Under the pieces are notes generated by a model, which saw nothing but the letters and a program-made list of their open reading frames with translations, ran no database searches and was not told the origin of the DNA. The position numbers and the translations under genes were made by a program. From Epithemia pelagica (lineage: Eukaryota > Protista > Bacillariophyta), in contig OX337241.1 in NCBI GenBank assembly GCA_946965045.2, positions 2,914,001 to 2,978,000 of the forward strand: a DNA stretch of 64,000 bases, given 5' to 3'. Positions 1 through 64,000 of this stretch are shown here, piece by piece; the stretch's first letter is position 1, and each line of letters opens with the position of its first letter.

Positions 1-522
1 ATCCTCATGAAAGTAGGTTTTTGTATTCGCTGCTTTTTGATGGATCGCTTTCGTTGGAGCAGTCATTATGGTCCCTCTCACGGGGCACTGCCATGTGTGC
101 GACCGAGAGCACCACACCACTATTTTTCTTTGTGTAAGCGACAGATGGAACACTTCCAAATCGCGCGGTCCATCCAAGTGTGGAAAAGAATGAAAGGACG
201 AGTTGGAGTTGCTTCACCATGCGCGCGATGGGGAAGACCCGGCGTTTGGAAGGCTGGTTCGACTGACTCTCGTCGTGGGGTAATGGTATATGCGACTGAG
301 CATTGGAAGCCATCAAGAAAAAATTTGATGGTCGACACAGAGACAGAAGAGGTGTGACGAACGACAAAGCACACCTTCCAAAGAAAACACAAAAACATCA
401 ACAGAGCACCCATCACCTCTAATATTATTATAGAGAGGGCCATTCATCCCTCCTCCTCCGACCACTCCCTACATTCAGAGAAACGACACAAGTCCGAACA
501 AAAACCAAGCAATATTGGGATC

Positions 523-2661
523 ATGAAACAGAAGCGAGCTTGTATCCAGAAGCAGCCGCCATTCGATGCACCAATTTGGTGGCCTGGTGTTTGGTGGTGT
601 GTGTGTCTGCTGTTGGCGGCCTCCTGTTCGTGGTCGGTCCTGGCGTTTCATCATCCGGGCGTGGGGCGACAGCGACCGACGCCACCACAAGGACCACCAT
701 TCATGGGACGTCAAAAGAGGCTCTTTCGGGAAACAAACAGAAAAAGAGACGAGGGGACCATTCTTCGACGAACCAACAACAACATGCCTCCATCCTCCCA
801 ACGAAAAAGCCATGAGTGGAGGTTGTTTGCGTCGGAGCAAGTCGACAATAGTAGGGATGACACCGAAACCAGCAACAACAATCTCGACTCGATACAGGTC
901 GATGTCTGTATTTGTGGAGGGGGACCTGCCGGTTTGCTCTTGGCCTCGCAATTGGCCCAACAACAACAAGCATCACCCAACAACGACAAGAACGACCCGC
1001 CATTGTCCATTGCCATTGTCGATCCGGCCTTGACGGATGTCACATCGTGGCCCAACAATTATGGCATTTGGATGGACGAAGCCAATTGGTTTCGGTATGA
1101 CGATTGTGTCGACCGCGTCTGGAAAACGGCCCGCGTCGTCTTTGACGAAACCTCCCCCCAATTATCCCTGGATCGTCCCTATGGACGCGTCGATCGAGTC
1201 GCCTTGAAACGACGCTTGTTACAGGAATGTCGGCACCGCAAGCCGTGTCGCAACAAGAGCAAGGATACAAAGGACCAACACGACGAGGACCTTGTCCTGT
1301 CACACCATGAAAATGGACACAATGGCATTTGGTTTTTCAATGGCAAGGCCACCCAGGTGCAACATATGGACGACAATACGACTCCTTCGCAAGTCACAGT
1401 CACATTGCTTTCGTCCCCCAAAGAACCCAATGGGGACGACACCACCACGACAACAACCGCCACAACCATGTCCACACAACGACTGACGGTCCATGCTCCC
1501 TTGGTGGTGGATGCCACGGGCTTTGGCCGCGTCTTTTGCGACCATGCCGTCCCCTTTGATCCGGGCTACCAAGTCACGTATGGAGCTCGCTATCGCGTGC
1601 CCCATTTGGGTCCACAGTATACGGTGGACGAAATGGTCTTGATGGATTACAGTCAAGGTCATTTGCAACACAACGCAACGTTGGTGGCGTCGAACGAACG
1701 CTTTCCCTCCTTTGTCTATGTCATGCCACTGTCCGACACGGAGATTTTTTTGGAAGAAACCATTCTCGTGTCACGTCCCGGTGGATCGTCGCGCAATTTG
1801 CAAGCCCGACTGGAACACCGCATGCACGCCTTGGGCATTCCGCCACCCTGGCACGTGTTGGAAGACGAACGGGCCGCCATTCCCATGGGCGGCGCCGATC
1901 CCCGCATTCCGCAACGAACCGTCGGATTTGGGGCCACGAGTTCCTTGGTTCATCCCGCGTCGGGATACATGATGGCCCGCGCCATGGAAGTGGCACCCCG
2001 CGTCGCTCACGCCGTGGCGCCGCTCTTGGTTCAATGGCGACGGCAACAACAAGCACAAGACGGACAACCAGAATCACAAGAGGACGACGGAATGTCCCCG
2101 GTTTCCTTGGATCAACTTTCAACCGTGGCGTGGGAGGCTGTCTGGCCGGCCGACGAACGTCGACAACGGGACTTTATGAATTTTGGCTTTGAATTGTTGT
2201 GCTTGTTGAATCCCCAAGAATTGCGCGATTTCTTTACGGGATTTTTTCGCTTACCGGCCGGTTTGTGGCAACACTTTTTGAGTTGGCGGCTCAGTGGCAT
2301 TGGTCACATTGCCATGGGATTGTCGGTCTGGGCCACGTGCATTCCCAAACGATTCATGGGACCAATGTTGTGGAAATCCTTGCCCTTTGTGCCGACCAAA
2401 TTGATCCTTCCCTTTGTGTGGGAACGACCGCGGCCCATTTATACCGACTCGTGGTATTGGGATGCCCAAACCGGCAACAGTACCCTGTGGGAACCCGACT
2501 CGTTTTTTCCCTATGTCCAACGCCTATCGTCCTCCTTGGCGTCGAGCAGCAGCAACACAACAACGACGACAATGACATCGACGACGACATCGACTGCGGC
2601 GGCAAGTCCTACTACGACTACTGCGGAACCAACTCTCCAGGAGACGGCCAATCGTCCATAA
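523..2661 (+). CDS. LCYB: Lycopene beta-cyclase, plastid-targeted
   Basis: 712-aa ORF. FAD-binding DVCICGGGPAG plus cyclase motifs WPNNYGIWMDE, LDRPYGRVDR, VVDATG, MVLMDYS, FVYVMP..FLEET, IPMGG and VHPASGYM. The N-terminal hydrophobic signal ends at SVLA-F (ASAF-like) and is followed by a basic transit-like segment. Confidence 0.93.
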   Translation: MKQKRACIQKQPPFDAPIWWPGVWWCVCLLLAASCSWSVLAFHHPGVGRQRPTPPQGPPFMGRQKRLFRETNRKRDEGTILRRTNNNMPPSSQRKSHEWRLFASEQVDNSRDDTETSNNNLDSIQVDVCICGGGPAGLLLASQLAQQQQASPNNDKNDPPLSIAIVDPALTDVTSWPNNYGIWMDEANWFRYDDCVDRVWKTARVVFDETSPQLSLDRPYGRVDRVALKRRLLQECRHRKPCRNKSKDTKDQHDEDLVLSHHENGHNGIWFFNGKATQVQHMDDNTTPSQVTVTLLSSPKEPNGDDTTTTTTATTMSTQRLTVHAPLVVDATGFGRVFCDHAVPFDPGYQVTYGARYRVPHLGPQYTVDEMVLMDYSQGHLQHNATLVASNERFPSFVYVMPLSDTEIFLEETILVSRPGGSSRNLQARLEHRMHALGIPPPWHVLEDERAAIPMGGADPRIPQRTVGFGATSSLVHPASGYMMARAMEVAPRVAHAVAPLLVQWRRQQQAQDGQPESQEDDGMSPVSLDQLSTVAWEAVWPADERRQRDFMNFGFELLCLLNPQELRDFFTGFFRLPAGLWQHFLSWRLSGIGHIAMGLSVWATCIPKRFMGPMLWKSLPFVPTKLILPFVWERPRPIYTDSWYWDAQTGNSTLWEPDSFFPYVQRLSSSLASSSSNTTTTTMTSTTTSTAAASPTTTTAEPTLQETANRP

Positions 2662-3374
2662 TGTACCCAAACCGTGCTTTATACAATGTATTTATAGTGC
2701 TGCTCGAACACCACACTCCCAGATTCACAAGGATTGGAACAAACTACTTTTCATACTCCGAGCCATTGTGTGGAGCGCGAACCAAACCAGACTCCTACCG
2801 CCAATCTACTGGAGAGGCTCCTCATTGTCATTGTACTAGAGTTCCATGGGAGTTTGAGGTGCCGTTCGCCCCGAGATCCTATTGTATAGTATATATTATA
2901 TGGTGGCGAATACGACAGACAACCGAGCCATGTCAATACGATAATAGCTACAAGAACCATTCCATCATGTTCGTGGCGTTTTTGAAAGTAGTAGTTGTGC
3001 GGCAAACATCCAAGTAATCACTGTGACCCCACGTGGACTCGACCACACAAGTTGCGTTCATGATTTTCCTCGCCGCCAAGCCAGCACGAAAAGAGACCGC
3101 GACTAGCGCTTTTCTTCCCCATTGCATTTCCAGAGAGTCCCATCCTGTTATCTAGGTACTCTTCAACGCTTTGTACGGGTCGTGAGACCACAAACTGCTA
3201 CAATGACTAAGGTTTTTCTCGTTCTCCTCATTCGTACTGCTGGTCTTGGTCTGGCGTGTTCACTAGCCATCCTTTTTCGGTTCAACATTTCTCTTGGGTC
3301 TATTGAGTGTCCTTGTATCCCATTTGCATCCACCCATAATGGTCCTATTCCATCATATTATGGTTCCCCGTTTG

Positions 3375-6300
3375 TTACGTGGGTGGTACGGCACAGAGGG
3401 TACCCGCCAAGCTGGCACATTGGTTATCCCATTGGACAGTACAGCAATCCGGGGTATTGGCACACACCAAGGCTTGACACTGCGGACAACTGGGACACCC
3501 CGGCCACGGGGCTGGGCTGGTACAATGCTGCGTCCCATCACAGTCGGGGCCATGACATGCACAGATTCGATTTGCCATTTGGGCACATTTGGCATCCCAC
3601 TCGACGGAACAACACCACAAATCCCACAAACATACGCGCGATTCACATGTGGAACAGGAACATCCCTTGGTACGATCCGACTTTTCCGGTTGAAATGTGT
3701 TGCAATTCCCACACGAATCTTGATCCTCGCAGTGTAACACAGTGCTGTTGTTGGTGGGTGGGTTCGTCGGCATAGCCGACAAGGTTGGAACGAGCGTTGG
3801 CGTCCGTGTGGGTCGTTCCGTGGGTGTCGAGGTAGGTCGTGTCGTTGCAGTCGGAGCACTGGTACTGCTGCAGGTACAGGCAGTGGCAACCGCCGTGACA
3901 CAGGCGGCATTCCAGACCGTCGTACAGCACCAGGGATAATCGCGACAGACCAAGGATTCGCAGGCCGGACAATTGCATCCCTTGGTATGCGATCGAGAGT
4001 CGTCCAAACACGTTCCACAATGGGCCCCATCGTTGCAACGACAGGGACATTCCACTTTGGCGGCATTGGCACAAATCAAATCCCATTCTTGTGCGCAACA
4101 CCATGGATCGGAAGCACAAATCTTGGCTTGACAGGACGCACATTGACACCCCGTCTTGTCCAGGACTGGAATGCCGGGACGACGAGCTTCCTGACAATCG
4201 CCGCACAAGTCACAGGGATCGTCCAGGATGGTCGGAGTCGCAGAAGGTGGCACGGAGGATGAAGGAGTCGTTGTGGGAGGAGTGGATTCGGTTCCACCAC
4301 CACTGGGTGTGGGAGTGGCCGTGGTGGTGTTGTCATTATTGCTGGTGGAATTGAACTCGAGAGTGTCCAGACATTGCAAAAAGCCCAAGGGATGGACCAT
4401 ACCGGCACCCAACTCCTCATGGTCCTCATTTTGGTCCGTCAAGGACGTGGCCGAAGACAGCAAACAGGTGCGCAAGTCGTCGGCCGAGGCTTGGGGTTGG
4501 AAACTCTTGCCCAAGGCCAAGACACCCGCCACATGAGGACAGGACATGCTGGTTCCACTCATGAATTGGTAGTCATGACGATTGACCTGGGATCGGTACA
4601 AGCCGGTGGACAAGACATTGATACCGGGTGCCGCCACATCAACCCCGTCGCCATAATTGGAAAAGGGCGCTCGTTCGCCATTGTTGTACGTGGCCGCCAC
4701 GGACAGTACCTTGGGATGTGCGGCGGGATAATAGGTTTGATTGGAATTGAAATTGCCAGCCGCAAAGACAATCAAGACACCCTTGTTGGTGGCGTATTCA
4801 ATAGCGGTTTCGAGTGGACCGGAAATGTAATTGGGAGATGTGTAGCCCCACGAATTGGAACTAATGTGTGCTCCCATATCGGCCGCATACACCAAGGCTT
4901 GCGCAAAACCCCGGACGTTGCTTTTACCAAACGTGACACTGGTCAAAATACGGACATTGAGTTGGGCAAATCCGGCAATCCCGGCGACACCCTTGCCATT
5001 GTGGGTATTGGCGGCAATGGTCCCCGTGACATGGGATCCATGACTGCCATCGCCCAAGAGGATCGCACTGGTATTGTCTGCATGATTGTATCCATGACAA
5101 TCGTCAATGTATCCATTGCCATCATTGTCAATGCCATCGTAACAATCTGTCTCTCCCGGATTGACCCATTGGTTGTCTGGTGGTGTATGAGCAAAACAGA
5201 ATTCCAAGAGAGTGTGGTGAGGTTTTACGACATGAAAAACTCCGTGACACAACAGGAGGCTCACAGGACACTCTAGTATTCCTACATACCACCCGAATCG
5301 GCATGTTTCACATCCCATCCCGTATCGACGACTTGGACAATGGTTTGAAATTCTTCTTTTTCGTCTGGCGTGTCGGTTGATGTTTGGTGTGTGTACCAAT
5401 ACTCCCAGGCAGCGGAAAAATTGAGGGCCGAATAATGCGATTGTTGTGGATACAAGGGATCGTTCGGGTGCATCATTCCTGGTGTTGTATTATCGTCGTC
5501 ATCGGTCTCGTCACTGTCGTTTGCGTCATTACTATCCATGCGACGTCGTTCGTGTGGATTCGTGTGCGGCGCGTCTTCCCAATCAGTCATCGTCGTCATT
5601 TTCGGGCTGCTACTGGAATCCTGAGGTTTTCTTGTTCTTGCGGTTTGTTTGGGTTTGGTTTGGGGGAACAAATGGTGTGGTAGTGGTTGCGAATCCACTG
5701 CAACGACGGTGGGAACAATTTCATGCCACAAATCAATGCGGGCAATGCCGAGAAACGTGTCAGTTGGGTTGTCCTTGTCGTTGTGGTTTTGGTCGTCTGG
5801 AGGGAGGGCAGCCGTTATAGTTGCAGAAGAGGAGGAGGAGGAGGATCGGAGGCGTGGTGGCTGCCCATGGGTTGTGAACGACCCGGATGGTTTCGTTTTC
5901 GTTTGGGAGTCCTGTTGTGGATGAGGCTGCAATGGTACGGATTGGTATTGTTGTTCTTGGGCCAAGAGCGTTGTCAATCGGGATAGAGCCACGAGCGCAC
6001 CATGTTCCACAGGAGTCGTAGCAGAATTGTGGTTGGGATCATTGACATTCGAGGAGAAGGACGAGGTGGTGGCGGTGTGACCAAAGACATTGTTGTTGGT
6101 TGTGTGGTTGTGGTTGGTGTTGGTGGTAGTACGAGTCGTTGCACCTACTGTACGACAATCGCAATCGTAGAAATAATGCAACCCCGCCTCAACATGGTCC
6201 TGGACCAAGTCGAGTCGAACGGTGGGAGGATTGCCAAAGGTGGGCGTCAAGGAATGACAGACATCTTGCAAGTGTTGGGTCCAAAGTCGTTGGGCTCGAT

Positions 6301-6745
6301 CCTGAATCTCCTTCCACTCCTCCTTGTCGTGGCCCATAGTTGTCGTCGATGGGCCTTGTAGTAATGGTGCAAATTGAATCGACAAACCATCGTCTCGGAT
6401 CGTGCCGTGTTGCATCCATTGTGCCAAGTGACGAGGAGGAGGAAGAATGGTGGGAGGAACTGATGAACGACCATGACGACGACGACGACGACCCTGTCGT
6501 TGTGCATGAGACAATGTCAAAGTTGGGGCACTGTGCACCACGAATCGTGCTGTCTCGGATCGGAACAAGAACAGAACCGAAAAGACTGAGAAGAACAGAA
6601 TTCGATGAAACCGTTGGAGGAGGAGGTGTCGTTTCCGTCGTCGTCGTCGTCGTCGTCCAAATTGTGGTTGTGTATGCGTTTCATCTGCATCGTTGCCACG
6701 GGAGGATGAGAGGGTTGCTGATTCTTGGTGGTTCTTGTTCTTCAT
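3375..6745 (-). CDS. S8 subtilisin-like serine protease with N-terminal membrane anchor/prodomain and four C-terminal Cys-rich repeats (2 exons)
   Basis: Exons 6745..5290 and 5176..3375; intron 5177..5289 (gtatgt...ccag). The join restores HADSG-D-NQWVNPGE in frame. Catalytic D (VVDTG), H (HGSHVTGT), N (AAGN) and S (GTSMSCPHVAG) are present. Start taken at cacaATG (MKNKNHQ); the ORF track starts 18 codons earlier. Confidence 0.9.
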
Positions 6746-8367
6746 TGTGGATCTTGTTGGTAAAAAAGAAAGGATGGAAACCGACAACAACAACGACAAG
6801 ACAGATTTCTATGGCATGGTTTCCCTGGCAACACCGTTGCAATGCTATGAAATACGGCTTTCCAAAAGAAACAACAAAACGAGTCAGCCCACCAGAGAAC
6901 GATTCAACCTCGAGGACATTGTGTGGTCCTGGATCCTGGAACAGAAAAACAACACCTCAGAGACCATCACTGCTCCACCAAACGGTCATTGGAGCTCCGA
7001 CGACGACGACGACAAGCCACAACCGACACTCCATCTCGAATCGTCCATTATAGGGGGAGAATGGTTGTGCGAGAGCTCTTTGTTTTTGTTCCGTTGTTGG
7101 TTGGCAACGACCCCATTTTTGTCCAACCACTCCATTGGTGAGAGCGCCTCGAGACAGTGAGTCGACATGCGCGCGACCGCGCGTGCATCACCTGTGAGAT
7201 GCGTGACGTCCGTACGTCGGACGACTACCCTGTGTCAGAACGACTGATCCCTCTATATAGTTTGACATTCGACAATCCCTGTGGTCGACTGGTGAGTGTT
7301 ATTCCATGATGATACTATTGATACGTCCGTCCTGTGGAGCCACAGTATATTTGGACGAGAGAGATTCCAACTTGCAATAGTCCACAAGTGCAGATAGATA
7401 GATAGATAGATAGTGACTACTGCGATTCGACCATAATAGATCAAAGAAGCATCGTGATGATTGTGTGTGTCTTTCACCTCAAGTAGGTAGATGAAGAAGG
7501 TTGGAACCACGCGAACACCGACATACTCCTGCTCCTTCAGTGGAATCGTGTGGGGGGGTTCTGTTTTCTGTTCCGCCCCGGCGCAGATTCCTTTGAGAAC
7601 GCTCCCGCGGGTATGGATTTTTCGAACATAGTGTGAAATTAGGACCCTAACAAAATCGCGCTGGGAGGTATTCGAGCGCCGATCGTCACACGCACACACA
7701 CCACACGCGCGTGTGTTTGCGCTCCAACAAAAGGCCGAGAATTTAAAAAAATTGCTCCCAACAACCCGAAGACGACAACAACAACAACAACGCGACAACG
7801 ACGACACTATATACCAAACGCACTGCCGTGGTTTGGTCCAGTCGTCTCCCTCGATTCGTAGTATTTGTGTGGTCTCATCTCTCTCGTTCTGTTGGTTGTC
7901 GTGGTTGTGGCTCGGTACGTTGTTGTGAAAGAATGCAGCCAAAAGTCTCTATTTTGTGTTCGGTTTGTCTCATGTTTGGAATGGTGGATGGTCCTTTGTG
8001 GTTCATTTCGGTTGGTCATTTGTTCGACATTTTGCCGCATGGATCGCTCCAGTCTCTCCGCCAAGAACAAGCGAACGAACGATTTTTTCAACGTTTGCAG
8101 TCTCTCTCTCTCTCTTTGACAAGTTGCGCGTTTGTGGTTGCCTAGACACAGACCTATGGTGCCGTTACCCAATTGTTGTTACTCTTCTTCTTGTGCTGGT
8201 AAACGTTTTGGTGGTTGTTGTCCATTGAAAGGGTGACGTGTTCCACATTCGATTGAATTAGCAAAACACGTTGGGGATCCAAACCCTTCGTTGTGTGGAT
8301 TCAGTGAGTGGACCGTACTAAGTAGGTAGTTCCCCTTTTTGGAAACACTTCCGCCACCATTAGCACC

Positions 8368-11289
8368 ATGGAATCACGTCAAGCTCGTGCTTTGGATTTG
8401 GAACGCCAATTGCAACGTGCCCAACAACAGTCCAAACAACACCAGAATGACCAGGCCGTCAATCGCTTGCGCGTGCCGCTGTGTGAAGTCTTGGCCGACA
8501 TGATTCTCACCCATCCGGCTCAAGCCCTCGATTACGATGTCGACAATCGCTTGTGGAAACACTGTTTTTACAGTCGCATTGTCCCCCAACGACAAGGCAT
8601 TGCCAAGGCCCACAAGAAATTGCAGCAACAGCAACAATCGTCGTCGTCTTCTGTGCAACTTTATCAACAGCAACAACAAACGGTCCAACACTTGGAACAA
8701 GCCTTGCATCAATTCTTGGCCGAAGCCGTCACCCTGTATCGCTATTTGGTCAATCATTTGCAAGCCAAATTGCTGGGACAATCGGCCACCTTTTCGCAGT
8801 CACAAGCATCGTCGGCTTCGTCGTCGCAAACCCTGTCGCAATCGCAAGACGACGACGACGAGCCTTCACCCAATGACCAACAAGAACAAGAAGAATTGAC
8901 GCCCCTCTCTCCCACTACGTGTACCGACGGCTTGGTGGAATGGATTCATCAATTGCACATTCGATTGGGTGATTTGTTTCGCTACAGTCTTCAATTGTCC
9001 CAGGCTCAACACGCCTACGAAACGGCCACCACCTTGGGACCCGGTCACGGACATGCTTGGAATCAATTGGCGGTCGTCTCACAAGTGAATACGACGAATA
9101 CGAATACCAACACGACGGCAAATACTACGACGACCAAGGGTCACCCCACGACGGCCACGCAACATTCGTCGGCCAGTGCCTTGTATTGGTATGCCCGAGC
9201 CCTCTTGGCCCAAACCGTGCCCTTTGCCACGGCACGGTCCAATCTCACGCGATTGTTTCAAGACAATCAAGAATGGCTTCAACAGCATGGTGCCACAGCG
9301 ACGACAAGCACAACCACGACATGGAGTCAACGAAGCGCTCCTCCTTCCAATAACAGTAACAACAAACAAGTCATGACGACTCGCTTATTCTTGGCCGAGT
9401 TTGTTGATTTGCATCGCTTGTTTTTTGTCGCCAAGGAATCCACGACGCTTTACAAAACCATGGAACGGGTCTTACAAGATCGATTGGCCCGCTTGCTCCA
9501 AGTCTCGGCCTTTGGCGATGCCCTCTTGTGCAAACTCATTTGCATTCAAGCCTTTTCGGAACACATTGTGAGTTCCACCACTGCCACGAGCAGCAGTCCA
9601 ACGACCACACCGGCCAAAGCCACCATTCAACCGCACCGTAAGAGTTTGACCGTCTTTGGTTGGGCGGCTCGAACTGCCACCTTTCAATTTGCCACTCAAA
9701 TGGCCGACAAGGTCTTGGCCACGGCCTTGCAAAAACAGAAGCAGCAATCGTCCAAACCGTCGGTGCGATTGTTGTTGCCACTCGTGTTGGTGACCGATCA
9801 TGTCGTGGCGTCGCCCCTGGGTTCCAGTCGTGGCAGTAACAAGAACAGTAGTAGCAGCAAGGCCCAACAACGACACGATCAAGCGGCGGTGGACTTTTGG
9901 ATGCGCATGGTACAAGTCTGGAATCATGTCTCCCAACACTTGGCCCACAATCATGACGTGGAGGAAGAACAAGCCGCCACGCCCAAGGAATATGACCAAT
10001 GGATTGGCTTTGCTCCCTTTGCCGCCTTTCTTCCTCTGGAACACGAATCGGGTTTTGTCTCCAAGGACAAGGCGATTCAATTCTTGACGACGACGACGAC
10101 GACGAACAAGCCAGCCTCCAAGAGTCTGTCGTCGCAACCAACGACCAACCCTCACGCGTGTTTGATTCGTCGCATGTTAACCGTGGCCCAACGGGTGGCC
10201 CAGACGAATCCGCACATTACCTGTACGTGGAGGACCGAGGAGGATGCGGGAATGGGTAGTCGAGGACCGCATTGGATGTGGGAGTGGCATGACGAACCGC
10301 CCACATCGCAATCGCCCGACAGGGAGCCCGAACAGGACCAAATGGCCATGATGATCATGGAGGAGGAGGAGAATGACAATCCTGGGGCGGTTCCCAGTCC
10401 ACCCACGACACTGGACGTGCTGGTCGCACCCTCGACCAAACCGCCACCGCCACAACGACAGCCACCAGCACCCGACGAACCCGTCTTGGTCTATCAAGCC
10501 GCACGTGACGAAGGAAGTCCGGCACTCTTGGTTCCAGGGGCTCTTTTGGCGACCACCACGACGACCACAACAATCGCCGCACAAACGGTATCTGCCACCA
10601 AACCCTCGAGTCGTAGTGATGCAACTCGAACACTGCCCGAAGATCCCATGATGGTGGAAATGGATCACATTTTGACGGTGCGTGACGATTCCGAAGCGCA
10701 CGACGATCAAGATATTGTACCAGCAGTCGCACCGGCGGCCAGCACTGTGGCTCCATCCCATCAGCAAAGTACCCCCACTCCACCCACCTTGCCACCTCCC
10801 GGCTTTGGTCCTCCCCCTGGATTTGCTGGAGGAGCAGCAGCGGCTCCAACCTCTGTCACCACGACGACAACTGGACTACCATCCAACCCTTTTCCAGCCG
10901 CAAATCCTGGATGGATGTGGAACAATGGAGCTTTGGCGCAACCACCACCACAACAGTCTATTGCAGCCCAGCATTCCATGACGACCGTAGGACAAGTCAT
11001 GGGTACGGTCCCCTTGCCACCTACTCACAATCCATTTGCCGTGGGACCAACAATGACGACCACAACCACGACGGGAATGCCGTGGAATACAGGTCCCCCG
11101 ACGGCCGTTGGTGGTCCCCTGTGGGTCCAACCCACCATGGGAACTGCAGATGGAACGTCGTCGTCCTCCCCCTCCTTGCTGGATTCCGGACTGTTGCAAT
11201 CCTTGTGGATGGACGAGGCATCGTCGTCATCCTCGGCCAGAGTGCCTCCCAAAACCACGACAACACAAAATCCCTTTGCCTTGTCGTAG
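8368..11289 (+). CDS. SMG7: EST1/SMG5-6-7 family (SMG7-like) nonsense-mediated decay / telomerase-associated TPR protein
   Basis: 973-aa ORF with EST1-domain motifs LWKHCFYSRI, LHIRLGDLFRYS, GHAWNQLAVVSQ and ALYWYARAL...PFATARSNL. The C-terminus is long, Pro/Thr-rich and low complexity, with no recognisable PIN domain. Confidence 0.8.
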   Translation: MESRQARALDLERQLQRAQQQSKQHQNDQAVNRLRVPLCEVLADMILTHPAQALDYDVDNRLWKHCFYSRIVPQRQGIAKAHKKLQQQQQSSSSSVQLYQQQQQTVQHLEQALHQFLAEAVTLYRYLVNHLQAKLLGQSATFSQSQASSASSSQTLSQSQDDDDEPSPNDQQEQEELTPLSPTTCTDGLVEWIHQLHIRLGDLFRYSLQLSQAQHAYETATTLGPGHGHAWNQLAVVSQVNTTNTNTNTTANTTTTKGHPTTATQHSSASALYWYARALLAQTVPFATARSNLTRLFQDNQEWLQQHGATATTSTTTTWSQRSAPPSNNSNNKQVMTTRLFLAEFVDLHRLFFVAKESTTLYKTMERVLQDRLARLLQVSAFGDALLCKLICIQAFSEHIVSSTTATSSSPTTTPAKATIQPHRKSLTVFGWAARTATFQFATQMADKVLATALQKQKQQSSKPSVRLLLPLVLVTDHVVASPLGSSRGSNKNSSSSKAQQRHDQAAVDFWMRMVQVWNHVSQHLAHNHDVEEEQAATPKEYDQWIGFAPFAAFLPLEHESGFVSKDKAIQFLTTTTTTNKPASKSLSSQPTTNPHACLIRRMLTVAQRVAQTNPHITCTWRTEEDAGMGSRGPHWMWEWHDEPPTSQSPDREPEQDQMAMMIMEEEENDNPGAVPSPPTTLDVLVAPSTKPPPPQRQPPAPDEPVLVYQAARDEGSPALLVPGALLATTTTTTTIAAQTVSATKPSSRSDATRTLPEDPMMVEMDHILTVRDDSEAHDDQDIVPAVAPAASTVAPSHQQSTPTPPTLPPPGFGPPPGFAGGAAAAPTSVTTTTTGLPSNPFPAANPGWMWNNGALAQPPPQQSIAAQHSMTTVGQVMGTVPLPPTHNPFAVGPTMTTTTTTGMPWNTGPPTAVGGPLWVQPTMGTADGTSSSSPSLLDSGLLQSLWMDEASSSSSARVPPKTTTTQNPFALS

Positions 11290-11704
11290 AACCAAGGCGA
11301 AACAAACAGTCTCCCGGAGTAATGGTGTGTGTTTCCCTGTTGTTCGGAACCAAATTTGGAACCACTCTAGTGTCGTCGCGAGAGATGAATGAATCGAAGG
11401 ACTACCCTGCATTACCATCACTACAAGGACCAGACGTGACCAACGATATGGACGTGGCAGAGTGATGCCGCCCTCCTATTCTCAACCACAACAACGGCAC
11501 TGTCCTCTTTTCTAGAAAACGAATATGACCTACACACCCTTCCATCAAACGTTAAGCCATGAGGGTCGCAGTGGAAAGGATCGGGTAGGTTAAATAGAGC
11601 CAAGCATTGCCCAACAAACAACATCGTGCTAGCCTATATCTAGATAAAATCGTCTCCTCCAAGCTATCGGAAGAATCGTCTATCGTCTCATCTCTATAGA
11701 GCTA

Positions 11705-12424
11705 CTCCCTCCGGCCTTTTTTTATCGCACGAAGTTGAGAAAAATGACATAACGTCTCGAGCGTCAGCCCGTTCGCGCTAAAAATTATATAGATCGAAAG
11801 CTTATTACAAGACTCAAATTTCCATGTATAATTTATATGTTCCATCTCACAATTCTGAAGAGCTACATGGAACTAAAAGAGGCTAAAAACGCAATCCAAA
11901 CTTTGGCGTACCGGTTCTGGCCCCCCAGGCGCACCCAAGGGATGGCACCCTCCAGCCAGGCCCGCGAGGGGGTAAAGTACATAGACTTGCCGGCTAATGA
12001 CTGTGGACGTTCTATAGACATTCATCTATCCTTCCCCATCTGAATGGCACCTTGCCAGAGGTGTTTTGTCTTTCGTCGCCAAAATTTTTGGAGTTCATCG
12101 ATCCATCATAAGTAGGCTATGAGAGTGCGCAGAGCAACTCGCACGCGGTGGACTTAATTAACTCCCCCGAAATTTCATCCAACGCACGCGCGCGTGGTCG
12201 ATTCCTATGTGTTCTTCGACTGTTGTTACAGAAGCGGTTAAAAGTGTCACGCGATAGAAGGATAGTTAAGTTGTGGCGCGTGTCACATTGAATGTTCATC
12301 TCTAAAATTCGACTCCGAATGAGCCGGCCATCCTCCTGTAGAAATGTACCAGGTCCTTCGACGGGTATTTATGCGACTGATTTTTCGAAAAATAGATCGT
12401 GCGATAAAAAAAGGCCGGAGGGAG
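11705..12424. mobile_element. Stowaway-like Tc1/mariner MITE (720 bp, non-autonomous)
   Basis: Perfect 28-bp terminal inverted repeats CTCCCTCCGGCCTTTTTTTATCGCACGA (11705-11732) and its reverse complement (12397-12424), flanked by TA on both sides (11703-11704, 12425-12426). CTCCCTCCG plus a TA target duplication is the Stowaway/mariner signature. There is no transposase ORF inside. Confidence 0.9.
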
Positions 12425-12754
12425 TAGGATTTACAATATCTGCGACCGGTATAGAACATCTGTCGTGCATCCGTTCGATCGGAGTACTCTCTGGGGGACC
12501 ATGAAACGGGACTGGTGAGTATGCGTCATTCGCGTTCGCGTCATGGGTGGTGGGGGAGCAAACTCCACTCGCGCAGTCTGAGTCGTGGGTCTCGCTGGTG
12601 GACGTCGTCTGGTCGTCTCATAAAAACAACCTCCCACCAACAGAAGACTTCGCTTTTTTTTTTCTCGCTCGCTTTTGTTCCCTTTTCACAGTCGCAACAC
12701 ACCACCAGAAACAACACAGCAAGACCAACCACATCCACATCTCGATTGTCTCGA

Positions 12755-15252
12755 ATGATCAACAACAACACTACTACCCAAACCAACAATACAAAGAAGA
12801 AGAGCCGGGTCCGCATTGAATTGTATGCCAGCAATTTGAAAAATGTGGCCGGTGCCTTCAAGGGGACAAGCGACCCCTATGCCGTCGTGACACGGTTGCC
12901 CACTCGACCCACGGAAGCTCCGACCGTGATTGGCAAAACTGAAGTGTACGTACAACAGTGAAATGAATGTGCGCAAGAGCAAAACACTACATGGTGTGCA
13001 ACCATGGGCGTTCTCTCTCTCTCTCTGACACACATTTCTTTGGTTGGTTGTTTGATCTTCTTGTTCTTATTTTGTTGTGGTTCTTCATGTTTTGATTTTA
13101 TGAATGATGTTACAGCATTAAAAATTCGCTGAGTCCCCGCTGGACGACCATGCTGGAATTGGATTATGAAATTGGCGAATTGACTCGCATCAATGTCGGC
13201 ATTTACGATGAAATTCGCAAGGCCAAGGTGAACAAACCCATGGGCAGTTGCTTGTTTGAAGTCGGCGAAGTCTTGGGCAGTCGCGGCAACCTCAAGGCCA
13301 AAAAGCTCCGCCAAGGCGGTGGAACCGTCTTTTGTCGCATTACAGCGGCACCTCCGGCGGCCGACGCCGGTCGATTGCAATTGCAATTGCGCGGCAGTCA
13401 TTTGAAAAACGTCGATGGACTCTTTTCCAAAAGTGATCCCTTTGTCGAAATATCGGCTCAAGTCAATGTGCCCAGTGGCTTGACGTGGCAACCCATTTAT
13501 CGATCCAAACCCATCATGAATGATTTGAATCCCATTTGGCCACCCTTGGAACTCGATTTGAATCGATGCACCACCAACAACAATGACAATAACAACAATA
13601 GTACTCCAGTGGATCCCACAACCCTGCCCTTGTTGGTCCAAGTCTACGATTGGGAAAAATCGGGCAAACACAAGACGCTGGGGCAATGTGAAACAACTGT
13701 GCAAGCCTTGCTCGACGCCCAGACACCGGGGGGTTCGGCCAGCAATCCCAAATCCGTCGATACCAGCAAGGCCTTGGAATTGCGCAATCCACGCAGCAAA
13801 CAAAAAAATAAAGTCTTGGGCAAACTTGTCGTGTGCCGTGCCGTCCTCGAAGGAGGACACGAACCAGCGGCACCAGCTACTACGACGACCGCCATACCCA
13901 TGGCGGTACCAACAAATACCACCAGCAGCACGCCACCCACCTTTGTCGATTACTTGACGGGCGGATGTGAATTGGAATTGAGCATTGCCATTGATTTTAC
14001 CGGTTCCAATGGCGATCCCCGTCGACCCGGCACGTTGCATTACATTTCGCATCATTCCAATGACTTGAATGATTATGAAAAGGCCTTTTTGGGCGTTGGG
14101 TCCATTGTCGCTCGGTACGATTCCGATCAACGCTTTCCCATTTATGGCTTTGGCGCCAAATTTCACGGTCGCATCAATCATTGTTTCCAAGTGGGATCGC
14201 AACCCGAAGTGGCGGGCCTGGGACAAGCCTTGCAAGCCTATCGCAATGTGTTTTCCTCCGGCTTGACCATGAGTGGACCGACCGTCTTTGCCGAAGTCAT
14301 TGACCTGGCCGCCGCCCGAGCTCGATCGGCCCTCGAGGACGCTCAACGCGTGGGCAAGCAAACGTATAGTATCTTGCTCATTTTGACCGATGGTGCCGTG
14401 TCCGATATTGCCCTGACGCAACGCGCCTTGTTGCAAGCGAGCAATGCGCCCTTGTCCATTGTCATTGTCGGCGTTGGACAGGCCAATTTTGACAAGATGC
14501 AATTTTTGGACGATGTGGCCGATCGCAATCCGGAACAACGCGATATTTGTCAATTTGTCGAATTTCAAAAATATGCAAACGACAAGAGTGCCTTGACGCG
14601 CGAAACTTTGGCGGAAATTCCCAGTCAAGTGGTTGACTATTTTTACAATTTGCGGGGCATATCACCCTTGCCCCCCGTTCATGGAAGTCAAGTCAGTTTG
14701 TTGGTGGCGGACGACTATAATGAAGAAGAAGATATTGATTTGACCATTGCGTACAATTCCGAAGATGAAATTGTCCTGGATGGATCCTTGTCGGCCTTGC
14801 CCACCTATGACGATACCCAATATCCCACGGCATCCGTTTATTTAATGCCACCGGTACCGGTACCCGTTGCCGCCTCGGCCACGGCGCCACCCATGACGGC
14901 CGATCCACCGGGATCCGTGCCACCACAGCCACCACAAATTCACACCAATGCCTATGCCACGGCGGTTCCAGTCATGCCACCACCGGTACAACCCTCCTAC
15001 CTGACAGCGTCGTCGTCCTATTTGTCCAGTACGGTACCAGCAGCAACCGTAGACTACCATTCGTCCTCCGTTTCCCGCGTTCCACCAGCAACAGCAGCCG
15101 CCGCAAAACCCAAGGTCTTTCATGTGCAAGTTCCTCCGGGTGTCACGGCGGGTCAGCAATTGGAAATTCAACATCCGCACTCCCGACAGCACCTGATTGT
15201 GACGGTACCACCGGGTGTGACGGCCGGAGGCAAATTTGCCGTACCCTATTGA
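12755..15252 (+). CDS. Copine (two C2 domains + vWA domain) with Pro-rich tail (2 exons)
   Basis: Exons 12755..12945 and 13116..15252; intron 12946..13115 (gtacgt...tacag) gives KTEV-IKNSLSPAW. C2 motifs SDPYAVV and SKSDPFVEI, copine vWA motif AIDFTGSNGDP, plus ILLILTDGAVSD and RDICQFVEF. Confidence 0.92.
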
Positions 15253-15939
15253 CGAACCAAACAACGAACAACTACTTTTACTTCTCTCCGAGTCGTGGAG
15301 AGAATGGTCGGCACGCACACACACACACAAGGGAGGGGGCAGAGAACCAGCATGGCGTCCACACCGACATTCACCACCACAGTGTGGGAACAACCGCCAC
15401 ACCACACCATGGGAAAATAGGGCCACGTATCAATAGTATAGAACAAGAGTTTCAAGTATAATCCACCAGTTTTGGAACCGAACCACGGCGTCCACACCAA
15501 CCACCATCACCACAAGAGTGTGAAAAAGACTGTGTGTGGCAAGAACTGCCACAGCAGAATACCACCCATTCCGAGTGTTGGAATGGCCGCCCGACCCGGA
15601 CACCAATTCTAGAGTAGCAGACTTGTAGAAAGCATACTAGTGTTATGGTTGGCATTCTCGGACAGCTATATTAGATCGAGCAAAGGAGGGTTTGTCTCAT
15701 ACTGTGGGGCTGTGTTGTGGTCCGACGCACCACTTGCATTCTTCCAGAACACTATGCGTTTCTCCTTTGGATCTGCATGCTGCAGGGAGGAAGGATACCA
15801 GACATGTAAACTAATACAGTCACCGATTCTCGGACAACACCATGGTCGATAGCAGGACTACTGTCAATTTATCTCTTCTCTTTCTCGCTTCTTGGAAACT
15901 CTTGTCTGGCCATGCGGGGCTCAAGGACGAGTCCTCTTG

Positions 15940-17405
15940 GTCGACCACACGACGCTCAGTTTGGTGCCCAGTAGCGCTACCGGCTCGAAACAAGAACAAG
16001 AACAACAACAACAACAGGATGAGTACTCGTGAAACAACCACCAAACAAATCTCCGCCACATGGGATACCAACTCTGGTTGAATCTCCCGCAGCTGGATCT
16101 TCTCCCCGAATCCTTTGATTCCTCTTCTTGGCGCGTGCAGGAACCCCAACCACCACCACTAAAACGAGTTGAGTCTGTGCAACCTTTGGGCGCCACACAT
16201 GGGGTACCCTGGCCACCAAACCAATTTTAGAACTTGAGAAACGGAGGAGGAACAACAATCACGCAACCAACGGCACTCGGCACTCCCCTAATGACCTGGT
16301 CTCGTTCTTCGTGGCGAGAACAATCACCACAAGCATCATGATCCTCCTCATTGACACATTCAACTCTTGCGCAGCTCGTCGTCGTTGGAATACACTTCTT
16401 TCATTCCTTGTCCAAACATGCCCGTATCGGTGGTACGCCCGTCGCAACTGTTCCACCGGCGCACCGGCGTATCAACCAATACGGCCATATATTGAACAAG
16501 GGATGAAGGAGGCGTATAGTCGTAGGACGACTCTTTGTTTGGTGCACGACGACGATTCCATTTCCTTTCCATCGCGGTCCCTGTGTATTCCCGTGTCGGC
16601 CGCATGCCTTGGTGAGGCTTGCTTTGTTGGGTCTCCAGAACGAGTATTCTTTGTCGACCACACGACTCTCAGTTTGGTGCCAAGGGAACCCCTCGGCTCG
16701 AAACAAGAACAACAACAGGATGAGTACGCGTAAAACAAACAAAAAACATTGCTCCTCAACATGATGATACCAACTTTGTTCGAATCTCCCCTTTGATCGT
16801 CCCTTTGTTTCCTCCTCTTGGCGCGTGCAGGAACCCCAACCACCACCACACGAACGAGTTGAGTCGGTGAAACCTTTGGGCAACAACAAGGCGCCACACA
16901 TGGGGTACCCTGGCCACCAAACCAATTTCAGAAATCTTGAGAAACGGAGGAGGAACAACACTAATCACGCAACCAACGGCACTCACCTCATTCACCACAG
17001 GTCCACACGCAATCTCGAGATTCTCGCCAGAATGACCCGTCATGGATTGGTTACCACCATGCTCAGTCCCTGGTCTCCTTCTTCGTGACGAGAAGGACCA
17101 CCACAAGCATAACCGTCCTCATTGACACATTCAACCCTTGTGCAGCTTGTCGTCGTTGCAATATAATAGACACTTCTTTCATTCCGTTGGCGATACATGC
17201 CCGTATCTGTGGTACGCCCATCGCAACTGTTCCACAGGCGCACGGGCGTACAAACACATACGGCAATGCATCGCCAAGGGGATGAAAGAGGCGTCTTGAA
17301 AGTATGCTCCCGAGACTGGTGCACGGCCATGATCGTTTTGTTCTATCGCGGTCCATGTGTATTCCCGTGTCGGTAGGATGTCTTGGTGACGAGGCTTGCT
17401 CTGTT
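15940..17405. repeat. Degenerate tandem duplication, two units of about 713-750 bp
   Basis: GTCGACCACACGAC...AGTTTGGTGCC recurs at 15940 and 16653. The blocks GGCGCGTGCAGGAACCCCAACCACCACCAC, GGGGTACCCTGGCCACCAAACCAATTT and GTCCTCATTGACACATTCAAC-like recur in the same order, with indels. Confidence 0.85.
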
Positions 17406-18381
17406 TACACAACACATGCTTGTTACTGGGTTACGAACACAGGACGGATGTCCTTGACAAAAATGTGATGAGAAACACGTGGAGGAGGAACAACAACAAC
17501 AACGACAACAACGAACCCGCACATCCAACGGCATTCACCACAACCATCACACTCCACAATTCATCCAAAGCAACCACTTTTCTTTTTGCCCGGCCACGGA
17601 CGGTCTGTGCACAGGCAAAAGGTGCATTGAGAGACGACGGGATGATCATTCTCCTAGTAACGCGCAGCACTGACTTACTTTGTTTGATCATCCTTTTGTT
17701 TGACTTCTAGTTCCCCCAACTCCTGATTGTTCTTCGTTACTCGTTTGCCAGGAACCACAGATTGGCACCATTTTCGTCTAGTAGAGGCACACGTGTACCG
17801 AACGACACCAACCAGCAAATAGGACACAGCATAGTCTTCGTGTCATTGTCAGCGTTGTTTTTGTTGTTGTTTTCTTGGAGGAAAAAAGTGTGAGGGCCAA
17901 AGCCAACCACGGGAGCACCAAAGTGTGGGAGTTTTGTGTGATCAATGCCGCAAGAAAAGGGACGAAACCAAACGAACCCAGCGCTTAGTACCTCCCAGCG
18001 CGAATAATTGTTGTGGTTTGAGTTTCACGTACTGATAAATGGAAAACGTCCCCACTGGTGGAGCTAAAAGCTGGAGAATCTCTGCCCCGGCGGGACCACC
18101 CTTTGAATTTTGAATCTCAAACTCTCTACAACACGTAGTAGCCCTAGTGCCTCTAGCTAGTAGACAAATACAGAGGTCTACCTAGTGCCCGACGTTCTGT
18201 AGGGAGGCACATATTATGTTTCAGCCTCTCCCTTCCCTTGTTACTTTACCCTAAATGTTGTCATTCGAACAATGTATGTATTAGAATTATAGAGTCTATT
18301 CTGTCTTGAACATGAATCATGAACTGGTAAAACATTGGTTGTCACCATGTGGTTGGGAATTGTGTCCGCCGTTGTTGTAGG

Positions 18382-19925
18382 CTACAACAACAAGGAGGGC
18401 GCTGTGGTGGTGGGTGCACTGGTGGTGGGTGCAGTACTCGGTCCTAGCGTTGTGTTGGGGGAGGAGAATGGTACCCGTGTGGGATGTTCCGATGGATGCA
18501 ATGAAGGTTGATTCAATGGTGTTTCCGAGGGTCTCGAGGTGGGTGATGGAGAAGGCAAGATGGATGGAATCAAAGATGGAGAGGGAAGAATGGATGGTTT
18601 CGAAGACGGTTCATCACTAGGTGTGGAGGAAGGACGAGCCGAAATGATTGGTGTCCAAGAAGGCTGAAAGGAGGGTACGACGGAGGGTTGGGTGGATACC
18701 GTGGGCGTGGAGGAGGGCCGTGTCGATGGAAGAGTGGATGGTACCATACTCGGTTGAGGAGATGGCTGCCACGAGGGGATCCTGGAGGGATGCCCCGAAG
18801 GGATTGCCGATGGCTCGGTCGAAACTGTCGGGGCATGGGACGGTGTACTGGAAGGTTCCTGGGAAGGATTGGTAGATGGCGATTCACTGGGCATGGCTGA
18901 AGGATTGGTCGATAGCGTCGGTTGGTCCGATGGCATGGACGATGGTGTTTGGGAGGGTTGTGTCGACACGGTGGGTGTAGAAGAGGGTGCACTCGACGGA
19001 TTGTGGGAGGGTATCGAGCTGGGAGACTCGGACGGGTGAGAGGACAGCGTCGGCGTTTCACTGGGTTGTTTCGGCGGCGTGGATGACGGATGTGGGGAGG
19101 GCTGGTCACTTGGTTCACTCGAGGGGACCGACGACACGATGGGTTGGGGACTTGCTGTTGTAGTGTCCGTGGGTTTCGTCGATGGAAGGAAAGAAGGCTG
19201 TGTCGATGGCATAATAGAAGAGACTTTGGATGGATTGGTGGATGGGCTTTGCAGCGGCATTGTTGTGGGAGTGTGAGAGTGCCGATGGAGTGGCGGAAGG
19301 GACTGTTGATGGATGGATGGATGGTTTTTGCGAAGGGAGTGTTGTGGGAGTGTTGGAGGGGTTTCTCGGTAGAGTGGACGACCGTGAGACGGATGGCCTT
19401 ATGGACGGTGATTACGATGGTGCACCGGAAGAGGTTGTATGGTCGAGTTTCCGTGGGTTGTGTACTCGTAGTGCTGGACTGACGCACCATAGGCGAACCC
19501 GGTGGACCAGCCGTTGGTGCAGTAGTGGAAAAATTTGTTTCGGGATACGCCTCGACGAGACAATGCAAAAATCCCGTTGGAGTGGTAGTGGAAGTGGTGG
19601 TTTGATTCTAAGGAGTGGCGTCTTGTTGTTGTTGCGGTGGTTGCAATAGGGAAAACATGTCCTCATTATTCTCCGTGTCAGTGGGATCGAGACATTTATA
19701 AAGTGGTAATAACAAAATTGTAGGCCTTGTGACAGGCTTCAAACTTTTTAGCGTACCAGATACTCCACCAGGCATGGGTACAACTGCTATGTAATGTTTA
19801 CAAGACCAACTCGGATTGTCGATCCAATGCTACCAATTCCAAGTCCTTGTTGTTTGTTGTCACAATGTGGTGATCTCCTGGTGGAGTTGGTGTGGTTGTT
19901 GTGGGAACAAATTCAACCTTTGATG
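18382..19925 (-). pseudogene. Internally deleted pseudogene of the S8 subtilase at 22261..25098
   Basis: Retains the N-terminal pieces (KVEF...ELVALDRQSELVL, NEDMFSLLQ) and the whole Pro/Ser/Thr stalk and 3' flank. Most of the prodomain and the entire catalytic domain are gone. There is an in-frame TAG near 19610 and frameshifts near 19445 and 19700. Confidence 0.85.
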
Positions 19926-20430
19926 AACTTGTTGCGTGACACGATCGATTTCTATAGAGCCCAACATTCTTTTTGAATAGAGGCTTAACGGAAACAGTCA
20001 TGCATCGCAGACATTGAAAGCCCCAATGGTCATTTTGTACAAAATTATTTGTGTGTTGAATCACACTAACTATCGATTCCTATCAGGCCCAAGAAACTTT
20101 TCACTTGTCCGTTCAATGATAGGCTTATCGGAAAGAGTCCTGCATCATATCGTAGACCTGCAGTTGTTGTTTGTTGTGAGCAGGTTCAACCTTTGATGAA
20201 CGTGTTGCGTGACACGATCGATTTTTATTAAGCCCAACTCTTTTTGCATGTCTGGAACGATAGGCTTGACGGAAAAAGTCATGCATCGCAGACATTGAAA
20301 GCCCCAATGGTCATTTTGTACAAAATTATTTGTGTGTTGAATCACACTAACTATCGATTTCTACTAGGCCCAACAAACTTTTCACTTGTCTGTTCAATGA
20401 GGCTTATCGGAAAGAGTCGTGCATCGTAGA
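19913..20430. repeat. About 270-bp imperfect tandem duplication
   Basis: TTCAACCTTTGATGAAC...GTGACACGATCGATTT...CATGCATCGCAGACATTGAAAGCCCCAATGGTCATTTTGTACAAAATTATTTGTG occurs at about 19913-20158 and 20184-20430. A related remnant lies at about 25445-25525. Confidence 0.85.
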
Positions 20431-20604
20431 CCCTTTTTACGTGGAATCAATGCAATCCGTCCCTACTCACAATCCCCATACGAAAAACAAGAAGTGACCA
20501 TCGTAAGCTTACAAGGTATATCAAAGGAACAAGAACAGATCCCCTACAAAACGGTGAGGGAATTTAGCAATTTTTTGGTTCTCAAAGACACCCCAGAGAG
20601 CAAC

Positions 20605-21690
20605 ATGACTACCATGAAGCGGATGAGTAAGATAGCGCTCCTGATTTGTTGCGGTATGATATCGAGTGGGCTTGTCTTATGGCAATGTCAACAAAAGTAC
20701 ACAACCTTGGCCACGACCAAATCTGTGCTTGGTTCGTCGACAGAAGAAGAAGAAGAAGAAGAAGAGCAAGTACCGTGTCATGTAGTTCCCGAGTTAGTAT
20801 CGAATGCAAGCAATCCACAATTTGTGATCGAGCTGCGCCGTAAACTTGGTTTGTCGTCACCATCTTGCCTAGACAAACACTTTGACACTTTTGCCCAGGC
20901 CTTTTTGGATCGTCCAAGACAGAAGCATTTGAATCTTCACATCCCCAAAGCTGGAGGAACAACGGTTTGCGAAGCAGTCAGAAAATATGGGAACATGTCC
21001 ACTCCGGGAAATAATTGTTGGACTCAAAACTTTTGTCCCATATGGTGTTGTTGTGACAATGTCAAACCCACAAGCTGTCAACAACTTCATGATAGCCATT
21101 TGTCAAAGATTGATTTTGTCATGAATGAAAATTGGTTCGATGGTTTCTGTGAGGGCCGCACGTATTCCATGATGCTTCGAGAACCAGTTTCAAGAGCCAT
21201 AAGTCATGTGAATCATTTCACTGAGTTTCTTGCAGCTGCTCCACGTTCACGTTATCAAAATAGCAGGGGTTGGAGACTTAACTTGGCATTCTCCAACTAC
21301 ATGACTTGGAGCCTGACAGCACAATATAATGAGACTGGTAAACCTGAACTGTTTCGACCACGATATGATGACTTGGTACAAGCCAAGAGAGTGATACGAC
21401 AGATGGTTTTCTTGGTTGACCTCTCCTTTCCCAATGATACCTGTAACAGGGCGATATTAAAATTCATGGGAATCACTTCCATTCCAGTGGGCACATCAAA
21501 ATTGCATGCCAATGTGCGAAATGGTAGTCACTACCAAGCAGCCTATGACAGAGAAGTTTACAAGTTGGTGAATGCTTTGGACATTTCCTTGTATGAATAT
21601 GCACAGTCCTTGATGGCGGTTGACTGTGCTTTCTTTCTAGATTTGATGCAAAGATACCCCCAGGTTGTTACTACAGATACAGATCCATAA
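20605..21690 (+). CDS. Golgi-type (type II membrane) sulfotransferase
   Basis: 5'-PSB motif LHIPKAGGTT and 3'-PB motif MLREPVSRAISH. Short basic N-terminus plus TM segment (MSKIALLICCGMISSGLVLW). Start taken at caacATG 20605; the ORF is open from 20419. Confidence 0.82.
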   Translation: MTTMKRMSKIALLICCGMISSGLVLWQCQQKYTTLATTKSVLGSSTEEEEEEEEQVPCHVVPELVSNASNPQFVIELRRKLGLSSPSCLDKHFDTFAQAFLDRPRQKHLNLHIPKAGGTTVCEAVRKYGNMSTPGNNCWTQNFCPIWCCCDNVKPTSCQQLHDSHLSKIDFVMNENWFDGFCEGRTYSMMLREPVSRAISHVNHFTEFLAAAPRSRYQNSRGWRLNLAFSNYMTWSLTAQYNETGKPELFRPRYDDLVQAKRVIRQMVFLVDLSFPNDTCNRAILKFMGITSIPVGTSKLHANVRNGSHYQAAYDREVYKLVNALDISLYEYAQSLMAVDCAFFLDLMQRYPQVVTTDTDP

Positions 21691-22260
21691 TGATAAGCAG
21701 TGTAGAAAAGTTTGTGACCTTTGCCGGCCTGAGTAAACACCACCAAAGAAGACGGCACAATCGTTAGGATACCCCTTCAATATAGTATGGTCGAATGGCA
21801 TAAGTCACTGCATATCTACGCTTGTGTGGAAAGTTGGAATCGCTCTCTCGTGCAAGGAATATGGCTCTCCAGAGACGGCACGACAGGTGCTTGAATGGCC
21901 ACCCGATGATGGAATACTACTAAGATGCTTTCTGAATGCCTGCTAGAATTGGTTTCCTGGAACTTAGTAGCTCTTGCTTGTCCATGTTTGCAATCTCGGG
22001 CAGTATCCTATCTACAGCAAAGGGTTTGTCTCAAACCGTAGAGAGTGTGATCCGACACACCACCTTACTACCTAGTGCATCCTGCTTGTAGACAGTTTGA
22101 GGTCTAGTGTGGGACTTACCTGGCTATTTTACCCTAGATGTTGTCGTTGGAACAATGTATGTATGTATTAGAATTATATAGTCTATTCTGTCTTTAACAT
22201 GAATCATGAACTTGTATACCAAACAGCGTTTGGAATTGTCCGCTGTTGTTTTGTGTTTTG

Positions 22261-25098
22261 CTACAAGGAGGGCGTTGTGGTGGTGGGTGTACTGGTGGGG
22301 GTAGCGGTACTAGGCTCTAGTGTTGGGTTTGGGGAGGAGGAAGGGACCAGTGTGGGATGTTGGGATGGATGCGATGAAGGTTGATTCGATGGTGTCTTCG
22401 AGGGTCTCGAGGTGGGTGACTGAGAAGGAAGAATGGATGGTTTCGAAGACGGTTCGTGACTGGGTGTGGAGGAAGGACGAGACGAAATCGTCGGTGTCGA
22501 TGAAGGCTGAAAGGAGGGTACAACGGAGGGTTGCGTGGATACCGTCGGAGTGGAGGAGGGCTGTGTCGACGGAAGAGTAGATGGTACCATACTCGGTTGC
22601 GGAGATGGCTGCCACGAGGGAATCGTGGAGGGATGCCCCGAAGGGATTGCAGACGGCTCTGTCGAAACCGAAGGGGCATTGGACGGTGTACTGGAAGGTT
22701 CCTGGGAAGGATTGGTAGATGGCGATTCACTGGGCATGGCCGAAGGATTGGTCGATAATGTCGGTTGGTCCGACGGCATGGACGATGGTGTTTGGGAGGG
22801 TTGGGTCGACAAAGTGGGTGCCGAGGAGGGTGCACTCGACGGATTGTTGGAGGGTGCCGAACTGGGAGACACGGACGGATGAGAGGACAGCGTAGGCGTC
22901 TCACTGGGTTGATTCGACGGCGTGCAAGAGGGATGTTGGGAGGGCTGATCACTGGGTTCACTCGAGGGAACCGAGGAAATGGTGGGTTGGGGACTCGTTG
23001 TGGGAGTCTCTGTGGGTTGCGTCGAAGGAAGAAACGATGGCTGTGTCGATGGAGTAGTGGAAGGGACTTTGGATGGATTGGTGGATGGGCTTTGCAACGG
23101 CATTGTTGTGGGAGTGTGGGAGGGATTCTGCGATGGCCTGGACGAGGGTGACATGGATGGTCTCACGGATGGTACTGGCGATGGTGCACTCGAAGGTTGT
23201 ACCGTCGGAGTATTCGTGGGTTGTGTACTCGGGGTGCTGGACGGACGCACCGTGGGCAAACTCGTTTCGGGATAGGCCTCGACCAGACACTGCAAAAATC
23301 CCGTCGGATTGACCATGCCCGTTCCTTCCAGACGGTCATCGTCCAAGGGGAGTGCCGTATCGAAGAGACAGGTTTTGACATCGGATACGGTACTTTGGGG
23401 TCGCAAACTCTTGCCCATGGCCACCACACCGGCGACATGGGGACAGGCCATGCTCGTGCCACTCATCTTGAGGTATTGATTATTGGTTCCCGTGGACCAA
23501 ATGTGGACGCCCGGTGCCGCAATGTCGGTCCAAGTGCCGTAATTGGAAAAACTGGCCCGCCGACGTCCCGAGACATTCGTCGCGGCCACGGCCACCACGT
23601 GGGGATGCACGGCGGGATAATAGGACGCGTTGGAATTGCTATTGCCGGCCGCAAACAAGACCAACACATCATGGTCCAGCGCATACTGGAGAGCCGCCAC
23701 GACATCGGGTTCGTAGACATTGGGTTCCGCATAGCCCCAGGAATTGGAACTAATGTGCGCTCCCATGTCGACGGCATAGACCAAGGCTTCGGCAAAGCCG
23801 GCCGTATTGGTTTGACCAAATCCGACACTGGTCATGAGACGAATGCCCGTGCCTCCATGCGCCCCTCCAGCCACACCAGCAACACCCAGTCCGCCATTGT
23901 CGGTATTGGCCGCAATGGTTCCCGCGACATGACTGCCATGACTGCCGTGACCAAGGAGATGGGTATTGCCGACACTATCGCCATGATTGTAGCCAAAACA
24001 ATCATCCATGTAACCATTGCCATCGTCATCGACGCCATTGTTACATATTTCACCGGGGTTGACCCAGGGATTCGCGGCCAAGTCAACATGGTCCATATCC
24101 CATCCGGAATCCAAGACATGGACAATGGTTTCGGCCGCATGCTGCCATCCGTCGTGCTGTGCCATGAACTGCCATGCCGCACTGAGGTCAATGGTATCGT
24201 AATGAGACTGGTTTCCATTGGCATAATATTCATCATTAGGATCCTCCGGGCAATGCGTTGTGGTTGTGGCACGACGATGCTGGTTGCTTCGCAGCTTTCT
24301 ACTACTACCACCTCCTGCTTCTTGCGGGGATGGTTCCAAGTCCGAGGGTGATAGGGTTCCCCGATATTCCATGTCGACTTCTTCGTGTTCGGCATCCATG
24401 GACACAATGCTCCAATCGTCGTCTGGTTCCTTCTGGTCGTGGTGTTGTTGTTGTTCCCAGGCTTGTCGCAATCGAGCAATGGCTCGCAAGGTTCCCAGTC
24501 CTTTGGTATTGGTAGTGGTGGTGGAAGTGGTTTGATTTGCTTGTTGCTGTTCTTGTTGCAATAGGGAAAACATGTCCTCGTTGTTGTCCGAACTGGTTGG
24601 ATCGGGACATTTAAAGTGATAATGACAATGCAAATTGTAGGCCTTGTGCCGGGCTTCAAATTTGGGCGCATAGCGGATACTTCGCCAGGCATGAGTACAA
24701 ATGCCGTGCAATGTTTGCAAGACCAAGTCGGACTGTCGATCCAATTCGACCATTTCCCAGTCATTGTCATTTTCAGAATTGTTATTTTGGTCATCCTGGT
24801 GGTCGGGTCGAGTTGTAATGGCTGTAGTGGGACGAGCAAATTCCACCTTGAGAATGTCTCGGACCGTCCCTTGTTGCACCTGTTGCGTCAAGCGACGATT
24901 ATTGGGAAATTTGGGGGCCACACGATTACGACGATTCCGAGGATTGGGTTGCGCCGTCACGAAAAGGACCGCAACGAAGGAACGACGACCACCACCACCA
25001 ACCGCAAGCAGCACCACCACCAGAAATCGAATGAGACTTTGAAACCAACAGTGACTCGATTTCTTCGTCATCATTATTGCTTGGACTCCAAATGGCAA
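22261..25098 (-). CDS. Secreted S8 subtilisin-like serine protease with long Pro/Ser/Thr (PSxxP) mucin-like stalk
   Basis: 945-aa intronless ORF. Hydrophobic N-terminus, prodomain, catalytic D (VLDSG), H (HGSHVAGT), N (AAGN) and S (GTSMACPHVAG), loop GVDDDGNGYMDD, then about 340 aa of PS/PT repeats. Confidence 0.92.
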   Translation of the reverse strand: MPFGVQAIMMTKKSSHCWFQSLIRFLVVVLLAVGGGGRRSFVAVLFVTAQPNPRNRRNRVAPKFPNNRRLTQQVQQGTVRDILKVEFARPTTAITTRPDHQDDQNNNSENDNDWEMVELDRQSDLVLQTLHGICTHAWRSIRYAPKFEARHKAYNLHCHYHFKCPDPTSSDNNEDMFSLLQQEQQQANQTTSTTTTNTKGLGTLRAIARLRQAWEQQQHHDQKEPDDDWSIVSMDAEHEEVDMEYRGTLSPSDLEPSPQEAGGGSSRKLRSNQHRRATTTTHCPEDPNDEYYANGNQSHYDTIDLSAAWQFMAQHDGWQHAAETIVHVLDSGWDMDHVDLAANPWVNPGEICNNGVDDDGNGYMDDCFGYNHGDSVGNTHLLGHGSHGSHVAGTIAANTDNGGLGVAGVAGGAHGGTGIRLMTSVGFGQTNTAGFAEALVYAVDMGAHISSNSWGYAEPNVYEPDVVAALQYALDHDVLVLFAAGNSNSNASYYPAVHPHVVAVAATNVSGRRRASFSNYGTWTDIAAPGVHIWSTGTNNQYLKMSGTSMACPHVAGVVAMGKSLRPQSTVSDVKTCLFDTALPLDDDRLEGTGMVNPTGFLQCLVEAYPETSLPTVRPSSTPSTQPTNTPTVQPSSAPSPVPSVRPSMSPSSRPSQNPSHTPTTMPLQSPSTNPSKVPSTTPSTQPSFLPSTQPTETPTTSPQPTISSVPSSEPSDQPSQHPSCTPSNQPSETPTLSSHPSVSPSSAPSNNPSSAPSSAPTLSTQPSQTPSSMPSDQPTLSTNPSAMPSESPSTNPSQEPSSTPSNAPSVSTEPSAIPSGHPSTIPSWQPSPQPSMVPSTLPSTQPSSTPTVSTQPSVVPSFQPSSTPTISSRPSSTPSHEPSSKPSILPSQSPTSRPSKTPSNQPSSHPSQHPTLVPSSSPNPTLEPSTATPTSTPTTTTPSL

Positions 25099-26237
25099 AA
25101 TGGTTGCGATCCGTGTCCTTTGGTTGGAAGATTCCTTTCTACAGAGCAGGGTGAACGAGGAAAACTAGTGAAGACCAAGGGATTGTTACGCAACCATCAT
25201 CCCATGAATGGTGGAAGGCATGGTGGAATGAAAGACTGACCCCTCTGTGTGAACGGCTCGTGCCAAATGAAACAGGAATCGGGGGCCGTGTCGCTCGTTG
25301 GTAAGGTTATATTATACTATTCATTCAATGGTTAGTTGGTTTTTCGTTTGGGGGGAACGGCCCATGTCCCTTGTCGATGCCAATAATATGGTGGTTCTCT
25401 TCTCTTTTCTGACTGTCTTTTTCTTTTGTGGAGATTGGTGCGGAGTGACACGATCGATTTCTATTAAGCCCAACAAACTTTTCACGTCATTCGTAGCAGA
25501 CCTGGAAACTGGAAACCCCATTGGTCATTCCCTGCCGCACTCCACTACTGGCAACGAAAGTCCGGTCGAGGGACAGACATGGTTTCAGTTGGTAGGGCCC
25601 ATTCCGTCCCTACTAGAAAACGTATCTACAATACCGCTCGCCGCGAACAAAAGCAGTCGCAGACATCCAGTTCCAGTCGCATGGTGTGACCCTGCGGATG
25701 CAACTTCTTGGCGGGATGTGTTATGACGATGTGTGTGTTGTCGTTTGGAATTTTGTGTTCCTTTTCTCTCTCCAATTTTAGGTTCGACCTCTCTCGTTCC
25801 AACCACCAGTGTCGCTCGTTTCTACCGAATTCATCCATGGTTCCGAAGCCACTCCATAATTGCTACTCTACGAACTCCCGTGGTGATTGAATAAAAGAAA
25901 CTATATAGTATAACTCTACCAAAATACATCAGAGTTGTGGTTCACGGAAGAAGTCCGTTTCAACACAAAAGGATTTGCACACACCAACACGCTCCAAACA
26001 ACAACGACATCGCTCAAAGGTATGTGACACGTTCGTGGTGCGTTCCTGGATACAGCACCCACCCCCACGCCCCACAAAAAAAGGAACGAATGGTACATCG
26101 TTCCTCTAGAGAGGATATACACAGCAGGGTCTCCCGGGTGTTGTGGGTCGGTGCACGAAACAAATCACACACGATCCGCGTCGTTTGGCTCCAGCGCGTC
26201 GCAGTCGTTTAGCCGTTATGCAACGCGGCTTGCGGTA

Positions 26238-27205
26238 TTACAGCAGTCGCTTGCCGCTCTTCTTGTCAGAGTCGTCCTTGTAGTACCAGTCATCGTACAT
26301 GAAGTAGTCGTCATAGTCTTTCTTGCCCTTATCGTCCTTGTCGGATTCCTTCTTGCCCTTCTTGTCGGAATCATCCTTTTCGTCCGAATCCTTCTTTCCT
26401 TTGCCTTTGGAGCCGTCCATGCCCATACCCTTGCCCTTGGAGTAGTCATCCATACCCATTCCCTTGCCTTTGGAGTAGTCATCCATACCCATTCCCTTGC
26501 CCTTGGAGTAGTCATCCATGCCCATTCCGGTTGGTTTCGCAGTCGGCTCTGCTGTGGGTTTGACAGTTGGTTTGGAGGTTGGTACAGCTGTGGGTTTAAC
26601 GGTCGGCTTAAATGTTGGTTTGACGGTGGGTTTGACAGTTGGTTCAGCTGTGGGTTTGACAGTTGGTTTGGCCTTCTTGCCCTTGTAGTCATCGTCCATA
26701 CCCATACCCTTCTTGCCTTTGGAGTCATCGTCCATACTCATACCCTTACCCTTGGAGGAATCATCGTATCCCTTGGTGACGGGCTTGGCAGTTGGGTAAT
26801 AGTAGTCCTCGTCCATACCCTTTCCTTTGCCTTTGGAGCCGTCCATACCCATACCCTTGCCCTTGGAGTAGTCGTCCATACCCATTCCCTTGCCTTTGGA
26901 GTAGTCATCCATACCCATTCCCTTCTTGCCCTTGGAGTCATCGTCCATACCCATACCCTTCTTGCCTTTGGAGTCATCGTCCATGCTCTTTGCTTTCTTT
27001 GTATATTTCTATCCATAGGAAGCAATCGGAGTGGTTAGAAGAGGTGTGCTCCCAGCAATCCTTTGGGAATGCAGTGACTTTCGAAACGTACCATTTCGGG
27101 GAGATCTCTTTGGCTTTGTTCAAGATTGGCGGGCAACTCAATCAACTCGGATCTGACGAAGGCCGACGCTTGGAGCAACACGGCCAACACGATAGATTGC
27201 TTCAT
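26238..27205 (-). CDS. Secreted silaffin/cingulin-like Lys/Met/Asp/Tyr-rich repeat protein (2 exons, about 294 aa)
   Basis: Exon 1 27205..27092 encodes [38 protein letters not shown] (signal peptide + RDL). Phase-0 intron 27009..27091 (gtacgt...ctaac...atag). Exon 2 27008..26238 holds (MDDxSKGK(K)GMG)n repeats, a KPT/EPT segment, the Tyr/Trp-rich [16 protein letters not shown] and a terminal KRLL. Confidence 0.85.
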
Positions 27206-28679
27206 GATGATGGTGTGATAAACTCTAAGTGACTGTCACGAAGCAATGTGATGGTTTTCGTTTGCAGACCGTTTCGAATTGTGAGCTCTGCTGTACTAAC
27301 AAAAATGAGGCAGCAACGGACACTGAGGAAGAAGGGATTGGTCTTGTAGACTGATGGTGAGTTTTCCCGAAATTGCGAGTCTCTTTGAAAAAAGGAGGAA
27401 GTGTGTAGGGAAGCATGAGTGTGTGTTTAGGAGGAAGACAAGAGCCAGGCTCAATCCTGTCTAATTGAATATTCCTGAACGGCTAGTTCCTTCCATAAGA
27501 GAATGGGATGCTGGCTTTGCACACCAGTCTCTTTTATCGAATCAACACGGGCCATGGTTGGAACGCTGGACATGAAAAATCTCTCGGATCGTCCTTCCCC
27601 AGACTCGAATTTGGGATAAATTGAGGCGCTCGAGGGGATTCTGCGGGAAGCCTCGACGGGCGCGCATGGCACTAATACGAAGATTTTGATAAAGCGCGAC
27701 TGGAAAATTTCCGTTGGACTGTCCGGCTCGGTCGTTCCAAAAACGGGAGGTGGAATTCGGAGAAGGCCAAGCCCTTTTCGCACCGGTCACGACGAAGGTG
27801 CGACTCACCCACTTTTCCACTCTTTCATCTATACTCGATCTTCAACGGGACTGGCGTTCCATTCGCTGTCAAGTACGTACCACGTGACCACTTAGTAAAT
27901 TCAAACAGAGGATTGGCTTCTCAGGTATTCTACGCACGCAGCGCAATCTTATCGTACAATCCACCTATCCTGCGCGGGAAGTGGTCACGCCTGAATGCCG
28001 AGGCGGACGAGTCGTTTGAAAATTCGCTTTGTATAGCTATTGTCACAATTCAAAAATCCATAACGCGACCTGTCAAATCAAACCTCACCAAAAGTCGAGG
28101 AGTATCGCGCTTTGTCCTGAAATCTCATCGGAGAGGAACACCAGTTAAGGATGGAGTTCACAAGTAAGAATCAAGAGTGACTCGAGGCATTGGCAATGTG
28201 CCTTGGATTCCAATGGTAGGACTGGAAGACAGGTCCGTGTACGAGGAGGCAGTATACGCTGTCGTCGCGGAAGGAATCTGGTGCACGGAATCTGGTCGAG
28301 GACACTATAACTCCACACGCTTGGAAGCAATGGGAAACCAATCCAGAGAAAGGAGACACATTGAGTGTCATCTTGTTGGTGTTGTTCCGTGATGACATAA
28401 TCAATTCGTCTTATGCGACGAATAGCGGCTTGAAAGATGGGTTCTGGACCGCTTTACTAGAAAGATGGTTTGTCCGGCACGGTTGTGTTGATTCTCGATG
28501 GAATGAAGAAGCTTGCAAATAAGTATCCAGCGATAAATCGAACTCCTTGAGTCTTGGTTCGGTACAGTCCAAAAATACAACCATTACAATGTGCCATGTT
28601 CTTTCCAGCAAAATGCTTGCCCTCTTGGCAGTGGCAAGGGCAACGCAGTTCTCTCGGCAGTGCATCATGTCCCAGTATC

Positions 28680-28953
28680 CGGGGAACCATCTCCGCAGCC
28701 GAGTATACTACCAACCAATCTTCCATCGGTTCAGCCCTCCTCCACTCCCGCGGTATCAACACAAGCCTCGGCCGAACCCTCCTTTCTGCCTTCTTCTTTA
28801 CCAACCATTTCTTCTCGTCCTTCCTCAACACACAGTCACGAACCGTCTTTGATTATATTTATCCTTTCTTCACATTCACCCTCATCTCAACCCTCTGAAA
28901 CACCAGCGAAACAGCCTTTGGTTCATCCCTCCAGACATCCCACAATGGTTTGA
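28680..28953 (+). pseudogene. Inverted fragment of the S8 subtilase Pro/Ser stalk
   Basis: Translates EPSPQPSILPTNLPSVQPSSTPAVSTQASAEPSFLPSSLPTISSRPSSTHSHEPS...PSRHPTMV. This is collinear with QPSPQPSMVPSTLPSTQPSSTPTVSTQPSVVPSFQPSSTPTISSRPSSTPSHEPS...PSQHPTLV of the 22261..25098 protein. Confidence 0.75.
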
Positions 28954-29472
28954 ACCAATGGTATAACTCATGATTCATTTTTTCAAGACAGAATAGATTA
29001 TAATTCTAATTCGTATGCCGTTCCAACGAAAGTCGTGGTGGATGATGAGAATGACAAGGAACGCTTGTTACCGTTTTCTGCTACCTGGTGTCCACACGAC
29101 TCACTTGGGTACCAAAGCTTAGGACTGCAAGCCATGTTCATACACTACTAGGAGGCAGAATACTTTTGTCCAGGAAGCAATCTGGTGCACTGAGCCTTTG
29201 GTTCATCCCTCCAGACATCCCACAATGGTTTGAACCAATGGTATAACTCATGATTCATTTTTTCAAGACAGAATAGATTATAATTCTAATTCGTATGCCG
29301 TTCCAACGAAAGTCGTGGTGGATGATGAGAATGACAAGGAACGCTTGTTACCGTTTTCTGCTACCTGGTGTCCACACGACTCACTTGGGTACCAAAGCTT
29401 AGGACTGCAAGCCATGTTCATACACTACTAGGAGGCAGAATACTTTTGTCCAGGAAGCAATCTGGTGCACTG
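28913..29472. repeat. Perfect 280-bp tandem duplication
   Basis: 28913..29192 and 29193..29472 (AGCCTTTGGTTCATCCC...TCTGGTGCACTG) appear identical base for base. Confidence 0.95.
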
Positions 29473-30027
29473 AAATTAGAACCATCGGGTCCAGAGAAAG
29501 GAGACACTTGTCATTCGGCAACTGCTGATTCCATTCTTCGACTGAGTTTCAAGGTGCGAGTACAATCATGACGATGTGACACTGCTCACAAACGGAAAAT
29601 TTTACAACACACCTGGAGAAGAGTAGCATTACGCGAAAAGAGACTTACCATAAAAGTAAGAGCACCTACAGTGGTCAGTCGTTTGAGAACTGCAGTTGCA
29701 GCGACAGCATGTCAAGTGCTGGTCCATACACAAGAGACAAGGAAGAGGAAGAATACACAATCGTTCTTTGTTATGCAAGGTAATGTATCAAGTCTTTTAG
29801 TTTCTATGATAAATCTTTTCTTTAACTGAGCTGGAGTTCAAATCATCTTCAGGGTGACATCGCCAATTTCTTCTGTTCATCAAGGAGAAGGGGGTTCAGT
29901 CCTCCGACGAGGCTTGTTGTTGTTTTTCCCGAATGCGACGAACGGCGCTTTGGAAAATGGGTTCTCGACCGCGTTGTTTGAAAATAGTTTGCCCGGCACG
30001 GAAGTGAGGATTCTTGTCGGGACGTTG

Positions 30028-30771
30028 TCAATGAAGAGGCTGCTGCTTGCGTTCCAGGGTGTGGATGGTGCTCGTTCTCGAAAAAGAATCCGTTTCGGGT
30101 TGAAAGAGACCAGGCGCTGCGGCGGGGAAGGACGATATCTCGATATTGATGGTCTTGGTTCGTGAATTTTGTGACTGCGTTTCTTCTTGTCGTGGCTTGG
30201 GTTCATGTTGATGAACACGCGCGGGAGAAATATGGTTGTCTGACACAAGAGTTTCCTGCTGAAATAGACGCGGAGCTGCAGCGGGCAAGGACGATGTCTT
30301 GATGTTAATGGTCTTGGTTCGTGTATTAAGCGATGTTTTTTCGTCTTGTCGTGGTTTGGGCTCATGTTGTTGGACACGCGAGGGGGAAATATGGGTGTGC
30401 GACACAAGAGTTTCGGGTTGAAAGAGACCAGGCGCTGTGGCAGGCAAGGATGTTGTCGCGATATTCATTGTCTTGGTTCGTGAGTTTTGTGCTTCTTCAT
30501 GTCGTGGTTTGGGTTCATGTTGCTGGACACGCGAGGGGGACAAATGATTCCGAGACGACGAGAGTGGAGTTTCGGATGGAGAGGAGATCTTGAGTGCCCA
30601 CGCGGTTTCATCATGCTTTGGTTGTTGTTCTTGTGGACCGGTGGCGTCACTTTGCACCAAAATGGGAGTCGTTGGGTCGATCAAAGAGGTCTCATTCTTG
30701 ACATCGGCAGCCAAGGATGAGGAGGTCCACAGCAACATGCATGATAGGGCAACCCGCGGTGATTTGAACAT
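30028..30771 (-). CDS. Secreted protein with three 51-53-aa repeats (SPxRVxQHEPKPR...), probably C-terminally truncated
   Basis: MFKSPRVALSCMLLWTSSSLA signal peptide, then three repeats. The TGA at 30028-30030 aligns with CGA in the paralog, and the frame stays open for 43 more codons to QQQASSED* at 29896. Confidence 0.6.
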   Translation of the reverse strand: MFKSPRVALSCMLLWTSSSLAADVKNETSLIDPTTPILVQSDATGPQEQQPKHDETAWALKISSPSETPLSSSRNHLSPSRVQQHEPKPRHEEAQNSRTKTMNIATTSLPATAPGLFQPETLVSHTHISPSRVQQHEPKPRQDEKTSLNTRTKTINIKTSSLPAAAPRLFQQETLVSDNHISPARVHQHEPKPRQEETQSQNSRTKTINIEISSFPAAAPGLFQPETDSFSRTSTIHTLERKQQPLH

Positions 30772-30979
30772 TGTAACTCTTGTAGAACAAAGTATGCCGT
30801 GAGATAGAGTTTGTGCAGAAGCTTGTTGCGTCCACCCAGCAAATTGTGATACATCAACGCAAGTACGATGGCACTCGATCATGATTCTTGTAAAGGCACG
30901 CCCCAAATTCTCTCATGGTCATCCACAATATCGTTGGATTCCGACAAAACTGGAGAGTGGGGGATAGCCAGATTTTTGG

Positions 30980-31884
30980 GTGAAAACACGACTGGTCAAT
31001 CGTGTCCAAAATCAGGGGCAGAACAGAATAATTAGGGGGTCAGAATTTAGAACTGATGAGGAGAGCGCGACACTTCAATTTACCTACCTTACAATAGAGC
31101 TGTACAGCCTACGATCTGCAATACCGACGGTGAACGACGGGAGCAACGGAGAGACCGCCTCTTCGCCATCGGAGCAAAAGTTTACAAAGCTGCACTTTTA
31201 CACGACGACTGGTGATGGGCAAGACACCAATGCTCATGTGGGAGAGCTGAAGGAAAAGGGTACATCGCAGCAGCAAATGATGCGACCTGATGGGTCGTTA
31301 CTCCAATGGAAAACTGATGGAGAATCGGGATCTTCCTACATGTCAACAACGAACGACGTACCCAGTTCTTCATCGTCCGCTGACAAACAAGTTTCTAAAG
31401 GCAAGAGCGAGATGGAAGGATACCTTCCAGTGCCGAATGAAAAAAGCCGCCCACGGGAACGCAAACGTCAAAAGAAAGCCCCAATGCCGAACGAGACGCA
31501 CATGAAAATTCGTGCTGCCGTTGACGCTGGTGACAACTGGGAGCTGGATCTGGAACGTAAGCATGGCCTTTCCGACATGGAAGCCTGCGTTTGCGTTGGT
31601 TCATTGCCAAGTACCAAATGCACGAATCGTTCCCCGACAAGGAGCATGGGGTGAAGCAGCAGCTTGTGGATTTGGCACGCGAAGGATTTCAACACTTGAA
31701 AACAGCGCAACAACTCTTTGAACAGTATCCACATGAAATGGGTGAGCAAACCAAAATCCAAGGAACTTGGAAAATGATCACAGGCGAAGCTACATTGCAA
31801 CGATTGAAGGCCAAGCGCGAGAAAGAGTTGGAACTATTGAAGACCAAAAGCGACAAAGGCGTGCCTGGTTCGGCGAAATTGTAA
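30980..31884 (+). pseudogene. Frameshifted hypothetical protein (helical, with basic NLS-like RERKRQKK)
   Basis: ORFs 30980..31654 and 31591..31884 join into ...HGLSDMEALRLRWFIAKYQMHESF... if one C is restored at GCC-TGCG (about 31585). There is no clear ATG start. Confidence 0.45.
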
Positions 31885-32214
31885 TTTGGTCTATTTGATA
31901 CATGCTGGATTGGGGTGAGATGGATATAGACAAGCATTTTTGTTTCAACACCCGGCGAAGAGTATTACCATTGAAAGTAAGAGCACCGACAATGGCCAGT
32001 CGTTTGAGATGCCGTTGCAGCGACAGATGTCAAGTGCTGGTCCATCCAGACGAGTGACAAGAAAGAGGAAGAACACCCAGTCGTTCTTTCTTATGCAAGG
32101 TTATGTATCAAGTCTTGTAGTTCTACAACAACTCTTTCTGTAACTGAACTAGAGTTCAAATCGTCTTCCGGGTGACATTACCATGTCTTTTCGGTTCATC
32201 CAGGAGAGGGAAGT

Positions 32215-33055
32215 TCAGTACTCCGAGGAGGCTTGTTGTTGATGTTGTTTTTCGCGAATGTGACGAACGGCGGGGGTTCTCGACCGACTTGCTTGAAAAT
32301 AGGTTGTCCGGCACGGAACCGAGGATTCTTGACGGGGCGATGTCGTCGATGGAGATGCTGCTGCTTGCGTTCCAGGTTTTGGATGGTCATTCTCGAAAAA
32401 GAATCCGTCTCGGGTTGAAAAAAAACCAGGCGCTGTGCCAGGGAAGGACAATGTCTCGATGTGGATGGTCTTGGTTCGTGAATTTTGTGACTGGGTTCGT
32501 CTGGTCGTCGAAAGGGTTCATGTTGATGGACACACGAGAGAGATATATGGTTTTCTGACGCAAGAATTTCCGGCTCAAATAGACGTGGAGCCGCAGCGGG
32601 AACGGATAATGTCTCGATATTGATGGTCTTGGTTCATGTTTGAAGTGGCGATTTGTTGGACACCCGAGGGAGAAATGACACAAAAGTTTCGGGTTGGAAG
32701 AGTCGAGGAACTGTGGCGGGCAAGGACGTTGTCGCGATATTAATTGTCTTGATTTTTATTTTTGTGTTTCTTCTTGTCGTGTTTTGGGTTCATGTTGCTG
32801 GACACGCGAGGGGGACAAATGATTCCGGGACGACGAGAGTGGAGTTTCGGATGGAGAGGAGACCTTGAGTGGCTCAGAGGTTTCATCGTGCTGTGCTTGT
32901 TGTTGTTATTGTTCTTGTGAACCGGTGGCGTCACTTTGCACCAAAATGGGAGTCGTTGGGTCGATCAGAGAGGACTCATTCTGGGCTTCTGTAGCCAAGG
33001 ATGAGGAGGTCCACAGCAACATGCATGACAGGGCAACACGAGGTGATTTGAACAT
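32215..33055 (-). pseudogene. Decayed paralog of the secreted repeat protein at 30028..30771
   Basis: Same MFKSPRVALSCMLLWTSSSLA start, CAA>TAA stop at 32906, frameshifts, and the same QQQASSEY* end. Confidence 0.75.
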
Positions 33056-33785
33056 TGTAACTCTTGTCAAACAAAGTATGCCGTGAAACAGAGGAAGTGC
33101 AGAGGCTTGTTGCGGCAAATTATGATACATCAATGCATGTACAATGGCACTCGATCATGATTCTTGTAAAGGCACGCCCCAAATTCTCTCATGGTCATCC
33201 ACAATATCGTTGGATTCCGTTGCGCCAGAGGGTGTGGGGGATAGCCAGATTTTTGGGTGAATACACGACTGGTCAGTCTTGTCCAAAATCAGGGGCCCAG
33301 AACAGAATAATTAGGGGGTTAGAACACAGGGTAGCCAGATTTCGGGGTGGAAACACAGGACTGATCAGTCTTTTGAAAAACAGGGGCAAAAAAGAATCCT
33401 TTGGGGACTATAGATGTGCCCCTATTTCGGGAATACTAGTCTACCTCTAAATCGTGGATTTTTCTTCCTTCGCCGGCAGGTAGTTTTTCCAGATTCGGAC
33501 AAAGTCATCCTTGTTATCCAAAAGAAGTATGTAGCTTGGAGCTTGGCCATTTGGACACTGGAAGTAAAAAAAACGGAAGACAACAAAAATATATGTGGAT
33601 CTATTATCCTTCCCGGGTCTCTACTGGAAGTGCAATGGCATCCAACACCACCTACTTTTAATAAGCTCCGCCTGAATCAAGTGACTGTCTTGGTCGAGAT
33701 ATCACGCAGTAACATTATTTTTGTCACAAACAAGTCAGAGGGTCTTTTCATAGCACTCCTAAACTACCTAACGTAGGACTCTCTC

Positions 33786-34145
33786 CATCCTGTCCATCGT
33801 GGAAGAATCAATTGGCCGAAACTGCTCTCTCGTCCCCTGATGTTTCTGGAAAACTAAATTCATTTCCAATATGGAAGCAAAGCATAACAAACATAATCAG
33901 ATCCGAAGTAGACAGGAGCCTATTTCAATTATTTGACGGGAAATTGGCCAGCAGAACCCATCGCACATCCTGTCCATCGTGGAAGACTAAATTGGCCGAA
34001 ACTGCTCTCTCGTCCCCTGATGTTTCTGGAAAACTAAATTCATTTCCAATATGGAAGCAAAGCATAACAAACATAATCAGATCCGAAGTAGACAGAAGCC
34101 TATTTCAATTATTTGACGGGAAATTGGCCAGCAGAACCCATCGCA
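33786..34145. repeat. 180-bp tandem duplication (about 3 mismatches)
   Basis: 33786..33965 and 33966..34145 (CATCCTGTCCATCGTGGAAGA...CAGAACCCATCGCA). Confidence 0.92.
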
Positions 34146-34999
34146 TCGGAGCTTCTTTGACCCGTTGACAATCCTCAAGAACGTGAAAACTCGGTGCAAG
34201 CAGGGAAACTAGAGGAACCAATGTTCCAGAACTCTAGGGTAAGATGCCCATCTGTGAGGCAAAACCTTCCTATAACTTGTGAGGAGACGACTGTCACCTT
34301 TTTCGCTCTGTCATGTGTCATGGTCATCGATCATGCGTCCTACGCCAAAATTCCAGTTCTTTGCGAGTATGCCACGGACTGTGGGCTATAGTCACGAAAT
34401 TGATTCTGGTAGCAACTTATTTGGGCATATCTATGAAATGCGGGATAATCGGAAGCAAAAGAAAAGGATGCCTTTCTGCGTGCTAAGAAAACTAGGTAGG
34501 TATGGAGTCGTGCTAGCGTATAGCGCACTCCCGAGTAACTTCGACAGAACTTTTTAGCCTCGATGCTTGCGTTTGATAAACCTCTTATGATAGAGTATCT
34601 TCTAGTGTTGATTTAGGATGAACGACAGGCGCCGAAAGTCGATACTCGTACTCGTACACCAGGTAATCTGCTTGGGCAATTGATGAGGGCTATTAGTCGA
34701 AATATCCCTGTCTCATTATTTGTCATCCATGCTGAGCTGCTTTTGGTTTCTGATTATCCTTATAAAAGATTAAGTATTCCCAACCAACTTCAAGAAGAAG
34801 TGATCTTGCCAGTATCTACAAGTAGAAGTAGTGTTGATTCTGGCTCTGTTTGTTCGGTAGTGTTGTTTTTGCCACGTTCTTTTTCTCCTCCCTGGACGTG
34901 GGACTGCTTGATGGGTCACACAATTGTCAGAACAACAAAACTTGAAACTGACTCCATTCGATCAACGCATTTGTTGTAAGCGCCACTACTCGAAGAACC

Positions 35000-35749
35000 A
35001 TGAGTATCCGAAGCATTTTGAAACGAGCCGACAGTCAAACCTCGCACAGTTGGGATGCCAACGAAGAAAGTACATCCAGCGACGCCAAGAATGTTATTTT
35101 TGAGTTTGAATGTGCCATTGACAATGGTCCGTTTGACGAAGACTTTCTGGATCGTAAACAAGTCTTGTGTTGGGGTGATTTGACCGTGTACGAGTTTCCC
35201 ATGATGCTGGGAGACAATCCATCCGTGTCGGACGGACCTCCGTTGACGATTGACTGGAAACATACCAACGAGCACGTGTTTGACATTGATTTTTTCGAAT
35301 ACATGCGCCGACCTGTTCAACTTCGAAGACGAAGTGCATCGGCACCTTTGCGGCAACTTTGTGGATCCGGTTCGAATCCTCGCAAGCCACACAACAAGTT
35401 GCTTCTGGACAAGGGCATTCGAGGTGCACTGTAAGTACTGCTTTGATTGTAAGAATGGTGATCCAAAGAACCCTTCGTGATTCAATCATTCTCACCGTTT
35501 GCCGTTCCTTGTCTCTGCAGCCTTTTGAATATTGGTTATAGCGCACAAGATATTGTCGAAGCGACGACCGAGGTGGATCTCATCAAGAAAAGTCGTCGAA
35601 ACAACATGAAAGGTCGTTATGATTCCTTCAAGACCGTTTTTCACCATTTTAGCAACATAAAGACGCGAGTTACCAACAGTGCCTCGGCAAAGTCTTCTCA
35701 CAAGCAACACCAAGCAAAAGCTCGTATAGTGGCATCCAAATCGGCCTAG
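35000..35749 (+). CDS. Diatom-type hypothetical protein of the GDNPS..GPPL family (2 exons, 219 aa)
   Basis: Exons 35000..35430 and 35521..35749; intron gtaagt...ctgcag. Motif VYEFPMMLGDNPSVSDGPPLTIDW followed by LLNIGYSAQDIVEA resembles a large uncharacterised diatom family. Confidence 0.75.
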
Positions 35750-36833
35750 CAATGATAGCATTGCTAAGCTACCTACTCTATGTGATGTGTGCATAACCTT
35801 GCATTGAAGCATGGTCCACCGATAGGCCTATGCCTCCTCACGGATCTCTGTCAATCAATTCATCCCAGTCTTAAAGTTTATTTGCTCTTATCAGTATGAT
35901 TAGTTACTAGGAGTACGGCTGTTACCCTCCTCATTCAGACCGTCTAGGTAGGAGCTACTCCTCTAGGAGCAAAAGCAGGTAATGCTAGCCACTTCCCTTG
36001 TGCCGATTTTGTCATCACCAAACATGATAGTGGCAAGTTGGTTATATATTCTTGTGAGCCTTCATACTATCAGAATAAACGCAAGGCATTCTAGGGATGT
36101 ATTCCAAAAATTGAAAATACGAAAGATACCTCTTCCTTCGACCAACGTAGCAACAAACAGAGAAATCAGTCTGTGATGCTTGATGACAAACGTTTGTAGT
36201 GGTGTTCTTTGAGTTGGTATGGGTTGCACCAATTCCGCCCTTGTCGTCACCACAGCGATACTGTGGCAGGAGCTGTTCAACTATCCTTGAGGAGTCATCT
36301 TGAAGGAACCACATCTTTCTTGAAGGAGCCACATCTTTGTTTGATCATCAGTCGGATGGAGTGTTTGTAGGTCTGTTTGTCGGGGTGTTTGTAGGACTAC
36401 TTGTCGGGGTGTTTGTACGTATGCCCGTCGGATTTGCGGTTGGATCAGCGCTAGGAGGGAACGTAATAGGAATGCTGGTTGTGGGCCGAGAACTCGGCAT
36501 CCTGGTGATGGGAGATACAGTGGTGGGACCCATCGTTGTCGGTTGTGCAGTTGGCATACTCGTAGTGGGAGTTCCAGTCGGTGTTAAAGTTTCACCAGTA
36601 ATCGTGGGAGAAGACGTGTCAAGAGCTGGATTGGTCGGTTGTGCGGTAGGGATACTTGTCGTGGGACTTCCAGTCGGTCCAGAGGTTGCGCTAACAGTAG
36701 CTGGAGCCATTGTGGTCGGCTGCGAAGTTGGGCTACTCAAAGTGGGAACTCCAGTTGGCATTGCAGTTGCTCCCGTACCTGACGGAGATGGTTGTGAAGT
36801 CGGCATGCTCGCGGTGGGAGGTCCAGTCGGTGG

Positions 36834-39257
36834 TTATGTTTCACCCGTCTCTGTGGGAGAGGACGTGTTTGGAGTTGATGGTTGCAAAGTCGGCATACTC
36901 GTGGTGAAAGTTTCGGTGGGGAGTGCGGTGTTGCTCCTACAAGTGGGAGACACGGTTGGAGTCGTAGCTGCGACAGTGGGCCAAGTTGTCGGCGTCGGAG
37001 TTGTCCATTGGATTGTTGGTGCTGTGGTAGTAGATGATGTTGGCAGTGCGGGGGTTGGTTGGTTTGTCCCGGTCCATGTGGTCGTCGTCGTTGTGGTTGG
37101 TGGCACCGTGGTTTTCGTGGTTTGGATCGAGGAATTGGGGGTTGGAACCGAGGTCAGTGGCCCGGTCGCCGCAGAAGGTAAAGGGGTTGTGGGTGACATG
37201 CTGGGAACCCTTGTGGTGGTGGTGGTCGGGTCTTGACTCGGTGTGGCTGTGGTTGGATCCGTGGTGGGACTATTGGTGGGTACCCCTGTGGGAACCGACG
37301 TCGTTGGCGCAGTGCTAGGAGTATGGGTAGGTGCGGAAGTTGGCGCCGTGGATGTGGGGAACATGGTGGGTTGTGCCGATGGAACAGAACTTGGTTCCGT
37401 AGAAGGGGTTGTCGAGGGAATCTGACTGGTGGTGGGTGGTTCCGACGGTGCCGTCGACACGGTGGGAATCGGGGACGGTTGGTGGGACGGAACGAAACTG
37501 GTAGTGGGGGACGAGGTGGGTCGGGTCGAGGGTTGTCGAGATGGCGTAGCACTCGGTGCATTTGACACGGTGGGAACGGGGGACGGTTGCGACGAGGGTT
37601 GTGCGGACTGAGAGGGCGCTGGCGAAACTGTTGGTGCCGGTGTCACGGCCACACTCTCAATACATTCCTCCAGTTTGGTTTGAAAGGTTTGTACCGTATC
37701 GGGCAAAAATTGTTGATTGGTACTGGCCAAAATTTTGCGATACATGACATCTTGTTGACTAGAGGCATGAAGGGCTCCCAAATTGTGTCCAAGTTCATGA
37801 GCCAAAATTTTGATAGTGCTCATGTAGCTTCGCGTCGCTCGTGTCACACCGACACTCCACGGAACTTGACACAATCCCCCGATATAGGCACATCCGACGG
37901 TACTGGTTTGACTGGAGTGCACGAGACCGTGCAAAAGTTGCACATTGTCCAATCCTTGATTGAGGGGACCTCGTGCATGTCTCCGGGCCACTTGCAACAA
38001 GAATTGACTACACTTGGGTTGATTGAGGGAGGTAAAGGGATCGGTCGTGGCATTGCAATGCAGTTCCAACAGGTCCAATTCCAAATGAATGCATGCATTG
38101 TGAAAAAAGAACAAGTTGGCTTGTTCCACCAGGTCAATGGCGGCGGCGGTTGCGGCCCGTCGGACCGCCGTGGCATCCGGTTCGGTGCCGTCCGTTGTGG
38201 ATGATTGGAGGGATTCTTGTTGGTGGTACGAATGGTGACAAAAGAGGGAATCCGTCAAAATACCCACACTCAAGACATGCATATCGTCACAGGCGGTCAA
38301 GCCGGCACCGGCGACTTGCTGCGAAACACGACGACGGGCATTGCTGTTCCAATGGAGAGACCATGCTGGTCGAACCGTTGTGACATTGTTGATGCTGGTG
38401 TTGCGTGTTCGGTTGGTTCTAGTTCTCCTCCGCTGGGATTGTTTTCGCAACAAGTGTCGATGCGGTGGTGGCAATGATACCGATTCATTCTCCTCCTCCT
38501 CCTCGTCATGCAGTGGTGGTTGCAATCCATCGTCCCAATCGAAATGGTGGACTTGCAGTTCGTCATAATACGAGGGATCCATATCGTCTTGCGAGACACA
38601 ACCAAACGTGACACCCCACTCCAAGGGAAAGCAAATTTCCACTTGGACTGATTGTGTTGAAAGTGGTGCAAGATTGTTGTTTGGAGTGCCACGAATCGAT
38701 TTGGTTTGTACGACAACTTTGCGCAAAATCTTGTCTCGAACAGTACAAATGACATCTTGTCGTTGGTGCAAGTGTTCTGCGGTCGTAGTAGTAGTATTGT
38801 GGAATCGTGTCCAGTGACAGACACCGGTATCCTCGTCGGGCTGCCATACATGATATGTTGGTGCGTGTGGTTGATCGGGTGGTTCATTCGTGGTGTCATC
38901 CCACGACGATCGAATGCTGACACCTGGTTGAATGCTGGTGGGAGGTGGACAGTGTGAAGGGGCACACGAGATCCATTCTTCGTCTCCGTGGGTGTCACTC
39001 CCAAACAGTTGTATGGACAAGTGTTCAATCCGTACGACACGAATGGGTGCCGTGACCTGCAAGCCTGGATGGCGGAGGCGAAAGGCCTGAAAGAGTTGTG
39101 CCAGGGTATTGTCAGTGTCGGTGCTGCTTGCCAGAACGACAAGGACTGGCCCATTGCCAACCAAGGAGGCCCAGAACAACCAGAGCGAGAACAAGGAGTG
39201 GTACCAAAGCCCACGAATCGTGGCAACAGGCTTGGGACAATGCTTCACCAACACCAT
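36834..39257 (-). CDS. Secreted reprolysin/M12B-like zinc metalloprotease with Pro/Thr-rich stalk
   Basis: 807-aa ORF with hydrophobic N-terminus, zinc motif AHELGHNLGALH, Met-turn candidate DVMY and VGCAYIGGLC. The same reading frame continues past the TAA at 36834 to 36348. Confidence 0.85.
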   Translation of the reverse strand: MVLVKHCPKPVATIRGLWYHSLFSLWLFWASLVGNGPVLVVLASSTDTDNTLAQLFQAFRLRHPGLQVTAPIRVVRIEHLSIQLFGSDTHGDEEWISCAPSHCPPPTSIQPGVSIRSSWDDTTNEPPDQPHAPTYHVWQPDEDTGVCHWTRFHNTTTTTAEHLHQRQDVICTVRDKILRKVVVQTKSIRGTPNNNLAPLSTQSVQVEICFPLEWGVTFGCVSQDDMDPSYYDELQVHHFDWDDGLQPPLHDEEEEENESVSLPPPHRHLLRKQSQRRRTRTNRTRNTSINNVTTVRPAWSLHWNSNARRRVSQQVAGAGLTACDDMHVLSVGILTDSLFCHHSYHQQESLQSSTTDGTEPDATAVRRAATAAAIDLVEQANLFFFHNACIHLELDLLELHCNATTDPFTSLNQPKCSQFLLQVARRHARGPLNQGLDNVQLLHGLVHSSQTSTVGCAYIGGLCQVPWSVGVTRATRSYMSTIKILAHELGHNLGALHASSQQDVMYRKILASTNQQFLPDTVQTFQTKLEECIESVAVTPAPTVSPAPSQSAQPSSQPSPVPTVSNAPSATPSRQPSTRPTSSPTTSFVPSHQPSPIPTVSTAPSEPPTTSQIPSTTPSTEPSSVPSAQPTMFPTSTAPTSAPTHTPSTAPTTSVPTGVPTNSPTTDPTTATPSQDPTTTTTRVPSMSPTTPLPSAATGPLTSVPTPNSSIQTTKTTVPPTTTTTTTWTGTNQPTPALPTSSTTTAPTIQWTTPTPTTWPTVAATTPTVSPTCRSNTALPTETFTTSMPTLQPSTPNTSSPTETGET

Positions 39258-40511
39258 TCTATGATGCGGTTCCTTGTCACTGCCACAAGCATGCAGTCAA
39301 TTCGAAACAACCACAACAACAACAACAACAACAACAAGACAATGATGGTGATAATGACGATGATGCCAGACAGTTGTGTTTGATTGTATCGCTTGGTTCC
39401 ATTTCATTCCAGTGTTGTGGTTTGTGGTTTCTGTCTCTGATTCGTGGTGAGCCCAACACAGATCGGTTTGTATTGCCCTCACAATTGCCTGTTTCAATGA
39501 CTGGTGGGGAGTGGGGTCCGAAGACTGAAGTTTCACACGATCACTTGTCCGTGACTGGTTGGGATAGTTGGTCGATTCGGAACCTTTTGCTGCGGATAGA
39601 CGGCCGGAAACAAGACTGAAAAGGATAACCACGAGAACTTTGATCCGAGATCCCTTGCTTGCAAAGACCACGTGATGTTGGTAGTGTTGTTGCTGGCTGC
39701 TGTCGTCCTTCATTCTCTCTTTCGCCGAGAACTCTACCAATAGGAGAGTTTGGCAGTTGGTCGGTATAGAGTCTATTTGTTTGGAACTCTGGCCGACCGC
39801 CTCTGTTTTTCTATGTGGCCCAACAAAAGTGTCAGTTGCCAATTGTCAAGATTGTGAATGTATCAGGAGGTTTTCCGGTCTGCACGGTTTCTTCTGCCAC
39901 AAAACTCTTGAAGTGAGATGCCACCACCAGACGCGGTCTGAAACTGATTCTGCAAGCTGGTCACATGTCAAACTCTCATTCTGTTTGAACTTCCCCAGCC
40001 ACCAAAATGAAGATGTTGCATTGAGACGCAATGCCTCGTTCAGTACGGGTCCCCAAAGTTGCATCCAATCCATGTCTTATTGACACTTGAGGATTTCATC
40101 AAGGCTAGAGCTCCATTCACAGAAGAGAGCTGCACCTCTCCCAGAGCTAAAATTTGGTCCCCTTGTTAGTCAACGAAGAAAATATGATGATCATGCGCCG
40201 CCTTGTCCATCTTTCTTGTTGTTGGATCTATATGAATTCGAATAATCTTTTTGGCCCAAAGATATACTATTGTCATGCATTATATGTGCGACCCACTCTT
40301 GCCCAAGATTGCGTACCTAAGACAGACACTCTGGCTCAAATGCTTCCACGCGTACGACGAGAGTATACATAGACTATCTATAGAGTAGTTCTGAAAATTT
40401 GGATCGTGTTGTTGATGTTCCATCAGTCCGCAGCCATCAGCCATCAGCATCTCAAAACTGATGCCTTTCGATGATCTCTTCATAAATTCGCTGCAGTCAT
40501 TTTGTGAAACC

Positions 40512-41702
40512 ATGGCCACGACGATGAAAGAAAAAGCATGGCAGTCGGGCCTTGTCCTGTTAGACGAGACACCTGAATGGAATTTCGAGGACTGGCCTCC
40601 TCTTGTGGGTGGATGGCGTTACTATCATGCTTCGGTCGTTCTCGATCATCCCGATAACAAGACGGAACAAACCGTCGTCGTGTTGGGCGGATATCGAACA
40701 GGTTATGGCGAGGTCAATTCCATTCTTGTATTAAATTTGGCAGACCCAGACAAGCAGTGGCGAGAGGGGCCACCAATGAACAAGAGTCGTCGAGGACATG
40801 CCGCTGTTTTGTGCAATGGCGGCGTCTACGTGATGGGAGGACGCCATCGAGATTCAATTTGGGACTGTATCGAACGCATTGATGCGAACGATATACTACA
40901 ACCATTTTTAACAGCAAGCACCACACATACGAGGAATTGGACGACATTGACATGTCGATTATCAACGCGACGGTTTGGATGTTGTGCTGTCGCGGTTCAC
41001 AACCGATATATCGTTGTAATGGGCGGCTACAACGATCATGATTTGTCGTCAGTGGATATTATAGATACAAACAACCACACTGTCACTGCGGGACCAAGCA
41101 TGAATATTCCTCGATCATATTGTGCTAGTGTGGTCATTGGTAACCGCATCTTCTCCGTTGGAGGCTACACAGGACGCTCGGTGGAGTATTTGGAATTTTC
41201 AAAGCCTGGTGACAATGAAGAGACAAAAAAGGAAACTGGCTCGACGTTCATTTCTTTCTCGTCGACCTGGACCGCTCATTCTAATATGGTGCTTTCCAAT
41301 GCACGAAGTTCTTGTGCAGTGGTTACCGTGGGATCCTGTTTGGTAGTGGCCGGAGGACTAGGCGATTCAACCGTGGACGTCTTGGATACGCACCGCAACC
41401 GTGTGTGGAATCTCCCACCATTCGGAAATCGCCGCGATTACTTCAGTATGGCGATTGTTGCCAATCATGTTGCCGTGATAAGTGGTTTTGGCAGTTCTGC
41501 CTGTGCGACATTACCACTACTGGACAAGCATACGTGGTGTTTTCGACGACTCTTGGAGCATCAGATCGACAGATGTTGTCTATTTCGGGAAGGAAGGAAT
41601 ATCCAACTTGCTGATAATTCACCCTTCTCCGCCTCGACATCAGCTCATAAACGAGCAAGGCCCGATACACGCCGTGGTGATGAAGGAAAGGATGAAACTT
41701 GA
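40512..41702 (+). CDS. Kelch-repeat beta-propeller protein K1 (6 blades)
   Basis: Six hydrophobic-GG kelch motifs (VVVLGG, VYVMGG, IVVMGG, IFSVGG, LVVAGG, VAVISG) with W/R markers. No BTB or F-box. Basic KRARP tail. Confidence 0.88.
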   Translation: MATTMKEKAWQSGLVLLDETPEWNFEDWPPLVGGWRYYHASVVLDHPDNKTEQTVVVLGGYRTGYGEVNSILVLNLADPDKQWREGPPMNKSRRGHAAVLCNGGVYVMGGRHRDSIWDCIERIDANDILQPFLTASTTHTRNWTTLTCRLSTRRFGCCAVAVHNRYIVVMGGYNDHDLSSVDIIDTNNHTVTAGPSMNIPRSYCASVVIGNRIFSVGGYTGRSVEYLEFSKPGDNEETKKETGSTFISFSSTWTAHSNMVLSNARSSCAVVTVGSCLVVAGGLGDSTVDVLDTHRNRVWNLPPFGNRRDYFSMAIVANHVAVISGFGSSACATLPLLDKHTWCFRRLLEHQIDRCCLFREGRNIQLADNSPFSASTSAHKRARPDTRRGDEGKDET

Positions 41703-44525
41703 AATTTGCAACGTATTGCATGTATGTCCTAACAATAGCGGAACTGTAGCATTATCATTTTACTCTCAAACAGTTGGTGTACTGTTTTCTTCATGGCATT
41801 GCGACCTCTTGAGATATCACATACACCTTTGTACTAGTAGAAAACGAAGGTTACACCATCCGGTATGACACCGCAAACAGGAGTGGAACCAGGCCTCGGG
41901 TAGATGTCCATGGTACCATGCCTCTCTGAAGTTAACTAGGTCGACTTATCATGCTGTGGAAAATTATGGTTGCGTGCCTGCAACACTTGGCGCAGCGACT
42001 CGTTTGGACGGTCGACCATGCGTTCAATTGTGGAGTCCGGGCTTTCTATGGCTAACGCCTACGTGAGAGGACAGTACCCCGTCTCTCGATGCTTGTGGTT
42101 TCGGGTGAGAGAACCCTTTGGAATTTTTGCCACCGAAGTGTTCGATATTTCCTCCACTACAGCAACTAGTCTTTGTGAAGTCTTTATGATGAGGTCAGCA
42201 ATTTGCTTGCGTCGATCCAGCAATCAGTCTCTCCGTAGTGGCTCGTTGACAGCCCATGGGTATCGGTCCATTGGTATCAACAAGAACAATCTCAATGCCA
42301 GTTCCGCCGAAACCTTGTTGCACGACTACAGCACTGTCAAACAGCACTGTTGGACATCAGCCACTACAATCTCTGTGCCTCGTACAGCACCAACAAAACC
42401 ACGACCCTCGCCGATCATGGCTTGGCTGTCGTCCAACAGCAGTGTTGGACCTCGATGACTACCACAGTTGAGTCTCGTACCGAACTCAGCAGTACCAACA
42501 ACAAAACCACGACGCCGATCATGTCTTGGCTGTAGTCTACGAGAGCTTGTTGTTGTTGTTTTGTTCTTCTTCTTCGTTGGATTCTGGTTGGTGTTGCTGC
42601 CTTGTCGTTCCACACCAACACCCAGCTTGAATCTTTGTATGTATGAGACTTGAAGGGCCTTTCCCATGATCAATTCTTCACTACTCCAATCGGGCGCGTC
42701 GGAAGGGAGTTGAATAGCGTTCCGTACCCAAATCCCCGTCACCGTGGTCCGACTTTGAGCATTCGTTGCAAACATGATAGCTGTCGTTATATCCTGCACT
42801 CTTTTGTCTTGGTTGAGGATCATCCTGGATGCAAGTTGTATGCCATTCGCTGTCAAGCTAGATACTTTTTTGAGCCTCCACATTTTTATGTACCTCCAAT
42901 GGGGCGACTTTGTGATCGATTCAGCAGGTCCTCATGGTATCATGTCGAGAAAGGGTCCACATAATTGGCGACCAGACTGCCATGCGGTGCCACAACACAA
43001 AGAGATTTGCGTGGTCTTGCTGTTGGGGTTGATACTGATCCACTAATAGTCGGTCAATACTGGAGGAGGATTTTCGTTCCACGAAAGACATGTGGATGAG
43101 GAAGCATACCATCGTCCTAGTGCTCTTGTTGTTGTTGTTGTTGTTGTTTGTTGCACTTGACCTCCTGTTGCGAATCGAAAGCCAAGGTACGATTTCTAGC
43201 TTGTTGCGATGAAAGTTGTCGTTGAGTATGTTCATCTTGCTAGAGTCTTCTTTAGAGTCTTTCTCGACGGGAGATGTGAGAGCAAATCACAGCAGAAAAC
43301 GCTGCCAGAAGGCGCGAAAACGACGGCGACAGACACATTGTGGATTGTGGTATCTTTTTTCGTTCGTTTCAATGGATATTCCCCCAAACTGTGATGTGGA
43401 GTCCCCCTCCCCCAAAATCTGGAGTCCCTTCCAGATCTTGGTCGCGGAATGAGGACAGGAATGGCTCGCAGGCGCGCCGACCGAGACGAACCCTGTCACT
43501 CTATCTCACAGGCGCGCCGACCGAGACGAGCAGTTCCACTCTTTCCTCTATTCGAAAAAGGAGAGGACAATTGACAATTGCTCTCGTCGCCAAGACGACC
43601 ACTCTACAATAGAACCTACTGCCACACTCCATGGGAAACCATGGAATCGTTCGTTACGAGCAATTTATGAGACTTTGCCAGTGACGAGGCATGTACGTCT
43701 CTTCTTCCTTTTCTTGGTGAAAGACTACGAAGATTGTCGCAAGGAAAAATACCAACCATATAAAGGCGCTTCGAATGAAATGGAACAAGGGAGAACAACA
43801 ACGACCATTCCACAAAAGCGGTAGCACCGAGGATGCAGAAGCGTTGACGATGCGTCATTCCTCATCCACAAAACTCCCTCTGCAAGCTTGTCTGCCTCCC
43901 CAAGACCCCACATTGATGCTGGTGGTGTACAATCGTTGTTGGTGAGACTCTCTCGATCAACCAAGTGGTCCCTCCAGTTTGTCTTCTTCGCAACAAAATC
44001 CTAACGCTATATGAGCAACAAGAAAAGAACCCGAGCGATCCACCATGGGCCAATGCAAACAGGGTGATAGCGAGGACTCTTCTGATTTACCGCATTCATC
44101 CTCAGAAAGATCAGCAATGATGGGTACATGGAATCTCGTGTTTCGTGTAAACAACATCACCATCCCATGGGTCCCTTTGTAAGAAAAGTAATTATGGTTA
44201 TCGAAAGCAGAGGCTCGACAAGTAGGATTGCAAAGAGATCCTCTTGTCATGAGCGCCCACGAAGAACGAAAAACCTATGGATATGAGAAAGAACTGGATA
44301 GGAGCCATACATATCAGTGGTCGTCTGTCTCGCCATGAGGTTTATTTCGGTATCCAAAAACTTTTATGGAACTCGAAACAAGAATGCGTGATCATCTTCA
44401 TTGCGTGGCTACGGTCACGATTTGTCTCGTGACGAAAGCTCCTACCCCTCTTTGGTCCATCCATTTCGTCAAGTCAGTCGTGCTTCCAGTCCGCACCCAT
44501 CAGAATCACAGGAGCAGAGCAAACC
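41450..44525. repeat. Segmental duplication unit (kelch 3' end + decayed minus-strand gene + spacer + kelch leader); copies at about 50990-54062 and, partly, 61540-62850
   Basis: About 42676-43240 matches 52239-52803 essentially exactly (offset 9563, identical ORF translations), and the flanks are collinear with small indels. Confidence 0.9.
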
Positions 44526-44592
44526 CTCTAACCACTAACACAATACAGTGTCTCGGTCCTCATAAATTTGCTGCTATTAATATTTTGGAGCA

Positions 44593-45813
44593 ATGAGCAC
44601 GACACTGAAAGAACAAGCATGGCAGTCGGGCCTTTTCTTATCGAAAGAGACAGCACAATGGAATGAAAATGATTGGCCTCCTCTCGAGGGTGGATGGCGC
44701 TGGCATCATGCTACGGTCGTCCTCGATCATCCCGATAAGAAGGACGACAACAACAAGGCGCAAACGGTCGTCGTGTTGGGTGGATATCAAGCAGGTCAGG
44801 GCAGTCTCGATTCCATTCTTGTATTGAACGTGGCAGCGCCGGACAAGCACTGGCGAGAAGGGCCATCAATGAACAAGAGTCGTCGAGGACATGCCGCTGT
44901 TGGGTGCAACGGAGGCGTCTACGTAATGGGAGGACGTCATCGAAATTCAATTTGGGATTGTATCGAAAGAATCGATTCCAATGATTTGCTTCGATCATCC
45001 TTAACAACCACCACCACGCAGGATAGTCATTGGACAACATTGACTTGTCGATTATCAACGGGACGGTTTGGATGTTGTGCTGCTGTGGTTCACAACCGAT
45101 ACATCGTTGTAATGGGTGGCTACAGCAATCGTTATTTGTCGTCGGTGGATTTTCTTGATACCAGGAATCACATTGTCACTGCTGGACTATCCATGACTGT
45201 TCCTCGATCTTTTTGTTCCAGTGCGGTCGTTGGCCACCGCATCTTTGTCGTTGGAGGCCATAATGAGCATGGCAATCTTGCCTCGGTGGAATATTTGGAC
45301 GACGCAACACAATGTGACAGTGTTGAGACAAAAATGGAAACTGATGGCTCGACGTTCATTTCTTTCTCACCCACCTGGACCACTCATTCGGAGCTGAGGC
45401 TTTCCAATGCACAAAGTCCTTGTGCAATGGTTCCCGTGGGATCTTGTCTGGTGGTGGCGGGAGGATGGAGAAATTCAACCGTGGAAGTTTTGGATTCGCA
45501 CCGCAACCTTGTGTGGAATCTCCCTGGACTGCAAGAAGATCGTTGGGGCTGCAGTATGGTATCTGTTGCCAATCAAGTTGCCGTGATTGGTGGATGGCGC
45601 ACTACTTCCTGTGCGACATTGCCACTAATGGATAGGAATTCGTGGTGTTTTCGTCGACTATGTGAGCACCAATCGAACGGATGGTATCATTCTCTTGAAA
45701 ATGCCGTTATCCGAAATGAAGATATCTCACCCTTCTTTACATCGACATCAACTCTTCAACGCGCAAGGTCCAATACTCACCGTGGTGATGAAGGGATGGA
45801 TGAAGCCTACTAG
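44593..45813 (+). CDS. Kelch-repeat protein K2
   Basis: 406-aa ORF, paralog of K1 (QAWQSGL...WNxxDWPPL, six GG motifs). Confidence 0.88.
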   Translation: MSTTLKEQAWQSGLFLSKETAQWNENDWPPLEGGWRWHHATVVLDHPDKKDDNNKAQTVVVLGGYQAGQGSLDSILVLNVAAPDKHWREGPSMNKSRRGHAAVGCNGGVYVMGGRHRNSIWDCIERIDSNDLLRSSLTTTTTQDSHWTTLTCRLSTGRFGCCAAVVHNRYIVVMGGYSNRYLSSVDFLDTRNHIVTAGLSMTVPRSFCSSAVVGHRIFVVGGHNEHGNLASVEYLDDATQCDSVETKMETDGSTFISFSPTWTTHSELRLSNAQSPCAMVPVGSCLVVAGGWRNSTVEVLDSHRNLVWNLPGLQEDRWGCSMVSVANQVAVIGGWRTTSCATLPLMDRNSWCFRRLCEHQSNGWYHSLENAVIRNEDISPFFTSTSTLQRARSNTHRGDEGMDEAY

Positions 45814-46069
45814 ACGTTTTGTTCTCAAGTCACTGACTTGTTTTCTATGTTCGATTGTAATCCTAGAACCTAGTAAGTGGTTTACTCAAAAGTTGAAAGA
45901 TTATGTTGCAAGATAGAATGTGCTCGTTTGTTGTCAAAGGCGGGGAAGGAAGACCAAATTTTTGTCTCTACATGTGGAAGAGCCACTGCCGTGGTCGTGC
46001 GGTCGTGAGACAAGAATCTGGGACTTTGTGGTGGCATCATGGCACTTTGCAGCACACAGAGTCATCATC

Positions 46070-46320
46070 CATGGATCAATTATTCTGATTTGGTTCTTTC
46101 CTATCCACGATGTTCTTGTGCAGTGATTGCTGTGGGATCCGGGCTGGTCGTGGCGGGACGACGACGCAATTCAACTGTGGAAACCTTTGGATACGCACCG
46201 GACCCGCGTGTGGAATCTCCCACCCTTTGGAAATCGCCTTGAACGCTCCGCGTCAAAATCAAAATCTAAATGAAGCACGACCAATACGCACTGTATTGAA
46301 AAAGGGAAGGATAATCCTGA
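46070..46320 (+). pseudogene. Kelch gene 3' fragment
   Basis: Reads WINYSDLVLSYPRCSCAVIAVGSGLVVAGRRRNSTVE, then after a frameshift DTHRTRVWNLPPFGNR, matching blades 5-6 of K1-K5. Confidence 0.75.
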
Positions 46321-46532
46321 ATTGTACTAAAGAATAAAATCACTCATGGAAATGCAGCGTCCGGCAGAACGTGACTTTTACGAAAAGACAAAGACTATCA
46401 AGAGGTGTGCTTTATGTTGAGTGTTTTGGTCGCTGTGTGAATTGCTTTGCTAGCCTTTACCAATCAGATTCAAGAGATGGTTTGGCAGAATTCGCTTTTT
46501 TTGGCTGGACTCCAAGAGTCACAAACTAATCA

Positions 46533-49500
46533 CTATGAATGTAGAGGACGTGCCTCATTCTTTTTTCTGACAGTTTGCTGAATATCACCAAGTTCAATCT
46601 TGTACCAAATCTCACCGTCTTCAAACTCACGGTACACAATCATGTACCAGGACTGTAGAAGGGGCGTCGCGATTTGCTGTGTCCGACTACACTCGACCGC
46701 AATCACACGACAATCTTCATACAGCCACGTGTGTGTTTGCGTACTCTTGCTGTCGTCGGTATTATTGTCATCGATGACTCGTACTTGATTCGTTTCTCCA
46801 ATCACGGTAAGAAGATCAAAGCAATATGCCCTCTCCACAAATCGAGACTAAACCTTCCATCGGCATGGGCATCGGTAATGAAACCCTTGTACCAATCGGG
46901 ACCTATGCAAGCTTGAGCAATCAAGCCGGATACCAACCGGGCGTCTCCCACGGATTGCATACCCATGCCATCAGTAATGAATATCGGAGATGGTGCCACA
47001 ATCCCTTGTATAGGTATGAACGGCAAAACCTTTGTTGTTCAACCATTCAAGAGAAATTGCGAGCAGTCGATGATGATACCTTGTCAATCGTCTCCAAAGC
47101 CGAACTCCCATCCAGAGTTGATTGAAGACGATTTGACTGGGGACGAGCCATGGAACAAGATGCGGACGACATTGAGAAAAGTGGGATTTGTGCTTTCGCA
47201 ATGAGAGATTGAATCGAGACTTGGTCCATGCCTTCATTGGCCGTCGTCAACATCCGTTCTTGCAGTTGAAGCAAGGTTGGTACGGCATGTCGATAGGCCG
47301 ATGCACACCAACCCGCCATTCCGACAACAACGGTCCCATGGTTGCGCGAAGCAACCGATCCAGCACGGAGTATATGGCTTTACTTTGCCTATTTGAAAAT
47401 TGCGAGAAGGAGGACAAAACGGGATGCCTGCTGTGCATGCGACGACTGTTATTGTTGTTTGGGTCTTGCTGGTAGATCGTCAAACATGATTTTTCTCGTC
47501 TTGCCGTGCTCCTTGATGAATGAGCAGAACGGCTCTTCTTGTTGTTGATGATTGGGTGTAACTCGTTGTTGTTGTTAGGTGCAGTCATCATCACTGTAGT
47601 GCAATCGAATAACTGTGTGGTCTTTGGTCCTTTCCACCACGAATCGCGAGTTGAGGCATCTCTTGATCCTGATACTTGTGTGGCTTGGTTCATGGTCTCG
47701 TGGTCGATGAATCCAACAAAAGGACGAAACGGGTGGATTCAAATGTCCGACGATGAGAGGAGCAGGGAGAGAATAATCACGACAATGCGAAACCATCTTG
47801 ATCCTATTGTCTGCTTCTCTTAAGGTTCTTGCTAGAAATTGACAAAGGGTTGACTTGTGCATGGAAGATGGGAGGATTGTGTCATGAGGGGATGCTGCTT
47901 CTATACTTTCCTCCTCCTCCTCTTTCGAAGAACGTGTCATCATTGCGCCTGAGCATGGACGTAGGGAAACCGAGTCTTGTACCTGTGGTGGTTGGTTGTT
48001 TATTGTTGTTGTGACAAGACATCTTTCGGGTCCTGTTGTGATGATTGATAATGGTGCTACGGCCACTGGTCGATGCTGGTGGAGGATTTCTTGTTGTCGT
48101 CATTTCAAGCAGCAACGGGATGGCAATATTCTTTGCATTGATTCTGGAGCAGCAAGAGCGGGGAACAGCCACACATTGGTGTCATTGGCAGGCAGAAACG
48201 TCTCTGTCGATATTCCTCGACACACAGGATGGCATCTCGATCAGTGCGAGCGCATTTCTTCTTCGAAATGCGAGCCCATGGAACAATATCGTGAATGAGA
48301 AAACAGGTTGGCACAAGATTTGGCAAGGGGCATCGACCATGGTGCAGACCGGAAGTGAAAGAGGAAAACCGGAAGCACCCCGCAGTCCATACGACACCAC
48401 TATTCTCTTCATTTTCTTTCTCCGCGCACCATCTATGATGTTCGAGAGCACAAATAATGCTGGTGAGATGACAGTCCTTTTGTTCTTGGATACACTCGGA
48501 GTGTTTCTTGGAATTGGCAACAGTTCTATCTGTTGTTGAAAAGATCGGATCATCTTGTTGTGGAAGATCATGGTCGTGCACCGCGCCAGAAACACCTTCA
48601 CGAAACAACGTCTAAGAAGGCACAGCGACTCGTTCGAAGGGTGGTCTCGGATTCGGCCAAGCATCAATTTGTGCGGTTGGGTCCTTGCATGATACATACC
48701 TGCAGTTCTCGAAACATGATCCTTGTCCATGTAGCTTCGTGACGACCCCCGTGTTGGTGGTTTATCATTGTGGTGCTGGTGGGCCGTGTTCAAAAATATA
48801 ACCAACTGGTCTTATTTTGTCCTGAACCACCAATCGTCAATGCTTCGATCGAAACCATTCATTCGTTACTATAGGCAATTACGCGAAGGAGGACAAAACC
48901 CTGGATGCCTGCTGTGCATGCGACAATTGTTGTTGTTCTTGTTGTTCGGGTCCTCTATATGTGGATCGGAAATCCTGATTTTTCTCTTCTTGTCGTGCTC
49001 CTCAACGAACAAGCAGGACGGTAGTTCTTGTTGATGTTTGGGTGTAACTGGTTGTAGTTGTTTTTGTGTTGTCGGCATCATCGTAGCACAATCGAATGAC
49101 TGTGTTACCATTGCTGCTTTCCCGCCACGAACCACGAGTTTCGACATCTGTTGGTCGTGCTCCTTGTGTGGCTTGGTTCATGGTCTCTTGTGGTCAATGA
49201 ATCTGACAAAAGGACGAAACGGGTGGATTCCAATGTCCGATGATGAGAGAAGCAGTACGACGAAAAACACGACAAGCGAAAACCTTGTGGACCTGATGTT
49301 GTCCGCTTCTCTGATGGTTCTTTTTTGGAAATCGAGCATGGTTGGTTGCTGCTTCTCTACATTCCTCGTCCGTCGTCTTGTGAAGAACGAATCATTATTG
49401 ATCGAGCAAAGATGGAATGGAACCATCAAGGGGAAGGAAGAAGTCTCTGGGACTGACGCAACTGGGTCGACAGCGGTTCCATTAAACTTGCTGCTGGTGC

Positions 49501-49576
49501 GATCTGCCGCATGTCGAAGCTGAAACCAGTCCATCAGCATTCTCTGATGTGAATTGAGACGCCAGGCACGAGACAA
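46533..49576 (-). pseudogene. Two tandem decayed members of an unidentified minus-strand gene family ('Z')
   Basis: Shared module (RT(I/L)READ, Q/N-rich stretch, FCPPSRN) at about 47400-47900 and 48880-49500, homologous to 59030-59600. Many stops and frameshifts. Confidence 0.5.
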
Positions 49577-49974
49577 TGCAATTCACATTCGTCAACAGTC
49601 CGAATGTACCCATAGTTGGAATCCAATCCATGATGTTTTGTTTGTATTTGGGCAAAAGATGTGTGTGTGGTGTTATGTACGTACCCGACAAAAGCACTGG
49701 CTCGAAGGCTTCCACGTGTAGTACTCATAAGCCTACGTCCGATCGCACAAGAATGTAAGGATGGGTCGCGTGTCGCGTCGTTTGTGTCGTCCTTTCTGTT
49801 TTTTAACCACTGTGTCACTAATCCTCATGATTCCCCCGCTGGGGATTACAGTATATACTCTTCTTTTTCCAGTCCACACCCATCCGAGCAGCCCACTGCA
49901 ATCTATTACACAGTCATCAGTGTGCTCCTTTGATCCTCATAAATGCGCTGCGGTCAACAAAAGGAAGACTGAGC

Positions 49975-51204
49975 ATGACTCTGAAAGAACAAGCATGGCA
50001 GTCGGGCCTTTTCCTTTCAGACGAGACAGCAGAATGGAATGAAAACGATTGGCCTCCTCTTCAGGGTGGATGGCGTTATCTTCATGCTACGGTCGCACTC
50101 GATCATCTCGACAAGGAACTCCACAACGACAACAACAAGGCACAAATTGTTGTCGTGTTGGGAGGAATTCAACAACGCCGAGGCTATGTGAATTCTATTC
50201 TTTTATTGAATCTGGCAGACCCAGACAAGCAATGGCGAGAAGGGCCACCCATGAACCAGAAACGTGCTGGACATGGCGCTGTTGTGTGCAACGGAGCCGT
50301 CTACGCCATGGGAGGTCGCACAGGAGGATACCGTGATGGAGCAAATTTGGACTGCATCGAACAAATTGATGCCAACGATCTATTACAATCATCTTTAACA
50401 ACAACCAGCATCACACATGAAAGCCATTATAGAACATTGACATGTCATTTATCAACGGGCCGATGTGGATGTTGTGCTGTTGTGGTCCAAAACCGATATA
50501 TCGTTGTAGTGGGTGGCTACAACGGTCGTTATTTGCCGTCGGTGGATATTATAGATACCAGCAATGACACTGTCACTGCAGGACCAAGCATGACTGTTCC
50601 ACGACAATGGTGTGCCAGTGCGGTCATTGGCCACCGCATCTTTGTCGTTGGAGGCCATGGCGAGCATGGTTTTCTTGACACTGTGGAATATTTGGACTGT
50701 GCAACACCGTGTGACAATCATGAGACAAAAAAGGAAACTGGTTCGACATTCATTTCCTTCTCGACCACTTGGATCACTCATTCCGAGTTGAGGCTTTCCA
50801 ATGCACAAAGTTCTTGTGCAATGGTTGCCGTTGGATCTTGTCTGGTGGTGGCGGGTGGACAAGGCCATTCAACCGTGGAAGTCTTGGATACGCGCCGCAA
50901 CCGCGTTTGGAATCTCCCACCATTGGATAATCACCGCGACGACTGCAGTCTAGTGACTGTTGCCAATCAAGTTGCCGTGATAAGTGGCTGGGGAAGTCCT
51001 ACCTGTGCGACATTACCACTACTGGACAAGCATACGTGGTGTTTTCAACGACTCTTTAACCAGCAGTTCAACATATGGTGTCTATTTCGGGAAGGAAGGA
51101 ATATCCAACATGCTGATAATTCGCCTTTCCCCACCTGGACATCAGATCGTAAACGAGCAAGGCCCCACACGCACCGTGGTGATGAATGGAAGGATGGAAC
51201 TTGA
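49975..51204 (+). CDS. Kelch-repeat protein K3
   Basis: 409 aa from ATG 49975, paralog of K1 with six GG motifs. Confidence 0.88.
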   Translation: MTLKEQAWQSGLFLSDETAEWNENDWPPLQGGWRYLHATVALDHLDKELHNDNNKAQIVVVLGGIQQRRGYVNSILLLNLADPDKQWREGPPMNQKRAGHGAVVCNGAVYAMGGRTGGYRDGANLDCIEQIDANDLLQSSLTTTSITHESHYRTLTCHLSTGRCGCCAVVVQNRYIVVVGGYNGRYLPSVDIIDTSNDTVTAGPSMTVPRQWCASAVIGHRIFVVGGHGEHGFLDTVEYLDCATPCDNHETKKETGSTFISFSTTWITHSELRLSNAQSSCAMVAVGSCLVVAGGQGHSTVEVLDTRRNRVWNLPPLDNHRDDCSLVTVANQVAVISGWGSPTCATLPLLDKHTWCFQRLFNQQFNIWCLFREGRNIQHADNSPFPTWTSDRKRARPHTHRGDEWKDGT

Positions 51205-54069
51205 AATTTGCAACACATTGCATATATGTGCTATTAACATTAGCGGAACTAAAACATTATCATTTTATTCTCAAACAGTTGTTGTATTGTTTTCTTCATG
51301 GCATTGCGAACTTTAGAGATATCATGTACACCCTTGTACTAGTAGAAAACGAAAGTTACACCATCCGGCATGACACCGCAAACAGGAGTGGAGCAAGGCC
51401 TTGGGTAAAGATGCCCATGGTACCATGCCTCTCTGCTCGTGAATGAGTCAAGATACCTTGCTGTGGAAGATTATGGTTTCGTGCCTGAAACACTAAGCGC
51501 AGCGACTCGTTTGGACGGTCGTCTTCGTTCCGACCATGCGTTCAATTGTGGGTTCCGGTCCTTTGATGGCGCATGCCTGCGTGAGAGGACAGTACCCCGT
51601 CTCTCGATGCTTGTGGGTTCGGGTGACAGGGCATTTGCGAATCATCCTTTGGAATTTGTGACACCGTCGTGTGTTCGATATTTTCACCAATACAGCAACT
51701 GTACTTTATCATGAGGTCAGCAATTTGCTTGCGTCAAACCAGCAATCAGTCTCTCCGAAGTGGCTCGTTGACAGTCCACGTGGATCCACAAGAACAATCG
51801 CAGTGTGCAAAGTTATGTCTTGCCCCTCAATGCCAGTTCCGCCGAAACCTTGTTGCACGATTACAACACTGTCGATCAGCAGTGTTGGACATTGACCACT
51901 ACATCGTTTGTGCCTCCTACAACACCCACACAACCACCACACGCGCCGATCATGTCTTGGCTGTCGTCTAACAGCAGTGTTGGACCTCGGTGACTACCAC
52001 AGTTGATTCTCGTACCAAACTCAGCAGTACCAACAACAAAACCACGACCACAAATGGCGCCGATCATGTCCTGGCTGTAGTCTACTAGAACTTGTTGTTG
52101 TTGTTGTTGTTCTTTTTCTTCTTCGTTGAATTCTGGTTCGTGTTGCTGCCTTGTCGTTCCACACCAACACCCAGCTTGAATCTTTGTATGTAGACTTGAA
52201 AGGGCGATGCGACCCTTTCCCAGAATTATTTCTTCACTCTTCACTACTCCAATCGGGCGCGTCGGAAGGGAGTTGAATAGCGTTCCGTACCCAAATCCCC
52301 GTCACCGTGGTCCGACTTTGAGCATTCGTTGCAAACATGATAGCTGTCGTTATATCCTGCACTCTTTTGTCTTGGTTGAGGATCATCCTGGATGCAAGTT
52401 GTATGCCATTCGCTGTCAAGCTAGATACTTTTTTGAGCCTCCACATTTTTATGTACCTCCAATGGGGCGACTTTGTGATCGATTCAGCAGGTCCTCATGG
52501 TATCATGTCGAGAAAGGGTCCACATAATTGGCGACCAGACTGCCATGCGGTGCCACAACACAAAGAGATTTGCGTGGTCTTGCTGTTGGGGTTGATACTG
52601 ATCCACTAATAGTCGGTCAATACTGGAGGAGGATTTTCGTTCCACGAAAGACATGTGGATGAGGAAGCATACCATCGTCCTAGTGCTCTTGTTGTTGTTG
52701 TTGTTGTTGTTTGTTGCACTTGACCTCCTGTTGCGAATCGAAAGCCAAGGTACGATTTCTAGCTTGTTGCGATGAAAGTTGTCGTTGAGTATGTTCATCT
52801 TGCTAGAGTCTTCTTTAGAGTCTTTCTCGACGGGAGATGTGAGAGCAAATCACAGCAGAAAACGCTGCCAGAAGGCGCGAAAACGACGGCGACAGACACA
52901 TTGTGGATTGTGGTATCTTTTCTTGTCGTTCGTTTCAATATGAATATTCCCCCAAACTGATGTGGAGTCCTCCTCCCCCAAAATCTTGAGTCCCTTCCAG
53001 ATCTTGGTCGCGGAATGAGGACAGGAATGGCTCGCAGGCGCGCCGACCGAGACGAACCCTGTCACTCTATCTCACAGGCGCGCCGACCGAGACGAGCAGT
53101 TCCACTCTTTCCTCTATTCGAAAAAGGAGAGGACAATTGACAATTGCTCTCGTCGCCAAGACGACCACTCTACAATAGAACCTACTGCCACACTCCATGG
53201 GAAACCATGGAATCGTTCGTTACGAGCAATTTATGAGACTCTGCCAGTGACGAGACATGTACTTCTCTTCTTCCTTTTCTTGGTGAAAGACTACGAAGAT
53301 TGTCGCAAGGAAAAAGACCAACCATATAAAGGCGCTTCGAATAAAATGGAACAAGGGAGAACAACAACGACCATTCCACAAAAGCGGTAGCACCGAGGAT
53401 GCAGAAACGTTGACGATGCGTCATTCCTCATCCACAAAACTCCCTCTGCAAGCTTGTCTGCCTCCAGGGTGCTGCCCAAGACCCACATTGATGCTGGTGG
53501 TGTACAATCGTTGTTGGTGAGACTCTCTCGATCATCCAAGTGACCCCTCCAGTTGTCATCTTCCCAAAAACTCCTAACGCTACATAAGCAACAAGAAAAG
53601 AACCCGAGCGACCCACCATGGGCCAATGCAAACATGGTGATAGCGAGTCCTCTTCTGATTTACCGCATTCATCCTCAGAAAGATCAGCAATGATGGGTAC
53701 ATGGAATCTCGTGTTTCGTGTAAACAACATCACCATCCCATGGGTCCCTCTGTAAGAAGAGTAGTTGTGGTTATTGAAAGCAGAGGCTCGACAACTAAGA
53801 TTGCAAAGAGATCCTCTAGTCACGAGCGCCCACGAAGAACGAAGAATCTATGGATGCAAAACACAGGGATAGAGAGAAATAGATCGGAGCCATATACATA
53901 CCAGTGGTTCTGTGTCGTTAATTTCGGTATCCAAAAACTTCTCCGAAAAGAATGCGTGATCTGTGACAAGAACAGTCACGATATTTCTCTATCCATCGAT
54001 TTCGGCAAGTCAGTCGTGCTTCCAGTCCGCACCTATCAGAATCACAGGAGCAAAGCAAACCTGTCCCGA

Positions 54070-54106
54070 TCCTCATAAATTCTGCAGTTAGTATTTTGGA
54101 ACAACC
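54070..54106 (+). promoter_or_regulatory. Conserved kelch-type leader/core-promoter motif TC(C/T)TCATAAAT...CTGC
   Basis: The same motif lies 25-30 nt before the ATG of K1 (40477-40487), K2 (44557-44567), K3 (49934-49944) and the PLD-nuclease gene (54070-54080). Its function as a promoter is inferred. Confidence 0.55.
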
Positions 54107-54877
54107 ATGAATGACTCGAATTTGGAACTAAACACCTCTCACTGGGAATACAACGCTCAGTACGAATGTCAAGGACAGAGCGGAACGGTGTGGGCAGGAG
54201 ACGACCATTTTGTGGATCAGTCATGGCTGCTAGGCGACGGCAAACAGAGTGGTGAGATGGCTGTTACCAATGATCGCCCGACCATACTTTATACATGCAT
54301 CCGCCACCCCTCTGGCCCAAACGCAGGCAAGTCGATAGCCCATGAGAACCATCCTTTTGTGGCGCTCGTTTATTTGCTCGCCGCGGAAGAGCCGAATTCT
54401 GAAGTATTTCTATCAGCGCCATTCTTATCGGACTTTGCTGTGATATATCAGCTCTGTCATTATGCGATGCCGACAGCTTCAAATCTAAAGATATTCATTG
54501 TTCTGGGACCATCTCCCTGGAATATTGAAAGTCTGCAGAATTTTGTCGGCACGTATGAAAATCGGCGCGTCGCTGTGGCTCGCCTCCGTATCAAGTTGTA
54601 CGGCAAAGATTCGGAATTTTTCCATTCCAAAGCGGTTGTTACCAGTGCTGGAGCTATGGTTGGATCTTACAACTATACCCAAGCTTCTCGGTTGAAACAC
54701 TACGAGCATGCTGTCTTATTTGATCCATCCTTCCTCCAGTACCAAGGCTTGCGAACCGAGCTCAGCCAGTTCTGGGATTCTTTGGATGTATCGGAGGTCA
54801 GCATTCCGAAAATGGATGAGCCACAGCAACAGAAAGCCGTTAGCAACCCATACAAGAAGAAGAAAGTGCAGAAGTAA
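54107..54877 (+). CDS. Single-HxK phospholipase D-superfamily (Nuc/BfiI/Zucchini-like) putative endonuclease
   Basis: 256-aa intronless ORF with FHSKAVVTS-x5-GSYNYT-x7-YEHAVL (HxK...GSxN...E signature), an upstream EVFLSAPFLSD PLD strand motif, and a C-terminal NPYKKKK basic patch. Confidence 0.75.
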   Translation: MNDSNLELNTSHWEYNAQYECQGQSGTVWAGDDHFVDQSWLLGDGKQSGEMAVTNDRPTILYTCIRHPSGPNAGKSIAHENHPFVALVYLLAAEEPNSEVFLSAPFLSDFAVIYQLCHYAMPTASNLKIFIVLGPSPWNIESLQNFVGTYENRRVAVARLRIKLYGKDSEFFHSKAVVTSAGAMVGSYNYTQASRLKHYEHAVLFDPSFLQYQGLRTELSQFWDSLDVSEVSIPKMDEPQQQKAVSNPYKKKKVQK

Positions 54878-55127
54878 AGATCTTCTTGAGTTTGATAATC
54901 CCTGATTTCTGCGGATTTAAGCCGCGTATTGTATTCGAGCAGGTGACCTAGTTTCCAAACTGCACCACGGCACACTCGTCGACTATACAGGTTTTGGGAA
55001 CAATTGCAGTTGCCGATTGTCCTAAAATAGGTTGCGGCTTTCGCTCGTCTCAACTAGGAAGAATTAAATATCGTGGTTCAAAGTAGTGTACCATAAAGTA
55101 ACAAACAAAGACAGCATGTTGCTCTCT

Positions 55128-56437
55128 TTATGTGAATGGGCACAGGGTGTCATTCTCGACAGTTACTGAATGGTTTGAGTTCAGGGGACCTGTCATGATC
55201 CGGATTACCCAGATAGAAGATCTTGGCTCTCGGCAGCCCATGTTTTTGGGCAAAGAGAACAAGTCGTAAGACGGACTGATGGAGAGCATCTTGTGCACAA
55301 GTTTCGGGTAGAACGGCCACCAAACTTCCCTCAGACTACTGGGACAGTAGTGCTCATCGACACTCCTTTGTGAATCCAAAATTCTGTTCTCGTGGCCGCA
55401 GATCCCCACCTATGACAATGACACGGTATGGTTGTGGAGTACAACACCCAAAGGTTGGACGAGTAAGACTTGTTTCCAAGAGAGACTGCGCGGATTCGGA
55501 CCAAGGCTTGGTGTAATCGTGAAGCAGAAAGCACACTTGCGTCACGTTGACTGAAGAAAAGTATTCTGATTGCCGTCGTTGCATAGACAAGGAGATTGCT
55601 TAGATCTTGTCGGGTGCTGTCAAACTATGGACCAAGCTCCAGGCCAATAAACACCAGAGAATCGATCGAGCCACGCTCAAACTGCAATGTTGCCGCCGCT
55701 GCAGCTGCTACCAGGCTTGGATTCACAGTCGATATCCATGTTCGCGATCGGTGTTTCATGTCACAGAACACACTGGCATTGGACAAGGCCACTCTGTGAT
55801 TGTCTTGTTCCTGTTCTTGCCGTTGTACTACCACCTCTGTTTCAGAAATTGCGGAACTGGATGTTTTTGGAATAGACCCACAGGAATGCAACTCCCGAAT
55901 CTGTCAGTCACATCCTGCAATTTCCAACGGCCTCTTTTGTTGCAACGGTGTATTTTCGTCATTAGTGGTTTGACACCGGCAATTTGACATATCCTGACAC
56001 ACAAAACTCTTGTACGTTATCGACGCCAGGTGCATCGAAGCGACGACTCATCCGGTCTAGTTTTTTCCTTCTTGAACTCTTGTGGTTTTCAATCGAGATG
56101 ACAACATCACCCATTGACAAATGTAGCACCGGTCCTGACACCCACCATTGGCGAACGGAGGCCCTTGAGCCCGTGCGATATGCGTCTGCCACAATCATTG
56201 GACGACATGCGCGAGCATTACTGACAACCGGCCAAGACGGCACGACACGGATTTGGCTCTCCCATAAAGATGATGATTGATGGAGTCGGTATCAATAATG
56301 ACATAAGGGACCAACCTTTGCGGTCCAACCACAGCCACGTGACATTCTCGAAAGCGGTCCAAAGAAGACGAATGCAGGCATCTGCTGTTAATGCAACACG
56401 GGAAGCGCGTCACAATGGGTTCCTTCTGGTCCATCAT
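55128..56437 (-). pseudogene. Decayed minus-strand gene sharing the MDQKE...RFxCC N-terminus with the 58500-60090 relic
   Basis: 56380-56650 is homologous to 60000-60350. The downstream part is unique and broken by many stops. Confidence 0.35.
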
Positions 56438-56907
56438 GTCGTGGCCTTGCTTCCTTCACTATATACCCGATGCATTCAAATCATTGGATCAAGAGTCAAG
56501 AGAGGACCACTCTCTCTGTTGTTGCTGTCGTTGTGAACAGACTGTATAGGACCAAGGAAAGAATGGTGTTCCACGAATGGCGTGGGACGAGATGACTTGG
56601 AAATTAGGGATTGTCGATCTGTGGATGTTGAATTACCAATCTGTGGACCAATGTATCATTCAAAAGGACCTCTTCATCACTATATTTGGTATCTCTCGCT
56701 CTCCCTTGTTTTGTGTCGTATCATATTAATGCAGCACAAAAGATACTTTTGGGGGCTTGTCATGAAATCTATGTGCGATTGATTCCCTTCACCATCGTAC
56801 GCAGGACAGGCACAACTTTCCTACTCTCTCTCTCCTCTACACGCAACAAAGCTCGCTGTCATTTCTCGTCGACGTTGTAACAGACGTCGTTGTAAAGCGC
56901 CGTGACC

Positions 56908-58125
56908 ATGACAACGACACTGCAAAAGCAAGCATGGCAGTCGGGCCTTGTCCTGTTAGACGATGAGACACCGGAATGGAATTTCGAGGACTGGCCTTCT
57001 CTTGAGGGAGAAGGGCGTTATCGTCATGCTTCGGTCGTACTGAATCATACCGATAACAACCAAGAACAAACCGTCGTCGTGTTGGGTGGATATCGAACAG
57101 GTCAAGGCGAGCTAGATTCCATTCTTGTATTAAACTTGGCAGAATCAAACAAGCAGTGGCGCGAAGGGCCACGCATGAACCAGAAACGTGATGGACATGC
57201 CGCTGTTGTGTGCAATGGAGGCATTTACGTGATGGGAGGAGACAATGGAGGTTCAGATTTGAATTGCATGGAACGAATCGACGCCAATGATTTGCTTCGA
57301 TCATCTTTGACAACCACCACCACGCATGAGAGCAGTTGGACGGCATTGACATGTCGCTTATCAACGCATCGATTTGGATGTTGTGCTGTTGCGGTTCACA
57401 ACCGATACATCGTTGTAATGGGTGGCCATAACAACGATGGTTATTCGTCGTCGGTGGATATTATTGATACCAGCAACCACACTGTCATTGAGGGACCATC
57501 CATGACTGTTCCACGACAACTTTGTGGCAGTGCGGTGATTGGCCACCGCATCTTTGTCGTTGGAGGTTGGAACGACAATGGCCATCTTGACTCGGTGGAG
57601 TATTTGGACTATGCAACACCCCTTGACAGTGATGGGACAAAAAAGGAGACTGGCTCGACATTCATTTCTTTCTCGTCCACTTGGATCACTCATCCTGATT
57701 TGGTGCTTTCCAACCCTAGAGATTCTTGTGCAATGGTTGCCGTGGGATCTTGTCTGGTGGTGGCAGGAGAACGAGGCAATCCAACCATTGATGTCTTGGA
57801 TACGAACCGCAACCGCGTGTGGAATCTCTCACCATTCGGAAATGACCACAATCGCCGCGAAGGATGCAGTATGGTGACTGTTGCCAATCAAGTTGCCGTG
57901 ATTGGTGGATGGCGCAATCCTACCTGTGTGACATTGCCACTTATGGATAGGAATTCGTGGTGTTTTCGTCGACTTTGTGAGCAGCAATCGAACGGATGGT
58001 ATCATTCTCTTAAAGGAATAGGTATCCGAGATGCTGATATCTCACCCTTCTTGACATTGGCATCAGCACGTCAACGCGCAAGGTCCAATACTCAAAGTGG
58101 TGATGAAGGGGCCGATGAAGCCTAG
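56908..58125 (+). CDS. Kelch-repeat protein K4
   Basis: 405 aa from ATG 56908, paralog of K1-K3. Confidence 0.88.
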   Translation: MTTTLQKQAWQSGLVLLDDETPEWNFEDWPSLEGEGRYRHASVVLNHTDNNQEQTVVVLGGYRTGQGELDSILVLNLAESNKQWREGPRMNQKRDGHAAVVCNGGIYVMGGDNGGSDLNCMERIDANDLLRSSLTTTTTHESSWTALTCRLSTHRFGCCAVAVHNRYIVVMGGHNNDGYSSSVDIIDTSNHTVIEGPSMTVPRQLCGSAVIGHRIFVVGGWNDNGHLDSVEYLDYATPLDSDGTKKETGSTFISFSSTWITHPDLVLSNPRDSCAMVAVGSCLVVAGERGNPTIDVLDTNRNRVWNLSPFGNDHNRREGCSMVTVANQVAVIGGWRNPTCVTLPLMDRNSWCFRRLCEQQSNGWYHSLKGIGIRDADISPFLTLASARQRARSNTQSGDEGADEA

Positions 58126-58499
58126 CCGTTTATTTCTCGAGTGGTTGACTTGTTTTCTACATTCGATTGCAATACTACAACCTAGTAGGTAGTTACTCAA
58201 AAGTAGAAAGAACATGTTGCAAGATAGAAGGTGCTTGCTTGATGTCAAAGCTGTGGAAAGAAGGACCAAATTTTTTTGTCTCTACAAGTGGTAGTGCCAC
58301 CACCGTGCTTGTGCGGTCGTGAGACTAGAATCTGGGGCTTTGTGGTGGCATCAGGGCACTTTGTAGGACACAGAGTCACCGTCCATGGATCGGTAGGTAT
58401 ATGGCAGGGACACCGAAATCCGACAGTGGTGCATTCCAGAGAGGACGAGTTTCGCATCGATCTCGTAGCCAAGGGCAATACGGTTTGTCGCCATTTTGT

Positions 58500-60090
58500 G
58501 TCCACTACGATTGAGTAGTGAAGAGTACTTTTAGTGTTCGTGACCGGGCAAATTCAGGCATGTTTTTTTGACATTGTGGTTGCCGTGACTGTCAAGGGTG
58601 CGCCATCCTGTCTTTCTTGGCTTGGGATGCTGTAGCTACGACACAATTTTGCTGTGGACCACGACCATTGGTGGATCATTTGTTACCATCCAAACAATAC
58701 TTGAAGAACACCGAGGGAGAGTCTCCGCAGTAATTGGTTGTGATATTGGTGGACTTCTTGTCTGGTTTGAGTAAATAAGCATGTGAAGTCCTGGCGGTTC
58801 TTGCCGCATCGGCTTGTTCCTCTTGTGGTTGGTTCCTCCTTGTTGGAGCGACAAATCACTCGACGCGGGAAAGGTAGTGGTGGTGCTACTGTGTCAGTCG
58901 TTTCAGTCTGGGGTGCTGGTGGACCGTGTTCCAAAATAACCAACTTGTCGTGGTAGTCGTTCTTTGGTCCACACCAATTGCCGATGATCGATCGAGACCA
59001 ATCATTCACTACTATTGGATATTGCGAGAAGGAGGGCAAAACGGGATGCCTGTTGTGCATCCGACGATTGTTGTTGTTGTTGTTGTTTCGGTCCTGTTGG
59101 TGGATCGGGAATCATGATTTTTCTTTTCTTGTCATGCTCCTTGATGAAAGAGCAGGATGGTTGTTCTTGCTGTTGTTGTTTGGGTGTAATTGGTTGTTCT
59201 TGTTGTATGTTCTCGTCATCATATCGTAGTACAATCAAGTGACTGCATTGTCTTTGCTCTTTTCCTCCACGAACCACATCTGCTCGTGCTCCATGTTTTG
59301 GCTTGGTTCATGGTCGTGGTCGATGAATCCGACAAAAGGACGAAAAGGAGGAGTAACAGCACGACTGGCGAAACCTTGCGGACCCTGTAGTCCGCTTCTC
59401 TGATAGTTCTCTTTGGAAATCGAGCATGGTTGGTTGCTTCCTCGTCGTCATGTGAAGAACGAATCATTGTTGATCGATCAAAGACGGAATGGAACTGTCG
59501 TTGAGAAGCAAGGGGAAGCAACCAGTCTCTCGACTGGCACTACCAGGTCGACAGTTGTTCAATGGAACTTGCTGTGGGTGCCTCTTGTCGTCTGTTGTTG
59601 GTTCAAAAATGCATCCCGGTACCTTATTCTCGCCTTTGGAGGAACGGGAAGCAACACTGCAAGAAGCGCCAGAAATGTTCTGGCAATTGGGCTGTCAATC
59701 TTGTTCATCCGTTCGTCGGAGCTACTAGCTTCATTTTTGTCAGTGTCCTTCTCTTCGTCCTGTTTGCCGTGTTCTGACTGGCTAGCATGTATGATGGTAC
59801 TGCATCGTTTGTTTTGGGGGATCTGATGTCTAGTCATTCCAGATCTGAGTTCTGCAATGGGAACCGCCAATTTGCTCATTCCTGAGAATTTGCGATTCTT
59901 GTCGCCGTCTTGTCTTATGAGTTCAGTCACTCTATCTTGTCGATGAACGGACTTCTCTTCAGGCTCGATACTAACATATACTCTTGTTTGTGCTCTTACT
60001 GCCTTGTCTCCTCAAATGCAGGCGTCTTCTGCCGTTGCAACAACGAAAGCGACTCAAAATGGGATAAATGACATGTTCCTTCTGGTCCAT
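58500..60090 (-). pseudogene. Decayed 'Z' family member, divergent from K5
   Basis: Fragments MDQKEHVIYPILSRF, ARFPKRTIREAD, QQQQQQ, GIPFCPPSRN and VVVHSKIV, interrupted by stops and frameshifts. Confidence 0.5.
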
Positions 60091-60545
60091 CTTGTCGTCA
60101 GATTCTCGTTTTGGCGTAGTTGTGCATGTGGCCTTGGCTCCGTCACAAAGCAATGCCCATTCGAATCATTGGATCAAGAAGTCAAGAAGACCACTCTCTG
60201 TTGTTGTTGTTGTTGCTGTCATTGTGAACAGTCCGCATGACCACGGGAATAATGGCGCTCCAAAAAAGGCTTTGGACGAGAGATGACTTGGAAACTAGGG
60301 ATATCGACTCAGTGGATGTTGGATGTTGGATTGGCCATCTGTGGACCTCTTCATCATACGAGGACTGATCGTATCCTAAAAAACACAGCAAAAGATACTT
60401 CTTGGTACTTCTTGGGGCTTGTCATGTAATCTATGAGCGATTGACTTCCCTTCACCATCGTACGCATGACAGGCACAGCTCCGAAAAGCCCGCGTTGCTC
60501 AAAGCTGTCATTTCTCGTCGACGTTGTTGTAAAGCGCCGTTGACC

Positions 60546-61766
60546 ATGACAACGCCACTGAACGAACAAGCATGGCAGTCGGGCCTTGTCCTGTTAGACG
60601 AGACACCTGAATGGAATACTGACGATTGTCCTCCTCTTGAGGGTGGATGGCGCATACATCATGCTTCGGTCGTACTCGATCATCTCGATACGGAAAACGA
60701 TAGCAACAACAGGGGGCAGACGGTCGTCGTGTTGGGAGGATATCAACAAGGCCAAGGTATCACGGATTCAGTTCTTGTATTGAATCTAGTAGACTCTAAC
60801 AAGCAGTGGCGAGAAGGGCCATCCATGAACAAGAAACGTTCTGGACATGCCGCAGTTGTGTGCAATGGCGGCGTCTACGTCATGGGTGGGAGCAATGCAG
60901 GTTCAAGTTTTGATCATATCGAACAAATTGATTCCAATGATTTGCTGCATTCATCTACAACCAAAAGCAACACACATGAGAGTCATTGGACGACATTGAC
61001 ATGTCGTTTATCAGTGGAACGATTTGGATGTTGTGCTGTTGCGGTTCACAACCGATACATCGTTGTAATGGGTGGCCATAACAACGATGGTTATTCGTCG
61101 TCGGTGGATATTATAGATACAAACAATTACACTGTCACTGCGGGGCCAAGCATGACTGTTCCACGACGAGGGTGTTCCAGTGCGGTCATTGGACACCGCA
61201 TCTTTGTCGTTGGAGGCCGTAATGAACATGGCTATGTTGACTCGCTGGAGTATTTGGACTTCGAAAGGCCATGTGAAAGTGATGAGACAGAAAAGGAAAC
61301 TGGCTCGACGTTCATTTCTTTCTCACCCACCTGGACCACCCATTCGGAATTGATGCTTTCAAATGGACGAAGTTCTTGTGCAGTGGTTACCGTGGGATCT
61401 TGTCTGGTGGTGGTGGGAGGACGAGGCAATTTACGTGTGGAAGTCTTCGATACACACCACAACCGCGTGTGGAATCTCCCACCATTCGGAAATTACCGTG
61501 AGGACTGCAGTACGGTGACTGTTGCCAATAAGGTTGCCGTGATAAGTGGCTGGGGAAGTCCTACCTGTGCGACATTACCACTACTGGACAAGCATACGTG
61601 GTGTTTTCGACGACTCTATGAGCAGCAGATCGACATATGGTGTCTATTTCGGAAAGGAAGGAATATCCAACATGCTGATAATTCGCGTTTCCCCACCTGG
61701 ACATCAGATCGTAAACGAGCAAGGCCCCACACGCACCGTGGTGATGAAGGGAAGGATGGAACTTGA
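60546..61766 (+). CDS. Kelch-repeat protein K5
   Basis: 406 aa from ATG 60546, paralog of K1-K4. Confidence 0.88.
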   Translation: MTTPLNEQAWQSGLVLLDETPEWNTDDCPPLEGGWRIHHASVVLDHLDTENDSNNRGQTVVVLGGYQQGQGITDSVLVLNLVDSNKQWREGPSMNKKRSGHAAVVCNGGVYVMGGSNAGSSFDHIEQIDSNDLLHSSTTKSNTHESHWTTLTCRLSVERFGCCAVAVHNRYIVVMGGHNNDGYSSSVDIIDTNNYTVTAGPSMTVPRRGCSSAVIGHRIFVVGGRNEHGYVDSLEYLDFERPCESDETEKETGSTFISFSPTWTTHSELMLSNGRSSCAVVTVGSCLVVVGGRGNLRVEVFDTHHNRVWNLPPFGNYREDCSTVTVANKVAVISGWGSPTCATLPLLDKHTWCFRRLYEQQIDIWCLFRKGRNIQHADNSRFPTWTSDRKRARPHTHRGDEGKDGT

Positions 61767-61899
61767 AATTTGCAACGTACTGCATGTATGTCCTAACATT
61801 AGCGGAACTATATAGCATTATCATTTTACTCTCAAACAGTAGTTGGATTGTTTTCTTTTTGATATTGCGACCTATAGAGATATCATGTACACTGTTGTA

Positions 61900-63477
61900 C
61901 TAGTAGAAAACGAAAGTTACACTATCCTGCATGACACCGCAAACAGGAGTGGAGCCAGGCCTTGGATATAGATGCCCATGGTACCATGCCTCTCTGCTGT
62001 TGAATGAGTCGAGTTATCTTGCTGTGGAAGATTATGGTTGCGTGCCTGAAACACATGGCACAGCGACTTATTTGGACGGTCATCTTCGTTCCGACCATGC
62101 GTTTAATTGTGTGGAGTCCGGTCCTTCTATGGCTAATGCCTGCGTAAGAGGACAGTACCCCGTCTTTCGATGCTCGTGGCGGTTTTGGGTGACAGGACAA
62201 TTGCGAATCCTTTGGAATTTTTCGCACCGACGTGTTCGATATTTTCTCCAATACAGCAACTATGCATTATCATGAGGTCGGCAATTTGCTCGCAATGGAC
62301 CAGAACGACAACACGGAATCGAGTCTCGTCGTTGCCACACCACAACCTTCCGAGCTACGAACGCAGCCACAAATGAAGAAGTACCTCAATTGGACGAAAC
62401 TGCTGACGGCGCTATTGCCGTGGAACCGGCTGTGTTCAATTCCATCTTGGAAGTCGGAGCATTGACGGCGGCGACGACAACGACAACGAATCAGGAAACC
62501 TCCACCACCGCTATTCCCTGTCGCACTATTGCTCGTTCGACTGCTAATGCCTGGAAACAAGCTGCTCCCCATCGCGATGTCTTGCCCCTCAATGACAGTT
62601 CGCCAAACCTTGTTGCACGATTATAACACTGTCGAGCAGCAGTGTTGGACTTCGATCACTACCGCATTTAAGCCTCGTACCGAACTCAGCAGTACCAACA
62701 ACAAAACCACGACCACGAATGGCGCCGATCATGTCTTGGCTGTCGTCTAATAGAACTTGTTCTTGTTCTTCTTCGTTGGATTCTGGTTCTTGGTGGTGCG
62801 AATCTTCGTCTGGTCGATGTGGAAGGGCGATGGGACCCTTTCCCGTAATCAATTCTTTACCTTTTGTTTCTCCCGTGTCGGGTGCATGACGTAACCGTGT
62901 CGATTCAAATGACGATTGCACCAATGACCCTTGTACATGAAATCCTCGACAATGCCCACATAGCTCCAAACATCGGATCGAGCCGAGTAAAAGGCCACAT
63001 AGACCACCAAGGTAATCGCAGTGCCACGGAGCAGCCACCATTGGGTGTCATTTGGCAAGAATGACAAACCATTGAGAGTTGTCGCATCTTTATGTGGAGA
63101 TTTGCTGTCCGTAGATTGGAGCGATGCGAACTTGAGGGTCCATGCAAACTCTCGCGAATTGTTCCCCAACGTGCTCCACGACCATTCGTCGTTTCATTTT
63201 GGGACTGATCCTTGGCCTCGTAATTCAATTGTCACGGATTGAAGAAGGCCACTTCATGGTTGTTGTCCTCAATCATCGCTTCTTGAAGAGACATGTTGGT
63301 GAAATTGATTGATAAGGTCAAGTCGTCGCCGTCCTCATCTTCGCCGTCATCGTGGTCGATGCGACGGATTAGTCTCCAGCGGGGGTGAGGAGTCGGGTCG
63401 CATATGTGTCGTGCTTTTGGTGTTGTTACTTCTAATTCACGAATTCTTATGACTACCTCCCGCTGGGAGTTAGTCAT
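61900..63477 (-). pseudogene. Decayed minus-strand gene convergent with K5 (paralogs at about 41850-42900 and 51330-52450)
   Basis: Fragments MTNSQREVVIRIRE...AFFNP*, WWLLRGTAITLVVYVAFYSA (TM-like), twice-repeated LLDDSQDMIG..GFVVGT, and TIIFHSKITRLIQQQ. Confidence 0.45.
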
Positions 63478-63694
63478 GGACGTGCACTATAGCCTGTACC
63501 TACAATCTTTATGACAGTAAAAGATACTAATAGGTAGGTAGAAACGCTAGGAATGTTTTGTGGCGCGGGGTCGACTACAATGGACGATGTGGAATGTGGA
63601 CGGCCATATCTCTAGTTCCAAGTTCCAACCCACCACCATCACAACATGCACTGCGCAACTTTACAGCAATCGATACCGCTCGAGATGACTTTTG

Positions 63695-64000
63695 ATGGTT
63701 ACAAGAACGAGGTTGCAATGGTCAACCGTGGAACAAGAGCAGTGTCAACAACAGCTCAATGGCGCATCATGGGATCGATTTGCCGACCGATTGGCTTTTT
63801 CGGATGACACCGTGGCCCGTGTGGCCCGAAAATTGCAACGTCACATCAATCAAATCTTGTATGAGGACGCCGAATTGGAACCTGTGACAGACAACCATGA
63901 AGTGGAGTTGCAGGGCTATGCCACCACGTTGGTGTGGAAAACACCCTTTGAGTCGTTGTACCTCCACAACAAGAATCCCAAAACAACCAACATGAATCCA
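63695..64000 (+). CDS. Hypothetical protein, 3'-partial (runs off window)
   Basis: The frame is open from ATG 63695 to the window end: MVTRTRLQWSTVEQEQCQQQLNGASWDRFADRLAFSDDTVARVARKLQRHINQILYEDAELE..., with codon usage like the real genes here. The true start is uncertain. Confidence 0.4.
   Translation, partial: MVTRTRLQWSTVEQEQCQQQLNGASWDRFADRLAFSDDTVARVARKLQRHINQILYEDAELEPVTDNHEVELQGYATTLVWKTPFESLYLHNKNPKTTNMNP

Follow-up and report, generated by a model that had tools for sequence, protein, structure and literature searches.

A predicted methionine-bearing variant of a known pennate-diatom surface-protein class, carried by one haplotype contig of Epithemia pelagica

The locus, its gene model and its repeat modules

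The window (the whole stretch of DNA that was analysed, 64,000 nucleotides of Epithemia pelagica contig OX337241.1) carries on its minus strand a predicted two-exon gene coding for a highly repetitive protein of the secreted type. Its parts, and the segment in which the whole gene lies, are as follows.

27205-27092, minus strand: exon 1, 38 aa by translation, with its ATG at 27205
27161..27205, minus strand: putative signal peptide of 15 aa that opens exon 1 (MKQ, hydrophobic core, ASA)
27092..27160, minus strand: predicted acidic propeptide that closes exon 1, with the RDL (RXL) site at 27101-27109
27009..27091, minus strand: predicted intron of 83 nt, GT..AG (GTACGT...ATAG), phase 0
26238..27008, minus strand: exon 2, 256 codons and a TAA stop (26238-26240)
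26673..26984, minus strand: repeat block A, 7 MDDxSKGK(K)GMG units, with a YYY / KPV patch inside (26736-26816)
26526..26672, minus strand: KPTx (PT) rod, 11 tetrapeptide units, Pfam PT
26397..26525, minus strand: repeat block B, 4 units of an 11-letter type
26328..26396, minus strand: D/K zwitterionic block, 23 aa
26241..26327, minus strand: aromatic-acidic tail, with a 16-letter aromatic-acidic stretch and the terminus KSGKRLL
25972..29618, no strand assigned: segment of 3,647 bp that holds the whole gene and is absent by blastn from the syntenic contig ctg1277l

In the predicted model, exon 1 starts at the first ATG after a stop. The 3' end of the predicted intron reads ...CTATGGATAG, with 27009 as its last base; the exon-2 frame is closed by a TAG codon just before 27008, which makes 27008 the earliest acceptor position able to join both exons in frame. 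Predicted splicing gives a precursor of 294 aa, of which 38 aa are contributed by exon 1 and 256 aa by exon 2. The signal peptide was called by inspection and hydropathy: exon 1 has a Lys at position 2, a 9-residue Kyte-Doolittle mean that rises to 2.71 and ASA at positions -3 to -1. By the same means, exon 2 is found to contain neither a hydrophobic stretch nor a transmembrane helix. The RDL site occupies precursor residues 33-35 and is followed by PEM and then by KYTKKAKS. On contig ctg1341l, which is identical to the window at this locus, a gene caller also gives ORFs of 248 aa and 56 aa. An Rfam search of positions 24000-31000 returned no match. The two exons were searched and folded separately.

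Exon 2 is built of 11 repeats of the form MD(D/G)(D/Y)SKGK(K)G(MG), which give rise to 10 MxM pairs and on which Tandem Repeats Finder scores reach 210. Aromatic patches lie at exon-2 residues 69-71 and 232-243, and the composition is dominated by Lys (23%), Asp (17%), Gly (16%) and Met (9%), followed by Ser (7.8%) and Tyr (6.2%); His and Cys are both absent (0). The PT rod is recognised by the Pfam PT model (PF04886) with 46.6 bits against a gathering cut-off of 26.2, over exon-2 residues 115-148; PF04886 is a linker-type, low-complexity model that says nothing on function. Folded alone with AlphaFold2, exon 2 reaches a mean pLDDT of 49.6 and shows no secondary structure, and the protein thus looks, in this model, like an intrinsically disordered polyampholyte. 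The earlier note on this DNA had proposed the two-exon structure with its 83-nt intron, signal peptide and RDL, and had read in the mature part about 11 Met repeats, YYY, aromatic patches, a PT rod, a D/K block and KRLL; all of these are found as sequence features at the coordinates given there, those that span the two exons under predicted splicing.

Repeat arrays of this kind are open in several frames, and a plus-strand ORF of 295 aa overlaps the repeats. Among the repeat cores (n=8), however, 3/4 of the variable columns are third codon positions, and pairwise comparison of the cores counts 47 synonymous against 15 non-synonymous codon differences. Judged by this third-position variation, the coding frame is that of the minus strand, and the 295-aa ORF on the plus strand is a mirror artefact of the repeats. 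The codon pattern, the Tandem Repeats Finder scores and the genome-wide count of the KGKGMxMD pattern all set the repeats above chance.

Class membership and tests against biosilica proteins

The Y-rich proteins of Amphora coffeaeformis are characterised by a signal peptide, an RXL-ended propeptide, KG, KPTY and DK repeats and Tyr-acidic patches (PMC4220933). The window gene has the RXL-ended propeptide directly before a Lys-rich segment, and its KG, KPTx and DK parts amount to 11 KGK(K)G, 11 KPTx-type units and the 23-aa D/K block. An RXL site shortly before the Lys-rich part is also found in AC4076, AC1077, AC714 and AC3362. Buhmann et al. 2014 discovered the class by screening for a mussel-adhesive-like K/Y composition, set at Y>8% with K>20% in 50-200 aa or at Y>10% with K>20% in 100-300 aa (PMC4220933). 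In the window gene, Y>8% together with K>20% is reached by 21 spans of 50 aa and by 0 spans of at least 100 aa, and 0 spans have Y>10%.

The likeness differs from member to member. AC3362 has the same succession of signal peptide, acidic RXL-ended propeptide, KG repeats, long KPTx rod and further KG repeats, but it continues into a C-terminal folded AOC/dirigent-like domain and a Cys-rich module, neither of which is present in the window gene; its repeats read DYKGKG where those of the window gene, which carry Met and Asp, read MDDxSKGKGMG, and it is 666 aa long against 294 aa. The test for orthology with AC3362 is negative on the same ground, as neither Pfam nor AlphaFold2 finds an AOC/dirigent-like C-terminal domain in the window gene. 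AC714 resembles it in KG repeats with an occasional Met, KPTY repeats, a DK-repeat block and Tyr-acidic patches, and AC4076 in an RDL placed directly before a Lys-rich peptide and in a YDDWYY-type patch, so that order and motifs match. Both differ in having far more Tyr (up to 48-53% in patches) and no MxM repeat, and alignable homology between either of them and the window gene is confined to low-complexity modules. The novelty claimed by the earlier note thus holds for the Met-containing KGKGMxMD repeat and for this particular mosaic but not for the kind of protein, since the modules of AC3362, AC714 and AC4076 had already been described (PMC4220933).

The same note had called the protein silaffin/cingulin-like. 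Silaffins are released by ammonium fluoride, are modified by polyamines or methylation on Lys and by phosphorylation, and precipitate silica. Those of C. fusiformis (Sil1p/natSil-1A) and T. pseudonana (Sil1-4) share with the window protein a signal peptide, RXL processing and clustered Lys, and their RXL-type C-terminal ends, RRIL/RRNL, resemble the terminal KRLL found here. Of the silaffin features, an ER signal peptide without a transmembrane helix is present by inspection and hydropathy, and an RXL site is present as a motif, both in the RDL of the precursor and in a C-terminal RLL. Silaffins differ, however, in being Ser-rich and phosphorylated and in carrying pentalysine clusters. The screen of Scheffel et al. 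in 2011 reportedly looked for about 18% Ser or more and 10% Lys or more per 100 aa; Lys rises here to 24 per 100 aa, but Ser, at 7.8% overall, never exceeds 10 in any 100-aa span and so falls short of that level. As Ser is scarce, heavy phosphorylation is unlikely. The pentalysine regular expression K..K..K.{1,2}K..K, quoted in bioRxiv 10.1101/2021.09.18.460806, has 0 matches in the exon-2 protein. A looser silica-targeting rule (2 or more K..K motifs spaced by 10 residues at most) does pick out the sequence, with 13 K..K motifs and runs (gaps of 9 or fewer) that start at exon-2 residues 1-26, 97-111 and 203-227. Every Lys cluster here is flanked by Asp, unlike those of the silica-targeting peptides tested elsewhere. 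The role of the RXL motif in processing is described in PMC4557024.

Cingulins CinY and CinW of Thalassiosira pseudonana are likewise secreted and repetitive, alternate Lys-rich with aromatic parts and contain RXL sites. Their K(S/G)2-4K-rich domains alternate with Tyr- or Trp-rich domains (PMC9650480), whereas the lysines of the window protein stand in K-G-K(K) with Asp and Met as neighbours; a search for K[SG]2-4K finds a single match, KSGK at exon-2 residue 250. Insolubility in ammonium fluoride is common to cingulins and AC3362-like proteins. What survives of the earlier designation is therefore the general cell-surface/biosilica type (secreted-type, low-complexity, RXL-bearing and Lys-rich); strict silaffin or cingulin identity was rejected on low Ser, the missing pentalysine pattern and the one K[SG]2-4K. 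As far as sequence goes, the gene is a Met-bearing, domain-less variant of a known pennate-diatom surface-protein class, and by the tests applied it is neither silaffin nor cingulin.

Within the genome examined, which comprises 60.5 Mb on 23 contigs, a DNA pattern for KGKGMxMD has 20 matches against 0 for the control and is confined to 3 genes, namely the window gene and one gene each on contigs C2 (~3.944 Mb) and C3 (~2.470 Mb). The C2 and C3 genes both code for Spondin_N (PF06468) proteins; the former is a single 529-aa ORF in which a signal peptide is followed by RRL, (SAKGKGMDMD)n, (KGKGKGYEDS)n, (KPTP)n, KGKG repeats and Spondin_N. The (KG)4 DNA pattern has 110 matches, against 6 for its control, at more than 30 loci, several of which combine it with a signal peptide, RXL and PT. 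A layout of signal peptide, often RXL, acidic KGKG, KPTx and KGKG is shared with four loci (L003, L004, L005 and L013) that end in an AOC/dirigent-like domain, and the same KGKG/KPTx layout recurs without a folded domain in 4 tandem genes on contig C1. Among the distinct class genes, 5/6 have an RXL shortly before the Lys-rich part, with a rough chance expectation of ~16% per gene. The aromatic tail has no second copy in the genome, and the GKMYG pattern is not enriched in it; a tandem repeat on contig C8 was considered and set aside as unrelated.

Searches beyond this genome returned little. A word search with exon 2 produced 97 matches, all of them to PT linkers, over ~6-36% of the query and mostly bacterial; they were rejected as homology because they reflect PT-linker low complexity. 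The C-terminal 61 aa had no match in a word search. Comparison of the N-terminal repeat block with 1.84 billion representatives by HMMER gave 3 matches, none of which was accepted as a relative; when their sequences were read they looked like an NHL/B-box-type protein, a neuropeptide-precursor-like protein and another repeat protein, apparently of animal type, and they were dismissed as chance repeat matches. The ESM Atlas gave no usable match, the JGI metagenome contigs no relative, and the AOC/dirigent-like domain of L003, used as query in a word search, no matches. No relative of the gene was thus found outside the genome. Where other published diatoms are concerned this absence is firm, whereas for sister strains it is soft, as the collections may lack records of this genome and its close relatives.

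A young mosaic gene

The PT rod has a close counterpart elsewhere in the genome. Nucleotides 26525-26644 (CDS 365-484) match positions 470-590 of the L004 gene on contig C6 with 97.5% identity over 121 nt, with 2 mismatches and 1 gap, and a longer match to the same gene has 91% identity over 146 nt; the other genomic PT arrays reach only 75-80% against the rod of the window gene. The C6 gene is of the AOC/dirigent type and lies on a chromosome other than that of the window. Its C-terminal domain, compared by eye, shares ELCTR, CEGN, DLYGCSGQL and ITGGTGDF with AC3362 and is ~55% identical to it over 62 residues; on these shared motifs, the donor of the PT rod is an AC3362 homologue.

The Met repeats have 76-81% nucleotide identity with the Spondin_N genes and with a gene on contig C18 (76-78% for the repeats of block A against those of the Spondin_N genes). 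Positions 26394-26498 and 26820-26924 are 98% identical to each other and bracket the PT insert; by this identity the pair is a young internal duplication. Taken together, these nucleotide comparisons show the window gene, as far as identity levels can date it, to be a young mosaic with a PT rod recently copied from the gene of an AC3362 homologue.

The gene is also unevenly distributed between haplotypes. Two syntenic contigs, ctg1341l and ctg1277l, are present in ENA sample ERZ21939226, the second of which lies outside the 23-contig assembly. The first agrees with the window in every base over 12.6 kb; the second has flanks that are 94-96% identical to it but passes directly from 25971 to 29619, and so lacks the 3,647-bp segment. 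The junction of the segment shows CAACACA...AG microhomology. Besides the gene, the segment holds an inverted fragment of the PTS tail of the neighbouring subtilase and a tandem duplication of 280 bp whose copies match perfectly. A transposon origin was rejected: a search for inverted repeats of at least 20 nt found none at the segment, its ends included, and outside the repeat modules the segment is single-copy. It is either an insertion in the window haplotype or a deletion in ctg1277l. Since the second haplotype contig lacks it, the gene is probably dispensable.

The main interest of the locus is evolutionary, and lies in the visible shuffling of modules and in presence/absence between haplotypes; the window gene alone opens no long-standing question. 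If expressed and wall-bound, it would offer a clean and datable case of the birth of a low-complexity protein, in which a 121-nt PT copy, repeats shared with Spondin_N genes and a block duplication come together on one haplotype. Such module shuffling bears on the rarity of interspecies homology among biosilica-associated proteins.

Proposed role and competing explanations

The reading that we prefer, with a probability of roughly one half, is that of a secreted, disordered protein of the KG/KPTx/DK/Tyr-acidic class that becomes incorporated in the wall-associated matrix of a raphid diatom. It draws on AC3362, whose YFP fusion is retained in walls washed with hot SDS and in the ammonium-fluoride-insoluble biosilica matrix, and from which only short C-terminal fragments, without the KG/KPTY part, can be extracted; its authors take this N-terminal repeat part to be needed for incorporation (PMC4220933). 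The precursor of the window gene would enter the ER co-translationally, with cleavage of the signal peptide behind ASA; a second cut, at RDL, would free it of the acidic propeptide and leave a mature protein of ~259 aa for export to the cell wall. If AC3362 is a guide, the repeats with their Lys and Asp may bind there by multivalent electrostatic contacts, whether to silica and polyamines, to acidic polysaccharides or to other proteins of the matrix. The KPTx rod would act as an extended spacer, probably O-glycosylated, and the Tyr/Trp patches might help the protein into the insoluble organic matrix that lies on the biosilica or surrounds it. A role of the window gene in the silica shell is, on the same analogy, plausible. 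AC3362, the sole localised member of the class, has the folded C-terminal domain that is absent here, an observation that weighs against carrying its wall role over, as do the scarcity of Ser, the Asp beside each Lys cluster and the negative silaffin and cingulin tests; the looser K..K rule, which picks out three regions, speaks in favour. If the protein is expressed and wall-bound, its Met/Asp repeat type joins a small set of wall-matrix proteins of pennate diatoms.

Unlikely, though the first of the alternatives to be weighed, is a recently assembled mosaic ORF that does little or nothing, thrown up by recombination between wall-protein genes that carry repeats, and now either segregating as an insertion or on its way out by deletion. 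Absence from the other haplotype and the lack of relatives beyond the genome mean that function could be neutral or nil. The haplotype-specific segment with its inverted subtilase fragment and 280-bp duplication, the copying of the PT rod at 97.5% and the doubling of an internal block at 98%, and the failure to find homologues elsewhere all agree with such an origin; moreover, as the repeats are open in several frames, up to the 295 aa of the plus-strand ORF, the length of the ORF is weak proof of coding. The gene model is nevertheless coherent, from an ATG placed after a stop through signal peptide, RXL, phase-0 intron and an in-frame, non-repeat tail to its own stop, and the differences between repeats are mostly synonymous, neither of which sits well with a functionless by-product.

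Rather improbable, too, is a secreted component of adhesive, mucilage or trail, in which Lys/Tyr/Gly-rich repeats would serve a benthic raphid diatom as they serve the coacervating adhesives of the mussel foot. The A. coffeaeformis class owes its discovery to a mussel-adhesive-like K/Y screen whose 50-aa threshold is passed by the 21 spans counted above, and three of its members, AC714, AC4076 and AC1077, were not localised (PMC4220933). [quoted passage not shown] Tyr, moreover, makes up just 6.2% of the window protein overall, and incorporation in the wall-associated matrix is preferred.

The methionines suggest a further explanation, to which we give little credence, namely a buffer for metals or oxidants at the cell surface, with MxM pairs that would bind Cu(I)/Ag(I) in the manner of Ctr1/COPT or CopA/PcoA, or with Met residues spent sacrificially. 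At 9% Met, the protein presents its 10 MxM pairs evenly spaced beside Asp, and the KGKGMxMD motif is limited to three genes of the genome. In human Ctr1, Met-only MxMxxM motifs are reported to be selective for Cu(I)/Ag(I) (PMC9117721), and N-terminal extracellular Mets motifs are a feature of the CTR/COPT family (PMC4039008). The likeness, which is compositional only, lies in repeated MxM within an extracellular, disordered, Asp-containing context; Mets-type sites cluster three or more Met as M-x(1-2)-M-x(1-2)-M, often with His, and the window protein differs in having not one such three-Met motif, no His, no Cys and no transporter domain. Furthermore, its Met repeats occupy the slot that is filled in sister genes by Met-free KGKG repeats, and the literature searched contained nothing that connects Met-rich proteins to the walls of diatoms. 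It is correspondingly doubtful that KGKGMxMD constitutes a new extracellular Met module, directed at Cu(I) or oxidants and grafted onto wall proteins by repeat shuffling, of which the window gene would be a free-standing, haplotype-specific copy.

Import into the plastid is very improbable. An ASAFAP-type bipartite presequence might be read from the predicted cleavage site, where ASA is followed by Phe; Phe in this +1 position is, as Gruber et al. reportedly stated in 2015, the key feature for ASAFind. The earlier note had already counted the acidic segment after ASAF against import, and the 23 residues of the would-be transit peptide indeed include 5 acidic and 2 basic ones and only 2 Ser/Thr. 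What follows is a repeat protein rich in Lys, linked by PT and extracellular in type. The paralogues that share the repeats start with ordinary signal peptides, lack Phe at +1 and show RRL right in front of KGKG.

Secreted-protein genes around the Lys/Met repeat gene

The nearest gene downstream of the one coding for the predicted secreted Lys/Met repeat protein lies on the same strand and encodes a subtilase, whose tail, about 330 aa long, is PTS-rich and mucin-like and also occurs as two partial copies nearby. Positions in the window are as follows.

18385-19260 (18.4-19.3 kb), minus strand: partial duplicate of the subtilase PTS tail
22264-25098, minus strand: subtilase gene (Peptidase_S8, E 4e-41)
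28591-28953, plus strand: inverted fragment of the subtilase PTS tail (77-81% identity)
28913-29472: tandem duplication of a 280-nt unit, in two copies 100% identical
30028-30906, minus strand: repeat-bearing ORF of 292 aa
36837-39257, minus strand: reprolysin/M12B-like zinc metalloprotease ORF of 807 aa

The tail and its partial duplicate are about 89% identical at the nucleotide level, the copies having been compared on the other haplotype; the inverted fragment and the tandem duplication both lie inside the haplotype-specific segment that contains the repeat-protein gene. RXL sites are cut by a protease in diatoms, and that a subtilase adjoins a gene bearing such a site is only a coincidence, albeit one worth keeping in mind. 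Together with the subtilase, the metalloprotease ORF makes this neighbourhood rich in secreted proteins. The 292-aa ORF carries several repeats, the unit of which contains ISPSRVQQHEPKPR, and has no Pfam match.

Divergence between the two haplotype contigs

The window and ctg1277l, the corresponding contig of the other haplotype (ENA ERZ21939226), stay syntenic for more than 15 kb and differ there by 4-6% in sequence, with several offsets by repeat units along the way, including at the 292-aa ORF, where the alignment is shifted in this manner. This divergence is high for alleles, and it could also stem from two strains or a hybrid genome.

Related repeat genes elsewhere in the assembly

Genes with KG-type repeats and KPTx arrays at other loci of the genome assembly (G000) include the following.

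C1:1353000-1362500 (L014): tandem group of four genes (276-285 aa) that are almost the same in sequence
C3:2468500-2472500 (L011): C3 copy of the gene combining KGKGMxMD repeats with Spondin_N
C18:1167000-1170500 (L012): gene with a signal peptide and an acidic EEEEEE stretch

Each of the tandem genes on C1 encodes a signal peptide followed by KGKK/KGKG repeats, after which come a (KPTx)n array and further KGKG repeats, and all four are devoid of both a folded domain and an RXL site. In the C3 copy the reading frame shifts within the PT array, so that the gene is split between two ORFs (330 and 291 aa) that overlap but are read in different frames; a short intron, a frameshift or a slip of the assembly within the repeat could account for this. 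The C18 gene also has KGKGM-type repeats, which are Lys/Met-rich, and a (KPTP/KPSP)n array that, at about 190 residues, is unusually long.

Follow-up and report, generated by a model that had tools for sequence, protein, structure and literature searches.

A conserved PLD-family coding sequence in the place of a Kelch gene in a chromosome-end array of Epithemia pelagica

How did an open reading frame (ORF) unrelated to Kelch come to stand behind the upstream region of a Kelch gene, and does its place in the array mean anything for its function? The window, i.e., the whole stretch of 64,000 nucleotides of contig OX337241.1 that was analysed, lies in an array in which stand-alone Kelch propeller genes number in the hundreds. 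The features that raise the question are these:

41450..44592, + strand: copy 1 of a Kelch tail plus inter-Kelch spacer, 5' of Kelch K2 (repeat search, alignment)
44593..45813, + strand: Kelch K2, 406 aa, behind copy 1 of the block
49969..51204, + strand: Kelch K3, which precedes the PLD slot; its first ATG lies two codons into the conserved start
50990..54094, + strand: copy 2 of the block (Kelch tail and spacer), which here lies upstream of the PLD ORF (repeat search, alignment)
54107..54877, + strand: intact ORF of 256 aa (plus stop) for a single-HKD PLD-superfamily protein

The first-pass annotation of this DNA had described a duplication of the roughly 3 kb preceding K2, upstream sequence and leader included, with a breakpoint within a few nucleotides of the ATG, and both observations hold. 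In the window, block 41450-44592 is repeated as a direct copy at 50990-54106 with 80-100% identity. The repeat search matches 41.2-44.5 kb to 50.7-54.1 kb through numerous segments that are 83-100% identical, while global alignment gives 80-88% for the first half of the two blocks, 99-100% over ~1 kb (42672-43664 vs 52233-53230), and 93-94% for the final part, as far as the leader. Both copies begin within the 3' ends of Kelch genes (K1 and K3); thus, the copied unit is a Kelch tail plus spacer. The string AAGTCAGTCGTGCTTCCAGTCCGCACC.ATCAGAATCACAGGAGCA and the leader TCCTCATAAAT...TATTTTGGA are present in both. On the 3' side of the leader, copy 1 continues to the ATG of K2 (44593) and copy 2 to that of the unrelated 256-aa ORF (54107-54877). 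Homology between the blocks ends 5-12 nt short of the ATG at 54107, and the DNA directly upstream of the PLD ORF is Kelch-derived. Inspection of the K2-K3 spacer for ORFs gave no convincing one.

The region around the graft can be divided as follows:

54023..54038, + strand: distal box CAGTCCGCACCTATCA of the class-A Kelch upstream signature (two-box pattern search of the genome)
54070..54080, + strand: proximal box TCCTCATAAAT of the same signature (same search)
54095..54106, + strand: 5' graft junction, placed by Kelch leader homology vs homology to the relatives' native PLD genes
54878..55010, + strand: 3' flank of the PLD ORF, seen only beside PLD copies
55011..56470, + strand: ordinary array spacer modules
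56908..58125, + strand: Kelch K4, which follows the PLD slot and has a class-B leader

The two-box signature has 56 matches in the genome, as against 0 for a reversed-pattern control; therefore, the junction is not a product of chance. In nine of the 56 cases the signature precedes a PLD copy; the other 47 have no PLD copy behind them, and Kelch genes follow in the loci read. By the same features (boxes at 54023 and 54070, the fixed distance to the ATG, the shared spacer), the PLD ORF counts as a class-A Kelch unit. Within the proximal box, TCATA (54073-54077) lies 34 nt before the PLD ATG and fits TCAH(+1)W, the Inr-like motif proposed for diatoms (PMC4686930). The window copy would accordingly be read as transcribed from a Kelch-type start near 54076, with a putative 5' UTR of ~31 nt made of Kelch-derived sequence. 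Four sequencing runs were found to contain the window, all registered as of unknown kind and none as RNA; their short contigs carry no information on strand, start, or level. A search of the literature on diatom Kelch arrays and diatom promoter motifs yielded no description of a Kelch array of this kind.

Relatives of the PLD gene define both borders of the graft. Four environmental relatives (L026/L044, L042, L045, and L046), which are 88-90% identical in nucleotides, share a 5' flank of their own that is not Kelch, and their match to the window is limited to the stretch from 54102 (..CAACC ATG) to 54883-54899. Therefore, only the ORF was grafted. At the 5' joint, Kelch leader homology extends through TTTGGAAC, and the two homologies meet at an AAC microhomology. 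The end of homology to the relatives places the 3' breakpoint within 54878-55010; array-type spacer homology restarts at 55011. From this point the DNA has 70% identity to DNA 3' of a Kelch gene on C16, in an internal array; 55994-56442 constitutes the upstream region of the next Kelch gene and is of the common class-B type. The C16 locus (C16:2.507 Mb) was considered as the source of the PLD gene and rejected, the 70% match being to the spacer of another, internal Kelch array. An A-run or poly(A) tract was sought in 54878-55020 and not found, nor was a flanking direct repeat or target-site duplication seen at the ends of the insert. Retroposition of a processed copy was rejected on these two grounds; the absence of introns says nothing in this regard, because the parent gene has none.

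The grafted ORF encodes a protein of PLD fold with a single HKD motif, as the first-pass annotation had supposed in assigning it to the PLD/Nuc/Zucchini type. The PLD domain comprises residues ~54-233 of the 256; residues 1-53 are a family-specific N-terminal extension, and the C-terminal tail (NPYKKKKVQK) is basic. The only motif in the chain reads H173-x-K175 ... G186-S187-x-N189 ... E200. Relative to HxK(x)4D(x)6GSxN, residues H173, K175, G186, S187, and N189 are present, the Asp position is occupied by Ser180, and the spacer is one residue shorter; across the family this position varies (S/T/P/D). Among 21 family members, H173, G186, S187, and E200 are invariant, and K175 and N189 are kept in at least 90%. 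Pfam PLDc_2 (PF13091) matches at 23.7 bits, below the gathering threshold of 27 (E 4.6e-5); many homologues carry a precomputed PF13091 match, and PLDc_2 stands on every row listed in the Atlas structure search. The AF2 model (pLDDT 85) is matched to Nuc, Zucchini, PLD3, and FAM83 with a Foldseek probability of 1.00, the structural Z values ranging from 11.5 to 15.7. Weak NCBIfam and PADLOC matches, among them DrmC and DpdK (E 1e-4 to 1e-3), are to generic PLD only.

Comparison with known proteins narrows this assignment. The best profile matches among solved structures are Nuc, then Zucchini. Like Nuc of Salmonella (1byr) and NucT of Helicobacter, the diatom protein has one HKD per chain and a core of ~150-180 residues; the fold match to Nuc has a Z of 14.6 and an rmsd of 2.7 Å over 150 of 152 residues, and that to NucT a Z of 14.2. 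Unlike these enzymes, to which it is ~12% identical, it has the conserved 53-residue N-terminal extension, the basic tail, no signal peptide, and Ser, Thr, or Pro for the motif Asp in a motif shortened by one residue. Zucchini/PLD6/MitoPLD (4ggj, 4gel; Z 13.2) is likewise a eukaryotic single-HKD protein of PLD fold. Unlike it, the diatom protein begins with an acidic N-terminus (4 acidic and no basic residues among the first 30), and a search for a hydrophobic segment or N-terminal membrane anchor found none (maximum 19-residue hydropathy 1.27). Orthology to Zucchini/PLD6 was rejected on account of the missing mitochondrial outer-membrane anchor. The top structural matches are the DUF1669 pseudo-PLD domains of FAM83 (4urj, 5lzk; Z 15.3-15.7). 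The latter bind CK1 as non-catalytic scaffolds and have lost the catalytic HKD residues. In contrast, the diatom family keeps the catalytic His, Lys, Asn, and Glu, and a pseudo-PLD of FAM83 type was rejected, these residues being invariant or nearly so in the 21 members.

As in Nuc, the predicted dimer is symmetric, and its interface holds H, K, S, N, and E, with H173-E200' and K175-S187' among the contacts; this agrees with the dimerisation that the first-pass annotation gave for single-HxK proteins of the superfamily. The homodimer prediction scores an ipSAE of 0.68 vs 0.00 for the best control. Of proteins solved as homodimers, 21 of 30 attain the ipSAE mark, and of those solved as single chains, none of 23; the score may in part be memory of similar solved dimers. 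The runs agree in at least 75% of contacts, with a partner pLDDT of at least 68. The product of the ORF is probably still a soluble, homodimeric phosphodiesterase of HKD type and most likely a nuclease; the basic tail suggests that it is possibly nuclear.

The PLD family predates the Kelch arrays and does not depend on them. It consists of about seven old paralogue clades, found so far only in diatom-like sources. Orthologues P0003 and P0006 adjoin housekeeping genes, and on the two contigs checked for Kelch genes near distant orthologues (L022 and L027) none was detected. The proposed capture of the gene into the Kelch array is thereby upheld: neither the relatives nor the distant orthologues have a Kelch flank. 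In the nucleotide tree, all array copies stand outside a clade that unites the environmental relatives (support 1.0). P0002 is the sister of the array clade, of which no member outside the array was found in this genome. The seven PLD copies read at the junction are identical there (..TGGAACAACCATG in 7/7). The shared junction therefore indicates one graft event, followed by spread to C17, C9, and C6. In a relative, the PLD gene has an adenylate-kinase-like gene and one further gene as neighbours, whose matches in this genome, both on C7, are 72% and 36% identical and ~770 kb apart. The ancestral empty site was sought in the genome through these neighbours and not found; no PLD relic adjoins the C7 matches.

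In our opinion, the locus is best read (with a probability of roughly 0.6) as a chimeric gene that arose by one ORF-sized graft and spread passively with the Kelch array, its link to Kelch being positional and not functional. On this reading, the Kelch coding region in one chromosome-end array unit was replaced by that of a conserved diatom gene of the PLD family. The insert brought no more than ~5-12 nt of native 5' sequence and no more than ~130 nt of native 3' sequence, and inherited the class-A Kelch core promoter, the ~31-nt leader, and the ~2.8-kb upstream spacer. Segmental duplication and conversion between chromosome ends would then have carried the unit to at least nine places on C17, C9, and C6, where most copies would later have decayed under relaxed constraint. 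Chimeric genes formed by promoter capture and the amplification of passengers in subtelomeric or tandem multigene families are a general phenomenon. The diatom graft resembles such cases in that a foreign ORF lies behind a resident promoter and is multiplied by ectopic recombination between chromosome ends, and the array PLD copies show the birth-and-death decay of subtelomeric passenger genes. It is unlike typical promoter capture in that the swap is ORF-precise on both sides.

The state of the copies bears on how much function is left. Three of the nine array copies are open, that of the window among them, and six are broken by a stop, a frameshift, a 6.2-kb interruption, or a deletion. With dN/dS at 0.98-1.08 among array copies vs 0.20-0.45 among relatives (values that rest on few substitutions, 2-34 per pair), most array copies appear to have decayed under relaxed constraint. 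One may go further and regard all of them, the window copy included, as functionless relics that are open merely as young duplicates; we consider this distinctly less probable than passive spread. Consistent with it are, besides the dN/dS of ~1, the small differences between open copies (at most 1.2% in nucleotides), with which openness is expected by chance, and changes at conserved sites in every array copy. The window copy itself has the derived changes G33D, A94E, and D114Y at sites where at least 92% of the family agree, and may already be impaired. Moreover, the stop codon of the C6 copy does not occur in the corresponding protein of another assembly; inactivation would thus be ongoing. 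However, all 27 family-invariant residues, the HKD set included, are intact in the window copy, and the catalytic-core dN/dS of the WIN-C9b pair is 0.15, albeit from very few sites. Loss of all function would also imply loss of the clade from this genome, although the relatives keep it at a dN/dS of 0.2-0.45.

The opposite view was taken in the first-pass annotation, which suggested a recognition/effector module. In this scenario, the PLD nuclease would have been co-opted as an effector, co-expressed with hypervariable Kelch binders in an immune- or silencing-like role, and kept by selection. The graft does preserve the Kelch core promoter, leader, and 2.8-kb spacer exactly, and an array copy may be needed, since the array holds the sole members of this PLD clade in the genome. 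A second assembly contains six different open 256-aa versions in which the catalytic half is nearly invariant; taken together with the ORF-precise swap and the intact leader, these several open copies could reflect selection for expression from the Kelch promoter. Nevertheless, such a module is unlikely: six of nine copies are broken in this genome, the array dN/dS is ~1 (0.99 for the catalytic core of the WIN-C6 pair), and orthologues and six older paralogue clades exist without a Kelch neighbour. The weak resemblance to the bacterial defence proteins DrmC and DpdK, which might also speak for a module, is generic PLD-motif similarity. The most far-reaching form of the module, a dimeric PLD nuclease placed by selection under the promoter of one subclass of hypervariable Kelch binders, as the co-expressed effector of a eukaryotic immune-like recognition system of Kelch propellers, is no likelier. 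If a nuclease were indeed co-regulated with the Kelch repertoire, this would bear on such arrays as an immune-like system.

A mis-join in assembly is very improbable: the region is highly repetitive and none of the listed read contigs spans the whole stretch, but a 495-nt contig of public run X4 (54057-54551, 3 differences) crosses the junction, the junction sequence recurs in nine copies of graded divergence on three contigs, and proteins of the PLD cluster occur on long contigs of another assembly.

Read as a graft that spread passively, the locus is a clean natural ORF-for-ORF swap, in which a conserved enzyme gene came under the promoter of a very large gene family with fast turnover. It further exemplifies the multiplication of passenger genes by chromosome-end arrays and their later erosion there. 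Two unrelated ORFs behind one promoter offer a handle on the class-A Kelch promoter, and the graft points to an uncharacterised single-HKD PLD family in diatom-like sources. New here are the ORF-only borders of the graft, the housekeeping context of the orthologues, the single event with subsequent spread, the count of three open copies in nine, and the dN/dS contrast. Run X4 also contains a joint from 54088 to 56914, which was considered as a splice and rejected; it is most simply explained by a paralogous Kelch unit whose leader is similar.

Ordinary genes, which encode a lycopene cyclase, an EST1-like protein, a copine, two subtilases and a reprolysin-like peptidase, fill the window to ~40 kb. 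The inner edge of the chromosome-end Kelch array of contig C17 also lies inside the window: ordinary genes give way to Kelch units at ~40.4 kb (regions 1-40400 and 40460-64000 on either side of the boundary). Five Kelch genes, K1-K5, are arranged head-to-tail, and the fourth slot of the array is taken by a PLD-type gene.

~40512-41702: Kelch gene K1
44593-45813: Kelch gene K2
~49969-51204: Kelch gene K3
54107-54877 (+): 256-aa single-HKD PLD ORF
~56908-58125: Kelch gene K4
~60546-61766: Kelch gene K5

The long K2-K3 spacer also carries a lone Kelch fragment of ~160 nt (46072-46234), 79-81% identical to internal Kelch sequence.

Repeat search and alignments confirm the duplication described in the first-pass annotation: the stretch between the K1 tail and the K2 ATG (41450-44592, copy 1) recurs from the K3 tail to 54106 (50990-54106, copy 2). 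The copies are 80-88% identical over the first half, 99-100% over ~1 kb (42672-43664 versus 52233-53230) and 93-94% from this tract up to the leader. The near-identical tract, in which no ORF and no known element was identified, looks like the product of recent gene conversion between array units. The upstream strings said to be common to both copies are found in the pairwise alignment and in the raw sequence. Past ..TATTTTGGA, copy 1 reads GCAATG and enters K2, while copy 2 reads ACAACCATG and enters the 256-aa ORF at 54107-54877, which is, as claimed, unrelated to Kelch.

Two leader types recur 5' of Kelch genes that have diverged to 65-75% amino-acid identity. Class A is defined by a distal box, CAGTCC(G/A)CA..ATCA, ~80-106 nt before the ATG and a proximal box, TC(C/T)(C/T)CATAAAT, ~35 nt before it; class B differs. 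Leaders were read at 40400-40512, 44470-44592, 49860-49969, 56790-56908 and 60430-60546 in the window and at loci L011-L021, and the two classes suggest two promoter subfamilies in one array. The leader of the PLD ORF is class A. Genome-wide, the two-box pattern has 56 matches, nearly all in array regions, versus 0 for a reversed control; 9 of the 56 precede PLD copies and the others do not. The proposed capture is real: the PLD gene sits behind regulatory DNA of Kelch type, with the break at the ATG. In each leader class, a TCAHW Inr-like motif keeps a constant spacing to the ATG. For diatoms, an Inr-like consensus, TCAH(+1)W, has been reported 26-61 nt before start codons (PMC4686930), and TCATA within the proximal box of the PLD leader matches it, which would place the PLD transcription start near 54076.

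Close PLD relatives, at 88-90% nucleotide identity, are present on four environmental contigs (L026, identical to Tara scaffold L044; L042; L045; L046). Their alignment to the window is limited to 54102 through 54883-54899, and they have in common a flank of their own, ..GCAGAAGCAA(C/G)CATG, without a Kelch leader. These relatives also stop aligning to one another ~25-30 nt before the ATG; therefore, missing flank homology alone proves little, and the case for a graft rests mainly on the clearly Kelch-type upstream region of the window ORF. On the 3' side, 54878-55010 is found only beside PLD copies, array spacer begins at 55011 and shares 70% identity with the sequence that follows a Kelch gene in an internal array on contig C16, and the common upstream region of class B occupies 55994-56442. 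From the comparisons at both borders, the insert amounts to the ORF with ≤~12 nt 5' and ≤~130 nt 3'. No poly(A) remnant was seen at the insert ends. Four sequencing runs, none on record as RNA, contain this stretch, and their contigs cover the region. A mis-join at the junction is argued against by one of these contigs, of 495 nt, which spans 54057-54551; this contig carries no information on transcription.

The identification of the ORF as a PLD/HKD protein holds. Pfam assigns PLDc_2 (E 4.6e-5, slightly below the gathering score), and all 26 homologues retrieved are diatom-type (MMETSP transcripts, a Bacillariaceae MAG and marine metagenomes). Across a 21-sequence family alignment H173, G186, S187 and E200 are invariant, and ≥90% of sequences retain K175 and N189. 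At the variable position of the classical HKD Asp, the window protein has Ser180. The AlphaFold model (mean pLDDT 85) matches FAM83 DUF1669, Nuc, Zucchini, SauUSI and PLD3/4 in Foldseek at probability 1.00. VIA-align, with model residues 54-233, gives Z of 15.7 for FAM83A, 14.2 for NucT, 13.2 for Zucchini and 11.5 for BfiI, and 14.6 for Nuc (rmsd 2.7 Å, 150/152 residues). PLDc_2 is on all matches listed in the Atlas structure search, and a solved-structure profile search places Nuc first and Zucchini second, weakly (E 0.04-0.1). A predicted homodimer scores ipSAE 0.68, while the highest of three controls scores 0.00; 21 of 30 proteins solved as homodimers, and 0 of 23 solved as single chains, attain this mark. 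Similar dimers are already solved, so the score may partly reflect those known structures. At least 75% of contacts agree between runs, with partner pLDDT of at least 68, and the predicted interface crosses the motif (H173-E200', K175-S187', S187-S187'), as expected of a composite HKD site. No hydrophobic segment was detected in the sequence; the N-terminus is acidic, and the C-terminal tail has 7 Lys/Arg among 23 residues, with NPY-K kept family-wide. The ORF product is thus probably a soluble PLD-fold enzyme with one HKD motif, in the size class of Nuc, for which we infer nuclease activity. In other diatoms, MMETSP transcripts attest to expression of family members.

The survey of the genome (60.5 Mb, 23 contigs) found hundreds of Kelch genes of this kind (945 first-look candidates, >100 scored at 67-81% identity), which cluster at contig ends, e.g., C9 3.19-3.58 Mb of 3.60 Mb and C6 0.03-0.39 Mb. 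The array on the 3.23-Mb contig C16 (2504000-2511000, L041) lies ~0.7 Mb inside the contig end, which shows that some arrays are non-terminal; it also has a more divergent, Ser/Thr-rich 429-aa ORF with weak DNA similarity to the window Kelch genes. PLD copies on C17, C9 and C6 occupy Kelch slots, co-oriented, and the junction ..TGGAACAACCATG is identical in all seven copies read.

PLD copies in Kelch slots
C17 (window): open
C9:3351321: open, 2 nt apart from the window copy
C9:3375711: open, with R66C, F84S and V85G
C6:320310 (L004): TGA at codon 125
C9:3413426: frameshift near codon 156
C6:121208 and C6:133504: ~6.2 kb inserted after ~nt 535; tandem pair, 12.3 kb apart
C9:3524770 and C6:196303: first 151 nt left, then downstream spacer

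The split tandem pair lies in C6:112000-141999 (L019-L021). The deletion derivatives (C9:3524770-3525943, L039; C6:195285-196458, L040) retain 151 nt 100% identical to the window, with the ORF start joined to spacer at the equivalent of window ~55446: the same deletion on two chromosomes. A second assembly has six distinct open 256-aa versions. One of them, P0037, corresponds to the C6:320310 copy without TGA at codon 125, so that inactivation is recent or polymorphic. In a nucleotide tree, the environmental relatives form a clade (support 1.0) separate from every array copy.

Based on small counts, dN/dS is 0.98-1.08 among array copies, 0.43-0.58 between array copies and relatives, and 0.20-0.45 among relatives. 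In the window copy, three derived changes (G33D, A94E and D114Y) fall on positions that 92-96% of the family conserve, and invariant sites, e.g., R66 and V85, are altered in other array copies. This pattern reads as relaxed constraint after capture and amplification, and it counts against conservation of a recognition/effector module of Kelch genes and PLD protein; such a module is, in our opinion, improbable, and none of the tests here favours it. The best-supported account is a single ORF-sized PLD graft into a Kelch slot, followed by passive amplification within the arrays and by the present erosion; the window copy belongs to the small number that may remain functional.

A protein tree contains about seven old paralogue clades, all but one of which include a non-array member from this genome. 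The array copies and P0002 are the sister group of P0003-P0006. P0003 and P0006 (53-56% identity) lie amid housekeeping genes, the former beside biotin-lipoyl and PC-esterase genes, the latter beside Cwc15, XPG/FEN1 and Rpb8 genes, and no Kelch genes were detected on the two orthologue contigs checked, L022 and L027. A former home locus was sought in this genome and not found. The clade without a non-array member here, together with the housekeeping context of the orthologues, indicates that the array copies are the only representatives, in this genome, of an otherwise ordinary gene. On the metagenomic diatom contig L022 (9259-11654), the PLD orthologue is flanked by two ORFs, both matching Biotin_lipoyl, and might therefore sit within an intron of a single Biotin_lipoyl gene.
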